Of a stretch of DNA of 64,000 nt, positions 1-64,000 are shown piece after piece (positions within the stretch are counted from its first letter, which is position 1; each line of letters opens with the position of its first letter). Source of the DNA: Escherichia coli (GTDB lineage Bacteria > Pseudomonadota > Gammaproteobacteria > Enterobacterales > Enterobacteriaceae); NCBI RefSeq assembly GCF_051903065.1, contig NZ_CP178438.1. One strand, 5' to 3'. Below the pieces are notes generated by a model. That model worked only from the letters and a program-made list of their open reading frames with translations. It was not told where the DNA came from and did not search any database. The translations under genes and the position numbers were made by a program.

Positions 1-995
1 TCGGCTTTCAGTTGTTGATACAGCGGTACGCAGGTGGCTGGCCCCATCAGGTAGTCGATTTCGGTCCACGGCATGCCGAGGTACAGCGATTCGAAAATCG
101 GCCTGGTGCGGTAAGAGACTTTATCGATGCGCACCACGGTCATGTTACGCCCGCCGGAGTAGTGTCCGGTAAACTCACCGAACGGCCCCTCGATTTCGCG
201 TTTACGGCTTTCGATGACCCCTTCGAGGATCACTTCTGAACCCCACGGCACATCAAAACCGGTCAGCGGGGCGGTGGCGATCGGGTACGAGCTTTCACGC
301 AGCGCGCCTGCCATTTCATACTCAGACTGATCGTATTTCAGCGGCGTGGCCCCCATCAGCGTGATGATCGGATCGTTACCGAGCGTGATGGCAATCGGCA
401 GATCTTCACCGCGCTCTTCTGCTTTATGCAGATGCAGGGCGATATCGTGCATCGGCACCGGTTGCAGGCCGAGCTTACGCTTGCCCTTCACTTCCATGCG
501 GTAGATGCCGACGTTCTGCTTGCCGAAGTTATCTGGGTCGAGCGGATCGCGGGAAACCACGCACGCTTTGTCGAGATAGAAACCGCCATCACCGTCGTTT
601 AAACGAAACAGCGGCAGGATATCGAACAGATTAATCTCGTCACCATCGACGGTGTTCTGCGCCCAGGCTGGATTGGCGCGGCGCTCCGGGGCGATCGGGA
701 AGTTATCCCAGCGGCGGATAAACTCATCAATCTGTTTTTTAACCGGGGTGTTTGGCGGCAGGCCCAAGGAAATCGCGTGGTTCTGCCAGGAACCGATGGT
801 ATTCATCGCCACGCGGGCATCGGTAAAACCGCGAATATTATCAAACCACAGCGCCGGTGCACCATCGCCGATACGCCCGGTGGCGTTGGCAGCGGCAGCC
901 AGATCCGGTTCCGCGTTCACCTCTTCGCTGATTTTCAGTAACTGGCCGTGGTCATCAAGCGCCTGTAAAAAGCTGCGTAAATCATCAAATGCCAT
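1..995 (-). CDS. UbiD-family decarboxylase (yclC/ecdC-like), N-terminal part only; gene runs off the window start
   Basis: Minus-strand frame opening at ATG (complement of 993-995) translating MAFDDLRSFLQAL..., a UbiD-like N-terminus. Start overlaps the stop of the upstream ubiX-like gene. Absent from ORF track because there is no stop inside the window. Confidence 0.6.
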   Translation of the reverse strand, partial: MAFDDLRSFLQALDDHGQLLKISEEVNAEPDLAAAANATGRIGDGAPALWFDNIRGFTDARVAMNTIGSWQNHAISLGLPPNTPVKKQIDEFIRRWDNFPIAPERRANPAWAQNTVDGDEINLFDILPLFRLNDGDGGFYLDKACVVSRDPLDPDNFGKQNVGIYRMEVKGKRKLGLQPVPMHDIALHLHKAEERGEDLPIAITLGNDPIITLMGATPLKYDQSEYEMAGALRESSYPIATAPLTGFDVPWGSEVILEGVIESRKREIEGPFGEFTGHYSGGRNMTVVRIDKVSYRTRPIFESLYLGMPWTEIDYLMGPATCVPLYQQLKA

Positions 996-1588
996 TATTC
1001 ATTCTCCTGAGAAAAATTCCGGGCCTGCGGCAATCCTTGCCAGCGCCTGGCGTGGGGATGTTCGAGGCCAAATTGATCCAGCACGCGGGCTACTACATGG
1101 TGGACAATGTCATCTACCGTTTCGGGATGGTTATAAAAGGCAGGCATCGGCGGCACCATCGCCACGCCCATGCGTGAAAGTGCGAGCATATTTTCGAGAT
1201 GGATGGTGCTAAGCGGCATTTCACGCGGCACCAGCACCAGTTTGCGGCCTTCTTTGAGCACGACGTCCGCCGCGCGCCCTACCAGGCCATCAGCGTAACC
1301 AGCGCGGATACCGGCGAGCGTTTTCATACTGCACGGAATAACGATCATGCCGTCGGTACGAAAGGAACCTGAGGAGATGGTCGCCGCCTGATCCGCCGGG
1401 TTATGGCTGAAGTCAGCGAGGGCAGCAACATCGCGGGCGCTGTAAGGCGTTTCCAGTTCAATGGTGGTTTTCGCCCACTTCGACATCACCAGATGAGTCT
1501 CGACATTCGGCATCTCCCGCAGCGCTTGCAGTAATGCCACACCAAGAGGCGCACCGGTAGCCCCTGTCATCCCGACGATCAGTTTCAT
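995..1588 (-). CDS. UbiX/Pad1-family flavin prenyltransferase (pad1/ecdB-like)
   Basis: 197-aa ORF MKLIVGMTGATGA... with the typical UbiX flavoprotein N-terminal motif; paired with the UbiD-like gene downstream. Confidence 0.85.
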   Translation of the reverse strand: MKLIVGMTGATGAPLGVALLQALREMPNVETHLVMSKWAKTTIELETPYSARDVAALADFSHNPADQAATISSGSFRTDGMIVIPCSMKTLAGIRAGYADGLVGRAADVVLKEGRKLVLVPREMPLSTIHLENMLALSRMGVAMVPPMPAFYNHPETVDDIVHHVVARVLDQFGLEHPHARRWQGLPQARNFSQENE

Positions 1589-1734
1589 TGCTTATTCTCT
1601 TAATTGTTCGTATACGAACGTTATTATTAAAATACGCCTCTGTTCTCATCGCGGCAAGCACTGAAAAGTAACAACATCCCCTTCGTCACTGAAAAACCGC
1701 TATGATAGCGGCAGAGAATTAGCCCGGAGTTTAC

Positions 1735-2142
1735 ATGGCGTTACGAAATAAAGCGTTCCATCAGTTACGACAGCTTTTTCAGCAGCACACATCTCGCTGG
1801 CAGCATGAGCTACCTGGCCTGACCAAACCGCAGTACGCGGTGATGCGCGCCATTGCTGATAAGCCTGGTATCGAACAGGTTGCGCTGATGGAAGCAGCAG
1901 TCAGCACCAAAGCAACGCTGGCAGAAATGCTGGCAAGAATGGAGAATCGTGGCTTAGTCAGACGTGATCATGATGCCGCTGACAAGCGGCGTCGCTTTGT
2001 CTGGCTGACTGCCGAAGGAGAAAAGATACTTGCTGCGGCGATACCGATTGGTGACAGCGTGGATGAGGAATTTTTGGGGCGTTTGAGTGCAGAAGAGCAG
2101 GAGCTGTTTGTGCAGCTGGTGCGCAAGATGATGAACACATAG
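1735..2142 (+). CDS. MarR/SlyA-family transcriptional regulator
   Basis: 135-aa ORF, winged-helix MarR-like sequence; divergent from the ubiX-like gene. Confidence 0.8.
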   Translation: MALRNKAFHQLRQLFQQHTSRWQHELPGLTKPQYAVMRAIADKPGIEQVALMEAAVSTKATLAEMLARMENRGLVRRDHDAADKRRRFVWLTAEGEKILAAAIPIGDSVDEEFLGRLSAEEQELFVQLVRKMMNT

Positions 2143-2215
2143 GATGCAAATTGCCGGGTAGGACGCTGACGTGTCTTATCCAGGCGACAAAAACACAAGC
2201 TTCCCAAACAAAAGA

Positions 2216-2248
2216 AAAAGGCCAGCCTCGCTTGAGACTGGCCTTTCT
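2216..2248. terminator. Hairpin between convergent MarR regulator and rpoS; probable bidirectional intrinsic terminator
   Basis: AAAAAGGCCAGCCTCGCTTGAGACTGGCCTTTCT: imperfect 9-10 bp stem flanked by an A-run and a T-rich tract. Confidence 0.5.
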
Positions 2249-2261
2249 GACAGATGCTTAC

Positions 2262-3254
2262 TTACTCGCGGAACAGCGCTTCGATATTCAGCCCCTGCGT
2301 TTGCAGGATTTCGCGCAAACGGCGCAGGCCTTCAACCTGAATCTGGCGAACACGTTCACGGGTGAGGCCAATTTCACGACCTACATCTTCCAGTGTTGCC
2401 GCTTCGTACCCCAGCAAACCGAATCGACGTGCCAGTACTTCACGCTGTTTGGCGTTCAGCTCGAACAGCCATTTGACGATGCTCTGCTTCATATCGTCAT
2501 CTTGCGTGGTATCTTCCGGACCGTTCTCTTTTTCATCGGCCAGGATGTCCAGCAACGCTTTTTCGGAATCACCACCCAGCGGGGTGTCTACCGAGGTAAT
2601 GCGCTCGTTAAGACGAAGCATACGGCTGACGTCATCAACTGGCTTATCCAGTTGCTCTGCGATCTCTTCCGCACTTGGTTCATGGTCCAGCTTATGGGAC
2701 AACTCACGTGCGGTTCGCAGGTAAACGTTCAGCTCCTTTACGATGTGAATCGGCAAACGAATAGTACGGGTTTGGTTCATAATCGCCCGTTCAATCGTCT
2801 GGCGAATCCACCAGGTTGCGTATGTTGAGAAGCGGAAACCACGTTCCGGGTCAAACTTCTCTACCGCGCGGATCAGCCCCAGGTTGCCCTCTTCGATAAG
2901 GTCCAGCAACGCCAGACCACGATTGCCATAACGGCGGGCAATTTTTACCACCAGACGCAAGTTACTCTCGATCATCCGGCGGCGAGAGGCGACATCTCCA
3001 CGCAGTGCGCGACGCGCAAAATAAACTTCTTCTTCGGCCGTTAACAGTGGTGAATAACCAATCTCACCAAGGTAAAGCTGAGTCGCGTCCAACACACGCT
3101 GTGTGGCTCCCTGCGATAACAGTTCCTCTTCGGCCAAATCGTTATCACTGGGTTCCTCTTCTACTAAGGCCTTTTCGTCAAAAACCTCAACTCCGTTCTC
3201 ATCAAATTCCGCATCTTCATTTAAATCATGAACTTTCAGCGTATTCTGACTCAT
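2262..3254 (-). CDS. rpoS: RNA polymerase sigma factor RpoS (sigma-38)
   Basis: Protein [21 protein letters not shown]... through ...[11 protein letters not shown] track extends 12 codons upstream; start placed at the internal ATG (3252-3254). Confidence 0.97.
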
Positions 3255-3316
3255 AAGGTGGCTCCTACCCGTGATCCCTTGACGGAACATTCAAGCAAAA
3301 GCCTGGTTCCGCCGAT

Positions 3317-4456
3317 TTATCGCTGCGGCAAATAACGCAGCGGGTTTACGGATTTCCCCTTGTAACGAATTTCAAAATGCAAGCGTGTTGAACTGGTTCC
3401 GGTGCTACCCATGGTTGCTATTTTTTGCCCCGCCTTCACTTCTTGTTGTTCCCGGACCAGCATTGTGTCGTTATGGGCGTAGGCACTCAGGTAATCATCA
3501 TTATGTTTGATGATAATCAGATTACCGTAGCCGCGCAGCGCGTTACCGGCATAAACAACGCGGCCATCTGCGGTCGCGATAATTGCCTGTCCTTTGCTGC
3601 CTGCGATATCAATCCCCTTGTTGCCCCCCTCAGAAGCGCCAAAGGTTTCGATCACTTTGCCCTCAGTCGGCCAGCGCCAGGTGGAGATAGGCGTACTGGT
3701 TGATGTACTGCTGACAGTCGGCTCGGTTGTGCTTGCTGTTGGTACCGTTACAGGCGCTGTGACCGTGGTCGCAGTTGGCTTGTTGTTCGGCAACATTTTG
3801 TTAGCACTCTGTTCACCCGAAGACTCAGAATACGTAATTGTCGGTTGCGACGCAACAGCAACGGTGGAATTTTGTGCAGGCTTGATCACAACTCCTTGCT
3901 CTGCTGCGTCGGCCTGGGTAATGGCATTTCCGCCAGTGATTGGCGTACCGGAAGCATTCCCCACCTGTAAGGTCTGACCAACGTTCAGCGCGTATGGTGC
4001 CTGAATATTGTTGCGCTGAGCAAGGTCACGGAAATCGTTGCCAGTAATCCAGGCGATATAGAAAAGTGTGTCGCCTTTTTTCACGGTGTATGTACTGCCG
4101 CTATAACTGCCTTTCGGAATGTTCCCATACTGACGGTTATAGACGATGCGTCCGTTTTCCATCTGTACCGGCTGCTGAGCTACTGGCTGCACTGGCTGGA
4201 TTTGCGGTTGTTGAGTAGCCTGAATTTGTGGCTGCTGTACCGGCTGAATTTGCGGTTGCTGCGCTGTAGACGTCGTCCCCATTTTCGGCGGCGGCGTAAT
4301 CAACATACCAGAATTGGTATTTGCAGGCGCATTGCCATTGACGGAACTGACCGGTGCCGGTGGATTTGAAGTGTCAGAACAGCCTGCCAGCCATAGCGAA
4401 ACCAGTGACAAAGCCGCAATGCGGCGAACGGTGAATTTTGGGCTTCCCGCGCTCAT
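3317..4456 (-). CDS. nlpD: Murein hydrolase activator lipoprotein NlpD (LysM + M23 peptidase domains)
   Basis: 379-aa ORF with lipoprotein signal (LAGCS), Gln/Pro-rich repeats, LysM and M23 regions. rpoS promoters are known to lie within this gene. Confidence 0.95.
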
Positions 4457-4595
4457 TTATCCCCCAGGAAAAATTGGTTAATAACCAGTGACATAATTAC
4501 CGTGCAAGGCACCATACTGAACACTGGAAAAGATGTTCACGATACGCTGACCTGCGGCAAAATAACCAGGAAAAATCCAGGTATTTCCTCACGTT

Positions 4596-5957
<1,362 letters not shown>

Positions 5958-5977
<20 letters not shown>

Positions 5978-7007
5978 AATCACCTGTTGTGTTGATAAGT
6001 TCCCTGACAACGCTGGTTGCAAAACTACCCGCCGGAAGCCAGAAACGGATCTCTACGGTGACGTCATCCCACCAGTTCCAGCTTAATTGTTGCGGATACA
6101 GCAGCATCGCTCTGCGCGCGGCTTCAACTTTTTCGCGCACCAGTAAGGTTTGTAATTCAGTTTCTGCGGCGACCGCTGCTTGTTCGAATGCCAACGCTTC
6201 ACGCTGAGTTCCCCATTCGCCACTGCCCGGCAATGCGGCGGTTATCATCAGCTCTTTATCGTTGACGCGACGCTGTAATTCCGCCAGTTCTTCGGTGGTT
6301 GCTACAAACCAGCTACCACGTCCGGCTAATTGTAGCGCATCGCCGTCAACAACTTGATTAACGTCTGCTTTTTTGAGGCGCTCAGCAACAATCTGATTAA
6401 ACAACGCACTGCGGGCTGCCGACAACCAAAAACTCCGTTTATTGCGATCGCGCACCGGAGTATTGGTTTGCGCCCAGCGCAGCGCGCCCTGCAAGTTGCT
6501 ACCGCCAATCCCAAAACGTTGGGCACCGAAGTAGTTCGGTACACCTTTTACGCAAATATCGATCAGACGTTGTTCAACGTCATCGCGATTGCTCACTTCG
6601 CGCAGAACCAGGGTAAAGGCGTTACCTTTCAGCGCCCCTAAACGCAGCTTGCGCTTGTGCCGCGCATACTCCAGCACTTGGCAGCCTTCCAATTGAAAGG
6701 CGCTCAGATCGGGCATTTCCTTGCCCGGCACGCGAGCACATAACCACTGTTCCGTTACAGCATGTTTGTCTTTTTGCCCAGCGAAGCTGACTTCACGGGC
6801 ATGAATTTTCAGGAATTTCGCCAGTGCATCCGCCACAAAACGGGTATTGCAGCCGTTTTTGAGGATTCTAACCAGAATATGCTCACCTTCACCATCAGGC
6901 TCAAAGCCCAAATCTTCCACCACCACAAAGTCTTCCGGATTGGCTTTCAGCAGCCCGGTGCCTTGCGGTTTACCGTGGAGGTAAGTGAGATTATCAAACT
7001 CAATCAT
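5958..7007 (-). CDS. truD: tRNA pseudouridine13 synthase TruD
   Basis: 349-aa [21 protein letters not shown]...; 3' end overlaps surE start. Confidence 0.95.
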
Positions 7008-7483
7008 TTTGTTGCCTTAATGAGTAGCGCCACCGCTTCACAGGCTATCCCTTCCCCACGTCCGGTAAATCCAAGTTTTTCCGTAGTAGTGGCTTTCACG
7101 TTAACATCATCCATATGGCAGCCGAGATCTTCGGCAATAAACACGCGCATTTGTGGAATGTGCGGCAACATCTTCGGTGCCTGAGCGATGATAGTGACAT
7201 CGACGTTGCCAAGGGTATAACCCTTCGCCTGAATACGACGCCAGGCTTCGCGTAGCAGCTCGCGGCTATCGGCACCTTTAAATGCCGGATCGGTATCCGG
7301 GAACAGCTTGCCGATATCCCCCAGCGCCGCCGCGCCAAGCAATGCATCGGTCAACGCATGGAGCGCCACGTCGCCATCAGAATGCGCCAGCAATCCTTTT
7401 TCGTAAGGAATGCGTACGCCACCAATGATAATTGGGCCTTCACCGCCAAAGGCGTGTACGTCAAAACCGTGTCCAATTCGCAT
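7004..7483 (-). CDS. ispF: 2-C-methyl-D-erythritol 2,4-cyclodiphosphate synthase
   Basis: 159-aa [15 protein letters not shown]... Confidence 0.97.
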
Positions 7484-8193
7484 TATGTATTCTCCTGATG
7501 GATGGTTCGGGTGAGGTAAAACTCGGCCAGTGCCAAATCCTCCGGGCGCGTGACTTTAATGTTATCCGCACGGCCTTCGACCAACTGAGGATGGAATCCG
7601 CAATATTCCAGCGCCGAGGCTTCGTCGGTAATAGTCGCGCCTTCATTTAGAGCGCGCGTCAGACAGTCATGTAACAGCTCACGAGGGAAAAATTGCGGCG
7701 TCAGCGCGTGCCATAAGCCGTTGCGATCAACGGTATGAGCAATGGCATTTTTGCCCGGTTCGGCACGTTTCATAGTATCGCGCACTGGTGCTGCTAGGAT
7801 CCCTCCCGTGCGGCTGGTTTCGCTCAACGCCAACAATCGCGCGAGGTCATCCTGATGCAGACAAGGACGAGCGGCGTCATGCACCAATACCCACTGCGCG
7901 TCGCCAGCGGCTTTCAAACCTGCCAGCACGGAATCGGCACGCTCATCACCGCCATCTACAACGGTGATTTGCGGATGATTCGCCAGAGGAAGTTGTGCAA
8001 AACGGCTATCGCCAGGACTTATGGCAATGACGACACGTTTCACCCGGGGATGCGCCAGCAGCGCATGCACCGAGTGTTCAAGAATGGTTTGATTACCGAT
8101 TGAGAGATATTGCTTAGGACATTCCGTTTGCATTCGACGGCCAAATCCGGCCGCCGGAACCACGGCGCAAACATCCAAATGAGTGGTTGCCAT
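7483..8193 (-). CDS. ispD: 2-C-methyl-D-erythritol 4-phosphate cytidylyltransferase
   Basis: 236-aa ORF with [11 protein letters not shown] motif; stop overlaps ispF start. Confidence 0.97.
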
Positions 8194-8211
8194 GTTAATT
8201 CCCGGGCTGAT

Positions 8212-8523
8212 TTATCGATTGTTTTGCCCCGCAGACTGTGCGCGCTTCGACGCGTCAGGTACCAGACGATAAAAAGTTTCGCCCGGCCTGGTCATGCTGA
8301 GTTCATTACGCGCACGCTCTTCGAGCGCCTCCTGGCCGCCATTGAGATCGTCAATTTCGGCAAAAAGTTGATCGTTTCGCGCTTTAAGTTTCGCGTTTGT
8401 AGCTTGCTGTGCCGCCACATCATCATTGACGCGGGTATAGTCATGTATACCGTTCTTACCGAACCACAGCGAATACTGTAGCCAGACCAGAATAGCCAGC
8501 AACAGCAGCGTTAGTTTACCCAT
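8212..8523 (-). CDS. ftsB: Cell division protein FtsB
   Basis: 103-aa [28 protein letters not shown]..., N-terminal TM followed by coiled-coil-like region. Confidence 0.95.
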
Positions 8524-8716
8524 CCTGCCCCCTGAAAAACGGCATCATCATCCCATGCATCCGAAGACGACTCTACATCCTCTGTTGGGGATACCGCGAC
8601 AACGCGGGCAAATGTACCACATTTGTCCATTGTTACGTATACCCAGGGCGTGCAGAACATAATCTCATTATTAGTTACGGTTTGAATTATGAACAGAGGA
8701 GACGAGAAAGTACAAA

Positions 8717-9040
8717 TTAGCCCAGTAGCCACATAAACAGTGCGCCAAACATAATGCCTACTGTCACCAGGGTGAAAACAATACTGTAGCGTAGCTTTCC
8801 GTCCATCAATGAATGCAGCGCAATCCCCACCACTACCGCGACGGGCATCAGCGCCAGAAAGAAAGGCCAGGTGTAGATAAAGAAGAACAGCGTGTTAGAG
8901 CCATAAATCAACATCGGCATCGCCAGCGCAAATAACCAGGAGATAAAACCGACCACGGCACCAGGCAGTGACCATGTGGTTTCTTCATCCTCAGTAAGGC
9001 TGTCGTTATTTGTTAGTGTAATGTTATGGCTATTACGCAT
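8717..9040 (-). CDS. ygbE: Small inner-membrane protein YgbE
   Basis: 107-aa hydrophobic ORF at the conserved position between ftsB and cysC. Confidence 0.8.
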   Translation of the reverse strand: MRNSHNITLTNNDSLTEDEETTWSLPGAVVGFISWLFALAMPMLIYGSNTLFFFIYTWPFFLALMPVAVVVGIALHSLMDGKLRYSIVFTLVTVGIMFGALFMWLLG

Positions 9041-9089
9041 ATTTGATCCTGTTACTTTGACGAACCGGGCATGGAAACCCGGTGGTGTC

Positions 9090-9695
9090 TCAGGATCTGA
9101 TAATATCGTTCTGTCTCAACAGATCTAATAATTGCTGTACCAAATTTGTTACTAATTGTTCACCATTGAGATGAATTTCTGCCGATTCAGGCGCTTCGTA
9201 AACGGAATCTATTCCCGTAAAGTTGCGCAGTTCACCGGCACGCGCTTTCTTATATAAGCCTTTGGGATCGCGGGCTTCGCAAATCGCCAGCGGCGTATCG
9301 ACAAACACTTCGATAAAGCGCCCTTCTCCTACGCGTTCGCGAACCATCTGGCGTTCGGCGCGGTGTGGCGAGATAAATGCGGTCAGCACCACCAGTCCGG
9401 CTTCAACCATCAAATTCGCCACTTCACCGACGCGACGGATATTCTCTTTACGATCGGCATCGCTAAAACCGAGATCGCTGCATAATCCGTGGCGAACATT
9501 ATCGCCATCCAGCAGATACGTACTGACGCCGAGTTTATGTAACGCCTCCTCCAGCGCCCCGGCAACCGTTGATTTACCGGACCCGGAGAGGCCGGTAAAC
9601 CACAGCACTACACCACGATGACCGTGGTGTAGCTCGCGTTGTTGCACAGTGACCGGATGGCTATGCCAGACGACGTTTTCGTCATGCAGCGCCAT
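9090..9695 (-). CDS. cysC: Adenylylsulfate (APS) kinase
   Basis: 201-aa ORF with P-loop GLSGSGKST. Confidence 0.97.
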
Positions 9696-11122
9696 TATTT
9701 ATCCCCCAGCAAATCGCGCGCGCCCCAGTGTGGAAAGTGGCGGCGAACCAGGGCATTCAATTCCAGTTCGAATGCACTAAATTCAGATGGCGCAGCAGTT
9801 GCCTGGCTAACTGGCTCCTGCACCATACCGGCACCTACGGTCACATTGCTCAGGCGATCGATAAAAATCAGCCCACCGGTAACCGGGTTTTGCTGATAAC
9901 GATCTAACACCAGTGGCTCGTCAAAAGTGAGATCCACCAGGCCGATGCCGTTCAGCGGCAGGTTTTCAACTTCGCGTTGGGTAAGGTTATTAATATCAAC
10001 CTGATAACGAATGCCATCAACACGAGCACGCGTCTTCTTACCGGCAATTTTGATGTCATAACTCTGGCCCGGGGAAAGCGGCTGTTCCGCCATCCATACC
10101 ACATCCACCGACGCGCTCTGCACAGCTGGTAACGCTTCGTCTGCCGCCAGCAGCAGATCGCCACGGCTGATGTCGATCTCATCCGTCAGCACCAGGGTGA
10201 TCGCTTCTCCGGCAAAGGCTTCTTCGCGATCACCATCAAAAGTCACGATCCGCGCGACGTTTGATTCCACACCAGAGGGCAGCACTTTTACACGTTGCCC
10301 GACTTCCACGCGACCGGATGCCAGCGTTCCGGCGTAGCCACGAAAATCGAGATTTGGGCGGTTAACGTACTGCACCGGGAAGCGCATTGGCTGGGCATCC
10401 ACCACTCGCTGGATCTCCACGGTTTCCAGCACTTCGAGCAGTGTCGGACCGCTGTACCACGGCATACTTTCACTTTGCGAAGCCACGTTGTCACCTTCCA
10501 GTGCGGAGAGCGGCACAAAGCGGATATCCAGATTACCCGGCAGCTGCCCGGCAAAGGTCAGATAATCTTCACGAATACGGGTGAACGTCTCTTCACTGTA
10601 ATCCACCAGATCCATTTTGTTGATCGCCACGACCAGATGTTTGATCCCCAGCAGCGTGGAGATAAAACTGTGACGACGGGTTTGATCGAGTACGCCTTTA
10701 CGGGCATCGATCAGTAAGATCGCTAGTTCGCATGTCGATGCGCCAGTCGCCATATTGCGGGTGTACTGCTCGTGCCCTGGGGTGTCGGCGATAATAAATT
10801 TACGCTTCTCGGTAGAGAAATAGCGGTAGGCCACATCAATAGTGATGCCCTGTTCGCGCTCAGCTTGCAGGCCGTCCACCAGCAGAGCCAGATCCAGCTT
10901 TTCGCCCTGGGTGCCGTGACGCTTACTGTCGTTATGCAGCGATGAGAGCTGATCTTCATAGATTTGGCGGGTATCGTGCAGCAGACGACCAATCAGGGTA
11001 CTTTTGCCGTCATCGACGCTACCACAGGTCAGAAAACGCAGCAGGCTTTTATGTTGTTGCGCAATCATCCAGGCTTCGACGCCGCCTTCATTGGCGATTT
11101 GTTGTGCAAGTGCGGTGTTCAT
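9695..11122 (-). CDS. cysN: Sulfate adenylyltransferase subunit 1 (GTPase)
   Basis: 475-aa ORF with GTP-binding motifs ([17 protein letters not shown]). Confidence 0.97.
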
Positions 11123-11123
11123 C

Positions 11124-12032
11124 TTAAAAATACCCCTGACGTTTTTTCAGCTCCATGGATCCCGCCTGGTCGCGGTCAATCACGCGGCCCTGACGTTCAC
11201 TGGTGGTGGAAACCAGCATCTCTTCGATGATTTCCGGCAGTGTTTGTGCATTTGACTCCACCGCACCGGTCAGCGGCCAGCAGCCCAGCGTACGGAAACG
11301 CACCATCCGTTTTTTGATCACTTCGCCCGGTTGCAGGTCGATACGGTTGTCATCAATCATCATCAACATACCGTCGCGTTCCAGAACCGGACGTTCCGCA
11401 GCGAGATACAGCGGCACAATGTCGATATTTTCCAGCCAGATGTATTGCCAGATATCCTGCTCGGTCCAGTTAGAGAGCGGGAAGACGCGGATGCTTTCGC
11501 CTTTGTTAATTTGCCCGTTGTAGTTGTGCCACAGCTCCGGGCGCTGATTTTTCGGATCCCAGCGATGGAAGCGGTCACGGAAAGAATAGATTCGCTCTTT
11601 AGCACGGGATTTCTCTTCGTCACGGCGCGCACCACCGAAGGCGGCATCAAAACCGTATTTGTTCAGTGCCTGTTTCAGACCTTCAGTTTTCATAATATCG
11701 GTATGTTTCGCGCTGCCGTGCACGAATGGATTAATCCCCATCGCCACGCCTTCCGGGTTTTTATGCACCAGCAGCTCGCAGCCGTAGGCTTTCGCCGTAC
11801 GATCGCGGAACTCATACATCTCGCGGAATTTCCAGCCGGTATCAACATGCAGCAACGGGAAAGGCAGCGTACCTGGATAAAACGCCTTGCGCGCCAGATG
11901 CAGCATGACGCTGGAATCTTTACCGATAGAGTAGAGCATCACCGGATTTGAAAATTCTGCCGCCACCTCGCGAATAATGTGGATGCTTTCCGCCTCCAGT
12001 TGCCGCAGGTGAGTAAGTCGTTTTTGATCCAT
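11124..12032 (-). CDS. cysD: Sulfate adenylyltransferase subunit 2
   Basis: 302-aa [30 protein letters not shown]..., PAPS-reductase-like fold. Confidence 0.97.
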
Positions 12033-12283
12033 AACCGTTCCTTTGCAATACCGCTATTTTCTTGCCATCAGATGTTTCGACTATAGGGAGCGTAAGAGAA
12101 CGAATGAAATTACCAATTAGAATGAGTAGTTCCTTAACGGAATAACGATTTGGCAAAGCTAATATCAAAAAGTGCTTAAGGCACCGGATTTCGGGCGTTT
12201 AGGAAGATTTGAAATTGTTTTAGCGCAGCGGCAGTTTCATACTATGGCGGTAAAAAAATTTGCATGGTATTTAAGGACTCACT

Positions 12284-13321
12284 ATGTTTTCCGCATTGCG
12301 CCACCGTACCGCTGCCTTGGCGCTCGGCGTATGCTTTATTCTCCCCGTACACGCCTCGTCACCTAAACCTGGCGATTTTGCTAATACTCAGGCACGACAT
12401 ATTGCTACTTTCTTTCCGGGACGCATGACCGGAACTCCTGCAGAAATGTTATCTGCCGATTATATTCGCCAACAGTTTCAGCAAATGGGTTATCGCAGTG
12501 ATATTCGGACATTTAATAGTCGGTATATTTATACCGCCCGCGATAATCGTAAGAGCTGGCATAACGTGACGGGAAGTACGGTGATTGCCGCTCATGAAGG
12601 CAAAGCCCCGCAGCAGATCATCATTATGGCGCATCTGGATACTTACGCCCCGCTGAGCGATGCTGACGCCGATGCCAATCTCGGCGGGCTGACGTTACAA
12701 GGAATGGATGATAACGCCGCAGGTTTAGGTGTCATGCTGGAATTGGCAGAACGCCTGAAAAATACGCCTACCGAGTATGGTATTCGATTTGTGGCGACCA
12801 GCGGCGAAGAGGAAGGGAAATTAGGCGCTGAGAATTTACTCAAGCGGATGAGTGACACCGAAAAGAAAAATACGCTGCTGGTGATTAATCTCGATAACTT
12901 AATTGTTGGCGATAAATTGTATTTCAACAGCGGTGTAAAAACCCCTGAAGCAGTAAGGAAATTAACGCGCGACAGGGCGCTGGCAATTGCGCGTAGTCAT
13001 GGAATTGCCGCAACGACCAATCCGGGTTTGAATAAAAATTATCCGAAAGGCACTGGGTGTTGTAATGACGCAGAAATATTCGACAAAGCGGGCATTGCTG
13101 TACTTTCGGTGGAAGCGACTAACTGGAATCTTGGGAATAAGGATGGTTATCAGCAACGCGCAAAAACACCTGCCTTCCCGGCGGGAAATAGCTGGCATGA
13201 CGTAAGACTGGATAATCAACAACATATTGATAAGGCACTTCCTGGAAGAATAGAACGTCGCTGCCGTGATGTTATGCGGATAATGCTACCGTTGGTGAAG
13301 GAGCTGGCGAAGGCGTCTTGA
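12284..13321 (+). CDS. iap: Alkaline phosphatase isozyme conversion aminopeptidase
   Basis: 345-aa ORF with signal peptide and M28 peptidase-like sequence; sits at the classic iap position next to the CRISPR array. Confidence 0.92.
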   Translation: MFSALRHRTAALALGVCFILPVHASSPKPGDFANTQARHIATFFPGRMTGTPAEMLSADYIRQQFQQMGYRSDIRTFNSRYIYTARDNRKSWHNVTGSTVIAAHEGKAPQQIIIMAHLDTYAPLSDADADANLGGLTLQGMDDNAAGLGVMLELAERLKNTPTEYGIRFVATSGEEEGKLGAENLLKRMSDTEKKNTLLVINLDNLIVGDKLYFNSGVKTPEAVRKLTRDRALAIARSHGIAATTNPGLNKNYPKGTGCCNDAEIFDKAGIAVLSVEATNWNLGNKDGYQQRAKTPAFPAGNSWHDVRLDNQQHIDKALPGRIERRCRDVMRIMLPLVKELAKAS

Positions 13322-13402
13322 TGGGTTGGAAAATGGGAGCTGGGTGTTCTACCGCAGGGGCGGGGAATTCTCAGTGATATCCATCATCGCATCCAGTGCG
13401 CC

Positions 13403-13858
13403 CGGTTTATCCCCGCTGGCGCGGGGAACACGTGTGGCACTCTGCGTCTGGTATTAAATCATTCGGTTTATCCCCGCTGGCGCGGGGAACACCCGCCACG
13501 CCGTGCGCATCAACAGATATACGCAGGTTTATCCCCGCTGGCGCGGGGAACACAAACCGAAACACACGATCAATCCGAATATGAGCGGTTTATCCCCGCT
13601 GGCGCGGGGAACACCGAAAAGGCACCGTGCCGGTGACGTTCAATTCCGGTTTATCCCCGCTGGCGCGGGGAACACCGTTTTCACTCACTGGCAATCTCCG
13701 AGCAGAGCGGTTTATCCCCGCTGGCGCGGGGAACACGTGCGAATACCGTGTAAAAAATTAGTGTTATTCGGTTTATCCCCGCTGGCGCGGGGAACACTCA
13801 CGGTAGCGCCACTGCGCGTCGGTGACGGGCGGTTTATCCCCGCTGGCGCGGGGAACAC
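13403..13858 (-). CRISPR. CRISPR array 1 (type I-E): 8 repeats, 7 spacers of 32 nt
   Basis: 29-bp repeat CGGTTTATCCCCGCTGGCGCGGGGAACAC at 13403, 13464, 13525, 13586, 13647, 13708, 13769, 13830 (61-bp period). Third repeat starts with A. AT-rich leader on the high-coordinate side, so transcription is on the minus strand. Confidence 0.97.
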
Positions 13859-13954
13859 ACTAAGCATACATATCTGTTTTTAAACAAATTTATTCCACAT
13901 CAACAATCTACCAACTAAATTCAAACATTTCCTTATTTTTAAAGAACACATAAC
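13859..13954 (-). promoter_or_regulatory. CRISPR array 1 leader (AT-rich; promoter and integration signals)
   Basis: AT-rich tract between the last repeat and cas2; contains CAATCTACCAAC, also found at similar distance in the leader of array 2. Confidence 0.7.
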
Positions 13955-15164
<1,210 letters not shown>

Positions 15165-15168
<4 letters not shown>

Positions 15169-15815
15169 ACCTCTGCTCCGGGTTTGATCAGCATCAGACC
15201 ACAGCCGAACGCGCGGCTTTTGCCATACCCCTGACTGAGACGTTGCAGAAATAACCCGGGATCGGTGACCGTAAGCATCCCCGTATAATCCACGCTACTG
15301 AACTGGATCAGTTGCCGGGAGTTTTCCCGCCGCAGTTGCTGTTGTCGGTAGGCATCAACCGAGGTATCCAGCAGTGTAAAACCGCTTCTCTCCCCCTGCG
15401 CTGCCAGCCAGTCCAGCGCCGCCTGTTGTTGATGCAACCAGACATCACGCCCTTCCGCCTGTCCCCTCACCTGCCGTTTCGCCTCCATCAGCAGATCGTG
15501 GCGCTTGCCCGCTTTACAAATTGTGGGATTCGCCCGCAGGTTGAAACAAAGGGATTGTCCGGTACGCAGCTCCGGAGCAAATGACCGGCATTCGATAGTG
15601 AAAGTTTCACTTTCCGCCGGGCGTTCCTGCGAGAGGACAAAAAAGCGAAACGCACCCTGAAGTTCCTCCCGACGATAAAGAAATTGCCTTTCTTTGCCGC
15701 CAGGGAAGAGATCCCACAGCCACTGATGCATCACATATTCACCGCGATCCACCAGATGCAGCAACTGCGCAGGCAAAAGCTGAGCGGTATGTAAGGTTAT
15801 TCTTGAGAGGTACAT
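15165..15815 (-). CDS. cas6e: Cas6e (CasE/Cse3) crRNA endoribonuclease
   Basis: Position between cas5 and cas1; C-terminal G-rich loop SRAFGCGLM typical of Cas6e. Start placed at internal ATG (MYLSRITLH...); track ORF extends 46 codons upstream into cas5. Confidence 0.8.
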
Positions 15816-16543
15816 GGTTCCTCCTTGCTGAGCCACGGCCCCTGATTGACGGTGCGTTCCCCAAACAGCCACTGCTGGCGATTTAAAGGAACATCCCGGC
15901 GGCGTAATATTTTGCTCACGACCAGGCCGTCGTGCTCCCCTTCCCACCAGCATTCATCCTGAAGTTTCGGGAGTGAGACTTTCAGGTCGTGGAAATGATC
16001 CTGATACTGTTGGTATGCGTTACGTAAAACATCAGACGCGTTGCCTTCGAGCAGTAACGGCGCAAGTGGTAATGCCAGCGGATGACTTTTTCGCCCCAGA
16101 TAAAGAGGAAAAACTGGATGGCGTAAACCGCCCTGCAACTGTTCGAGGCTGTAAGGCGCATCGGCTGTTGTTGCCACCGCCACCATCCACCAGGCGTCGG
16201 TGTAGTAGTCGCGCCGGGAGATAATCGCGCTCAGAAGATCAGAGTCGCTCAACTCTTCGCGACGGCTGAAATAACGCGCTTTGCGCACCTCTTTTGGCAT
16301 CTGGATCGTGTGATAATCCCGTGCCCAGCGCGGGTTACGGCTGGCGCAAACCACCAGTGAATAGTGGCGATTAAACGCGTTTAAGCGTTCGGTATCATCA
16401 CGCCGAATCCCTACCCCGGCAGCCAGCAGACCCAGCAATGCTGAGCGCGAAGGCAGTTCATGGGTATGACGCACTTCGCCGGGGGCATCGACGCCCCAGG
16501 ATGCCATTGGCCCATGAAGCTGAAAAATCAGATATTGGCTCAT
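15797..16543 (-). CDS. cas5: Cas5e (CasD) Cascade subunit
   Basis: 248-aa ORF MSQYLIFQLHGPMASWG..., Cas5 N-terminal pattern; operon position. Confidence 0.85.
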   Translation of the reverse strand: MSQYLIFQLHGPMASWGVDAPGEVRHTHELPSRSALLGLLAAGVGIRRDDTERLNAFNRHYSLVVCASRNPRWARDYHTIQMPKEVRKARYFSRREELSDSDLLSAIISRRDYYTDAWWMVAVATTADAPYSLEQLQGGLRHPVFPLYLGRKSHPLALPLAPLLLEGNASDVLRNAYQQYQDHFHDLKVSLPKLQDECWWEGEHDGLVVSKILRRRDVPLNRQQWLFGERTVNQGPWLSKEEPCTSQE

Positions 16544-16553
16544 AAGCCGCCCC

Positions 16554-17609
16554 TTACGCGCAGATAAAGTCCAGTACGTCCTTCATGCTTCCCTGTTTGT
16601 TCATCACGTCAAAACTTGCGCATTCAGTCTTCTGTTCGTAGACCGTATTCATGTTTTCGCGAAGCGTTGTAATACGCTGCACCGCCACATCTAACTGACG
16701 GGTACCATTAATGGGTTCATAGAAAGCCGCCGCCAGAGAACGCGGTTGATCAGTGCCTTTTTCCGCCAGCGCCCAGGAGGCGTAGGCACGGCTGGCAAAG
16801 CTATTTTGTTTACCGGTTGGGGAAACTTTAAGCGCGGCTTCCGTAAAAGCGCGTATGGTCTGATTAGCTAACGCTTCGTCACCGCCGAGGTTTTCTACCA
16901 GCAGATCTTTATCAATGCAGATATAGGTGTAGAAAAGTGCTGAACCGAATCCGGTTTCTCCGAGATGCCCGGCACCGGCATCTTCAGAGGCCTGGCGCAA
17001 ATCATCAACGGCGGTGAAAAAATCATCTTCGACAATCGTTTCACTGACACCAAACGCATGCGCGACCTGGCAGGCGGCTTCAACATTAAACTCAGGTTTA
17101 TTCGCCAGCATACGACCAAACATAGCGATATCTACCGCTATACGGTCTTTACGTAACAACGCGAGATCTTCCTCTTTTGGCGCGCGCTTTTCTTCTGCCA
17201 GTTGATGGGCCAGCGCTTTTACGGCGTCAAATTCTGCCGGGCTGATATGAACTAATTGTTCAGTTTCGGCGTTAGTGAGCGGATCTTTTGGTTTTTTGTC
17301 GTTTTTAGCTTTCCCAAGATAATCTGCAATTTTTGCCGCCCATTCGATGGCTTTTTTCTCTTCGATTCCTTTCTCAATCAGGATAGTTGCCGCCTCACGC
17401 GCAATTCGCCCACTGCGAATACCAATATGGCCCGCCAGTGCCTGTTCAAAAAGTGCAGAAGTGCGCCACGCACGTTTCAGACTTTGTGAGGAAACGCGCA
17501 GACGCGTTGCACCACCCAGTACCACAGTTTTTGGCGCACCAGTATCATCACGGTTAAGGTTGGCAGCAGGGTAAGCGGTTAACAAATGAAGCTGAATAAA
17601 TGTTGTCAT
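16554..17609 (-). CDS. cas7: Cas7e (CasC) Cascade backbone subunit
   Basis: 351-aa ORF MTTFIQLHLLTAYPAANLNRDDTGAPK..., Cas7e N-terminal signature. Confidence 0.92.
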   Translation of the reverse strand: MTTFIQLHLLTAYPAANLNRDDTGAPKTVVLGGATRLRVSSQSLKRAWRTSALFEQALAGHIGIRSGRIAREAATILIEKGIEEKKAIEWAAKIADYLGKAKNDKKPKDPLTNAETEQLVHISPAEFDAVKALAHQLAEEKRAPKEEDLALLRKDRIAVDIAMFGRMLANKPEFNVEAACQVAHAFGVSETIVEDDFFTAVDDLRQASEDAGAGHLGETGFGSALFYTYICIDKDLLVENLGGDEALANQTIRAFTEAALKVSPTGKQNSFASRAYASWALAEKGTDQPRSLAAAFYEPINGTRQLDVAVQRITTLRENMNTVYEQKTECASFDVMNKQGSMKDVLDFICA

Positions 17610-17620
17610 GAGATAGTCCT

Positions 17621-18160
17621 TTATTGATTTTGTTCGTTATCGGCGTCGCCAGCCTGGTAATATTCCAGCGCCCAGCGGATACGGATAAATTCGGTTGGCC
17701 GCTGCTGGCGGCGGTGATGATTGAGCAGGTCGTCGCTCTCCTGACACCAGCGGAAAATATCGTCTGCCAAAGAGATAAGATTGACGGAACCGTTTAATAA
17801 TTTGACTGCGCGTCGTAACTGGCGCAGTAATTCATCCGGCGTTTTTACTGCCGACAGGCAAGTAAAACGCCCCTCTGACATTACCGCCGCCAGCTGTGCG
17901 GCAAAAGGCTGCCGTTCATCAATGGCTTTAACATTGGCGGCAACGGCGGCGACCAGTGCCAGTGCGGTAAAACGCCACTCTTGTGCTTCAATTTTCCACA
18001 AAGTGTGGGTCTGCATCAGCAGAGAACGAAACCCTTCTGACAAGCAAACATCATTAACCGTTGTGCTACGCCGCAGACTGGCACGATTGCCGCGTTTAGC
18101 CTGCAACTCTTCGTGCCATTTACGCAGCGTGGCTTTGTGCCCGTCTTTTACAATACTCAT
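17621..18160 (-). CDS. cse2: Cse2 (CasB/Cas11e) Cascade small subunit
   Basis: 179-aa ORF between cse1 and cas7. Confidence 0.85.
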   Translation of the reverse strand: MSIVKDGHKATLRKWHEELQAKRGNRASLRRSTTVNDVCLSEGFRSLLMQTHTLWKIEAQEWRFTALALVAAVAANVKAIDERQPFAAQLAAVMSEGRFTCLSAVKTPDELLRQLRRAVKLLNGSVNLISLADDIFRWCQESDDLLNHHRRQQRPTEFIRIRWALEYYQAGDADNEQNQ

Positions 18161-19725
18161 TCAGCAGCCTCCTGCTTTTTCTCCCTGGCGGCTTTAGCAC
18201 TTTGCTTCTCCGCCGATGTTGTAAAATATTTTTTGCGCGCGGTCATGACGCGTTTTAAATCAACGGGCTCATAAGGATTGGTGAATACACGCTCGTCAAA
18301 ATCCTGACGCGAGAATAACCAAATCTCCTTATTCCATTTGCTGAGTAATTCATCCGCATCCTGACCTTCTTCAATTTGGCGCACTAACCTCAGGAAGCGA
18401 TGCTGAGTTTTGTTCCAGAAGTCGATATCCACAAAACTGAAATCACCCCGTGCACCTTTTGGATCGGAGAACCATGCTTCTTTCAATGCACTCCGTAACA
18501 GACTTAGAATGCGTGAAGCCGTTTGCGCAGCCAGCCGCAGTTTCGGTATCTGGCCTTCTTTTTTATTGAGCAGCAGCGGGAAACGGTGTTCGTACCAACA
18601 GCGGGCTTTCATGTTGTCGAAATCATAGCCAAATCCCCATAGGCCTACTTTTGCCTGCTTGAGACTGCTGGCATTAAAGAGTTTCACCACCAGAGCGGGA
18701 AGTTCCGTATTGTTTTCTGACTTACCCGTTTCGATAAGGCCTAACCAGTCGCGCCAAATTAAACCGCCTGGTTGTGGTTTAACTGAGTAAAACTCGCCAC
18801 CCTCTTTAAGTGGTACACGGTAAGGCGTTAATGGATGCTGCCACATGGCATAATTCGCACCGTAATTTTTGGTCGTCATCAGGCTCAGAAGCGCGTCGTC
18901 CTGCTCACCGCAAATATCGCAGTTGCCGACTGTCGTGGTATTAAAATCAATACGAATACGCCGCGGCATTCCCCAGTACGCCTGGAGTTTATTGACCTGA
19001 TCATCGGTTACCACCGCACCGGCCAGTTCGCTGGTACGCGTCGGGCCAAGCCAGGGGAAAACCAGATCGTCAAATTTTTTGGGTAGCGGTAAGTCGGCTT
19101 CATCCTGCGGCATCACGTTGAGCCACAGTTTGCGCCACAAGGGGGCTTGTTGATTGCCCTGATACTCCTGCAATTCAATCAGAGTCGTCATCGGCCCACC
19201 GCCGCGTAAACCGGTTCGGTAGCCTTTGCCGCCTGACGGTGCATTTAACTGTAGGGAGAACAGAGCTAACGCGGAACAATGAGGGCATACGTGTTCAGTC
19301 ACGCCACGCTTAATAAAGTGGTCTTTATTAAACTTCGTTGTTTGAGCGCCGGGAATCTCAGGCAGTAATGAAGCAACCTGAACTTTATCTCCCGTGAGCG
19401 CCTCGAAATCCTGCATAAATGAAGGGGAATCTGGCCCAAACTGGAAAGCATGTTCTAAAGACAGCAATGCTTCCCGTAGCTTTTCGGCTTCCAGTCCGTC
19501 TTGCCAGATATCATCCCAACGACCATGATTTTTGGGCGCGAAACTGGTTTGTAGTAGCCCCAGTAAAAACTGCCATGCTGCTCCCTGGAGATCTGCTCGT
19601 GGCGCAGCGATATCGACAACATTTTCATCAGCCAGATCGACTGGCGCCAGTTTGCCTGTCGTTCCGTCTTTAAAACGAACGGGCAACCACGGGGTTGTCA
19701 GAAGTGAAAACGAGTTCATACGCAT
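18157..19725 (-). CDS. cse1: Cse1 (CasA/Cas8e) Cascade large subunit
   Basis: 522-aa ORF at head of the Cascade operon; alternative start 2 codons in (MNSFSLL). Confidence 0.88.
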   Translation of the reverse strand: MRMNSFSLLTTPWLPVRFKDGTTGKLAPVDLADENVVDIAAPRADLQGAAWQFLLGLLQTSFAPKNHGRWDDIWQDGLEAEKLREALLSLEHAFQFGPDSPSFMQDFEALTGDKVQVASLLPEIPGAQTTKFNKDHFIKRGVTEHVCPHCSALALFSLQLNAPSGGKGYRTGLRGGGPMTTLIELQEYQGNQQAPLWRKLWLNVMPQDEADLPLPKKFDDLVFPWLGPTRTSELAGAVVTDDQVNKLQAYWGMPRRIRIDFNTTTVGNCDICGEQDDALLSLMTTKNYGANYAMWQHPLTPYRVPLKEGGEFYSVKPQPGGLIWRDWLGLIETGKSENNTELPALVVKLFNASSLKQAKVGLWGFGYDFDNMKARCWYEHRFPLLLNKKEGQIPKLRLAAQTASRILSLLRSALKEAWFSDPKGARGDFSFVDIDFWNKTQHRFLRLVRQIEEGQDADELLSKWNKEIWLFSRQDFDERVFTNPYEPVDLKRVMTARKKYFTTSAEKQSAKAAREKKQEAAE

Positions 19726-20115
19726 CCTCTCGTAGAAAAGACCATCCCTGGTCGGTTGTCCATCACCATATTTTCAGATTTAGTTGGAGACTTAATCTGA
19801 GTCGGATAAAAGAAAAGACGTTGAATGTGATACGAAAATCGAACTTAGTTTGTCGTTTTGAAAGCAGACTTAGCACAAGTTGAAGCAAAAAAATCGACAA
19901 CATCGTAGTCCTCTTCACCGCAGCTTTTCACCGGTCACGAAAATACGCCTTGTAACGGTGTGACTCAACTCCGGATCCGGACATTATTTAAAATCTTTGT
20001 TTCTCATTAACTCATAGCAATTACCCATCTATCATAATCACAATAGCATTGATAAAATAAATCCATTCCCTGATTCTAGGGATTAACCAAGTTAGTGAGA
20101 TACAAAAATTGGTTC

Positions 20116-20144
20116 CTGTTCCCCGCGTCAGCGGGGATAAGCCC
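20116..20144 (+). repeat. Solitary degenerate CRISPR-repeat-like element in the cas3-cse1 intergenic region
   Basis: cTGTTCCCCGCGtCAGCGGGGATAAgCCc is 24/29 identical to the crRNA-sense repeat GAGTTCCCCGCGCCAGCGGGGATAAACCG. Stem CCCCGC/GCGGGG is intact. crRNA sense is on the plus strand, opposite to the cas genes and to both arrays. Confidence 0.75.
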
Positions 20145-20166
20145 TGGCGTCATCCGACGCCAGGGC
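20141..20166 (-). terminator. Strong hairpin 4 nt downstream of cas3 stop (possible cas3 terminator)
   Basis: GCCCTGGCGTC-atcc-GACGCCAGGGC, 11-bp stem; on the cas3 sense strand it is followed by the repeat-derived hairpin and a TTTTTG run. Confidence 0.5.
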
Positions 20167-20169
20167 ATC

Positions 20170-22869
20170 TCAATCAACCTTGCCAATCAATCCTTCCGTA
20201 GCCGAATACCCGCAGCTTTCGTCATCGGTGACTAAAATCACGTTTGCCATCTCCGGATCTTGCCGTTGTTCAATGCACCACTGCCTGAACGCTTCCCCTT
20301 CCAGTAAAGAAAATTCATCCCGATGTTTTTTCCACCAGCTTCGACGCACTCTGGCAACGCTCATTTCCCATGCGTGAGCACCGCTGGCATAAGGCTTCAC
20401 CACACCGTCAATACAGGTAGCCAGCCACAGGGAAACAGACTCTTCAGCCAGACGTGTCGACAGCTTTTCCGGGAGGTAATCGTTGATATTGGCGGCATAG
20501 CCGGGCCTGAAGTTCAGCATAAACTTTTTAGCCATTGCGCGATCGCAGTAATATTTGCCCACTTGCTCCTGCTCGCTGCGGGCAAATCCTTCCGGCATTA
20601 CCACGTCCTCACCGTAGACGGATTCAATAAGAAGCCGGGCTGCGTGTGGCATCTGAATAGCGCCTTGCTCACGCAATACTCGCTGCGTCAGCCAGATTCG
20701 CCCATGATCGGGGTAGACATATGCGCTGTTACGCATCGCACTACCAAACCATTCGTCACCCGGAGAGTCGTCCCAGACGGGGGCCAGAATCAGCAATTCA
20801 GGAGGGGAACGCTCGTCTTTTCCATCACGTTTTAACTGACCATTAATATCACGAATATGCCGTTGTAATCGCCCCGCTCGCTGGATCAGCAAATCAATGG
20901 GGGCCAGGTCGGAGATCATTTCGTCCAGGTCAATATCCACACTTTGCTCAATTACTTGTGTACAAACAATGACTTGAGATGATCTTTTTAAACTACAATT
21001 TTTACCAAAGCGTGCCAGCGTTTCCGTTTCAATTCGCTGGCGATCGCTAAAAGCAAAGCGGCTATGAAAAAGTGAAAGGCTGGAAGCAGGAATGACGCCG
21101 CGGGCAAGTAACTGACGATAAACCTTAATAGCGTCATCGACAGAATTCCGGATCCAGGCGATGCATTTCCCCTGACTTACCGCTGATTCGATACGCGCAA
21201 TACATTCTTGTTCGCTATGAAGCCAACCCACGCTCACGCTACGCTCAACGTCTTTGCGCGTCGCTACCCGGTGCGAATGCACATCGGATTTCGTGACATG
21301 CGTCAGCCAGGGGTAATCATCCTTTTCTAGGAACGGAGCTTCTTGCTGGCCCTCTGTGCCACGCGCAAAGGCGGCGACAAGTTTGTCGCGCTGCTGTTGA
21401 GATAACGTAGCAGAAAGCAAAATGACGCTGTTTCCGCCACGCACCTGTCGCTCAATCAACCCTTCAAGAATGTACGACATGTAAGCGTCACAGGCGTGGA
21501 TCTCATCAGCCAGCAGGATTTTGTTACTCAACCCCAGAAGCCGCAGATTATTATGTTTAAACGGCATCACTGCCATCATCGCCTGATCCAGCGTGCCGAC
21601 GCCAATTTCAGCCAGTAAAGCCTTCTTGTTACTGTCGGCAAACCAGGCTGCACATCCTTGACTGAACGCTTGTTCATCCGGTTCTTCTGACCCGACTAAA
21701 TCACCGGACCAGAGTGATTCATTAAAGCGTTCCATTAATGTACGGGCGCTGTGTGCCAGCACCAGGCTGGGGCGGGATTCTGGCGAAAAGAAAGCAAGCC
21801 AGGTTTTGACCAGCCGATCGTACATGGCATTGGCCGTTGCCATTGTTGGCAGGCCAAAAAACAAACCCTGAGCTTTATTCTCAGCCATCAACCTGTGCGC
21901 CAGGATAAGCGCCGCTTCTGTTTTACCTGCGCCAGTCACATCTTCCAGAATAAATAACTGTGGCCCTGGCTGGCTGATATCCAGATCCAGTACCTTTTGC
22001 TGTAATGGTGTCGGGTGCTCAATAAAAGGAAACAGCGTATTAATTCCGGTGAAAGGTGCGGTTTCTGCTTTTGGAGGAAAGACGGTTAAGGCGTTTTGAG
22101 CCTGAACTAAAGTTTTCTGCCAGTAATCTTTAATATTCATTGTCTGTGCGACGCGTGGAAAAAATCGCGTTGACGAACCCGTCCAGTCTGCGAGTACGAC
22201 TGTTGCAGAGATATACCAGGAAAGTTGTTTTAAAAGTTCAACGCCCTCGTCATCATCCCAGAATGTGGGAATCTCTATGAGCGGAAACAGTGACTTGATT
22301 TCAAGGAGAAAATCTCGTGCGGCAGCTTTGTCTTCAGGCAGGAAATTATCCAGTTCATCAATACGGTCAGGGGGCCGACCATGATGCCCGGTAGTCATGG
22401 GCATCCACATCGCTATTACACGTTTAAGTTTGCGAGTAGAGAGTGAAGAGGCAGGAAGCAATTCTTCGCATTCACTTAAATAATGATGCCACAACCAGTA
22501 GCCCAGCGTTGAATGAGAGATCTTTTCGTAATTCTTTCTTGCGCCTTCCGGAACCTTGAGTTGTGGGTGCAGGTAAAGTTGCTGAAATGAGCGGGCAAAT
22601 TTTCCAATATCGTGCCAGCACAACAACCAGGCGAAAAATTGAGCCGCCTGTTCCTTGTCAGAAATCCCTAATTGACGAAAATAATCAGCCAGCCCGAAGC
22701 AATTTCTTTTAACCATTAAATAGCCCATCGCGGCCACATCCAGCGAATGCCAGCAAAGAAGGTGATAGTCGTCACCCCCTTCTTTCTCGTCGCGTCGGGT
22801 TTTTCCCCAGAAATCAAAGAAAGTCACAATATTTTTATCCTTCAGTAAACTTAAAGGATATTTACGCAT
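20170..22869 (-). CDS. cas3: Cas3 HD-nuclease/helicase
   Basis: 899-aa ORF with N-terminal HD-like region and SF2 helicase motifs (DVTGAGKTEA, DEIH). Confidence 0.93.
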   Translation of the reverse strand: MRKYPLSLLKDKNIVTFFDFWGKTRRDEKEGGDDYHLLCWHSLDVAAMGYLMVKRNCFGLADYFRQLGISDKEQAAQFFAWLLCWHDIGKFARSFQQLYLHPQLKVPEGARKNYEKISHSTLGYWLWHHYLSECEELLPASSLSTRKLKRVIAMWMPMTTGHHGRPPDRIDELDNFLPEDKAAARDFLLEIKSLFPLIEIPTFWDDDEGVELLKQLSWYISATVVLADWTGSSTRFFPRVAQTMNIKDYWQKTLVQAQNALTVFPPKAETAPFTGINTLFPFIEHPTPLQQKVLDLDISQPGPQLFILEDVTGAGKTEAALILAHRLMAENKAQGLFFGLPTMATANAMYDRLVKTWLAFFSPESRPSLVLAHSARTLMERFNESLWSGDLVGSEEPDEQAFSQGCAAWFADSNKKALLAEIGVGTLDQAMMAVMPFKHNNLRLLGLSNKILLADEIHACDAYMSYILEGLIERQVRGGNSVILLSATLSQQQRDKLVAAFARGTEGQQEAPFLEKDDYPWLTHVTKSDVHSHRVATRKDVERSVSVGWLHSEQECIARIESAVSQGKCIAWIRNSVDDAIKVYRQLLARGVIPASSLSLFHSRFAFSDRQRIETETLARFGKNCSLKRSSQVIVCTQVIEQSVDIDLDEMISDLAPIDLLIQRAGRLQRHIRDINGQLKRDGKDERSPPELLILAPVWDDSPGDEWFGSAMRNSAYVYPDHGRIWLTQRVLREQGAIQMPHAARLLIESVYGEDVVMPEGFARSEQEQVGKYYCDRAMAKKFMLNFRPGYAANINDYLPEKLSTRLAEESVSLWLATCIDGVVKPYASGAHAWEMSVARVRRSWWKKHRDEFSLLEGEAFRQWCIEQRQDPEMANVILVTDDESCGYSATEGLIGKVD

Positions 22870-23061
22870 ATTTTAAAAATTATCTGTGATATATATCAGC
22901 CAATAAAACATTTATATTGTGAATAAATTTATGATTTTCATTTGAAATTCATAATAATAAATAGAGACAATATATTCACATAAAAAATATAAATTTAAAA
23001 AAGGGTGCAGGAGACCAAACCATCACAATTCAATACGCGGGGTTTTACCCCCGCGTGGTGG

Positions 23062-23214
23062 CTACTTCTTCGATTCGTAAGCGAGAACAGCCTTAAACTC
23101 CATACCACGTTCTCTGATACTCAACTCACACAACGAGTCACCTACCATCAGCGTGAATCCCAGTACTGTACAACACAGTACGATGATTGCCACAAGGGCA
23201 TATTTTGTCAGCAT
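23062..23214 (-). CDS. Hok/Gef-family type I toxin (HokE-like small membrane peptide)
   Basis: 50-codon ORF not in the track (below size cutoff): [50 protein letters not shown]. Hok signature (TM helix, SLCE, AYE) and a GGGAGG Shine-Dalgarno 7 nt upstream. Location matches the known hokX/sokX locus between cysH and cas3. Confidence 0.75.
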
Positions 23215-23478
23215 GTCTTGCCTCCCTGCAAAGAAGAGACTAACATTCGAATTGCTTAGGTTCGAACGCTGGCCTCAGGTTGATAGAAATATCGCCTGGG
23301 GCTTTTGTCCATCTGGAACCTCGCGAATGCTTAACGCCAGACAGCCTCAAGCACCCAACACCATTCTATACCTGTTAATTCTTCCAGCGGCGTTCACGTT
23401 TAAAATCAGGAATGCTGCTCGCAAAATAAAAACGCCCCCATCATTTCTGACAGAGGCGTTTAATTTATCCGGCAATAT

Positions 23479-24213
23479 TTACCCTTCGTGTAACCCACAT
23501 TCCCTTTTTAAGCCAAAGAAACGCGTTTCTTCTTCAGCCATGCCGGGTTCCCATTTACGGGTTGTATGGGTATCACCAACCGATAAATATCCTTCATCCC
23601 ATAATGGGTGATATTTAAGGCCATGTTTTTGCAGGTACTGATAAATAGTTCGGTTATCCCAGTCGATAATCGGCAGCACTTTAAATACGCCACGCTGAAT
23701 TGCCAGCACCGGTAAATTGGCGCGGCTGCCGGATTGTTCGCGGCGCAGGCCAGCAAACCACGTTTGCGCGTTAAGTTCTTTCAGCGCCCGGTTCATCGGT
23801 TCGACTTTGTTGATGTCATTGTACTTTTCAATGCCTTCAACGCCCTGTTCCCACAGTTTTCCGTAGCGTGCTTCCTGCCAGGCTGCGCTTTCGGTAGCAC
23901 GGTACACTTTCAGGTTGAGCTTGAGTTTGTCCGTTAACTCGTCAATAAAGCGGTAGGTTTCCGGGAACAAGTAACCGGTATCGGTGAGGATCACTGGAAT
24001 ATCCGGGCGAATCTGATTCACCAGATGCAGGCTCACCGCCGCCTGAATGCCGAAGCTGGAAGAAAGCACATATTCACCGGGCAGATTATCCAGCGCCCAG
24101 GCTACGCGGCCTTCAGCGTCCAGTTTTTCCAGTTGGGCGTTAGTTTCTGCCAGCGCCAGAATGCGATCTACCTTCGGCAGTTCGTTCAGGGCGTTTAGAT
24201 CGAGTTTGGGCAT
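23479..24213 (-). CDS. cysH: Phosphoadenosine phosphosulfate (PAPS) reductase
   Basis: Protein [19 protein letters not shown]... through ...ECGLHEG. Start placed at internal ATG (24211-24213); track ORF extends 51 codons upstream. Confidence 0.95.
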
Positions 24214-24234
24214 AGATTCCTCACTGTTTGCCTT

Positions 24235-24270
24235 GCCTGATGCGACGCTCACGCGTCTTATCAGGCCTAC
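24235..24270. repeat. REP (repetitive extragenic palindromic) element between cysI and cysH
   Basis: GCCTGATGCGACGCTCACGCGTCTTATCAGGCCTAC, a classic REP palindrome. Confidence 0.8.
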
Positions 24271-24286
24271 AAGACCGGGCTGATGG

Positions 24287-25999
24287 TTAATCCCACAAAT
24301 CGCGCGCCGGATCGAGCACCGGGCGAATGATGCCCGCACGCACCGTAAAGTCGCCGAAGCCTTCACCCGCTTCGCGCTCTTTCGCCCAGCGCCCTATCAG
24401 TTCATCAAGCGACGCCAGGATTTCCGGCTCGGTGATGTTTTCTTTATACATCCGTGGGATACGTGTCCCAATACGGTTGCCGCCAAGATGCAGGTTGTAG
24501 CGACCCGGCGCTTTACCCACCAGGCCCACTTCCGCCAGCATCGCGCGACCACAACCGTTCGGGCAGCCTGTTACACGCATCACGATATGCTCATCGCTAA
24601 CACCATGTTTCGCCATTAAATTATCGATGTTGTCGATAAAAGACGGTAGGAAACGCTCCGCTTCCGCCATCGCCAGCGGGCAAGTCGGGAACGAGACGCA
24701 GGCCATTGAGTTTTCACGCTGCGGCGTGACGGCATTCATTAACCCGCTCTCTTTGGCGATCTTCTCGATCTTCGCTTTCTCGCTTTCCGGCACACCGGCG
24801 ATGATCAGATTCTGGTTCGCCGTAATGCGGAAATCACCTTTGTGGATCTTCGCGATCTCCAGCAGGCCGGTTTTCAGCGGACGCCCCGGATAATCAAGGA
24901 TGCGACCATTTTCGATAAACAGCGTCAGGTGCCAGTTATCATCAATGCCCTTAACCCAGCCAATACGATCTCCGCGTCCGGTGAACTCATACGGACGGAT
25001 CGGTTCAAATTTGATCCCCGCGCGACGCTCCACTTCCGCTTTAAACGTCTCAACCCCCACGCGCTCCAGCGTGTATTTGGTTTTGGCATTTTTACGATCG
25101 GTTCGGTTACCCCAGTCACGCTGAGTTGTCACGACGGCTTCCGCCACCGCTAGCGTATGCTCTAGCGGCAGATAGCCAAACTCACTCGCGGTGCGGGCGT
25201 AGGTTTTCTTGTTGCCGTGTTCGATGGAAAGCCCACCGCCCACCAACAGGTTAAAGCCCACCAGCTTGCCGTTTTCGGCGATCGCCACGAAGTTCATGTC
25301 GTTGGCGTGCAGATCGATATCGTTCTGTGGCGGGATCACTACCGTGGTTTTGAATTTACGCGGCAGGTAGGTCTGGCCGAGGATCGGTTCTTCATCAGTG
25401 GTGGCGACTTTTTCCTGATCGAGCCAGATCTCCGCATACGCGCGGGTACGCGGCAGCAGATGTTCAGAGATTTTCTTCGCCCATTCATACGCTTCCGCGT
25501 GTAGCTGCGACTCGTAAGGGTTCGAGGTGCAGAGTACGTTACGGTTCATGTCGTTAGCGGTCGCCAGCGCATCAAGACCAACCGAGTGCAGCATCTGGTG
25601 CACCGGTTTGACGTTCTTTTTCAGAATGCCGTGGAACTGAAACGTCTGGCGGTTGGTCAGGCGAATGCTGCCATAGATGGTGTTTTCACCGGCAAATTTG
25701 TCTATCGCCTGCCACTGTTTAGTGGTAATCACCCCACCCGGCAGACGGCAGCGCAACAGCATCGCGTGGCGCGGCTCCAGCTTCTGTTCAGCACGTTCGG
25801 CGCGGATGTCGCGGTCATCCTGCTGATACATGCCGTGGAAGCGGATCAGCAGGAAGTTGTCGCCCTTAAAGCCGCCGGTCAGACCGTCGTTTAAATCTTC
25901 CGCAATGGTGCCGCGCAGGTAGTTGCTTTCAAGCTTCATGCGCTCGGCGTCTGTCAGTTTTCCTTCGACCACTAAAGGCCCTGGATGTTTTTCGCTCAT
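24287..25999 (-). CDS. cysI: Sulfite reductase hemoprotein beta subunit
   Basis: 570-aa ORF with siroheme/4Fe-4S Cys cluster motifs ([27 protein letters not shown]). Confidence 0.97.
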
Positions 26000-27798
26000 T
26001 AGTAGACATCTCGCTGATAACGGCGCTCTACGCGCAGCTCACTTAAAAATTCATCCGCCGCTTCGGTGTCCATACCACCAAATTCGGCAATCACTTCCAG
26101 AAGTGCCTGCTCAACGTCTTTCGCCATGCGATTAGCGTCGCCGCAGACATAAATGTGGGCACCGTCATTGATCCAGCGCCACAGCTCCGCGCCCTGTTCG
26201 CGTAGTTTGTCTTGTACGTAAACTTTTTCTTTTTGATCGCGCGACCAGGCGAGATCGATACGTGTCAGCACACCCTCTTTGACGTAGCGCTGCCACTCCA
26301 CCTGGTAGAGGAAATCTTCCGTAAAATGCGGGTTGCCAAAGAACAGCCAGTTTTTACCCGGTGCTTCATCGGCAGCACGTTGCTGCATAAAGGCGCGGAA
26401 CGGCGCGATACCGGTGCCTGGGCCAATCATAATCACCGGGGTTTCTGGATTGGCTGGTAGGCGGAAGTTATCGTTATGTTCGATAAATACGCGGAGTTCG
26501 CCCTCTTCTTCCACGCGGTCCGCAAGGAAGCTGGAGGCCCCCCCGGCACGGGCGCGGCCTTCCACGTCGTAACGCACCACACCAACGGTGACGTGTACTT
26601 CGTTCTCGACTTCCGCCTGCGAGGAGGCAATGGAATAGAGACGCGGCGTCAGCGGGCGCAGCAGATTAATTAGCGCTTCGGCATCAAGCTGTGCCGGGGA
26701 GAAACGCACCATGTCAACAATCGGCGTCGTCGCGGCGTAATGCTGTAACTTCGCTTTATCGCCCACCAGCGGCAGCAGTGTTTCACTGCGGGTAAGCGTG
26801 GCGTAATTCTCAACAATGTTGGCGGTGTTGACGGTCAGTTCGAAGTGCCACTGTAGCGCTTCGTTCAGAGGCAACGTTTTGCCCTCGACGGTGACAGGTT
26901 CATCGCCTTTCAGCCACAGCAGTTCGACAAGTTCTTTCACCAGTGCCGGATCGTTCTGATACCAGACACCCAGCGCGTCACCCGGCTGGTAACGCAGGCC
27001 CGAGTCACCTAAGTCAATTTCGATATGGCGAACGTCTTTTTCAGAGTTACGCCCGGTAATTTTCTGGTTAACAGAGAGGCTCGCCACCAGCGGCGAGTCT
27101 TTGCTGTACGGGCTGGTGTGGATTTCATTTACCGCGCCAGTAGCGACGGATTGCGAAGGTGCCGCGACAGGCGCACGCGATTTAAGCGCATCAACCACGC
27201 GAGCGCGCCACTCGCTGGCAGCGGTCTGGTATTCAACGTCGGCATCGACACGGTCGAGCAGGCGTTCACCGCCCAGTTCCGCCAGCTTGCTGTCAAAATC
27301 TTTCCCGGACTGGCAGAAAAATTCATAAGAGCTATCGCCGAGGCTAAACACGGCAAATGCGGTGTTTTCCAGCTTCGGCGCTTTTTTGGAGAACAGGAAC
27401 TTATGCAGCGCGACGGCTTCTTCCGGCGGTTCCCCTTCTCCTTGCGTTGACGTCACCACGATAAGCAGTTTTTCGCTGGCGATTTGTTTGAATTTATAGT
27501 CGCCCGCGTTCACCAGCTTAACGTTCAGTTTTGCCGTCAATAAATCATCGCGTAATGCTTCAGCAACCCGGCGCGCATTGCCGGTTTGCGAGGCGGAGAT
27601 AATAGTTATACCCGGCATTTCTGCGGCTGGCGCTGGCGTTGCTGCAAGCGCAGCAGGCTGCTGATTGAGCACGCCCCAGAAATAGCCAGAAACCCAGGCA
27701 AGCTGGGTGGGAGTTAAATCGGTCGTGGCCGCCTGAAGGCGTGCCAGTTGCTCCGGGTTCAACGGAAGCAACGCGGAAGGTGGGACCTGTGTCGTCAT
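25999..27798 (-). CDS. cysJ: Sulfite reductase flavoprotein alpha subunit
   Basis: 599-aa ORF with flavodoxin-like N-domain and FAD/NADPH reductase C-domain. Confidence 0.97.
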
Positions 27799-28113
27799 GC
27801 GTCGTTATGTTCCAGTAAGCAAAGCTGTTTCTGCGCCCTGTCAGCGCCCATAAAACAGAAGAAAAGGTAAGGTTAACGGGGTGAACGGTGTGGATTAAAG
27901 ACGGGATAGCGATAACTAATAACCAAATCGACTAACCTGTTTTAGCAATAGTCTTTAACAACAAAATAGATTAACCAACCTAATGAAAAACAAATGAATT
28001 TAGCCAATCATTAAGATAAATCAGCGATTTTGCGCAACAAAGTCGTTTTAGATAATGCGAAAAAACAGCCTTTCCGGTACTCTACGGCGGTTTTATCGTC
28101 CTGTAGAGAAATT

Positions 28114-28479
28114 ATGATGTCCACCACGTTATTTAAAGATTTCACCTTCGAAGCCGCTCACCGCTTACCACACGTCCCGGAAGGGCATAAATGTGGTCGC
28201 CTGCACGGGCATTCCTTTATGGTGCGACTGGAAATTACCGGGGAAGTCGATCCGCATACGGGCTGGATTATCGATTTCGCTGAACTGAAAGCGGCGTTTA
28301 AGCCAACTTATGAGCGCCTCGATCACCATTATCTCAATGATATTCCAGGTCTGGAAAACCCGACCAGCGAAGTTTTAGCAAAATGGATTTGGGATCAGGT
28401 TAAACCCGTTGTGCCGCTGTTAAGTGCGGTGATGGTAAAAGAAACCTGCACCGCTGGTTGTATCTATCGCGGCGAATGA
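28114..28479 (+). CDS. queD: 6-carboxy-5,6,7,8-tetrahydropterin synthase
   Basis: 121-aa protein [33 protein letters not shown]...; start at ATG 28114. Confidence 0.95.
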
Positions 28480-28556
28480 TAAGAGTGTGTCGGCGGTCAA
28501 TTTCCCTTAAGTAACGCTATGTTAGGGTGTTGTGTTCAGGATATCTGGGGCATGAC

Positions 28557-29828
28557 ATGGAAGACGACTGCGACATTATTATTATTGGTGCCGGTATTGC
28601 AGGCACCGCTTGCGCGTTACGCTGCGCGCGAGCGGGTTTATCCGTTTTGTTACTGGAACGCGCTGAAATCCCCGGCAGCAAAAATCTTTCCGGCGGGCGG
28701 TTATATACCCATGCACTCGCGGAACTCCTCCCTCAGTTTCATCTGACCGCGCCTCTTGAACGACGCATCACTCACGAAAGCCTTTCCCTGTTAACGCCGG
28801 ATGGCGCAACGACGTTTTCCAGCTTACAGCCCGGCGGTGAATCCTGGAGTGTATTACGTGCACGGTTCGATCCGTGGCTGGTTGCCGAAGCCGAAAAAGA
28901 AGGTGTCGAATGTATCCCCGGAGCGACGGTGGATGCACTGTATGAAGAAAACGGCAGAGTGTGTGGTGTCATTTGTGGTGACGATATTCTCCGCGCCCGT
29001 TATGTGGTGCTGGCAGAAGGTGCCAACAGCGTCCTGGCTGAACGTCACGGATTAGTGACTCGTCCTGCTGGCGAAGCGATGGCGTTGGGGATCAAAGAAG
29101 TGCTGTCGCTGGAAACATCCGCTATTGAAGAACGTTTTCATCTGGAGAATAACGAAGGCGCAGCGTTGCTGTTCAGCGGCGGAATCTGTGATGACTTACC
29201 CGGCGGCGCATTTCTTTATACTAATCAACAAACGCTCTCGTTAGGGATTGTTTGCCCGCTCTCTTCCCTTACGCAAAGTCGTGTTCCGGCAAGCGAGCTG
29301 CTGGCTCGCTTTAAAACGCATCCGGCAGTTCGCCCGCTTATCAAAAACACGGAATCACTGGAGTATGGTGCGCATCTGGTGCCAGAAGGTGGCTTGCACA
29401 GTATGCCGGTGCAATACGCCGGTAACGGCTGGCTGCTGGTGGGCGATGCGTTGCGCAGTTGCGTCAATACCGGAATTTCTGTGCGCGGCATGGATACGGC
29501 GCTAACTGGCGCGCAGGCGGCGGCACAAACACTGATAAGCGCCTGCCAGCACTGCGAGCCGCAAAATCTGTTTCCGCTTTATCATCACAACGTAGAGCGC
29601 AGCCTGCTGTGGGATGTTCTACAGCGTTATCAGCATGTTCCGGCGCTTTTGCAACGCCCGGGATGGTACCGTACGTGGCCTGCGTTAATGCAGGATATTT
29701 CCCGCGATTTATGGGATCAGGGTGATAAACCTGTTCCACCGCTGCGCCAGTTACTCTGGCGTCATTTACGTCGTCATGGCTTGTGGCATCTGGCGGGCGA
29801 TGTTATCAGGAGTCTGCGATGTCTGTAG
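28557..29828 (+). CDS. ygcN: FixC-like FAD-dependent oxidoreductase (ETF-quinone oxidoreductase family)
   Basis: N-terminal Rossmann motif IIIIGAGIAGTACAL; start at ATG 28557 (MEDDCD...). Confidence 0.88.
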   Translation: MEDDCDIIIIGAGIAGTACALRCARAGLSVLLLERAEIPGSKNLSGGRLYTHALAELLPQFHLTAPLERRITHESLSLLTPDGATTFSSLQPGGESWSVLRARFDPWLVAEAEKEGVECIPGATVDALYEENGRVCGVICGDDILRARYVVLAEGANSVLAERHGLVTRPAGEAMALGIKEVLSLETSAIEERFHLENNEGAALLFSGGICDDLPGGAFLYTNQQTLSLGIVCPLSSLTQSRVPASELLARFKTHPAVRPLIKNTESLEYGAHLVPEGGLHSMPVQYAGNGWLLVGDALRSCVNTGISVRGMDTALTGAQAAAQTLISACQHCEPQNLFPLYHHNVERSLLWDVLQRYQHVPALLQRPGWYRTWPALMQDISRDLWDQGDKPVPPLRQLLWRHLRRHGLWHLAGDVIRSLRCL

Positions 29829-30079
29829 CCCGTAATCTCTGGCGCGCTGCTGATGCGCCGCACATTGTTCCGGCTGACTCCGTTGAGCGCCAGACGGTAC
29901 AACGGTTGATTAACGCTTGTCCGGCTGGTCTTTTTTCGCTCACACCGGGAGGTGACTTACGCGTTGATTATCACGGCTGCCTGGAGTGTGGCACCTGCCG
30001 TTTGCTGTGCGACGAATCAACACTACAACAGTGGCGCTATCCGCCTTCCGGATTCGGCATCACCTACCGTTTTGGATAA
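29819..30079 (+). CDS. ygcO: FixX-like ferredoxin
   Basis: 86-aa frame MSVARNLW... with Cys cluster (CLECGTCRLLC); overlaps ygcN 3' end. Confidence 0.8.
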   Translation: MSVARNLWRAADAPHIVPADSVERQTVQRLINACPAGLFSLTPGGDLRVDYHGCLECGTCRLLCDESTLQQWRYPPSGFGITYRFG

Positions 30080-30095
30080 ATAATAAGGATAATTT

Positions 30096-30671
30096 ATGCC
30101 CCTCTTACACCTGCTCCGCCAGAATCCGGTGATTGCTGCCGTTAAAGATAATGCCAGCCTGCAACTGGCAATCGATTCTGAATGCCAATTTATTTCCGTG
30201 TTGTACGGCAATATCTGCACCATCAGTAATATCGTTAAAAAGATTAAGAACGCCGGGAAATATGCTTTTATTCATGTTGATTTGCTGGAAGGCGCGTCAA
30301 ATAAAGAAGTCGTTATTCAGTTTTTGAAACTGGTGACCGAGGCGGACGGCATTATCAGTACCAAAGCCTCAATGTTGAAAGCGGCAAGAGCGGAAGGTTT
30401 TTTCTGTATTCATCGCCTGTTTATTGTTGATTCGATTTCGTTTCACAACATTGATAAGCAAGTTGCGCAATCGAATCCGGATTGTATTGAGATCCTGCCA
30501 GGCTGCATGCCCAAAGTGCTGGGCTGGGTGACGGAAAAAATCCGCCAACCGCTGATTGCTGGCGGGCTGGTATGCGATGAAGAAGATGCGCGTAATGCGA
30601 TTAACGCGGGTGTCGTGGCGCTTTCCACCACGAATACTGGGGTCTGGACGTTAGCGAAAAAATTGCTTTGA
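30096..30671 (+). CDS. ygcP: GlpP-family glycerol-3-phosphate-responsive antiterminator-like protein
   Basis: 191-aa ORF MPLLHLLRQNPVIAAVKDNASLQ..., GlpP-like N-terminus. Confidence 0.85.
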   Translation: MPLLHLLRQNPVIAAVKDNASLQLAIDSECQFISVLYGNICTISNIVKKIKNAGKYAFIHVDLLEGASNKEVVIQFLKLVTEADGIISTKASMLKAARAEGFFCIHRLFIVDSISFHNIDKQVAQSNPDCIEILPGCMPKVLGWVTEKIRQPLIAGGLVCDEEDARNAINAGVVALSTTNTGVWTLAKKLL

Positions 30672-30703
30672 CGGAATAATCGTAACGAATTGAATTTGTG
30701 TCA

Positions 30704-30775
30704 TTTGTAGGCTGCACGCCACATCCGACATTCAGCGCCTGATGCGACGCTTGACGCGTCTTATCAGGCCTACAA
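30704..30775. repeat. REP elements between ygcP and ygcQ
   Basis: GTAGGCTGCACGCC... and GCCTGATGCGACGCTTGACGCGTCTTATCAGGCCTAC. Confidence 0.75.
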
Positions 30776-30817
30776 GTCCCCAGGCCAGAACCGTAGGCAG
30801 GATCATCCGGCAACACG

Positions 30818-31678
30818 TTATTGGCAATCTGCGTGAATGTTTGTCACCAGTGCCTCCAGCACCACTTTCCAGTCATCAACCACGCCAACATCTGCCTGTG
30901 AAAATACCGCTGCGCTGGCGTCATGATTAATCGCCACCACAAACTTGCTATTGCATACGCCCGCCATTAACGCTGCTGCGCCAGAAGCGCCAACAACAAT
31001 ACACACCTCAGGTGCCAGCAGATGTCCGGAAATACCAATCACTTTTTCAGCATCAACGCCACCGTTCATCACTCGCGCCCGACTGTAGCCCACTTCGGCT
31101 CCCAGCTTTTCTGCCAGCATAGCGATTTCCTGGTTATCTGCCACTCCGCCCTGCCCCACCACCAGCACCCATCTGGCCTCAGCTAATGGGTCGCGAGTAA
31201 CATTTTTCAGATCCTCTGTGCTAACCAGCCAGTCGGGAAGCGCACCTGGGACTATGTTCAGTTGCTGCATACCAGAGGGCAACGTGGCATTTTTATCTGT
31301 TCCCGCCTGGCGCGCCAGGGAAAGACATAGCGGGCGTTTTTCTGTTTGCAGCGTCGCCGTTAGCGCATTTCCCCAGTGGGATTTGCGCACGCTTACGGTT
31401 GGAATATCTAACGAAGTCACCTGGCAGATGCTTGCACCATGTAAACGCCAGGCCAGCCGGGTCGACAGTTCATCGCCAAACGTTCCCGGCGGAAAGAGAA
31501 CAACGTTCGCAGGCGTTCGCTGCCACTGTTCCACCAGCGCATCCAGCACCTGTTCCACCACTACGGGCTGTGGTTCTATTTGCCAGTGCGCCAGGGTACA
31601 ACCGCTGAAATCCTGCGCCGCCAGCCAGCCCGCTAATGCGGCATTATCCTGATTTATTGTCACAATTGCGATATTCAT
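30818..31678 (-). CDS. ygcQ: Electron transfer flavoprotein alpha-subunit-like protein (FixB-like)
   Basis: Frame MNIAIVTINQDN...; start at ATG complement 31676-31678 overlapping ygcR stop (ATGA). Confidence 0.85.
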   Translation of the reverse strand: MNIAIVTINQDNAALAGWLAAQDFSGCTLAHWQIEPQPVVVEQVLDALVEQWQRTPANVVLFPPGTFGDELSTRLAWRLHGASICQVTSLDIPTVSVRKSHWGNALTATLQTEKRPLCLSLARQAGTDKNATLPSGMQQLNIVPGALPDWLVSTEDLKNVTRDPLAEARWVLVVGQGGVADNQEIAMLAEKLGAEVGYSRARVMNGGVDAEKVIGISGHLLAPEVCIVVGASGAAALMAGVCNSKFVVAINHDASAAVFSQADVGVVDDWKVVLEALVTNIHADCQ

Positions 31679-32460
31679 GGCTGCATCCTTTGGCGTAAAT
31701 AGTCCTGCCATAGCTTTTGCGCTTTTTCTGCTACCGTTTGCCCATCAATCAGCGTCGCTCCGCGTCGTTGCTCTGCTCTTGCCAGTTGCAGACACTGCAT
31801 CGCTGGCAATTCGGCAGCAACAGTTTTACGGATAATTTCCGCTTTCCCCGCAGCCATTCGCTGGCGCATTCCCGGTACTGGCAAGGCCACTTCACCGCAC
31901 TGGCGCACGGCAATCACCGCAGGCAAGCGAATCCGACAACAGCGCAGCCCATGTTCAGTACGCTGTTCGAGGGTGATAAACGGCGCGTCGAGAGTGAAAC
32001 GCTCCACCTGGGTGAAGCAGGGCCAGCCCAGCATTTCCGCCAGCAAAAATGGCGTTTGCCCATTCTGCCCTTCGCTGCTTTGGCAGCCGGTAATTATCAG
32101 ATCCAGCGGATTCTGACGCTGCCATTCGGCAATATGGCGAGCGACAAATTCCGACGCAAAGCGCAGATCTGCCGCCGTCTCCAGCAATACAGCTTCCTCA
32201 AACCCAAGAGCCATGAGATAGCGCAGCCAGTGTAACGCCCGTTCATCCCCCATGCTCAACGCGGTTAAAGACATCGGCGTACCGTTTTTTCTCTGCGCCA
32301 ACAGTAGCGCGGCGGCAGCCTGTTCATCAGCACCGAGTAAACTTCGCAGTAGCGAAACATCCGGTCCGCTATTACCCTGAGCCGCCGCCTGCCACTCTTT
32401 TTCCGCCAGCATTCCGGCATCCGGTTCGGCTTTAAACGCTAACAGAATGTTCATTCGCAC
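31675..32460 (-). CDS. ygcR: Electron transfer flavoprotein beta-subunit-like protein (FixA-like)
   Basis: 261-aa ORF M(RM)NILLAFKAEPDAG... Confidence 0.85.
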   Translation of the reverse strand: MRMNILLAFKAEPDAGMLAEKEWQAAAQGNSGPDVSLLRSLLGADEQAAAALLLAQRKNGTPMSLTALSMGDERALHWLRYLMALGFEEAVLLETAADLRFASEFVARHIAEWQRQNPLDLIITGCQSSEGQNGQTPFLLAEMLGWPCFTQVERFTLDAPFITLEQRTEHGLRCCRIRLPAVIAVRQCGEVALPVPGMRQRMAAGKAEIIRKTVAAELPAMQCLQLARAEQRRGATLIDGQTVAEKAQKLWQDYLRQRMQP

Positions 32461-33769
32461 CTCCTACATTTCCCGCCGCCACCAGCGGGAGGGCTTTGGT
32501 TTCTGGTGCCCATAGCCAGGTCACAACAAAACCAACCAACAACACTGCCGCCAGGAGCAATAAGGAGACTTGCATTCCCCACTGCGCCAGCACCCACGGC
32601 AGCAGGCCAGTACTTACCGCCGCCCCCAACCGACTCATGGCGGTGGCAAAACCGACGCCCAGCGAGCGAATGTCAGTAGGAAAACTTTCCGCAGGCAAAA
32701 TGCCCACCAGATTACTGACTGCCGAAATGGTGGTGCTGAAGAGAACAAAAAGCAGCAGCGTTAATGAACTGCCGGAAGGCAAACAGGCCATCACTACCAG
32801 CGTTGCCGCCAGCAGCAAAAAACTTCCCAGCAAAAATTTGCGATGTGCCAGCAGGTGCGTCAGAACTAATCCCAGCAGCGCGCCCACAATTAACAATGCA
32901 TTAAGCATCAGGCTGGCAGTCAGCGCATCTTCCAGACCAATAGTCTGGGCGATAGTTGGCAGCCAGGTATAAATCACAAACCATGGGATTACGAGGCAGA
33001 CAAAGAAGACGCTGTTAAACGCCGTGCGCCGCCAGTAACGCGAAGAGAACAAGGTTTTGATGTGTTTATGGGTCGCCGTTACCACTTCATCGCCCAGTAA
33101 AACATGGGGACCAAAATAGCGATGCACGATAGCGTGAGCTTCTGCAAAACGCCCCTGGCGCAGTAGCCAGCGTGGCGATTCTGGCGTTCCCCAGCGTAAT
33201 AACGTAATCAACAACGCGGGCAGAGCTGCCGATGCCAGCAGCCAGCGCCAGGCCTCCGGGCTTTCGCTAATAAAGTGATGTCCGGCAATACTTGCTAACA
33301 CATAGCCTACGGTCCACACCACGCTGAATGCGCCCAGCAAAACACCGCGATGGCGGCGCGGGGAAAATTCAGCCAGCAAGGTGTGACCTACTGAGTAATC
33401 GCCTCCCAGACCAATGCCGATCAAAATGCGCAGTCCAATAAGATGCTCTGGCGTGGTGGCAAAAAATTGCAGGAACGAAGCGAGCGTAATCAGCAAAAAG
33501 CTGAAGGTGAAGATTTTTTGCCGACCAATATGGTCGGAGATCCACCCAAGAACCAGGCTGCCAAGAAACAAACCAAGGAGCGCCGAGCCGCCGATCATTC
33601 CCGCCATAAACGGCGTCAGTTGCATGGCGGGCGTAAGTTGAATAATGGCGTAACCAATGACGCCGAGAACATAACCGTCGGTCAGGTGTGCGCCGAAAGT
33701 GAGCGCAGCAATTCGACAGTGAAAACGGTTAAGCGGTAAATCATCCATTCGCACCGGTGAAGTGTTCAT
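32432..33769 (-). CDS. ygcS: MFS-family transporter (sugar-porter-like)
   Basis: 445-aa frame from MNTSPVRMDDL... with multiple TM segments and the MFS PESPRWL motif; RBS AAGGGG upstream of ATG 33769. Confidence 0.85.
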   Translation of the reverse strand: MNTSPVRMDDLPLNRFHCRIAALTFGAHLTDGYVLGVIGYAIIQLTPAMQLTPFMAGMIGGSALLGLFLGSLVLGWISDHIGRQKIFTFSFLLITLASFLQFFATTPEHLIGLRILIGIGLGGDYSVGHTLLAEFSPRRHRGVLLGAFSVVWTVGYVLASIAGHHFISESPEAWRWLLASAALPALLITLLRWGTPESPRWLLRQGRFAEAHAIVHRYFGPHVLLGDEVVTATHKHIKTLFSSRYWRRTAFNSVFFVCLVIPWFVIYTWLPTIAQTIGLEDALTASLMLNALLIVGALLGLVLTHLLAHRKFLLGSFLLLAATLVVMACLPSGSSLTLLLFVLFSTTISAVSNLVGILPAESFPTDIRSLGVGFATAMSRLGAAVSTGLLPWVLAQWGMQVSLLLLAAVLLVGFVVTWLWAPETKALPLVAAGNVGGANEHSVSV

Positions 33770-33862
33770 CTTTACCCCTTCATTGTCCGGTAATAAGAAC
33801 GGCTTCTCGCCTGAGAAGCCGAAAAGGCAACGCCCCATCATCGCGGAACGCTGCCTGACACA

Positions 33863-35317
33863 TTATTTTTCAATCGGATAGATAGTACCCGTATTCATAA
33901 TGCCGTTAGGATCGAATTGCTTTTTCAGCCCTTCCAGCAACGCCCACGCGCTGCCGTGTTCCAGCTTGCTCCAGTGAACGCGATGTTTACCAATGCCGTG
34001 GTGGTGCACCATCGAACCGCCGAGGCGAATGGTTTCTTCGCAGATGATTTTGTTGAGCGGATTGTGGTACTTGTCGATTTCCTCTTCCGGCTTACAGTCA
34101 ACAACGTTGTAGTCATAGACGAAGTACATGTTTGTGCCGTTCTGATAGCTATGAGAGGAGTGACCGCCCAGCATAGTGATGTCGTCGGCGTGCGGGAACT
34201 CGGTACGAATACGGTTAATAACGCTTTCGTAGATTTCGTGGATGCAGCTCCAGCAGCCGGACACTTCAGTGGTAAAGCCCATGTTGCCGGTTTTGAGGAT
34301 TTGCACACGTTCGGCAGCCACTTTATCCGGTCCCCAGTTCAGGTTGTTAAACCAGGTTTCGATCAGTTTGCTGTCCACGCGCTGGCACTGCGGGTAGCGG
34401 GCAACGATTTCCGCAATCCCTTCGCCCGTCGCCTTCGCAATGCGAGGGTTACCTTCAGCCATAAAGATCAGCACACATTTTCCGTCGGCAAAATGGGTGA
34501 AGTGTTGGGTGCCATCTTCAGCGTCATACAAACGAGCGATCGACGGACGATACCCTTCCACCATGATTTCACGCAGGATGTTGAAGCCGGTTTTCATGTC
34601 TTCCAGGATATAGCCGTAGAAGAGGTTGTTTTTCGGGGTGAATTTAAAGATTTTCACTGTTACTTCAGTGATATAGCACAATGCACCTTCGTTGCCGATG
34701 ATGATGTGACGAATGTCCGGGCCAGCCGCGCGGCGTGGCACGTTTTTAATACGTGTGACGGTGCCATCAGCCAATACGGCTTCCAGACCAACGACCATAT
34801 CTTCGATTGCGCCGTAGAGTGTGGAGAACTGCCCGATACTGCGGGTTGCTACCAGGCCGCCCATCTGCGCCAGCGGCTTTGACTGCGGAGAATGCCCAGT
34901 GGTGTAACCTTTTTCACGCAACGCGTTTTCCAGCACCTCCAGCGGAACGCCACATTGCGCCGTCGCCTGCATATTCTCAATATCAATATTAATGATTTGA
35001 TTCATGGCGGAACCGTCGAGCACCACCGAGTTTTCTACAACAGTTTCCAGCCCACCTTCGGTGGCGGAAGCACCGGTACGCGGCACACCGTTAATTTTGT
35101 GCGCATTCATAAAATTCAGCACACGGGAGACTTGTTCTGTGGAACCGAGTTTTACGACCGCAGCCGGAATCGGCAAAGTATAAATACCATGAATATCCGG
35201 AAATTTACGAAAACGGTCAATACTGTTCTTCTTTAATACTGTTTCATCGGTAATTACGCGATCTGCACCAACAATTTCCTTTAGCTGGTCGACAATCGCT
35301 GCGCGAGATAAAGACAT
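33863..35317 (-). CDS. ygcU: FAD-linked oxidase (alkyl-DHAP-synthase/D-lactate-dehydrogenase fold)
   Basis: 484-aa ORF. Confidence 0.85.
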   Translation of the reverse strand: MSLSRAAIVDQLKEIVGADRVITDETVLKKNSIDRFRKFPDIHGIYTLPIPAAVVKLGSTEQVSRVLNFMNAHKINGVPRTGASATEGGLETVVENSVVLDGSAMNQIINIDIENMQATAQCGVPLEVLENALREKGYTTGHSPQSKPLAQMGGLVATRSIGQFSTLYGAIEDMVVGLEAVLADGTVTRIKNVPRRAAGPDIRHIIIGNEGALCYITEVTVKIFKFTPKNNLFYGYILEDMKTGFNILREIMVEGYRPSIARLYDAEDGTQHFTHFADGKCVLIFMAEGNPRIAKATGEGIAEIVARYPQCQRVDSKLIETWFNNLNWGPDKVAAERVQILKTGNMGFTTEVSGCWSCIHEIYESVINRIRTEFPHADDITMLGGHSSHSYQNGTNMYFVYDYNVVDCKPEEEIDKYHNPLNKIICEETIRLGGSMVHHHGIGKHRVHWSKLEHGSAWALLEGLKKQFDPNGIMNTGTIYPIEK

Positions 35318-35386
35318 AGTAATTCCTTCCTGATAATAAAAATGGAATAATCATTAATAAGAGAAAACAGAAACCACCGTTATGGG

Positions 35387-36172
35387 TTAGCGCACTAAAT
35401 AACCGCCATCAACCACTAATAAATGCCCGTTGACATAATTCGATGCCGGACTTGCGAGGAATACGGCTGCGCCCATTAAATCCTGAGTATCGCCCCAACG
35501 GTTTGCTGGAATATGATCAAGAACGCGCTGATTGGTTTCTGGATTACTGCGTGTCGCCAGCGTAATATCTGTTGCATAATAGCCAGGGGCGATACCATTT
35601 ACCTGAATATTATATTGACCTAGTTCATCACAATAAGCTTTGGTGAACCCGGCAAGAGCATGTTTAGTGGCAGAATATGCAGGTGACCATTGTCCACCTA
35701 AGTAAGAGAACAATGAACAGATATTAATGATTTTACCGCTTTTCTGCGGGATCATAATTTTTGCTGCTTCGTAGCTTAACTCAAATGCGGCGGTCAGGTT
35801 CACATCAATCATTGGATCCCAGTCGGCACGACCGAAGTCCAGCACCTTATTCAGCTTACAAATACCGGCATTGTTAACCAGAATATCGACGGTACCGAAA
35901 CGTTCGCAACAGGCGGCGATTATCTTCTGCGGCGCGCCTTCTGCGGTGATATCCACCTGCATGAAGTCCACCTCAACACCCTGTTTTTCAATCATTTCCT
36001 TTGTTTCGCCGTTATCTTTGACAAAACTTGGAATAAAGACATTTGCGCCTGCTTTGGCCAACGCCATGGCAAATGCCTGGCCTAAACCGCTATTCCCGCC
36101 GGTAACAATTGCGGTTTTACCTTTCAGGGAGAAAAAATCCATTGAGAACGCATTGAGAGATTCGATTGACAT
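35387..36172 (-). CDS. ygcW: Short-chain dehydrogenase/reductase (SDR)
   Basis: Frame MSIESLNAFSMDFFSLKGKTAIVTGGNSGLGQ... (TGxxxGxG); start at ATG complement 36170-36172. Confidence 0.85.
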   Translation of the reverse strand: MSIESLNAFSMDFFSLKGKTAIVTGGNSGLGQAFAMALAKAGANVFIPSFVKDNGETKEMIEKQGVEVDFMQVDITAEGAPQKIIAACCERFGTVDILVNNAGICKLNKVLDFGRADWDPMIDVNLTAAFELSYEAAKIMIPQKSGKIINICSLFSYLGGQWSPAYSATKHALAGFTKAYCDELGQYNIQVNGIAPGYYATDITLATRSNPETNQRVLDHIPANRWGDTQDLMGAAVFLASPASNYVNGHLLVVDGGYLVR

Positions 36173-36490
36173 AGTTAGCTCCAATTTCCGTAAGGCAAAA
36201 AAAAAGAAAGGTAACTTCCCCCGCAAGAGGGAAGTTACCTTTCTCATTATCTCTGGTAACTGGAGATAATTTTTAGCATAAGGGCATAACTGCTAATGTG
36301 ATCGTAATCACAGTGTAATATTCGTATTGTCAAATAATTTTAAAAAGCAGAAGCGTGATTACTCTCACACAACACCTCTGCTTTCCATGTTATTTATTAT
36401 TTCAATTACTAGAGACCTGAGAAAAGTAATCCACCTGAAAGGGCGGCTTACTTTTCTCTTTTTTTTGTCTATTACAAATGGGAATACGAT

Positions 36491-37768
36491 ATGCAACACA
36501 ACTCATATCGCCGTTGGATAACCCTCGCGATAATTAGTTTTAGCGGCGGCGTTAGTTTCGACCTGGCTTATTTACGTTATATTTATCAAATTCCCATGGC
36601 GAAATTTATGGGATTCAGCAATACCGAGATAGGTTTAATAATGAGTACCTTTGGTATTGCAGCTATTATTCTTTATGCCCCCAGCGGCGTTATTGCTGAT
36701 AAATTCTCACATCGCAAAATGATTACTTCCGCGATGATCATTACCGGATTACTGGGTCTGTTAATGGCAACGTATCCACCGCTGTGGGTAATGCTCTGTA
36801 TTCAGGTCGCCTTTGCGATAACGACGATTTTAATGCTGTGGTCGGTGTCGATTAAAGCCGCATCGTTGCTTGGCGATCATAGCGAGCAAGGGAAAATTAT
36901 GGGCTGGATGGAAGGGCTGCGCGGCGTCGGTGTAATGTCGCTGGCGGTGTTTACCATGTGGGTCTTTTCTCGCTTTGCACCGGATGACAGCGCTAGCCTG
37001 AAAACGGTCATAATTATCTACAGTGTGGTTTACATCTTGTTGGGGATTCTGTGCTGGTTTTTTGTTAGCGATAACAACAACCTGTGCAGTGCCAATAACG
37101 AAGAAAAACAGTCATTCCAGCTTAGCGACATCCTGGCCGTTTTGCGCATCAGCACCACCTGGTATTGCAGCATGGTGATTTTTGGCGTCTTCACCATCTA
37201 CGCCATTCTGAGTTACTCCACCAACTATCTGACCGAAATGTATGGCATGTCGCTGGTGGCGGCGAGCTACATGGGGATTGTGATCAACAAAATCTTCCGC
37301 GCGCTGTGCGGCCCACTTGGCGGCATTATCACCACCTACAGTAAAGTGAAATCCCCTACCCGCGTGATCCAAATCCTTTCCGTACTCGGCCTGCTGGCGT
37401 TAACTGCCCTGCTCGTCACGAACTCTAACCCGCAATCGGTCGCGATGGGGATTGGCCTGATTTTACTGCTGGGATTCACCTGTTACGCCTCACGCGGGCT
37501 GTACTGGGCCTGCCCTGGCGAAGCGAGAACACCGTCTTACATTATGGGCACCACGGTAGGTATTTGTTCGGTGATTGGATTCCTGCCGGATGTCTTCGTT
37601 TACCCGATTATCGGCCACTGGCAGGACACCCTGCCCGCAGCAGAAGCCTACCGCAACATGTGGCTGATGGGCATGGCGGCGCTTGCCATGGTGATTGTCT
37701 TTACCTTTTTGCTGTTCCAAAAAATTCGTACTGCTGATATCGCCCCCACAACGGCTAACAGCAAGTAA
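36491..37768 (+). CDS. yqcE: MFS-family transporter
   Basis: 425-aa polytopic membrane ORF. Confidence 0.85.
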   Translation: MQHNSYRRWITLAIISFSGGVSFDLAYLRYIYQIPMAKFMGFSNTEIGLIMSTFGIAAIILYAPSGVIADKFSHRKMITSAMIITGLLGLLMATYPPLWVMLCIQVAFAITTILMLWSVSIKAASLLGDHSEQGKIMGWMEGLRGVGVMSLAVFTMWVFSRFAPDDSASLKTVIIIYSVVYILLGILCWFFVSDNNNLCSANNEEKQSFQLSDILAVLRISTTWYCSMVIFGVFTIYAILSYSTNYLTEMYGMSLVAASYMGIVINKIFRALCGPLGGIITTYSKVKSPTRVIQILSVLGLLALTALLVTNSNPQSVAMGIGLILLLGFTCYASRGLYWACPGEARTPSYIMGTTVGICSVIGFLPDVFVYPIIGHWQDTLPAAEAYRNMWLMGMAALAMVIVFTFLLFQKIRTADIAPTTANSK

Positions 37769-37794
37769 GCCAGAAAAATTACAGGAGAAAAATC

Positions 37795-39273
37795 ATGTCG
37801 AAGAAATACATCATAGGGATTGATGGCGGAAGTCAGAGCACAAAAGTGGTGATGTACGATCTGGAAGGTAACGTGGTTTGCGAAGGCAAAGGTTTATTGC
37901 AGCCGATGCACACGCCAGATGCCGATACCGCAGAACATCCTGACGACGATTTATGGGCATCATTATGTTTTGCCGGTCACGATTTGATGAGTCAGTTTGC
38001 CGGGAATAAAGAAGATATTGTCGGTATTGGTCTGGGATCCATCCGTTGCTGCCGTGCGTTATTGAAAGCCGATGGCACGCCAGCTGCGCCATTGATTAGC
38101 TGGCAGGATGCACGCGTAACGCGTCCCTACGAACACACTAATCCTGACGTGGCATATGTCACCTCTTTTTCGGGTTATCTAACGCATCGCTTAACCGGCG
38201 AGTTTAAAGACAATATCGCCAACTATTTTGGTCAGTGGCCAGTGGATTATAAGAGCTGGGCATGGAGCGAAGATGCTGCGGTAATGGAGAAGTTTAATAT
38301 CCCTCGTCATATGCTGTTTGATGTGCAAATGCCTGGCACCGTCCTCGGACATATCACACCACAAGCCGCACTGGCGACACATTTCCCGGCAGGGCTGCCG
38401 GTTGTTTGTACCACCAGTGATAAACCGGTAGAAGCTCTGGGAGCCGGATTACTGGATGATGAAACGGCGGTGATTTCTCTTGGCACCTACATCGCGCTGA
38501 TGATGAACGGTAAAGCACTGCCGAAAGATCCGGTGGCGTACTGGCCGATTATGTCTTCTATACCGGAAACATTGCTGTATGAAGGGTACGGTATCCGTAA
38601 AGGCATGTGGACGGTGAGCTGGCTACGCGACATGTTAGGCGAGTCGTTAATTCAGGATGCCAAAGCACAGGATCTTTCACCGGAAGATTTGCTCAACAAA
38701 AAAGCTTCTTGTGTGCCGCCTGGCTGTAATGGTCTGATGACGGTGCTGGACTGGCTGACCAACCCGTGGGAACCCTACAAACGTGGGATTATGATCGGCT
38801 TTGATTCCAGCATGGATTACACATGGATATATCGTTCGATACTGGAAAGCGTGGCGCTGACGCTGAAGAACAATTACGACAATATGTGTAATGAAATGAA
38901 TCACTTTGCAAAGCATGTGATCATTACTGGCGGCGGTTCGAACAGCGATCTATTTATGCAAATTTTTGCCGACGTGTTCAACCTTCCGGCACGCCGTAAC
39001 GCCATTAACGGTTGTGCAAGTCTGGGGGCAGCGATCAATACGGCGGTAGGTCTGGGGCTATACCCGGATTACGCAACGGCTGTCGACAAAATGGTTCGCG
39101 TGAAAGATATCTTTATGCCTGTTGAGAGCAATGCCAAACGCTACGACGCGATGAATAAAGGTATTTTCAAAGCCCTAACCAAACATACTGATGTGATCCT
39201 GAAAAAATCGTATGAAGTGATGCATGGGGAATTGGGGAATGCGGATTCGATCCAGAGCTGGTCGAATGCGTAA
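37795..39273 (+). CDS. ygcE: FGGY-family carbohydrate kinase
   Basis: 492-aa ORF MSKKYIIGIDGGSQSTKVVMYD..., FGGY kinase N-terminus. Confidence 0.88.
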   Translation: MSKKYIIGIDGGSQSTKVVMYDLEGNVVCEGKGLLQPMHTPDADTAEHPDDDLWASLCFAGHDLMSQFAGNKEDIVGIGLGSIRCCRALLKADGTPAAPLISWQDARVTRPYEHTNPDVAYVTSFSGYLTHRLTGEFKDNIANYFGQWPVDYKSWAWSEDAAVMEKFNIPRHMLFDVQMPGTVLGHITPQAALATHFPAGLPVVCTTSDKPVEALGAGLLDDETAVISLGTYIALMMNGKALPKDPVAYWPIMSSIPETLLYEGYGIRKGMWTVSWLRDMLGESLIQDAKAQDLSPEDLLNKKASCVPPGCNGLMTVLDWLTNPWEPYKRGIMIGFDSSMDYTWIYRSILESVALTLKNNYDNMCNEMNHFAKHVIITGGGSNSDLFMQIFADVFNLPARRNAINGCASLGAAINTAVGLGLYPDYATAVDKMVRVKDIFMPVESNAKRYDAMNKGIFKALTKHTDVILKKSYEVMHGELGNADSIQSWSNA

Positions 39274-39319
39274 GTGAGGAAGACCGGGCGGGAAACTGCC
39301 CGGCCTGAACATACCTGAA

Positions 39320-39458
39320 TGGTTATCCCCGCTGGCGCGGGGAACATAAGTTCGACAACTTAAAAAATGATAACAAGTCCGGTTTATCCCCGCTGATGCA
39401 GGGAACATAATAAAAACTTTAACTAGTTCGGTTTATCCCTGTTTTTACAAGGAATATT
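39320..39458 (-). CRISPR. Decayed CRISPR remnant: three degenerate type I-E repeats with irregular spacing
   Basis: tGGTT-ATCCCCGCTGGCGCGGGGAACAT (39320-39347), CGGTTTATCCCCGCTGATGCAGGGAACAT (39380-39408), CGGTTTATCCCTGTTTTTACAAGGAATAT (39430-39458); intervening segments 32 and 21 nt. Confidence 0.8.
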
Positions 39459-39519
39459 AACTACACTCGATGTCTTTAGAATAAAAGACAATACGAATCG
39501 CACTTTATCAATTTTCACT

Positions 39520-40576
39520 GGCTTTGTTGAATAAATCGAACTTTTGCTGAGTTGAAGGATCAGATCACGTATCTTCCCGACAACGCAGACCGTTCCGTGG
39601 CAAAGCAAAAGTTCAAAATCACCAACTGGCCCACCTACAATAAAGCCCTCATCAACCGTGGCTCCATAACTTTCTGGCTGGATGATGAAGCTATTCAGGC
39701 CTGGTATGAGTCAGCAACACCTTCTTCACGAGGCAGACCTCAGCGCTATTCTGACCTTGCCATCACGACTGTGCTGGTCATTAAACGCGTATTCAGGCTG
39801 ACCCTGCGCGCTGCGCAGGGCTTTATTGATTCCATTTTTTCTCTGATGAACGTTCCGCTACGCTGCCCGGATTACAGCTGTGTCAGCAGGCGGGCAAAGT
39901 CGGTTAATGTCAGTTTCAAAACGCCCACCCGGGGTGAAATCGCACACCTGGTAATTGATTCCACCGGGCTGAAGGTCTTCGGTGAAGGCGAGTGGAAAGT
40001 CAAAAAGCATGGCCAGGAACGCCGCCGTATCTGGCGTAAGCTGCATCTCGCCGTTGACAGTAAAACACATGAAATCATCTGCGCTGACCTGTCGCTGAAC
40101 AACGTTACGGACTCAGAGGCCTTCCCCGGGTTAATCCGGCAAACCCACCGGAAAATCAGGTCAGCCGCCGCCGATGGCGCTTACGATACCCGGCTATGTC
40201 ACGATGAACTGCGGCGTAAGAAAATCAGCGCGCTTATCCCTCCCCGAAAAGGTGCGGGTTACTGGCCCGGTGAATATGCAGACCGTAACCGTGCAGTGGC
40301 TAATCAGCGAATGACCGGGAGTAATGCGCGGTGGAAATGGACAACAGATTACAACCGTCGCTCGATAGCGGAAACGGCGATGTACCGGGTAAAACAGCTG
40401 TTCGGGGGTTCACTGACACTGCGTGACTACGATGGTCAGGTTGCAGAGGCTATGGCCCTGGTACGAGCGCTGAACAAAATGACGAAAGCAGGTATGCCTG
40501 AAAGCGTGCGTATTGCCTGAAAACACAACCCGCTACGGGGGAGACTTACCCGAAATCTGATTTATTCAACAAAGCC
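39520..40576 (+). mobile_element. IS903-family (IS5 superfamily) insertion sequence, 1057 bp, intact, with 9-bp target site duplication
   Basis: 18-bp terminal inverted repeats GGCTTTGTTGAATAAATC at 39520-39537 and (reverse complement) 40559-40576. Direct repeat ATTTTCACT at 39511-39519 and 40577-40585. One transposase ORF spans the element. Confidence 0.93.
39597..40520 (+). CDS. IS903-family DDE transposase
   Basis: Open frame from 39552 (TTG) in the track; likely start GTG 39597, giving ~307 aa. Start assignment is uncertain. Confidence 0.85.
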   Translation: MAKQKFKITNWPTYNKALINRGSITFWLDDEAIQAWYESATPSSRGRPQRYSDLAITTVLVIKRVFRLTLRAAQGFIDSIFSLMNVPLRCPDYSCVSRRAKSVNVSFKTPTRGEIAHLVIDSTGLKVFGEGEWKVKKHGQERRRIWRKLHLAVDSKTHEIICADLSLNNVTDSEAFPGLIRQTHRKIRSAAADGAYDTRLCHDELRRKKISALIPPRKGAGYWPGEYADRNRAVANQRMTGSNARWKWTTDYNRRSIAETAMYRVKQLFGGSLTLRDYDGQVAEAMALVRALNKMTKAGMPESVRIA

Positions 40577-40976
40577 ATTTTCACTTAAAGTATGAACAGG
40601 ATATCTTTATTCATAAGAACTATTCATCAACAGCGTATAGAGGCGGTTATGTAAAACCACTCATTAGCCTCAAAACAAAGACAAATTTCCAGATTTATTA
40701 CTTAATCAATGAATAACAAGCTTAAAAAATACACTGTTATTCTAAAGAAAAAATTAACAGGCATTAATTAATATTAAAAAAATAATATATTAAAATTTCT
40801 TAACGGTTTAAGGATTATACAAATAACACTTTGATTAAATTTGATTTTTTGTATCGATAATTGTGAACTTATCTGGCATGGGGAACTATTTTGAACATGA
40901 GGTGTTACGTGGATATGTTGCTTATTACAAGTACAGCTAATATAAAAACTTGAGAAAGAGATAACGGGTTATATGG

Positions 40977-41554
40977 TGGTTTATCCCCGCTGGCGCGGGG
41001 AACTCGTACTGACGGATAAAAATAATACCTTTTGCGGCGGTTTATCCCCGCTGGCGCGGGGAACTCGTCAACGTTTTTCATGTGGGCATGAGTTGGGGCG
41101 GTTTATCCCCGCTGGCGCGGGGAACTCTATTCGGCCTCGTGCTGGTCGTGACAAAATACCGGTTTATCCCCGCTAGCGCGGGGAACTCTGGCGATATTGC
41201 CTACCGCAACAAAGAAAATACGGTTTATCCCCGCTAGCGCGGGGAACTCATCCACGAATCCAGTGCAAATGAGTTTGTTGGCGGTTTATCCCCGCTAGCG
41301 CGGGGAACTCATTGTGACTACCACCGATAACCCCGCAACCACCGGTTTATCCCCGCTAGCGCGGGGAACTCCTGCATTCGCCTGCGGTTATCAGATCGCT
41401 AAACGGTTTATCCCCGCTAGCGCGGGGAACTCGCTGCCATTACTTCCCGCCAGCGTTGCTCTGGCGGTTTATCCCCGCTAGCGCGGGGAACTCGCAGAGA
41501 ATCGTTCGATTGCCCCTACATCTTCCGGTTTATCCCCGCTGGCGCGGGGAACTC
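40977..41554 (-). CRISPR. CRISPR array 2 (type I-E): 10 repeats, 9 spacers of 32 nt
   Basis: 29-bp repeat CGGTTTATCCCCGCTGGCGCGGGGAACTC at 40977, 41038, 41099, 41160, 41221, 41282, 41343, 41404, 41465, 41526. Repeats 4-9 have CTAGCGC instead of CTGGCGC; repeat 1 starts with T. Leader on the high-coordinate side. Confidence 0.97.
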
Positions 41555-41700
41555 TCTAAACATAACCTATTATTAATTAATGATTTTTTAAGCCAGTCAC
41601 AATCTACCAACTTTACAGTATCACACAAACAACACATCCATTATGTTAAAGAGCGCTTAATCCATTGATTAAAAAGGTAAATATTTAAAATAACTCTATA
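41555..41700 (-). promoter_or_regulatory. CRISPR array 2 leader (AT-rich)
   Basis: AT-rich; contains CAATCTACCAAC about 45-58 nt from the first repeat as in leader 1, and a second similar copy AAAATCTACCAAAC further out. Confidence 0.65.
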
Positions 41701-41892
41701 CAAACTAAAATCTACCAAACTTTACCGCAATAATTTTCACTCCAACGAAAAATTAACGCCACAGAATTTGTAGAGAATGATAATGATTAGTCCAGGATGG
41801 GCAAAATGGAGGTTTTTCAGAGGCGACAAAGAATATAAATGAGTAGAAGTCTTTACAGGTTCCACCCATTTATAACGCTTATAAAAGTTTAA

Positions 41893-42564
41893 TCAGGCAA
41901 TATTTAGATATTTATGTGTTTGCATCGACAAACGCCAATTACGCGCAATGCAGATTTCAATGCACAATCGTGTGGCATCATCCTTTTGGCTAATCGGCTG
42001 CAGTGCAATGACTCGCGGTTTATCATCGGTCAGCGTTGCCAATAGTTCATCCAGTGCTTCAATATCGCGTACGCGCCCCACTGGATGCTTGATTTCGTTG
42101 GCTCGCTCCAGTGCCTGTGACAACACTTCATAGCCGCCGCGCATGTTCAGCTTTGGCGATACGGTAACCCAGGTATTCGGTGTGCAGCGTACCTCATGAG
42201 TACCACTGGTTTCGATCTGGCAGCTAAAACCGTTCTTTTCGAGCAGATCAGTCAGTGGTAGCAAATCATGAATGCAAGGCTCACCACCCGTAATCACCAC
42301 ATGCCGCGCGGTGTATCCCTGGCGACTAATGACAGCCAACAAGTCTTCACTGCTCGCCGCCCCCCACTTATCACTCTCTTTGGTCTTCGCCAGAATGCTG
42401 AAAAGGGAGACTTCCCGATCCTCAAGCTTTTCCCAGGTGTGTTTGGTGTCGCACCAGGCACAGCCAACCGGGCATCCCTGTAAACGAATAAAAATGGCGG
42501 GGACGCCGGTAAAGTAACCCTCACCTTGCAGGGTCTGGAACATCTCGTTAATCGGGTACTGCAT
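41893..42564 (-). CDS. queE: 7-carboxy-7-deazaguanine synthase (radical SAM)
   Basis: 223-aa ORF MQYPINEMFQTLQGEGYFTGVPAIFIRLQGCPVGCAWCDTK... Confidence 0.95.
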   Translation of the reverse strand: MQYPINEMFQTLQGEGYFTGVPAIFIRLQGCPVGCAWCDTKHTWEKLEDREVSLFSILAKTKESDKWGAASSEDLLAVISRQGYTARHVVITGGEPCIHDLLPLTDLLEKNGFSCQIETSGTHEVRCTPNTWVTVSPKLNMRGGYEVLSQALERANEIKHPVGRVRDIEALDELLATLTDDKPRVIALQPISQKDDATRLCIEICIARNWRLSMQTHKYLNIA

Positions 42565-42736
42565 AGCATTCTCTGTGAAGTGGATAATTGTTAATTATTG
42601 CAGATCCTGCCACAACAATCATGTCTTATTAACATTCTGTTACAGGCAGGCTTATGGCAAAAAGTGGATTAGATCATAAAGAATAAAATGAAGCAGTGTA
42701 TTATGTTTTAAGGAATTAATTAAAAGGGATTTAAAC

Positions 42737-43339
42737 ATGCTCAGAATATGCATCGTAATTATATTTATTTTCAATTTATCAGGCTGTGGATATAACGATA
42801 TTCAAACCTATGATGAGCAGGTTAACGCCTCCTGGTCTGAGGTATTAAATCAATATCAACGTCGCGCCGATCTTATTCCTAATCTTGTCGCCAGTATTAA
42901 AGGTTATTCCAACCATGAAAAAGACGTTTTGGAAGCCGTAACATTGGCTCGTAGCCAGGCTAATCGCGCCAGCAGCGATCTTCAGCAAGCTCCCGGAGAT
43001 GCACAAAAATTACAAGCCTGGCAACAGGCCCAGGCGCAGGTGACTCGCACTCTCGGTCAGTTAACGATAATTAGTGAGCGTTACCCTGAGTTAAAGGCTC
43101 AAGAGCTCTATCAAAACTTAATGGTACAGCTCGAAGGAAGTGAAAATAGAATTGCCGTTGCGCGAGGAAGATATATTAAAGCCATTGAACAATATAATGT
43201 CACTATCCGCAAATTCCCCGCTGTATTAACCGCAAAGGTCATGGATTACACACCAAAGAAAAATTATTTGCCGGATGATGTCACCGCAGTAAGTAAAGCC
43301 CCAACAATAGATTTTAGCCAGAATGCTAATGCTCATTAA
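42737..43339 (+). CDS. LemA-family lipoprotein
   Basis: 200-aa ORF with lipobox-like signal (FNLSGCG) followed by LemA-like helical region (WSEVLNQYQRRADLIPNLV...). Confidence 0.8.
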   Translation: MLRICIVIIFIFNLSGCGYNDIQTYDEQVNASWSEVLNQYQRRADLIPNLVASIKGYSNHEKDVLEAVTLARSQANRASSDLQQAPGDAQKLQAWQQAQAQVTRTLGQLTIISERYPELKAQELYQNLMVQLEGSENRIAVARGRYIKAIEQYNVTIRKFPAVLTAKVMDYTPKKNYLPDDVTAVSKAPTIDFSQNANAH

Positions 43340-43352
43340 GCGGGGAACTTCT

Positions 43353-44246
43353 ATGCGAAATTTTATCTTCCTTATGGCTTTCTTCTGTTCATCTGTGTTT
43401 GCCACACAAATTCCAGTACCTGAATCCCCCAAGTATGTGAATGACTTAACCGGCACATTAACAAACAGCGAAGTAAACACCCTGACCAACCAGATTAAAG
43501 CCCTGACGCAAAAAAACCACGCACAGTTGGTCGTGTTAGTGGTTGATACAACAGGCGATGAAACCATCGAGCAGTACGCAACGCGGGTATTCGATAGCTG
43601 GAAACCGGGTGATAAAGACCGCGATGATGGCGTTCTACTGTTAGTCGCCTGGCAGGATCATACCGTGCGTATTGAAATCGGTTACGGGCTGGAAGGTATT
43701 ATTACGGATGCACAGTCCGGGAAAATTATTCGCAACAGTATTATTCCTGCATTTAAAAAAGGCGACCTGGCTGGCGGTTTACAAAAGGGGATCAGCGATA
43801 TTGAAAGTCGTCTTACGGGGAATAATTTAGCAACGATAACACCGACCGATCACCCTTTGCCCTTTAGCGGTTGGTGGGCATTGTTAGTCTGGGCGATAGT
43901 ACTGACATTTATTTCTGCCAGAGGATATATCAAAACGCTGGGAGTAATTTGCTTCGCAGCTATTGTACTGGCCTTTGTTTTACCTATAGCAGGCTTCAGC
44001 GGAAGCTGGGGAGTACTCGCAACATTACTCTGCTTCGCCACACCGTTCCTGGCTGTCGCCATCGCTTTTACCCCCTTCGGCAAAAAAGTTCGGGATTTGA
44101 TGCGTGATGTCAACCAGCCATCACGCCATACAAGAAGCAATTCTTCCTCCCACTATTCATCATCGTCATCCTCTTCATTCAACAATGACAATTTCAGCGG
44201 TGGTGGCGGTTCATCTGGTGGCGGTGGCGCTTCCGGGCGCTGGTAA
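43353..44246 (+). CDS. TPM-domain membrane protein (YgcG-like), paralog 1
   Basis: Start at ATG 43353 (MRNFIFLMAFFCSSVFA signal peptide); TPM-like domain (DLTGTL..., VVLVVDTTGDETIEQYATRVFDSW), 2-3 TM helices, Ser-rich then Gly-rich tail ending GGGGSSGGGGASGRW. Confidence 0.8.
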   Translation: MRNFIFLMAFFCSSVFATQIPVPESPKYVNDLTGTLTNSEVNTLTNQIKALTQKNHAQLVVLVVDTTGDETIEQYATRVFDSWKPGDKDRDDGVLLLVAWQDHTVRIEIGYGLEGIITDAQSGKIIRNSIIPAFKKGDLAGGLQKGISDIESRLTGNNLATITPTDHPLPFSGWWALLVWAIVLTFISARGYIKTLGVICFAAIVLAFVLPIAGFSGSWGVLATLLCFATPFLAVAIAFTPFGKKVRDLMRDVNQPSRHTRSNSSSHYSSSSSSSFNNDNFSGGGGSSGGGGASGRW

Positions 44247-44260
44247 CAAAAGGAATTGAT

Positions 44261-45409
44261 ATGCGTATTTTTCTCTTACTTCTGATGCTATGCAGTTTTC
44301 AGGTATTCGCTGAACGATTGCCTTCAGTGAATGACTTAACCGGGACATTAACGACAGAAGAACAAAGTGTTTTAAATCAACAATTAAAGACTCTCGAGCA
44401 GCAAAACCACTTCCAGGTGGCCGTGTTAGTTACGCCAACCACAGGGGGCAAAAACATTAAACTTGCAGCCTCGCAGAGCTACGGGTTATATCACTGGAAA
44501 CCCATTGGAGAGAAGCGATACGGCGAAGGTATCTTAATTCTCGTCGTTTGGCCGGAAGGGCTGGCGTCAATGAAGATTGGACATGGACTGGAAGAGATGT
44601 TGCCGCCGGAACAAGCTGCGCAAATTGTTCGTTACCATATGCAGCCAGAATTCGAAAAAAACAATCTCTTTGCTGGATTAACGGGCGGAATTGAAAGCAT
44701 CGCACAGTTTACCCATATCAAAGCGAACCTTAGCCCTTTGGATGCTTTAGCCAATCATCTGTTTGCTAATCCGCAACGTTCGCTGCCATGTCTTGCCTGG
44801 ACACTGCTGATGATCGTTGCCATCGTTGTCCTCTGGCGATTTGCCAGCCGCCCACGGCGTGGCATATGGATGATATCGATGATTACCCCTATGGTCTGGT
44901 TTTTCTCCTTTCAGGACGATGTCATCATTCGGCGGGTATCGGTCGTTTGTTTTAGTTTATTGTTAGCAACAACCTGCAAGCAGCGTCTCGCGGTAGTTTT
45001 TAATATGTGCCGCGTATTTCCTATGATGCTGACCCCAAAAAATAAAAACTCTAAAGTGAAAAAACAAAAGAAGACTCCGCAGGTTCGTGAATCAGGACGA
45101 AATTCATTGTTTGTCGTGATGCTAATAATTATTGTGGGATGGTGCCTGGTGTTCGCCAGTAATAAAAATATTGCATTCATCTCAACAATTATTGGGTTAA
45201 TTGATCATTTTATCGGCCCAATAACCATTGCTGGCATCGTTCTGCTGATCATTGTGGCCAAATTTACTGGCAATCTTAAGCTGGGGTCAGGAGAAAAAAG
45301 CAACAGGAAAACGGGGAATCGTAATGCTCACTCTCGCTCTTCGTCGAGAAATTCTTTCCGCGGTGGTGGCGGTTCTTCAGGAGGCGGCGGTTCATCCGGC
45401 CGTTGGTGA
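44261..45409 (+). CDS. TPM-domain membrane protein, paralog 2 (divergent, extended membrane region)
   Basis: 382-aa ORF MRIFLLLLMLCSFQVFA...; same architecture with additional TM segments and a Lys-rich insert; tail GGGGSSGGGGSSGRW. Confidence 0.75.
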   Translation: MRIFLLLLMLCSFQVFAERLPSVNDLTGTLTTEEQSVLNQQLKTLEQQNHFQVAVLVTPTTGGKNIKLAASQSYGLYHWKPIGEKRYGEGILILVVWPEGLASMKIGHGLEEMLPPEQAAQIVRYHMQPEFEKNNLFAGLTGGIESIAQFTHIKANLSPLDALANHLFANPQRSLPCLAWTLLMIVAIVVLWRFASRPRRGIWMISMITPMVWFFSFQDDVIIRRVSVVCFSLLLATTCKQRLAVVFNMCRVFPMMLTPKNKNSKVKKQKKTPQVRESGRNSLFVVMLIIIVGWCLVFASNKNIAFISTIIGLIDHFIGPITIAGIVLLIIVAKFTGNLKLGSGEKSNRKTGNRNAHSRSSSRNSFRGGGGSSGGGGSSGRW

Positions 45410-45414
45410 TCGTA

Positions 45415-46308
45415 ATGCGCTTAATCTTTATTCTATTCACTTTGTGGTGCCTTCCTGGGCTTGCCCAGCAAATTGCTGTGCCGGAACTGCGCCAACAGGT
45501 GACCGATATTACTGGTACGTTAAGCACTTCTGAACAACAATCACTGACACAGCAACTGCAGGATATTACACATAAAACACGGGCGCAGGTCGCTGTATTA
45601 GTAGTGCCGTCCACCGGAGACGATTCCATTGAACAATATGCAACACGCGTTTTTGATAGCTGGAAACTGGGAGATAAGCAGAGAAACGATGGTATTTTAC
45701 TTCTGGTTGCCTGGGAGGATCATGCTGTTCGTATTGAGGTTGGCTACGGGCTGGAAGGGATGGTTACCGACCTGCAAGCGGCGAAAATTATCAGGGATAT
45801 ATTGATCCCTGCCTTCAAAAGTGATGACCTGATGGGTGGATTAACACTGGCAAGCGAAAATATCGGCGCGCTTCTGTTGAATGGTGAATTATCGGAAGAC
45901 AAGGGGGATTATTACAGTATCAATCCCCCTATTCCATTATCGCTTGCTGTAATTATATTGCTGGCGGTACTTTCATATTTTATTGTTTTTACCGATCCGT
46001 CGAATTTACCCTGGATCACTCTCACTGGCGCCATTTACGGGATGGTATTCCTCTATGTTGCCGAGCCAGGACCATGGACCAATTTAATCGTTGCCTGCGG
46101 TATGTTAACACCTTTTGCGATCGTGACGCTGGTTATTTTTTGGCTTATCGTTAATAAAAAGCTACGCGCCAAATACAAAAAACTCAGTAAAGAAAGAGCT
46201 TCAAGAAAAGGTTCTTCTTCATCCTCTTCCGGTGGAGGCTCAAGTGGCGGCGGATTTAGCGGCGGGGGCGGTTCTTCTGGCGGTGGCGGCGCGTCCGGTC
46301 GCTGGTAA
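45415..46308 (+). CDS. TPM-domain membrane protein, paralog 3
   Basis: Start at ATG 45415 (MRLIFILFTLWCLPGLA); close to paralog 1 in the TPM domain (VAVLVVPSTGDDSIEQYATRVFDSWK); tail GGGGSSGGGGASGRW. Confidence 0.8.
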   Translation: MRLIFILFTLWCLPGLAQQIAVPELRQQVTDITGTLSTSEQQSLTQQLQDITHKTRAQVAVLVVPSTGDDSIEQYATRVFDSWKLGDKQRNDGILLLVAWEDHAVRIEVGYGLEGMVTDLQAAKIIRDILIPAFKSDDLMGGLTLASENIGALLLNGELSEDKGDYYSINPPIPLSLAVIILLAVLSYFIVFTDPSNLPWITLTGAIYGMVFLYVAEPGPWTNLIVACGMLTPFAIVTLVIFWLIVNKKLRAKYKKLSKERASRKGSSSSSSGGGSSGGGFSGGGGSSGGGGASGRW

Positions 46309-46312
46309 CTCA

Positions 46313-46350
46313 ACCATAAAAAACGCCAGCCCGGAGGCTGGCATTTTTAA
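46313..46350. terminator. Bidirectional intrinsic terminator between the TPM operon and eno
   Basis: AAAAAACGCCAGCCCGGAGGCTGGCATTTTTAAA: GC-rich hairpin flanked by an A-run and a T-run. Confidence 0.7.
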
Positions 46351-46367
46351 ATCAGATAAAGTCAGTC

Positions 46368-47681
<1,314 letters not shown>

Positions 47682-47753
47682 TCACTAGTTAAACTGAAAC
47701 TCCAGACAAACAACGCGTACCCAGGGTACGCGTTGCCGTTCTAACTTTTTTAC

Positions 47754-49406
<1,653 letters not shown>

Positions 49407-49618
49407 TTAGGTTGAAAAGACGATGGAATAACCAGGACGGGAAAGCAGTATACCCGAACATGACCTGTGCCACAAACTTTCATTATCCCTCCTCTTCGCC
49501 AGCGCACTATTGAAATCAGGAGTGAGAAAATAGCCCCTTTGGGGTAAATGTTTTTGACGCAAATCAAGCGCTTGTCATTTAAAAAATGACACAAATGGCG
49601 CTTGACCGCGTAATTCCC

Positions 49619-50410
49619 TTAGAGATCAATTTCCTGCCGTTTTACCTGTTGCCAGACTTCTTCCATTGTTTCGAGGTCAACACCTGTCATTTCCAGTCCA
49701 CGCGCGGCAACAATACGCTCCACTTCGCGAAAACGACGCTCGAATTTTTCGTTCGCTTTTTGCAATGCGATTTCTGCTTTCGTCCCTAAATGGCGAGCCA
49801 GATTAACCGTGGCAAACAGCAGGTCGCCCATTTCCTCCTCCAGTTTAGCCTGGTCGATAACAGCCTGCCGTGCCTCGTACATCACCTCGTCGATCTCTTC
49901 GTAGACTTTATCGACTACCGGACCAAGCGTCGTCCAGTCGAAGCCAACGTTGGCGCAACGTTTCTGGATTTTTTGCGCACGCATTAAAGCCGGTAAACTA
50001 CGAGGAATATCGTCCAGCGCCGAATGCTGCGCTTTCTGCGCGCGCTCTTCGGTTTTGATTTGCTCCCAACGGGCAAGCACTTCACTACTGTTTTCGGCAG
50101 AACTGTCAGCAAAAACATGCGGATGGCGACGCTCTAATTTATCGCTAATAGCAGCGCAAATATCATTAAAGTCAAAGCGCCCTTCTTCCTGAGCCATTTG
50201 CGCGTAAAACACCACCTGGAATAGCAGATCGCCCAGTTCACCGCGCAGATCGTCAAAATCTTCACGGGCGATGGCGTCCAGCACTTCGTAGGTTTCTTCA
50301 AGGGTGTAAGGCGCAATGGTGGCAAATGTCTGCTCTTTATCCCACGGGCAGCCGTTTTCCGGATCGCGCAGGCGCTGCATAATAGTGAGCAAACGGTCGA
50401 TTTGATTCAT
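49619..50410 (-). CDS. mazG: Nucleoside triphosphate pyrophosphohydrolase MazG
   Basis: 263-aa ORF. Confidence 0.95.
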   Translation of the reverse strand: MNQIDRLLTIMQRLRDPENGCPWDKEQTFATIAPYTLEETYEVLDAIAREDFDDLRGELGDLLFQVVFYAQMAQEEGRFDFNDICAAISDKLERRHPHVFADSSAENSSEVLARWEQIKTEERAQKAQHSALDDIPRSLPALMRAQKIQKRCANVGFDWTTLGPVVDKVYEEIDEVMYEARQAVIDQAKLEEEMGDLLFATVNLARHLGTKAEIALQKANEKFERRFREVERIVAARGLEMTGVDLETMEEVWQQVKRQEIDL

Positions 50411-50480
50411 TAGAATGTCCTGAAAATTGCGGGTCCGTCAGGTGGAAACCTGTGACCAGAATAGAAGTGAGTTAGTAACA

Positions 50481-50816
50481 CTACCCAATCAGTACGTTAA
50501 TTTTGGCTTTAATGAGTTGTAATTCCTCTGGGGCAACCGTTCCTTTCTTCGTTGCTCCTCTTGCCCGCCAGGCGATACTTTTTACCTGATCAGCTAACGC
50601 TACGCCATCACGTTCCTGACCGGATAAAACAACTTCGAACGGATATCCTTTTGATTGCGTTGTACAAGGAACACACAGACACATACCTGTTTTGTTGTTG
50701 TACATGAACGGACTCAGGACAACAGCCGGACGATGTCCGGCTTGCTCGCTACCTTTTGTCGGGTCAAAATCAACCCAAATCAGATCGCCCATATCGGGTA
50801 CGTATCGGCTTACCAT
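50481..50816 (-). CDS. mazF: Type II toxin MazF (mRNA interferase)
   Basis: 111-aa [39 protein letters not shown]... Confidence 0.97.
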   Translation of the reverse strand: MVSRYVPDMGDLIWVDFDPTKGSEQAGHRPAVVLSPFMYNNKTGMCLCVPCTTQSKGYPFEVVLSGQERDGVALADQVKSIAWRARGATKKGTVAPEELQLIKAKINVLIG

Positions 50817-51064
50817 TACCAGACTTCCTTATCTTTCGGCTCTCCCCAGTCGATATTCTCGTGGAGGTTTTCCGGCGTGATGTCGTTGACCAGTTCAGCA
50901 AGCGTAAATACGGGCTCTTTACGCACTGGCTCAATAATTAATTTGCCATCCACCAGGTCAATCTTCACTTCATCATCAATATTCAGATTGAGCGCCTGCA
51001 TTAACGTAGCCGGGATCCGCACCGCCGGTGAATTTCCCCAACGCTTTACGCTACTGTGGATCAT
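50816..51064 (-). CDS. mazE: Type II antitoxin MazE
   Basis: 82-aa [30 protein letters not shown]...; stop overlaps mazF start. Confidence 0.97.
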
Positions 51065-51087
51065 AACCCTTTCCTCAAACCGCTATC

Positions 51088-51128
51088 ATATGTAGATACA
51101 GTATATATCAATCTACATTGTAGATACG
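51088..51128 (-). promoter_or_regulatory. mazEF promoter/operator region with palindromic repeats
   Basis: ATGTAGATACAGTATATATCAATCTACATTGTAGATAC: TGTAGAT / ATCTACA inverted repeats just upstream of mazE. Confidence 0.45.
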
Positions 51129-51141
51129 AGCAAGTTTCGGC

Positions 51142-53376
51142 CTAACTCCCGTGCAACCGACGCGCGTCGATAACATCCGGCACCTGGTTCAGTTTACCCA
51201 GCACGCGACCCAGCACTTGCAGGTTGTAAATCTCAATGGTCATGTCGATGGTCGCCAGTTGCTGTTTGGTGTCGCTACGGCTGGCAACGCCAAGCACGTT
51301 CACTTTCTCATTGGCGAGAATGGTCGTGATATCACGTAACAACCCACTACGATCATTAGCCACCACGCGGACCACCAGCGAATATCCGGCGGAGTAGCTC
51401 TCGCCCCATACCGCGTCAACAATGCGTTCTGGCGCATGGGAGCGCAGTTCCGCCAGTTGTTCGCAATCGGCGCGGTGTACTGAAATACCGCGTCCCTGGG
51501 TAATGAAGCCGACAATCTCATCTCCAGGAATCGGCTGGCAGCAGCGCGCGATGTGGTGCATCAGGTTACCGACACCTTCAACCACCACACGACCGTTATC
51601 TTTACTGCGGTTTTGCGGCGTGTAGCTTTTTTGCTGAAGTTGCTTCAGCGCGGCGGCGTCCTGCTCTTCGGCACTCGGCTTATTAAATTGCGATTGCAGG
51701 AAGTTCACCATCTGATTGAGACGGATATCCCCGCCACCAATCGCCGCCAGCAACTCGTCGACATCATTGAAGTTGTAACGCGGCAGCAGATGTTTTTCTG
51801 CTTCTTTCAGGCTGATCCCCAGATGTTCCAGCTCGTCGTCAAGGATTTGCCGCCCAGCCAGAATGTTTTTGTCACGGTCCTGTTTACGGAACCAGGCGTG
51901 AATTTTCGAACGCCCACGGCTGGTTGTGACGTAACCGAGGTTTGGGTTTAACCAGTCACGGCTGGGGTTCGGCTGTTTCTGGGTGATAATTTCAATCTGG
52001 TCGCCCATTTGCAGCTGGTAGGTGAACGGCACAATGCGCCCGCCAATTTTTGCCCCGATGCAGCGGTGTCCGACATCACTGTGGATGTGGTAAGCGAAGT
52101 CCAGCGGCGTTGATCCCGCAGGCAAATCAACGACATCACCTTTCGGCGTAAAGACATACACCCGGTCGTCAAACACCTGACTACGTACTTCGTCGAGCAT
52201 TTCGCCGGAATCAGCCATCTCTTCCTGCCACGCAATCAGTTTACGCAGCCAGGCAATCCGGTCTTCATGTCCCGAACGTGCGCCGCCAGCAGCCGCGCCC
52301 TCTTTATATTTCCAGTGCGCAGCAACACCCAACTCTGCATCTTCATGCATCTGTTTGGTGCGGATTTGGATCTCAACGGTTTTTCCACCCGGCCCCAGAA
52401 CCACGGTATGAATAGACTGATAACCGTTTGGTTTCGGGTTAGCGACGTAATCGTCAAACTCATCCGGCAGGTGGCGATAGTGAGTGTGCACTATCCCCAG
52501 TGCGGCATAACAATCCTGTAAACGCTCGGCGACAATACGTACCGCACGCACATCAAACAGCTCATCGAAGGCGAGGTTCTTTTTCTGCATTTTGCGCCAG
52601 ATGCTGTAGATGTGTTTCGGACGACCATACACTTCAGCTTTAACGCCTTCAGCTTTCATCTCAGCGCGCAGATGACCGACAAACTCTTCGATATAGTGTT
52701 CGCGGTCGAGACGGCGTTCATGCAACAGTTTTGCGATGCGTTTGTATTCGGTCGGGTGGAGATAACGGAAGCAGTAATCTTCCAGCTCCCATTTCAGTTG
52801 CCCAATCCCAAGACGGTTTGCCAACGGCGCGTAGATATTGGTGCACTCTTTTGCCGCCAGTACGCGTTCATCTTCCGGCGCATCTTTTACTTCACGCAGA
52901 TGAGCAATACGCTCCGCCAGTTTGATGACCACGCAGCGAAAATCATCGACCATCGCCAATAACATCCGGCGAACGTTATCGACCTGTTCGGAGGAAACAG
53001 AATCAGTGTGCGTCGCTTTCAGCTGGCGGATCGCCGCCATATCACGCACGCCGTGAATAAGGTTAACGACCGACTTACCGACGCTCTCACGCAGCACATC
53101 TTCGCTGACTACGTTGGCATCGGCCAGAGGGAACAGCAGCGCCGCCCGCAGCGTGTCAATATCCATACTTAATGTCGAGAGGATCTCCACCATCTCAACA
53201 CCACGCCACAATAACAGACTGGCATCCGGATGCCCCTGCGTCTGCTGCAGACAATACGCCCAGGTTTCGGCTAAGCACTCACACGACTTCTGGCTGGTAA
53301 TACCCAGACTTGCGATCCATTTTTCCGGATCAAATTCACCAGCCTTATTGATATGTGCACTTCTTACCGCAACCAT
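51142..53376 (-). CDS. relA: GTP pyrophosphokinase ((p)ppGpp synthetase I)
   Basis: 744-aa ORF. Confidence 0.98.
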   Translation of the reverse strand: MVAVRSAHINKAGEFDPEKWIASLGITSQKSCECLAETWAYCLQQTQGHPDASLLLWRGVEMVEILSTLSMDIDTLRAALLFPLADANVVSEDVLRESVGKSVVNLIHGVRDMAAIRQLKATHTDSVSSEQVDNVRRMLLAMVDDFRCVVIKLAERIAHLREVKDAPEDERVLAAKECTNIYAPLANRLGIGQLKWELEDYCFRYLHPTEYKRIAKLLHERRLDREHYIEEFVGHLRAEMKAEGVKAEVYGRPKHIYSIWRKMQKKNLAFDELFDVRAVRIVAERLQDCYAALGIVHTHYRHLPDEFDDYVANPKPNGYQSIHTVVLGPGGKTVEIQIRTKQMHEDAELGVAAHWKYKEGAAAGGARSGHEDRIAWLRKLIAWQEEMADSGEMLDEVRSQVFDDRVYVFTPKGDVVDLPAGSTPLDFAYHIHSDVGHRCIGAKIGGRIVPFTYQLQMGDQIEIITQKQPNPSRDWLNPNLGYVTTSRGRSKIHAWFRKQDRDKNILAGRQILDDELEHLGISLKEAEKHLLPRYNFNDVDELLAAIGGGDIRLNQMVNFLQSQFNKPSAEEQDAAALKQLQQKSYTPQNRSKDNGRVVVEGVGNLMHHIARCCQPIPGDEIVGFITQGRGISVHRADCEQLAELRSHAPERIVDAVWGESYSAGYSLVVRVVANDRSGLLRDITTILANEKVNVLGVASRSDTKQQLATIDMTIEIYNLQVLGRVLGKLNQVPDVIDARRLHGS

Positions 53377-53423
53377 CGTCCTCTCCTTTAGGGACCAGAC
53401 CTGCCGAAATCGGCAAATCGTAA

Positions 53424-54725
53424 CTATTTAACGCGCGAGAAAAGTACCATCGATTCCAGATGTCCCGTGTGTGGGAACATATCCAGCATCGCCAGTCGCG
53501 CAATGGTATATCCTGCTTTTAATAACGCTTCGCTATCCCGAGCCAGCGTTGCAGGGTTACAGGATACATAAACTATACGAATAGGTTCCAGTTTTATAAT
53601 TTGCTGCATAACACCTGCGGCACCTGCTCGCGCCGGGTCCAGCAACACTTTATCGAAGCCGTTTTTCGCCCACGGCTGCTTTGTGACATCTTCTTCAAGA
53701 TTTTCGTGATAAAACGTCACATTCTGTAAGCCATTAAGACGCGCATTCTGCTGGCCTTTTTCCACCAGCGCCGGAACACCTTCTACACCCACGACACTGG
53801 CTGCTTGTGTCGCCAATGGCAGTGTAAAGTTGCCCATACCGCAGAACAGATCCAGTACGCGATCTTCAGGTTGCACATCCAGCCATTCCAACGCACGCGC
53901 TTCCATTTTTTGGTTCACACCCGCATTGACCTGAATAAAATCGCGCGGGCTAAAAGTTAAGCGCAACCCGTTTGAGTCATACCAGGGCATCTCACCAGAG
54001 ACGGTTTCGAGTATCTCACTATCGGGGGCGAGATACAGATCCAGGCCTTCAGAATGCGAAAAGCGTTCCAGTTTTTCGCGATCTGCCGAACTTAGCGGTG
54101 CGGTATGGCGCAAAATCATCAGCGTGCCGCTGGTTGCCTGTACTAGTTCAACATGACCAAGATGGCGCATAGCTTGTAAGCTGCCCAGGCATGCCCTGAC
54201 TTTGGGCAGCAATGCTTCAAGTTGGGGCACTAAAATGGGGCATTGTTTAACGTCGACAATGTCACTGGAGCCCGCTTTGCGAAACCCCATCTGAAGTTGC
54301 TGTGTTTTCGGTAAGTAGTTCAGACTTAAACGCGCGCGACGGCGATAGCCCCAGGGAACATCGGCGATCACTTCAGAGACTTCGTGTTTCATTAATCGGG
54401 CGAGTGCCGCACTTTTGCTTCGCTGCTGTAAATCCACGCTGGCGTGTTGTTGCTGACAGCCGCCGCATACGCCAAAATGAGGACAGCGTGGCGTTTCGCG
54501 TTCCGGGCTATCGCTTAACCGGCGTACGACTTTAGCGCGGGCATACTGTTTTTTATCTTCAGTAACAGTAACTTCCGCGTTTTCCTGCGGCAATAATCCG
54601 GGGATAAATAGCGTTTTGCCGTTATGTCGCGCCACGCCCTGACCAAAAGAGTCGAGGTCGTTGACTGAAACGGTTATGATCTGACGCGTCGTCGTGCGTC
54701 GTTTTGCAGAGTAGAATTGCGCCAT
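53424..54725 (-). CDS. rlmD: 23S rRNA (uracil1939-C5)-methyltransferase
   Basis: 433-aa ORF with TRAM and SAM-MTase regions and Fe-S Cys motif ([11 protein letters not shown]). Confidence 0.95.
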
Positions 54726-54781
54726 TGGCGAGACTTTCTCAATTTAACAGTGTGACCTTAATTGTCCCATAACGGAACTCC

Positions 54782-57538
54782 ATGACCAACTACAGCCTGC
54801 GCGCACGCATGATGATTCTGATCCTGGCACCGACCGTCCTTATTGGTTTATTGCTGAGTATCTTTTTCGTCGTGCATCGCTATAACGACTTGCAGCGTCA
54901 ACTGGAAGATGCCGGTGCCAGCATTATTGAGCCGCTTGCAGTTTCTACTGAATATGGCATGAGCCTGCAAAATCGCGAATCTATCGGTCAGTTAATAAGC
55001 GTACTGCATCGTCGCCATTCCGATATTGTTCGCGCGATTTCGGTTTATGATGAAAATAACCGGCTCTTTGTCACCTCCAATTTTCATCTTGATCCCTCAT
55101 CAATGCAGCTCGGCAGCAACGTGCCGTTTCCTCGCCAGCTCACTGTCACTCGTGACGGCGATATTATGATCCTCCGCACGCCGATTATTTCTGAGAGTTA
55201 CTCCCCCGACGAATCGCCCAGTAGCGATGCCAAAAATAGTCAAAATATGCTGGGATATATTGCGCTGGAGCTGGATCTTAAATCGGTTCGCTTGCAGCAA
55301 TATAAAGAGATCTTTATTTCCAGCGTGATGATGCTGTTTTGTATCGGCATTGCGCTTATTTTTGGCTGGCGCTTAATGCGCGATGTAACCGGTCCGATTC
55401 GCAACATGGTGAATACCGTCGACCGCATCCGTCGCGGGCAACTCGACAGCCGGGTGGAAGGATTTATGCTCGGCGAGCTGGATATGCTGAAAAACGGTAT
55501 CAACTCGATGGCAATGTCGCTGGCTGCTTATCACGAAGAGATGCAGCACAATATCGACCAGGCGACGTCCGATCTGCGTGAAACGCTGGAGCAGATGGAA
55601 ATTCAGAACGTTGAGTTGGATCTGGCGAAAAAGCGCGCCCAGGAAGCGGCGCGTATTAAATCCGAGTTTCTGGCAAATATGTCACACGAGCTGCGTACAC
55701 CACTGAATGGTGTTATTGGCTTTACCCGCCTGACGCTGAAAACAGAATTAACACCAACGCAGCGCGATCACCTGAATACGATTGAACGTTCGGCAAATAA
55801 TTTGCTGGCAATTATTAATGATGTTCTCGACTTCTCGAAACTGGAAGCAGGTAAGCTGATTCTGGAAAGTATTCCATTCCCACTACGCAGCACACTGGAT
55901 GAAGTCGTTACTCTGCTGGCACATTCTTCTCACGATAAAGGGTTGGAATTGACGCTCAATATTAAAAGCGACGTGCCTGATAACGTGATCGGCGACCCAC
56001 TGCGATTACAGCAAATCATCACTAACCTGGTGGGGAATGCAATTAAATTCACCGAGAATGGCAACATTGATATTCTGGTAGAAAAACGTGCGCTGAGTAA
56101 TACCAAAGTGCAGATTGAAGTGCAGATTCGGGATACCGGCATTGGTATTCCTGAACGCGATCAATCGCGCTTATTCCAGGCCTTCCGACAGGCTGATGCC
56201 AGTATTTCCCGCCGTCATGGTGGCACCGGGCTGGGGCTGGTGATTACACAAAAACTGGTTAATGAAATGGGCGGCGATATTTCGTTCCATAGCCAGCCGA
56301 ATCGCGGTTCAACTTTCTGGTTCCACATTAATCTCGATCTGAACCCGAACATTATTATTGAAGGGCCATCCACCCAGTGCCTCGCCGGTAAACGCCTGGC
56401 CTATGTCGAACCAAACTCCGCAGCAGCGCAATGCACGCTGGATATTTTAAGTGAAACGCCGCTGGAAGTGGTTTATAGCCCAACGTTCTCCGCGCTGCCT
56501 CCCGCGCATTACGACATGATGTTGTTAGGCATCGCGGTGACCTTCCGCGAGCCGTTAACAATGCAACATGAGCGATTAGCGAAAGCGGTATCGATGACCG
56601 ATTTCCTGATGCTGGCACTTCCTTGCCATGCACAAGTCAATGCTGAAAAACTCAAGCAAGATGGTATCGGCGCGTGTCTGCTGAAACCATTAACACCTAC
56701 GCGCCTGCTGCCTGCCCTGACGGAATTTTGTCATCACAAACAAAACACGCTTTTGCCTGTAACCGATGAAAGTAAGCTGGCAATGACAGTCATGGCGGTT
56801 GATGACAACCCCGCTAACCTGAAACTTATCGGCGCATTGCTGGAAGATATGGTGCAACATGTGGAACTTTGCGATAGCGGGCATCAGGCGGTTGAACGGG
56901 CGAAACAGATGCCGTTCGATTTGATCTTAATGGATATTCAAATGCCTGACATGGATGGCATTCGGGCCTGCGAGCTCATCCACCAGCTCCCCCATCAGCA
57001 ACAAACGCCGGTTATCGCGGTAACGGCGCATGCAATGGCCGGGCAAAAAGAGAAGCTGCTTGGCGCAGGGATGAGCGATTATCTGGCGAAACCGATTGAA
57101 GAAGAGCGATTGCATAATTTGTTGTTGCGCTACAAGCCTGGCAGCGGTATTTCGTCTCGCGTCGTGACGCCCGAAGTCAACGAAATTGTGGTGAACCCGA
57201 ATGCGACCCTCGACTGGCAACTGGCACTACGCCAGGCAGCAGGAAAAACCGATTTAGCGCGCGATATGCTGCAAATGTTACTCGATTTCCTGCCTGAAGT
57301 TCGCAACAAAGTTGAGGAACAGCTGGTTGGAGAAAACCCGGAAGGCCTGGTTGATTTGATTCATAAACTGCATGGCAGTTGCGGCTATAGCGGTGTGCCG
57401 CGTATGAAGAATCTCTGCCAACTGATCGAACAACAGCTACGTAGCGGTACTAAAGAAGAAGATTTGGAGCCGGAGCTGCTGGAACTGTTGGACGAGATGG
57501 ATAATGTCGCGCGCGAAGCCAGCAAAATTCTCGGGTAA
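54782..57538 (+). CDS. barA: Hybrid sensor histidine kinase BarA
   Basis: 918-aa ORF with TM/HAMP, HisKA H-box (SHELRTPLN), HATPase, receiver and HPt domains. Confidence 0.97.
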
Positions 57539-57612
57539 CGGACGTCTTGTCGAGTAGCAATCGGCTTTTTATGACGCTGGTTTCAGATTGGTGACAAAGT
57601 GCCTGTGTTTAT

Positions 57613-57708
57613 GCCGGATGCGGCGTTAACGCCTTATCCGGCCTACAAAACCAATTAAATTCAATAAATTAAAAAGCATGTAGGCCTGATAAGCGTAGCG
57701 CATCAGGC
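57613..57708. repeat. Two REP elements between barA and gudD
   Basis: GCCGGATGCGGCGTTAACGCCTTATCCGGCCTAC (57613-57646) and GTAGGCCTGATAAGCGTAGCGCATCAGGC (57680-57708). Confidence 0.75.
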
Positions 57709-57732
57709 AATTTTGTGTTTGGCATCAGTCTC

Positions 57733-57768
57733 AAACCGGCTCCAGATAGAGCCGGTTTTGGTTTTTTG
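57733..57768 (+). terminator. Intrinsic terminator (hairpin + T-run) downstream of barA, adjacent to gudD 3' end
   Basis: AAACCGGCTCCAGATAGAGCCGGTTTTGGTTTTTTGT. Confidence 0.6.
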
Positions 57769-57770
57769 TC

Positions 57771-59111
57771 TTAACGCACCATGCACGGGCGCTTATTATC
57801 GAACGTCCAGCCAGGAATCAGATACTGCATTCCCATCGCATCGTCACGCGCGCCAAGCCCGTGTTTCTGATACAGCTCATGGGCTTTCATCACTTGATCC
57901 ATATCGATTTCTACACCCAGCCCCGGTTTTTCTGGCACCTGTACCAGCCCGCCTTTGATCTCAAACGGTTCTTTGGTCAGGCGCTGATTGCCTTCCTGCC
58001 AAATCCAGTGCGTATCAATAGCAGTAATTTTACCCGGTGCAGCGGCGGCAACATGGGTAAACATCGCCAGGGAAATATCGAAGTGGTTGTTAGAGTGTGA
58101 ACCCCAGGTCAGGCCAAATTCATGGCACATTTGCGCCACACGTACCGAACCTTGCATCGTCCAGAAATGCGGATCCGCCAGCGGGATATCAACGGATTGT
58201 AACGAGAGCGTATGGCCCATCTGCCGCCAGTCGGTGGCGATCATATTGGTTGCAGTCGGCAGGCCAGTCGCGCGACGGAACTCTGCCATCACTTCACGCC
58301 CGGAGAAACCTTGCTCCGCACCACACGGATCTTCTGCATAAGCCAGCGAACCTTTCAGGTATTTACCAATTTTAATCGCTTCGTTCAGCGACCAGGCACC
58401 GTTAGGATCGAGCGTAATACGCGCCTGCGGGAAGCGTTGCGCCAGTGCCACAATAGACTCGGCCTCTTCTTCCCCGGCCAGTACACCGCCTTTCAGTTTG
58501 AAATCGTTGAAGCCATATTTTTCATACGCCGCTTCCGCCAGGCGCACCACCGCATCCGGCGTCATCGCTTCTTCATGACGCAGGCGATACCAGTCGCATG
58601 AGTCATCCGGCTGGCTTTGATACGGCAGCGGTGTGGCTTTGCGATTACCGACGAAGAACAGATAACCGAGCATTTCGACTTCGCTACGCTGTTGACCATC
58701 GCCCAGCAGCGATGCCACGTTAACCCCCAGATGCTGCCCCAGCAGATCCAGCATTGCCGCTTCTATCCCGGTAACTACATGAATAGTGGTACGCAAATCA
58801 AATGTCTGCAAACCGCGCCCGCCGGCATCACGATCGGCAAAAGTATTACGCACCAGCGTCAGAACGTTTTTGTATTCACCCAGCGTTTTACCCACTACCA
58901 GCGGAATCGCATCTTCCAGCGTTTTACGGATTTTCTCGCCGCCGGGAATTTCCCCTACGCCAGTGTGACCAGAATTATCTTTGATAATCACAATATTACG
59001 CGTGAAGAACGGTGCGTGTGCACCACTCAGATTCATCAGCATACTGTCATGGCCCGCCACCGGGATGACCTTCATTTCAGTAACAACAGGCGTCGTAAAT
59101 TGAGAACTCAT
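57771..59111 (-). CDS. gudD: Glucarate dehydratase
   Basis: Protein [32 protein letters not shown]...; start placed at ATG complement 59109-59111. Confidence 0.95.
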
Positions 59112-59131
59112 ATTTATGTCCTTTTTCAGAA

Positions 59132-60472
59132 TCAATGACGGCCGAAAACGGGACGTTTACGGTCAAAGGTCCAGCCGGGGATCAGGTACTGCATCGGGCC
59201 TGCGTCGTTACGCGCACCGCCAGGCAGACGTTTATAGGCCTCATGTGCCTTTTGTACCTGTTCCCAGTCCAGTTCCACGCCCAGACCGGGCGCATCAGGA
59301 ACGGCAATTTTTCCGTTTTTAATCTCCAGCGGATTTTGGGTCAGGCGACAATCGCCCTCCTGCCAAATCCAGTGGGTATCGATAGCGGTAGGATTACCCG
59401 GTGCCGCCGCGCCCACATGGGTAAACATCGCCAGAGAGATATCGAAATGGTTGTTGGAATGGCAGCCCCAGGTCAGCCCCCAGTCGTCGCAAAGCTGCGC
59501 CACGCGGACTGCACCGGAAAGCGTCCAGAAGTGCGGATCGGCAAGTGGAATATCTACCGCATTGAGCATCACCGCATGGCCCATTTCGCGCCAGTTGGTG
59601 GCGATCATATTAGTCGCGACGGGCAAGCCGGTCGCCCGCCGAAACTCCGCCATCACTTCACGTCCGGAGAAGCCCTGTTCTGCGCCGCATGGATCTTCGG
59701 CATAGGTAAGAACATCATTCAGCCCTTTGCATAAAGAAATGGCTTCATCAAGCAGCCAGGCACCGTTGGGATCAACGGTAATCCGCGCATCCGGGAAGCT
59801 TTTCTTCAATGCACGAACAGTGTCGATTTCTTGCTCGCCAGGTAACACGCCGCCCTTAAGTTTGAAATCTTTAAAGCCATAGCGATCCTGTGAGGCTTCC
59901 GCCAGACGCACAACGGCTTCGCTGTTCATCGCTTTCTGATGTCGCAACTGATACCACTCATGGTTGCCCGGCGTATTTTCCAGATAAGGAAGATCGGTTT
60001 TAGTCCGATCACCGATATAAAACAGATAACCGAGGACGGTGATAGCATCGCGTTGCTTGCCTGGCCCTAACAGTTCGCAGACCGGAACATTCAGCGCCTT
60101 ACCTAGCAGGTCAAGCAAGGCGGCTTCCAGCGCCGCCACGGCGTTAACGCGCAATTCAAAGGTCCAGGCCCCTTTACCGAAGGTATCAAAATCGGCGGCC
60201 TGATTACCTTTATGCACCTGCTGAACCACTTTATTCAGGCGCGCAACTTCCTGGCCCAGCACCATCGGAATAGCTTCGACCAGTGTTTGATAAATCACCT
60301 CTCCGCCCGGCGCTTCACCAATGCCGGTATGCCCGGCATTATCGGTGAGTACCACGATATTGCGGGTGAAGTATGCGTTATGCGCACCACCAATATTGAG
60401 CAACATGCTGTCATGTCCGGCGACCGGAATGACTTTCATATCAGTAATAACAGGACTGGATTGTGTCGTCAT
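59132..60472 (-). CDS. gudX: Glucarate dehydratase-related protein (enolase superfamily paralog)
   Basis: 446-aa [34 protein letters not shown]..., paralogous to gudD. Confidence 0.93.
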
Positions 60473-60473
60473 C

Positions 60474-61826
60474 TTATTGCCCCGCGACAGGTTTCAGCTC
60501 GATACGCTTGATATCGCCCACCAGCACCAGGTAGCTCAGTACCGCGATTAAGGCATGAACACCAACATAAATCAGCGCCCCATTAAAGGAGCCAGTCGTG
60601 CCAACGATATAACCAATTGCGATTGGCGTGACGATGCCAGAAATGTTACCGAACATGTTGAACAGGCCACCGGAAAGACCGCTGATCTCTTTTGGCGCGG
60701 TATCTGCCATTACTGCCCAACCCAGCGCCCCAATGCCCTTACCGAAGAAGGCCAGCGCCATAAAGCCGATGATCATCCACTCAACGTTGACGTAGTTGCA
60801 GAACACCATCACCATCGACAGCAACATGCCCATTACGATCGGTGTTTTACGCGCAATGTTCAGCGATCCCGTGCGGCGCATCAGCCAGTCGGAAATAATC
60901 CCACCCAGCACACCGCCGATAAAACCGCAAACCGCCGGAACGGAAGCCACAAAGCCCGCTTTCAGAATCGACATCCCACGCGCCTGCACCAGATAAACCG
61001 GAAACCAGGTAATGAAAAAGTAAGTCAGGGCGTTGATACAGTACTGACCGATATAAACGCCGATCATCATCCGTGACCCGAGCAGCTGTTTGATCTGCCC
61101 CCACTTCACGCTGAACGGCACTTTAACTTTGGTGTTTTGCTGATCCATATTGATCAGCGCGCCACCCGCGGCGATGTACTCCAGCTCTTTCTGATTTACC
61201 CCCGGATGTTGATTTGGCTCGTGGATGACTTTCAACCAGATAAAGCTGATGACAATCCCCAGACCGCCCATAAAGAAGAAGACGTGTGACCAGCCCACTT
61301 CATGCGTCAGCCAGCCCATAATCGGCGCGAAGATCACCGTTGCGAAGTATTGAGCGGAGTTAAAAATCGACACCGCCGTTCCCCTTTCCTGCGCCGGAAA
61401 CCAGGCCGCAACAATGCGACTGTTGCCGGGGAAAGATGGCGCTTCAGCAAGCCCGACCAGGAAGCGCAGCGTAAACAGGGCAACGATAATGCCGAATCCA
61501 CTAAAGATATCGACGAAGCCTTGCAGCAAGGTAAACATCGACCAGATAAAGATCGACCAGAAGTAGACGCGTTTTGAACCAAAACGATCCAGCAACCAAC
61601 CACCAGGGATCTGCCCGATAACATAAGCCCATGAGAAGGCAGAGAACACATAACCCATTCCCACGGGATCAAGGCCGATATCTTTGGCCATTTCCGAACC
61701 GGCAATAGAAAGCGTAGCGCGGTCGCCGTAGTTGAAGGATGTGACGATAAACAACATCACCACTATCCAGTAACGAGCATTCGTGCGTTTTTCCACACTG
61801 CTCGCAGCCTGACTTAAAGAACTCAT
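60474..61826 (-). CDS. gudP: Glucarate/galactarate MFS transporter
   Basis: 450-aa polytopic ORF. Confidence 0.93.
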
Positions 61827-62260
61827 TGTTGCACTCCTGAAAATTCGCGTTAGCCACGCTCACTCTGGACTGCGACATCGCCAGGAAATCAGAGGTGACG
61901 TAGGGTGTTTTTTGCCGTTTTTATAGGTTGTTCGCCGAATACGGCGCGTGTTTATATCTGGCAATAGCAGTATAAAAAGCGCGCCATAGCGGCTCACCGT
62001 GCAACAACACAACATTAATGCGTTCAATGAGGCCCGATTTTGGCATTAGCCCTGGACGGTGGAATCCACTTCACGGAAATGAAAACAAGAACAAGAAAGG
62101 AAGGGTTAAAACGAAGAAATAAAGAAGAGTATGAAATGGATCGCTTGACTCCAGGCAAACGCCAGTAAAAATCCGCGCTATGAAGCAGTTTTTACTGGCA
62201 TTTGCCTGAAAAGATTCGATTCAGCACCGCTAAAACGACATTTACCGCTCGCTGAACATA

Positions 62261-62710
62261 TCAGGACAACAGCGTGCCCCACTGTTCGACCCACGGATTT
62301 GATTCCGTTTCCGGTTCCGGGTTCTCACTGGCGTCAATCAACAGCATTTCGCCAACCCGCTGAGCGCTCTGTTCCTGCAACAAGGCATCGAACTGTTTGC
62401 CGCCATTGCAGAAATTCACATAACTACTGTCGCCGAGCGCAATCACGCCATAACGCAGATTCGGCTGGAAGCCCAGACTATCTTTGATTCCCTGAAAGAG
62501 CGGCACAATGCTATCAGGAAGGTCGCCCTGCCCGGTCGTGGACGTAACCACCAGAACATACTTATCCTGATAGGGCAGCCAGTCGCTTAATTCAGGATCT
62601 TCAAATACCGTTGCTTTGTGGCCCTGTGCGGTCAGAATTGCTTCTGCTTCTTCCGCCACTAACAGCGAATTTCCGTACATGGTGCCGACAAAAATACCAA
62701 TTTCCGCCAT
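62261..62710 (-). CDS. yqcA: Flavodoxin-like protein YqcA
   Basis: 149-aa [26 protein letters not shown]... Confidence 0.9.
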
Positions 62711-62727
62711 ACCGTTTTCTCCCTGGA

Positions 62728-63510
62728 TTAGGAACTTATCTCTCCATCCTGACCTGATGGCGCACTGAACTCAACCCTTTCATTTTCAGGAAGCAGACCG
62801 CGCCAGCCAAATTGTGATAACGCCTGCATCCAGGTGTCGTCCAGGCCCGCGTGAATAGTCAGCGGCTCGCCAGTAAAAGGATGCGTCAATGACAACTGAC
62901 TGGCATGCAGCATTAACCGCTGAAGACCAAAATGCTCAGCACCGCTGCGATTCTGGCGTAAATCGCCATGTTTGCTATCGCCAATAATCGGATGACGCAA
63001 ATGGGCAAGATGTCGGCGAAGCTGATGTTTGCGTCCGGTTTTCGGCTCCAGTTCCACCAGGCCGTAGCGCGTGGTCGGGTAACGTCCGGTCGCTACCGGC
63101 ATTTCTACGGTCGCCAGACCGCGATAATGCGTCACTGCTGGCTGCGGGCCTTTATCTTCGCGGGCAAATTTATCAGCGATTTTGTCCAGTTCTTCCACCA
63201 GTGGATAATCCAGCACCGCTTCTTCCATCAACCAGCCGCGCACAATCGCATGGTAACGTTTCTGGATTTGGTGCTGTTCAAACTGTTGTGCCAGCAGCCG
63301 TCCGGCCTCGCTGGATAATCCCATCAACAACACACCAGAAGTTGGTCGGTCCAGACGATGAGCAGTAAAAACATGCTGTCCTATCTGGTCACGCACGGTT
63401 TGCATGACCACTACTTTCTCGTCGCGATCCAGCCAGCTGCGGTGAACCAGCCAGCCGGAGGGTTTATTTACCGCAACCAGCCATTCATCCTGATAGAGTA
63501 TTTCCAGCAT
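62728..63510 (-). CDS. truC: tRNA pseudouridine65 synthase
   Basis: 260-aa ORF with RluA-family motif ([12 protein letters not shown]). Confidence 0.93.
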
Positions 63511-63839
63511 TAGCTCGCATCATCCGCAAAAAGAGCATCCAGTTTTTCCAACTCAGCCAGAATAAGCGCGCGTTGCGGATGGTCCGTCGCCAGCGCCATT
63601 TCATAATAGGGAGCAACGGCAAAAGCGCCCGGTAACGGCTGGTTGTTATTTAACAAATCGTGCATTCGCGGGATCAGCACCCACTGCAACCACTCCAGTG
63701 GTTCCATGGTGTCCATAAAGAACGGTTGGGTACTATTAAATTGATGCGGCTGGGGTACATCGTTTCGCCAGTGCTGATGTTCACGCAGTAACGCTTCAAG
63801 CGCCTGCAACTGGAGACGAACGCGGTCATGAGTGGTCAT
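63510..63839 (-). CDS. yqcC: DUF446-family protein YqcC
   Basis: 109-aa ORF; stop overlaps truC start. Confidence 0.85.
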   Translation of the reverse strand: MTTHDRVRLQLQALEALLREHQHWRNDVPQPHQFNSTQPFFMDTMEPLEWLQWVLIPRMHDLLNNNQPLPGAFAVAPYYEMALATDHPQRALILAELEKLDALFADDAS

Positions 63840-63882
63840 AAAGCAACCTCAATAAGAAAAACTGCCGCGAAGGATAGCAGGA

Positions 63883-64000
63883 ATAAAAAAAGGGAGCACT
63901 GTATTCACAGTGCTCCCGGTTCGTTTCGCAGCATTCCAGCTACATTTGTTGCTCCCTGCTCATCCTTGACAACTTTTCCTCTGGCCTTGCGGCCAATCGT
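63883..64000 (-). ncRNA. csrB: 3' portion of the CsrA-sequestering sRNA CsrB (continues beyond window end)
   Basis: Minus strand reads ...CAAGGATGAGCAGGGAGCAACAAATGTAGCTGGAATGCTGCGAAACGAACC followed by terminator GGGAGCACTGTGAATACAGTGCTCCC + T-run; GGA-containing motifs and the expected position next to yqcC. Confidence 0.8.

Follow-up and report, generated by a model that had tools for sequence, protein, structure and literature searches.

Positions 57771 to 60472 of the window, a stretch of 64,000 nucleotides of Escherichia coli DNA (contig NZ_CP178438.1 of assembly GCF_051903065.1), consist of exactly two adjacent minus-strand open reading frames, gudX and gudD, which follow gudP in a series of three successive minus-strand genes in the list of open reading frames (60474-61826, 59132-60472 and 57771-59135; Table 1). 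The genes are transcribed in the order gudP, then gudX, then gudD, with a gap of 1 nt between the gudP stop and the gudX ATG and of 20 nt between the gudX stop and the gudD ATG, and this tight spacing together with the shared orientation suggests that the three genes are co-transcribed. The gudP product scores 538.6 bits against TIGR00893, whose cut-off is 395. In the list of open reading frames gudD begins at a TTG at position 59135; this codon shares nucleotides with the gudX stop and its choice is an artefact of calling frames mechanically. The annotated start is the ATG at 59111, ahead of which there is an AAGGA sequence. Of the protein lengths of 446-454 aa given in the initial annotation, 446 is thus correct for both proteins and 454, which derives from the TTG, is not.

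A stretch of 4.8 kb around the genes matches E. coli chromosomes with gudP/gudX/gudD annotation at 100% identity, which bears out the gene names that had been proposed, and it was found in 5425 of the 5426 complete E. coli genomes. RefSeq gives barA, yqcA and truC as the flanking genes of the locus and names the products 'enolase C-terminal domain-like protein' (gudX) and 'glucarate dehydratase' (gudD). The poorly annotated copy is not the second one: gudX lies upstream and is transcribed first. When positions 57500-62300 were used as a query, the median number of matching places per genome was 20, which implies the presence of multicopy elements within the query. The palindromic units in the intergenic region between barA and gudD are, judging by their consensus, presumably REP elements. 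The hairpin downstream of gudD has a good T-run on the plus strand and a weak one on the minus strand and is probably a bidirectional terminator; a scan of the region for consensus promoters and terminators returned nothing above shuffled expectation. The homologous Salmonella promoter, PgudTYD, is described as being under the control of CdaR (PMC11077982). It is virtually certain that the region is the downstream two-thirds of the gudP-gudX-gudD operon, through which E. coli catabolises D-glucarate, because the locus is a 100% match to annotated chromosomes, GudD corresponds to PDB entry 1EC7, GudX to 4IL0, and both sequences are found in 4GYP.

Table 1. Coordinates of the genes and other features of the gud locus in the window.
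Feature	Position	Strand	Description
gudP	60474..61826	-	glucarate/galactarate/glycerate MFS transporter, 450 aa, operon gene 1; ORF list, RefSeq and TIGR00893
gudX (GlucDRP, formerly ygcY)	59132..60472	-	446 aa, enolase-superfamily paralog of GudD
gudX-gudD spacer	59112..59131	-	20 nt, with AAGGA Shine-Dalgarno for gudD; sequence
gudD, D-glucarate dehydratase	57771..59111	-	446 aa; ORF list and RefSeq
perfect 10-bp GC-rich hairpin	57733..57758		12 nt past the gudD stop, between convergent gudD and barA
REP-type palindromic units (BIME-like cluster)	57610..57693		barA-gudD intergenic; inverted repeats I1 and I2
434-bp non-coding region 5' of gudP	61827..62260	-	without ORF; presumed operon promoter/regulatory region

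The claim that the adjacent genes encode related paralogs is confirmed by BLASTP, which aligns GudX and GudD end to end with 282 identities in 448 positions (63%), 78% positives, 5 gap positions and an E value of 0, far beyond what can be expected by chance. The three shared peptides that had been quoted are all present in both proteins: one of 11 aa starts at residues 15 and 14 of the two proteins, one of 25 aa at residues 261 and 260, and one of 12 aa at residues 343 and 342. Glucarate dehydratase (GlucD)-type members of the enolase superfamily are built of an N-terminal capping domain and a C-terminal modified TIM barrel, and this two-domain architecture (mandelate racemase/GlucD type) is found in the pair together with full-length matches to structures of the GlucD fold. 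GudX matches both PF02746 (MR_MLE_N) and PF13378 (MR_MLE_C); GudD matches PF13378 at 1e-5, its N-terminal domain falling under that threshold. The glucarate-dehydratase equivalog of NCBIfam, TIGR03247, which has a curated whole-protein cut-off of 828.7 bits, is scored by GudD at 898.7 bits and by GudX at 746.2 bits. Glucarate dehydratases efficiently turn D-glucarate or L-idarate into 5-keto-4-deoxy-D-glucarate. GudD is the true D-glucarate/L-idarate dehydratase; the statement that the substrate of GudX is unclear holds, and GudX is on the other side of the equivalog cut-off from GudD.

The gudX-gudD pair is already known: the genes are named, the proteins have been crystallised and their paralogy has been described since 1998. 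GudX of E. coli K-12 (GlucDRP, b2788, formerly YgcY; 4IL0 and chain C of 4GYP), which appears in the PDB under the name 'Glucarate dehydratase-related protein', is the same protein as GudX of the window. The latter differs from 4IL0 by six conservative changes in 446 aa (T2A, E58D, E66D, D142E, L164V and S225R), and the K-12 gene occupies the same genomic place, between gudP and gudD. The window gudX allele belongs to a minority, with an identity of at least 99% in 17 of 5418 records and of about 97% in most. GudD of the window is E. coli GudD/GlucD (1EC7, 1ECQ), being identical to 1EC7 but for Q14K. Both the GudD and the GudX sequences, including two GlucDRP chains, are present in the single entry 4GYP, whose title we take to describe a GlucD/GlucDRP heterotetramer. 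The 'mandelate racemase/muconate lactonizing protein' of Actinobacillus succinogenes (3N6H, 3N6J, 3PFR), which comes from Pasteurellaceae and is about 73% identical, is of the GudX type: it scores 791 bits to GudX versus 625 bits to GudD and carries the 15-residue loop signature. One of its three structures presumably contains bound D-glucarate. The single-copy GlucDs of Pseudomonas, Bacillus and Bradyrhizobium (e.g., that of P. putida, 1BQG) belong to the same family and have the same catalytic residues as GudD; their identity is 73-77% with GudD and no more than 64-65% with GudX, and their genomes have one gene at the locus, without a GudX-type copy.

The alignment of catalytic residues suggested by the initial annotation was made for 16 active-site positions, which in GudD numbering are N27, H32, T103, Y150, K205, K207, D235, N237, E260, N289, D313, H339, N341, D366, H368 and R422. 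The Catalytic Site Atlas lists K205, K207, N237 and H339 for 1ECQ (PMC4922564). N341 is the site mutated in PDB entries 1JCT and 1JDF. The remaining positions are assigned to the active site by what is established for the family and by their place in motifs. All 16 residues are the same in GudX and GudD, which share the two-domain fold along with all catalytic and metal-binding residues, and none of the 16 columns varies among 39 GudX orthologs, among 39 linked GudD orthologs or among 39 single-copy GlucDs; for GudX, in which 48% of the columns are invariant overall, 16 of 16 has a probability of 6e-6. GudX has thus kept the whole catalytic equipment of the superfamily, including the residues that contact the substrate. 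The three Mg ligands, carboxylates or amides at the ends of barrel strands (D235, E260 and N289 of GudD, equivalent to D234, E259 and N288 of GudX), the KxK motif (K205/K207 and K204/K206, respectively) and the His-Asp dyad (H339/D313 and H338/D312) are invariant in every clade.

Nineteen columns set GudX apart from all other GlucDs, and these are concentrated in the 20s loop and in residues 88-114. In the 20s loop the discriminating changes from GudD to GudX are L28I, S29G and P34A, so that GudX has G28 and A33 where GudD has S29 and P34; the GudD mutants P34A (3PWI) and S29G/P34A (3PWG) deposited in the PDB carry exactly the GudX residues at these positions. Within residues 88-114 the changes are R88H, a 2-aa insertion (after residue 89), R94F, Q102W, D105E, a 2-aa deletion (at T108-T109), I110V, H111N and T114A, and GudX accordingly has W103, E106 and N110 where GudD has Q102, D105 and H111. 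Further discriminating changes, T286V, D294N, S322A, S338C and G418P, adjoin catalytic residues. The signature of the GudX clade, which GudX of the window carries, comprises G28, the insertion after residue 89, W103, E106, the 2-aa deletion, N110 and A113; its columns are 85-100% conserved in the clade and their GudX states are absent from the 78 other GlucDs. The most conserved segment of GudX is that of residues 101-120, with an entropy of 0.04 versus 0.17 in GudD, and this conservation, taken together with the 19 fixed columns, implies that the constraint has been changed and not relaxed. In the enolase superfamily it is the capping loops that set substrate specificity.

The gudX gene is present, intact and annotated, in 5407 of the 5426 complete E. 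coli genomes (99.6%). A comparative scan, in which each species was represented by a single genome, yielded 80 loci, among which the gudP-gudX-gudD order recurs in Enterobacterales (Citrobacter, Enterobacter, Pantoea, Erwinia, Dickeya, Pectobacterium, Serratia, Rahnella and Budvicia), Orbaceae and Pasteurellaceae. In 39 of the 44 GudX-type loci gudD is located directly downstream on the same strand, with a spacer of 20 nt in the median (range -8 to 87), and gudX of the window likewise lies after a gudP-type transporter gene and directly before gudD. The five exceptions are one truncated locus, Paludibacterium, Acerihabitans, Pantoea stewartii and Halomonas. In Paludibacterium and Acerihabitans gudD is at most 6 kb away from the GudX-type gene, and in Halomonas a basal GudX-like gene without a nearby gudD has DHDPS-family genes and a TctCBA transporter as its neighbours. 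A single GlucD occupies the locus in Pseudomonas, Bacillus, Paenibacillus, Bradyrhizobium, Variovorax and others; canonical GlucD is thus commonly alone, whereas GudX is almost never far from gudD. No GudX-linked downstream enzyme was co-conserved among the loci compared, where the operon contains only gudP, gudX and gudD, plus garLRK in Dickeya. The order in Dickeya is gudP-gudX-gudD-garL-garR-garK. A Tn-seq study of Dickeya solani names gudX among the fitness genes on galactarate, an effect which is probably due to polarity on garL, since all six genes share one strand.

Genes that join the two paralogs were also encountered. E. coli isolate 38I23CPO002 has a single gene after gudP, in which about 16 first codons are those of gudX and gudD makes up the rest; the crossover falls within the 11-aa motif common to both proteins. 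The hybrid of Pantoea stewartii is of the GudX type up to about residue 260 and of the GudD type beyond it, the crossover being located in the long identical block. Rare open reading frames of 583-690 aa that join gudX and gudD segments are present in the protein database.

The origin of the pair was addressed with a neighbour-joining tree of 122 proteins, which was left unrooted or was midpoint-rooted because a distant outgroup would invite long-branch artefacts. In this tree all 44 GudX-type sequences fall into a single clade, and in 200 bootstrap replicates on a subset of 50 sequences support was 100% for the GudX clade, 93% for the enteric GudD clade and 0% for a grouping of the two. A recent enterobacterial tandem duplication is not supported, given the 0% for this grouping in the unrooted tree. 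GudX is about as far from enteric GudD (distance 0.485) as from all other GlucDs (0.475), whereas enteric GudD and the others are 0.335 apart. Either the split of GudX is ancient or there was a burst of change on the GudX stem; a derived, accelerated origin of GudX is the more parsimonious reading, because GudX is taxonomically restricted and differs from the column states common to GlucDs of several phyla. The 'retained duplication' of the initial annotation therefore stands in so far as the genes are conserved paralogs under purifying selection, with the refinement that their split is old and that GudX is a clade of its own outside enteric GudD.

Against Citrobacter, Pseudocitrobacter and Enterobacter, dN/dS is 0.018-0.047 for gudX and 0.018-0.042 for gudD, and the ratio of the dN of gudX to that of gudD is about 1.2 (mostly 1.0-1.5 across 38 loci). 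The equal dN/dS values imply that GudX is constrained about as tightly as GudD, a known enzyme. The low codon-level identity of the paralogs argues against an origin of the long identical peptides by gene conversion, which is rejected: their nucleotide identity is 65.5%, falling to 44% at third codon positions, only 38% of the codons for the same amino acid are identical in a stretch of 30 codons over the 25-aa identical block, and no identical run is longer than 20 nt, a length barely past expectation (permutation P of about 0.05). The long shared peptides thus reflect constraint at the level of protein and not recent duplication or gene conversion. Mirror-tree partial correlations, which are confounded by GudX and GudD being homologs of the same fold, are 0.65 for GudX and GudD given GudP, 0.48 for GudX and GudP given GudD, and 0.27 for GudD and GudP given GudX, and may weakly suggest co-evolution of GudX with GudD.

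Taken at the level of sequence comparison, these data point to the existence of a selected role of GudX that depends on its active site. The reading that we prefer, and to which we would give slightly less than an even chance, is that GudX, its binding pocket retuned, serves GudD as a selected, non-redundant partner subunit. In favour of it are the equal constraint on the two genes, the invariant active site, the retuned loops, the linkage to gudD, the weak sign of co-evolution and the two kinds of chain in 4GYP. GudX would be made from the same transcript, directly before GudD, and the two proteins would assemble into a mixed GudD/GudX tetramer. The active site of GudX would keep the need to bind metal and an acid sugar, with little stand-alone turnover of glucarate, and its remodelled, clade-specific capping loops (the 20s loop and residues 88-114) would close over the substrate. 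On this reading the mixed tetramer would be what forms in the cell, and it would bring some advantage. In the work of Hubbard and colleagues in 1998, GlucDRP was reportedly strongly impaired in the dehydration of glucarate and idarate and in their epimerisation, while GudD was active. The natural gudX::gudD hybrids that lack gudX imply that the loss of gudX is tolerated at least occasionally.

The invariant catalytic residues exceed what a purely structural partner needs, and an enzyme with a substrate of its own fits them equally well. GudX might accordingly act by itself as the dehydratase (or epimerase) of another acid sugar, which GudP may import, and its product would enter the GarL/GarR/GarK route; although we find this doubtful, several observations agree with it. 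The complete catalytic apparatus is invariant and under strong purifying selection, the clade-specific changes lie in the specificity-setting capping loops, which are highly conserved in the clade, the GlucD equivalog cut-off is missed, and the Halomonas GudX-like gene, alone in a cluster of acid-sugar type, suggests that the GudX type can act alone. An enzyme of this kind is, however, difficult to reconcile with the lack of an extra downstream enzyme conserved with gudX, with the near absence of gudX from places where gudD is not nearby, and with the occurrence of both chains in one crystal entry. It also counts against this possibility that, to our knowledge, structural-genomics screening has led to no published alternative substrate of GudX. 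It is unlikely, in our estimate, that GudX is not a weak GlucD but a specificity-altering component of the glucarate system which, alone or in a mixed tetramer, would by virtue of its remodelled capping loops process something that GudD cannot. The candidates would be some other oxidised sugar diacid that is present in the gut or dehydration of glucarate with the opposite regiochemistry, leading to 2-keto-3-deoxy-D-glucarate. The GarL aldolase accepts this compound as its second substrate, and classical enzyme preparations from E. coli yielded it as a minor product.

Plain redundancy, i.e., GudX being a weak back-up glucarate dehydratase with the activity of GudD, would agree with the 63% identity, the same catalytic residues and the same operon, and conserved catalytic residues by themselves leave it unrefuted. 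An indirect argument against it is offered by Salmonella Typhi, whose ygcY is described as apparently intact: when supplied with a working transporter, it grew on glucarate only after an extended lag, which the authors blame on loss-of-function substitutions in GudD, an explanation that they tested with plasmid-borne gudD (PMC11077982). Redundancy is improbable because of the pattern of selection and the GudX-specific fixed loop signature: a redundant copy is expected to drift or to be lost, yet gudX has the dN/dS of gudD, has 19 fixed clade-specific positions and is conserved across Enterobacterales, Orbaceae and Pasteurellaceae. Similarly improbable is that GudX is a catalytically irrelevant pseudoenzyme, either decaying or a pure scaffold, since its reportedly low activity in the 1998 study and its sporadic natural deletions via gudX::gudD hybrids would be expected in that case, but not the invariance of 16 of 16 active-site columns (P = 6e-6), the dN/dS of 0.02-0.04 or the intact, annotated gudX in 99.6% of complete E. 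coli genomes. The ygcY pseudogenes described in some host-restricted Salmonella serovars, which would also favour a pseudoenzyme, are found where the whole pathway is decaying (PMC3282883, PMC11077982).

Glucarate use matters for the growth of enterobacteria in a gut that is inflamed or has been treated with antibiotics (PMC3877842, PMC11775122), and gudX does not appear in the current description of the gud/gar pathway (PMC11775122). The gud/gar paper published in Nat Commun in 2025 is a study without gudD or gudX knockouts, and a literature search on the function of GlucDRP, or glucarate dehydratase-related protein, found no relevant paper. GudX is a well-sampled paralog that looks catalytically complete and is conserved as strongly as its active neighbour. 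This conservation contrasts with the near inactivity in vitro that Hubbard and colleagues are said to have found in 1998. The comparative results make the long-standing question of the role of GudX more sharply testable, since they name both the loop residues and the hybrids that lack gudX.

In E. coli isolate 38I23CPO002, gudP is followed by one gene only, a natural gudX::gudD hybrid whose N-terminus is of the GudX type ([16 protein letters not shown]) and whose remainder shares 99.8% identity with GudD. The crossover falls within the [11 protein letters not shown] motif common to GudX and GudD, and it has led to the deletion of gudX, a gene whose full version is missing from only ~0.2-0.35% of complete E. 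coli genomes. The hybrid of Pantoea stewartii is a second event, independent of the one in E. coli. It is GudX-type to about residue 260 and GudD-type beyond, with residues 261-360 being 95-97% identical to GudD of Pantoea and Mixta; the crossover occurred inside a 25-aa block that is identical in both paralogs, which left a single gene after gudP.

Rare longer ORFs of 583-690 aa (protein-database entries P0001-P0005, P0009 and P0011) join gudX and gudD segments, part of them in register and part out of register. One of these, P0009, present on 23 contigs, consists of GudX 1-229 fused to GudD 92-446. The joined ORFs may be real rearrangements, or they may be artefacts of assembly or frameshifting.

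The gudX gene of the window (59132-60472) is itself an uncommon allele: in the E. coli genome collection it is matched at >=99% identity by only 17 of the 5418 records, the majority of which are ~97% identical to it, and the locus of one species representative labelled E. coli (L028) is separated from it by a dS of ~0.4. Multicopy elements of the REP/BIME type, palindromes of which lie next to gudD, are the reason why the median E. coli genome has 20 places matched by the 4.8-kb query. At the other side of gudX, the 5' part of CsrB falls beyond the window end.

Coordinates of hybrid, tandem and accompanying features (L, locus)
Feature	Location	Strand	Source	Details
gudX::gudD hybrid gene	L082 2752-4089		E. 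coli isolate 38I23CPO002, NZ_CM148361.1	445 aa
gudX::gudD hybrid gene	L032 6001-7335		Pantoea stewartii subsp. stewartii	
Tandem GlucD gene pair	L061 4584-5951 + 6001-7323		Lucifera butyrica (Firmicute)	
Basal GudX-like gene and neighbours	L041 4866-10522		Halomonas eurihalina	
REP/BIME-type palindromes	57610-57693		window	barA-gudD interval
CsrB small RNA, 3' part	63882-64000	minus	window	Rfam RF00018, 135.7 bits, model positions 238-356

The tandem GlucD pair of Lucifera butyrica is independent of the gudX-gudD pair. Its upstream copy lacks the GudX indels and diverges at some of the GudX loop positions (S29C, Q102H, D105N, I110D and H111N), possibly as a parallel instance of a partner with remodelled loops. 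In Halomonas eurihalina, GudD is absent within 6 kb of the GudX-like gene, which is flanked by a TctCBA tripartite transporter and a DHDPS-family gene, the latter possibly encoding a keto-deoxy-glucarate dehydratase. This context hints that a GudX-type protein can function by itself.

Follow-up and report, generated by a model that had tools for sequence, protein, structure and literature searches.

The 3′ third of csrB, including the decay-control module of the RNA, at the edge of a 64,000-nucleotide Escherichia coli window

csrB is among the best-studied bacterial small RNA (sRNA) genes. barA codes for a sensor kinase that works with a partner, UvrY, the activator of csrB transcription. BarA-UvrY activates csrB via an 18-nt inverted repeat centered at about position −183 (PMC4682653), and the E. 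coli CsrB RNA has 22 GGA triplets (PMC5027483). The segment from +263 to +369, which carries four single-stranded GGA motifs plus one in the terminator, is sufficient for CsrD-dependent decay and is the minimal RNA for RNase E-initiated decay (Vakulskas et al. 2016, PMC5027483). Within it, RNase E must first cleave in unstructured RNA immediately before the terminator, the major in vitro cuts being at A327 and A331; this cut is blocked when CsrA occupies GGA sites 20 and 21, a protection which CsrD overrides (PMC5027483). In the K-12 MG1655 chromosome the gene is annotated as a 369-nt ncRNA (csrB, b4408; NC_000913.3, positions 2924156 to 2924524, minus strand) and lies in the gap between yqcC and syd.

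The DNA analyzed here, referred to as the window, is a 64,000-nucleotide stretch of an E. coli genome (contig NZ_CP178438.1, assembly GCF_051903065.1). A cmscan search of the window alone matched positions 63882 to 64000, on the minus strand, to the Rfam CsrB family (RF00018) with 135.7 bits, the gathering score of the family being 71 bits. The E value was 1e-37 to 1e-36 in a permissive Rfam scan of positions 60000 to 64000 and in a whole-window scan at the gathering threshold. The match spans model positions 238 to 356 of 356, with a posterior probability of about 1.0 across all 119 nt, and was flagged by the program as cut at the 5′ end of the RNA, that is, at the window edge. The minus-strand sequence of these last 119 bases, ACGAUUGGCCGCAAGGCCAGAGGAAAAGUUGUCAAGGAUGAGCAGGGAGCAACAAAUGUAGCUGGAAUGCUGCGAAACGAACCGGGAGCACUGUGAAUACAGUGCUCCCUUUUUUUAUU, matches exactly the 3′ end of the complete gene in the E. 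coli chromosome NZ_AP045789.1, and K-12 b4408 is syntenic with it. The piece corresponds to nucleotides 251 to 369 of the 369-nt sRNA, or 32% of the gene (window coordinate = 64251 minus RNA nucleotide). We are thus almost certain that the window ends within the chromosomal csrB gene of E. coli, a GGA-rich sponge for CsrA, and that the 3′ third left inside is the decay-control module of the RNA. The basis of the identification is homology and not the density of motifs. A preliminary description made from the letters of the window had placed the 3′ end and terminator of csrB here, on the minus strand, and in this it was right; its starting coordinate, 63883, was accurate to within one base, the 3′ end annotated in K-12 and given by Rfam being 63882. 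The locus is the canonical E. coli one, and the finding, although correct, is an ordinary and already known one.

Read from the window edge in the 5′-to-3′ direction of the RNA, the fragment begins with a GGCC-GCAA-GGCC hairpin at positions 63983 to 63994 (minus strand, as all the RNA features that follow; RNA nucleotides 257 to 268), which lacks a GGA, is present in both the minimum free energy (MFE) and centroid folds, and is absent from the Rfam consensus structure. GGA site 18 follows at positions 63977 to 63979 (nucleotides 272 to 274, context AGAGGAAAA) and is single stranded in the MFE fold; the site numbers used here come from the count of 22 GGA triplets and agree with those of PMC5027483. 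Site 19 (63963 to 63965) occupies the loop of a small hairpin, UCAAGGAUGA, at 63960 to 63969 (nucleotides 282 to 291) in the Rfam consensus structure. Site 20, located by motif position at 63953 to 63955 (nucleotides 296 to 298, context GCAGGGAGCA), is one of the two sites assigned a protective function in PMC5027483. The other, site 21 (63935 to 63937), sits in the loop of the hairpin GUAGC-UGGAAU-GCUGC at 63928 to 63943 (nucleotides 308 to 323), found in both the Rfam consensus structure and the MFE fold and in agreement with the published stem (308 to 310) and loop (316 to 318) positions (PMC5027483). Of the hairpins with a GGA in the loop, the window therefore holds these two, at 63969 to 63960 and 63943 to 63928, where “one or two” had been anticipated.

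Immediately 3′ of the site 21 hairpin lies GAAACGAACC, at positions 63918 to 63927 (nucleotides 324 to 333), which neither the Rfam consensus nor the MFE fold shows as paired and which corresponds to the “necessary cleavage site” of RNase E, according to the cleavage positions in PMC5027483. A327 (window position 63924) and A331 (63920) are both A here, and the segment is identical to that of K-12. It abuts the intrinsic terminator hairpin at 63892 to 63917 (nucleotides 334 to 359), identified by a terminator scan and in the Rfam structure, with an 11-bp stem that includes the 22nd GGA (63914 to 63916). The RNA ends with a U7 tract plus AUU at 63882 to 63891 (nucleotides 360 to 369), as in the annotated 3′ end of K-12 csrB. 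The terminator scan, a consensus scan independent of the Rfam search, returned, on the minus strand from 63917 to 63885, an 11-bp stem with seven GC pairs followed by U7, so the fragment has the 3′ Rho-independent terminator expected of a CsrB RNA. The permissive scan also gave a plus-strand CsrB match at 63851 to 63917, which at 22.6 bits falls below the 71-bit gathering score; we reject it as a by-product of the palindrome in the terminator, since on that strand the stem is followed by GGTTCGTTTC and not by a T-run. Matches to snoR21, P31, IRES_Tobamo, and Plastid-ycf2 in the 60000 to 64000 interval scored far under the respective gathering thresholds (E values of 1 to 7) and were taken as due to chance.

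The 119-nt piece therefore contains five GGA triplets, starting at nucleotides 272, 286, 296, 314, and 335; two are in hairpin loops, two are single stranded (nucleotides 272 and 296), and the terminator stem holds the fifth (nucleotide 335). With loop positions counted as single stranded, this gives the four plus one published for the +263-to-+369 segment. The abundance of GGA motifs typical of the family, mostly in loops or single-stranded stretches, is apparent in the full RNA, with 22 triplets versus 12.3 expected (P of about 0.001), among them nine CAGGA[UAC]G motifs. Enrichment in the 119-nt piece taken alone was not significant (5 versus 3.1 expected, P of about 0.16). Its predicted folding energy, −47.8 kcal/mol, was lower than that of all 200 shuffled sequences (z = −4.8). 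In sum, the window keeps the decay-control module and loses most of the sponge body, with 17 of the 22 GGA sites.

What lies past position 64000 can be read from genomes that share the end of the window. Three complete E. coli chromosomes match the last 1,301 bases at 100% identity, and 5,425 of 5,426 complete genomes carry them at ≥95%. In one of the three, NZ_AP045789.1, gudX-gudP-yqcA-truC-yqcC are followed by a 621-bp gap without any annotated feature and then by syd-queF-ppnN; the order gudP-yqcA-truC-yqcC-gap-syd-queF is common to this chromosome and K-12. A cmscan search of the yqcC-syd gap of NZ_AP045789.1 found a full-length CsrB with 384 bits (E = 1.6e-113, model positions 1 to 356), so both the truncated piece and the complete gene of the identical-tail genome score above the 71 bits of the family threshold. 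In both NZ_AP045789.1 and K-12, csrB lies between yqcC and syd with yqcC on the same strand; relative to the window, syd is past the edge. Inside the window the synteny yqcA-truC-yqcC-csrB-syd is fixed by the downstream neighbor yqcC (DUF446), an open reading frame at 63510 to 63839 on the minus strand supported by Pfam (PF04287, E = 2.6e-34) and by the annotations. Upstream of csrB in NZ_AP045789.1, the UvrY inverted repeat TGTGAGAGATCTCTTACA is found as an exact match (positions 4741 to 4724 of the extracted locus L001, minus strand), about 173 to 190 nt upstream of the +1 equivalent, and TGTAGGAGA begins 5 bp after it, as in PMC4682653. The promoter repeat through which BarA-UvrY acts is thus seen in the identical-tail genome, outside the window. 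That the body and promoter of the gene lie beyond coordinate 64000 had been proposed from the window, along with a rightward extension and a covariance-model search as the means of checking it; the extension yielded the complete CsrB with its promoter repeat, and the search was positive both on the window alone and on the extended sequence.

The other 250 nt of the gene, and its promoter, are probably intact in the window's own genome, judging from its near-identical relatives. The reading that has to be weighed against this is that csrB is interrupted or deleted just past the edge, for example by an insertion sequence (IS), and is therefore a pseudogene. Disrupted alleles do exist: a query comprising csrB plus its promoter was recovered in one piece in 5,403 of 5,425 genomes and was split or partly covered in about 22, and in the one such example examined, E. 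coli MARGA_3 (NZ_CM170101.1, locus L005, 3804 to 5381), an IS3-family transposase lies within csrB at about RNA nucleotide 94. The window's genome also bears mobile IS copies, as indicated by the DDE transposase at 39552 to 40520. Such disruption nevertheless has a base rate of only about 0.4%, and the three tail-identical genomes have no interruption in the region covered, the one extended being intact, which makes a pseudogene very improbable here.

Even less probable is that the fragment belongs to another Csr/Rsm sponge, of the CsrC or RsmX/Y/Z type, instead of CsrB. Because GGA-loop hairpins and a terminator are common to all RNAs of Rfam clan CL00106, a short piece from the 3′ end might in principle fit more than one of them. 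Three results exclude this reading: the best family within the clan was CsrB, at 135.7 bits (cmscan keeps the best match per clan), only 2 of the 119 positions depart from K-12 csrB, and the fragment sits in the csrB-specific yqcC-syd interval; neither a higher-scoring match to another CL00106 family nor a location outside yqcC-syd was observed. The possibility that the window merely ends in a generic Rho-independent terminator with chance GGA triplets, with no sRNA gene at all, would agree with the nonsignificant GGA count of the 119-nt piece and with the weak plus-strand match (22.6 bits) that the palindromic terminator produces. It is the most remote of the three and is refuted by the E value of 1e-37, which extends over all 119 nt, only about 35 of them terminator, by the full-length CsrB found on extension, and by near-identity to the curated K-12 csrB.

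With the fragment read as csrB, its RNA would be expected to behave as described for K-12. CsrA binding and sequestration, and decay dependent on RNase E and CsrD, are attributed to this strain's RNA on the grounds that it differs from K-12 CsrB at 3 of 369 nucleotides. In the proposed scheme, BarA-UvrY would drive transcription of csrB from the promoter and inverted repeat past the window edge, and the GGA motifs of the RNA, in loops or single stranded, would bind CsrA dimers and keep CsrA off its mRNA targets. CsrA on sites 20 and 21 would keep RNase E away from the unstructured stretch that precedes the terminator until CsrD, activated by unphosphorylated EIIA-Glc, overrides this protection, and decay after RNase E entry would run 3′ to 5′. 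The barA gene itself lies in the same window, at about 54782 to 57538 (plus strand, by colinearity with positions 4782 to 7538 of the extracted locus L004), only about 6.3 kb from csrB; rpoS, relA, and mazEF are likewise within the window.

The 3′ end of csrB is separated from the ATG of yqcC (position 63839) by only 42 nt (window positions 63840 to 63881), the two genes being on the same strand, and a simple sigma-70 scan found no promoter-like site on either strand between positions 63300 and 64000. Because of this short gap and the lack of a sigma-70-like site in the scan, the origin of yqcC-truC-yqcA transcription is not obvious. Part of it could conceivably be due to transcripts that run on through the csrB terminator or that start at a promoter within the csrB body, which would couple the operon to BarA-UvrY, with modulation by the G340A substitution described below, although we consider this unlikely. 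If it were true, a tRNA pseudouridine synthase operon would be coupled to BarA-UvrY signaling, and the tightening of the terminator by G340A would modulate the coupling.

The preliminary description had also expected annotation pipelines working on the window alone to miss the gene. This did not hold, as the truncated-hit mode of Infernal scores the piece at nearly twice the gathering threshold. Covariance-model searches recover sRNA genes cut at a contig or window edge, so pipelines built on Infernal give no grounds for the concern over truncation. csrB does often go unannotated, but not on account of truncation. The PGAP-annotated RefSeq E. coli records among the matches listed (H1 to H22) have no feature over csrB, and the full-length, 384-bit csrB of NZ_AP045789.1 (locus L001, 4141 to 4761) is present without a PGAP feature; among the records compared, only the curated K-12 record names the gene. 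Users of the inspected PGAP feature tables will hence not see csrB, even where it is complete.

Elsewhere in the window, two type I-E CRISPR arrays were located by pattern search on the plus strand, at 13404 to 13856 and 40978 to 41552, with 8 and 10 repeats, respectively, spaced 61 bp apart; between them, according to the annotation of a near-identical genome, lies a complete cas3-casABCDE-cas1-cas2 locus. Two solitary degenerate CRISPR repeats are present at 20118 to 20143 (minus strand) and 39320 to 39345 (plus strand). Between cas3 and cysH there is a chromosomal hok/sok-type toxin-antitoxin module (23199 to 23356 and 23062 to 23214, both minus strand), in which an Rfam match to the sok antitoxin RNA (111.7 bits versus a gathering score of 59) overlaps a 50-amino-acid open reading frame of the Hok/Gef family (PF01848, E = 5.7e-10). 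About 1.1 kb of the window, at about 39520 to 40650, is missing from the otherwise 99.9%-identical NZ_AP045789.1. This extra segment includes an open reading frame at 39552 to 40520 (plus strand) for a 322-amino-acid DDE transposase (PF13737 plus PF01609) and is therefore an IS element; it sits just upstream of the second CRISPR array, in the interval that separates this array from ygcE.

The gene as completed from the identical-tail genome shares with K-12 csrB the yqcC-csrB-syd locus, the 369-nt length, the 22 GGA triplets, the terminator, and the upstream UvrY inverted repeat, with 366 of 369 nucleotides identical. Two of the three substitutions in the full RNA fall within the window (2 of 119 positions). 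Nucleotide 307, directly 5′ of the site 21 stem, is U where K-12 has A, and at nucleotide 340 an A replaces the G of K-12, so that a G-U pair of the terminator stem becomes A-U. The in-window allele was found with no more than one mismatch in 1,426 of 5,425 genomes, indicating that it is a common natural allele. The +263-to-+369 segment of Vakulskas et al. (2016, PMC5027483), with sites 18 to 21, A327/A331, and the terminator, is wholly contained in the window fragment (nucleotides 251 to 369), so that all of the sequence sufficient for CsrD-dependent decay is inside the window. The cleavage site and GGA sites 18 to 21 are identical in sequence to those of K-12; the fragment differs from the published segment in beginning 12 nt further 5′, at nucleotide 251, and in bearing A307U and G340A. 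The other sponges of clan CL00106, CsrC of E. coli and RsmY/RsmZ of Pseudomonas, operate on the same principle, with many GGA motifs titrating CsrA/RsmA, and their transcription is likewise activated by BarA-UvrY or GacS-GacA. They nonetheless belong to other sequence families and occupy other loci, and the best score of the fragment within the clan is that of CsrB.
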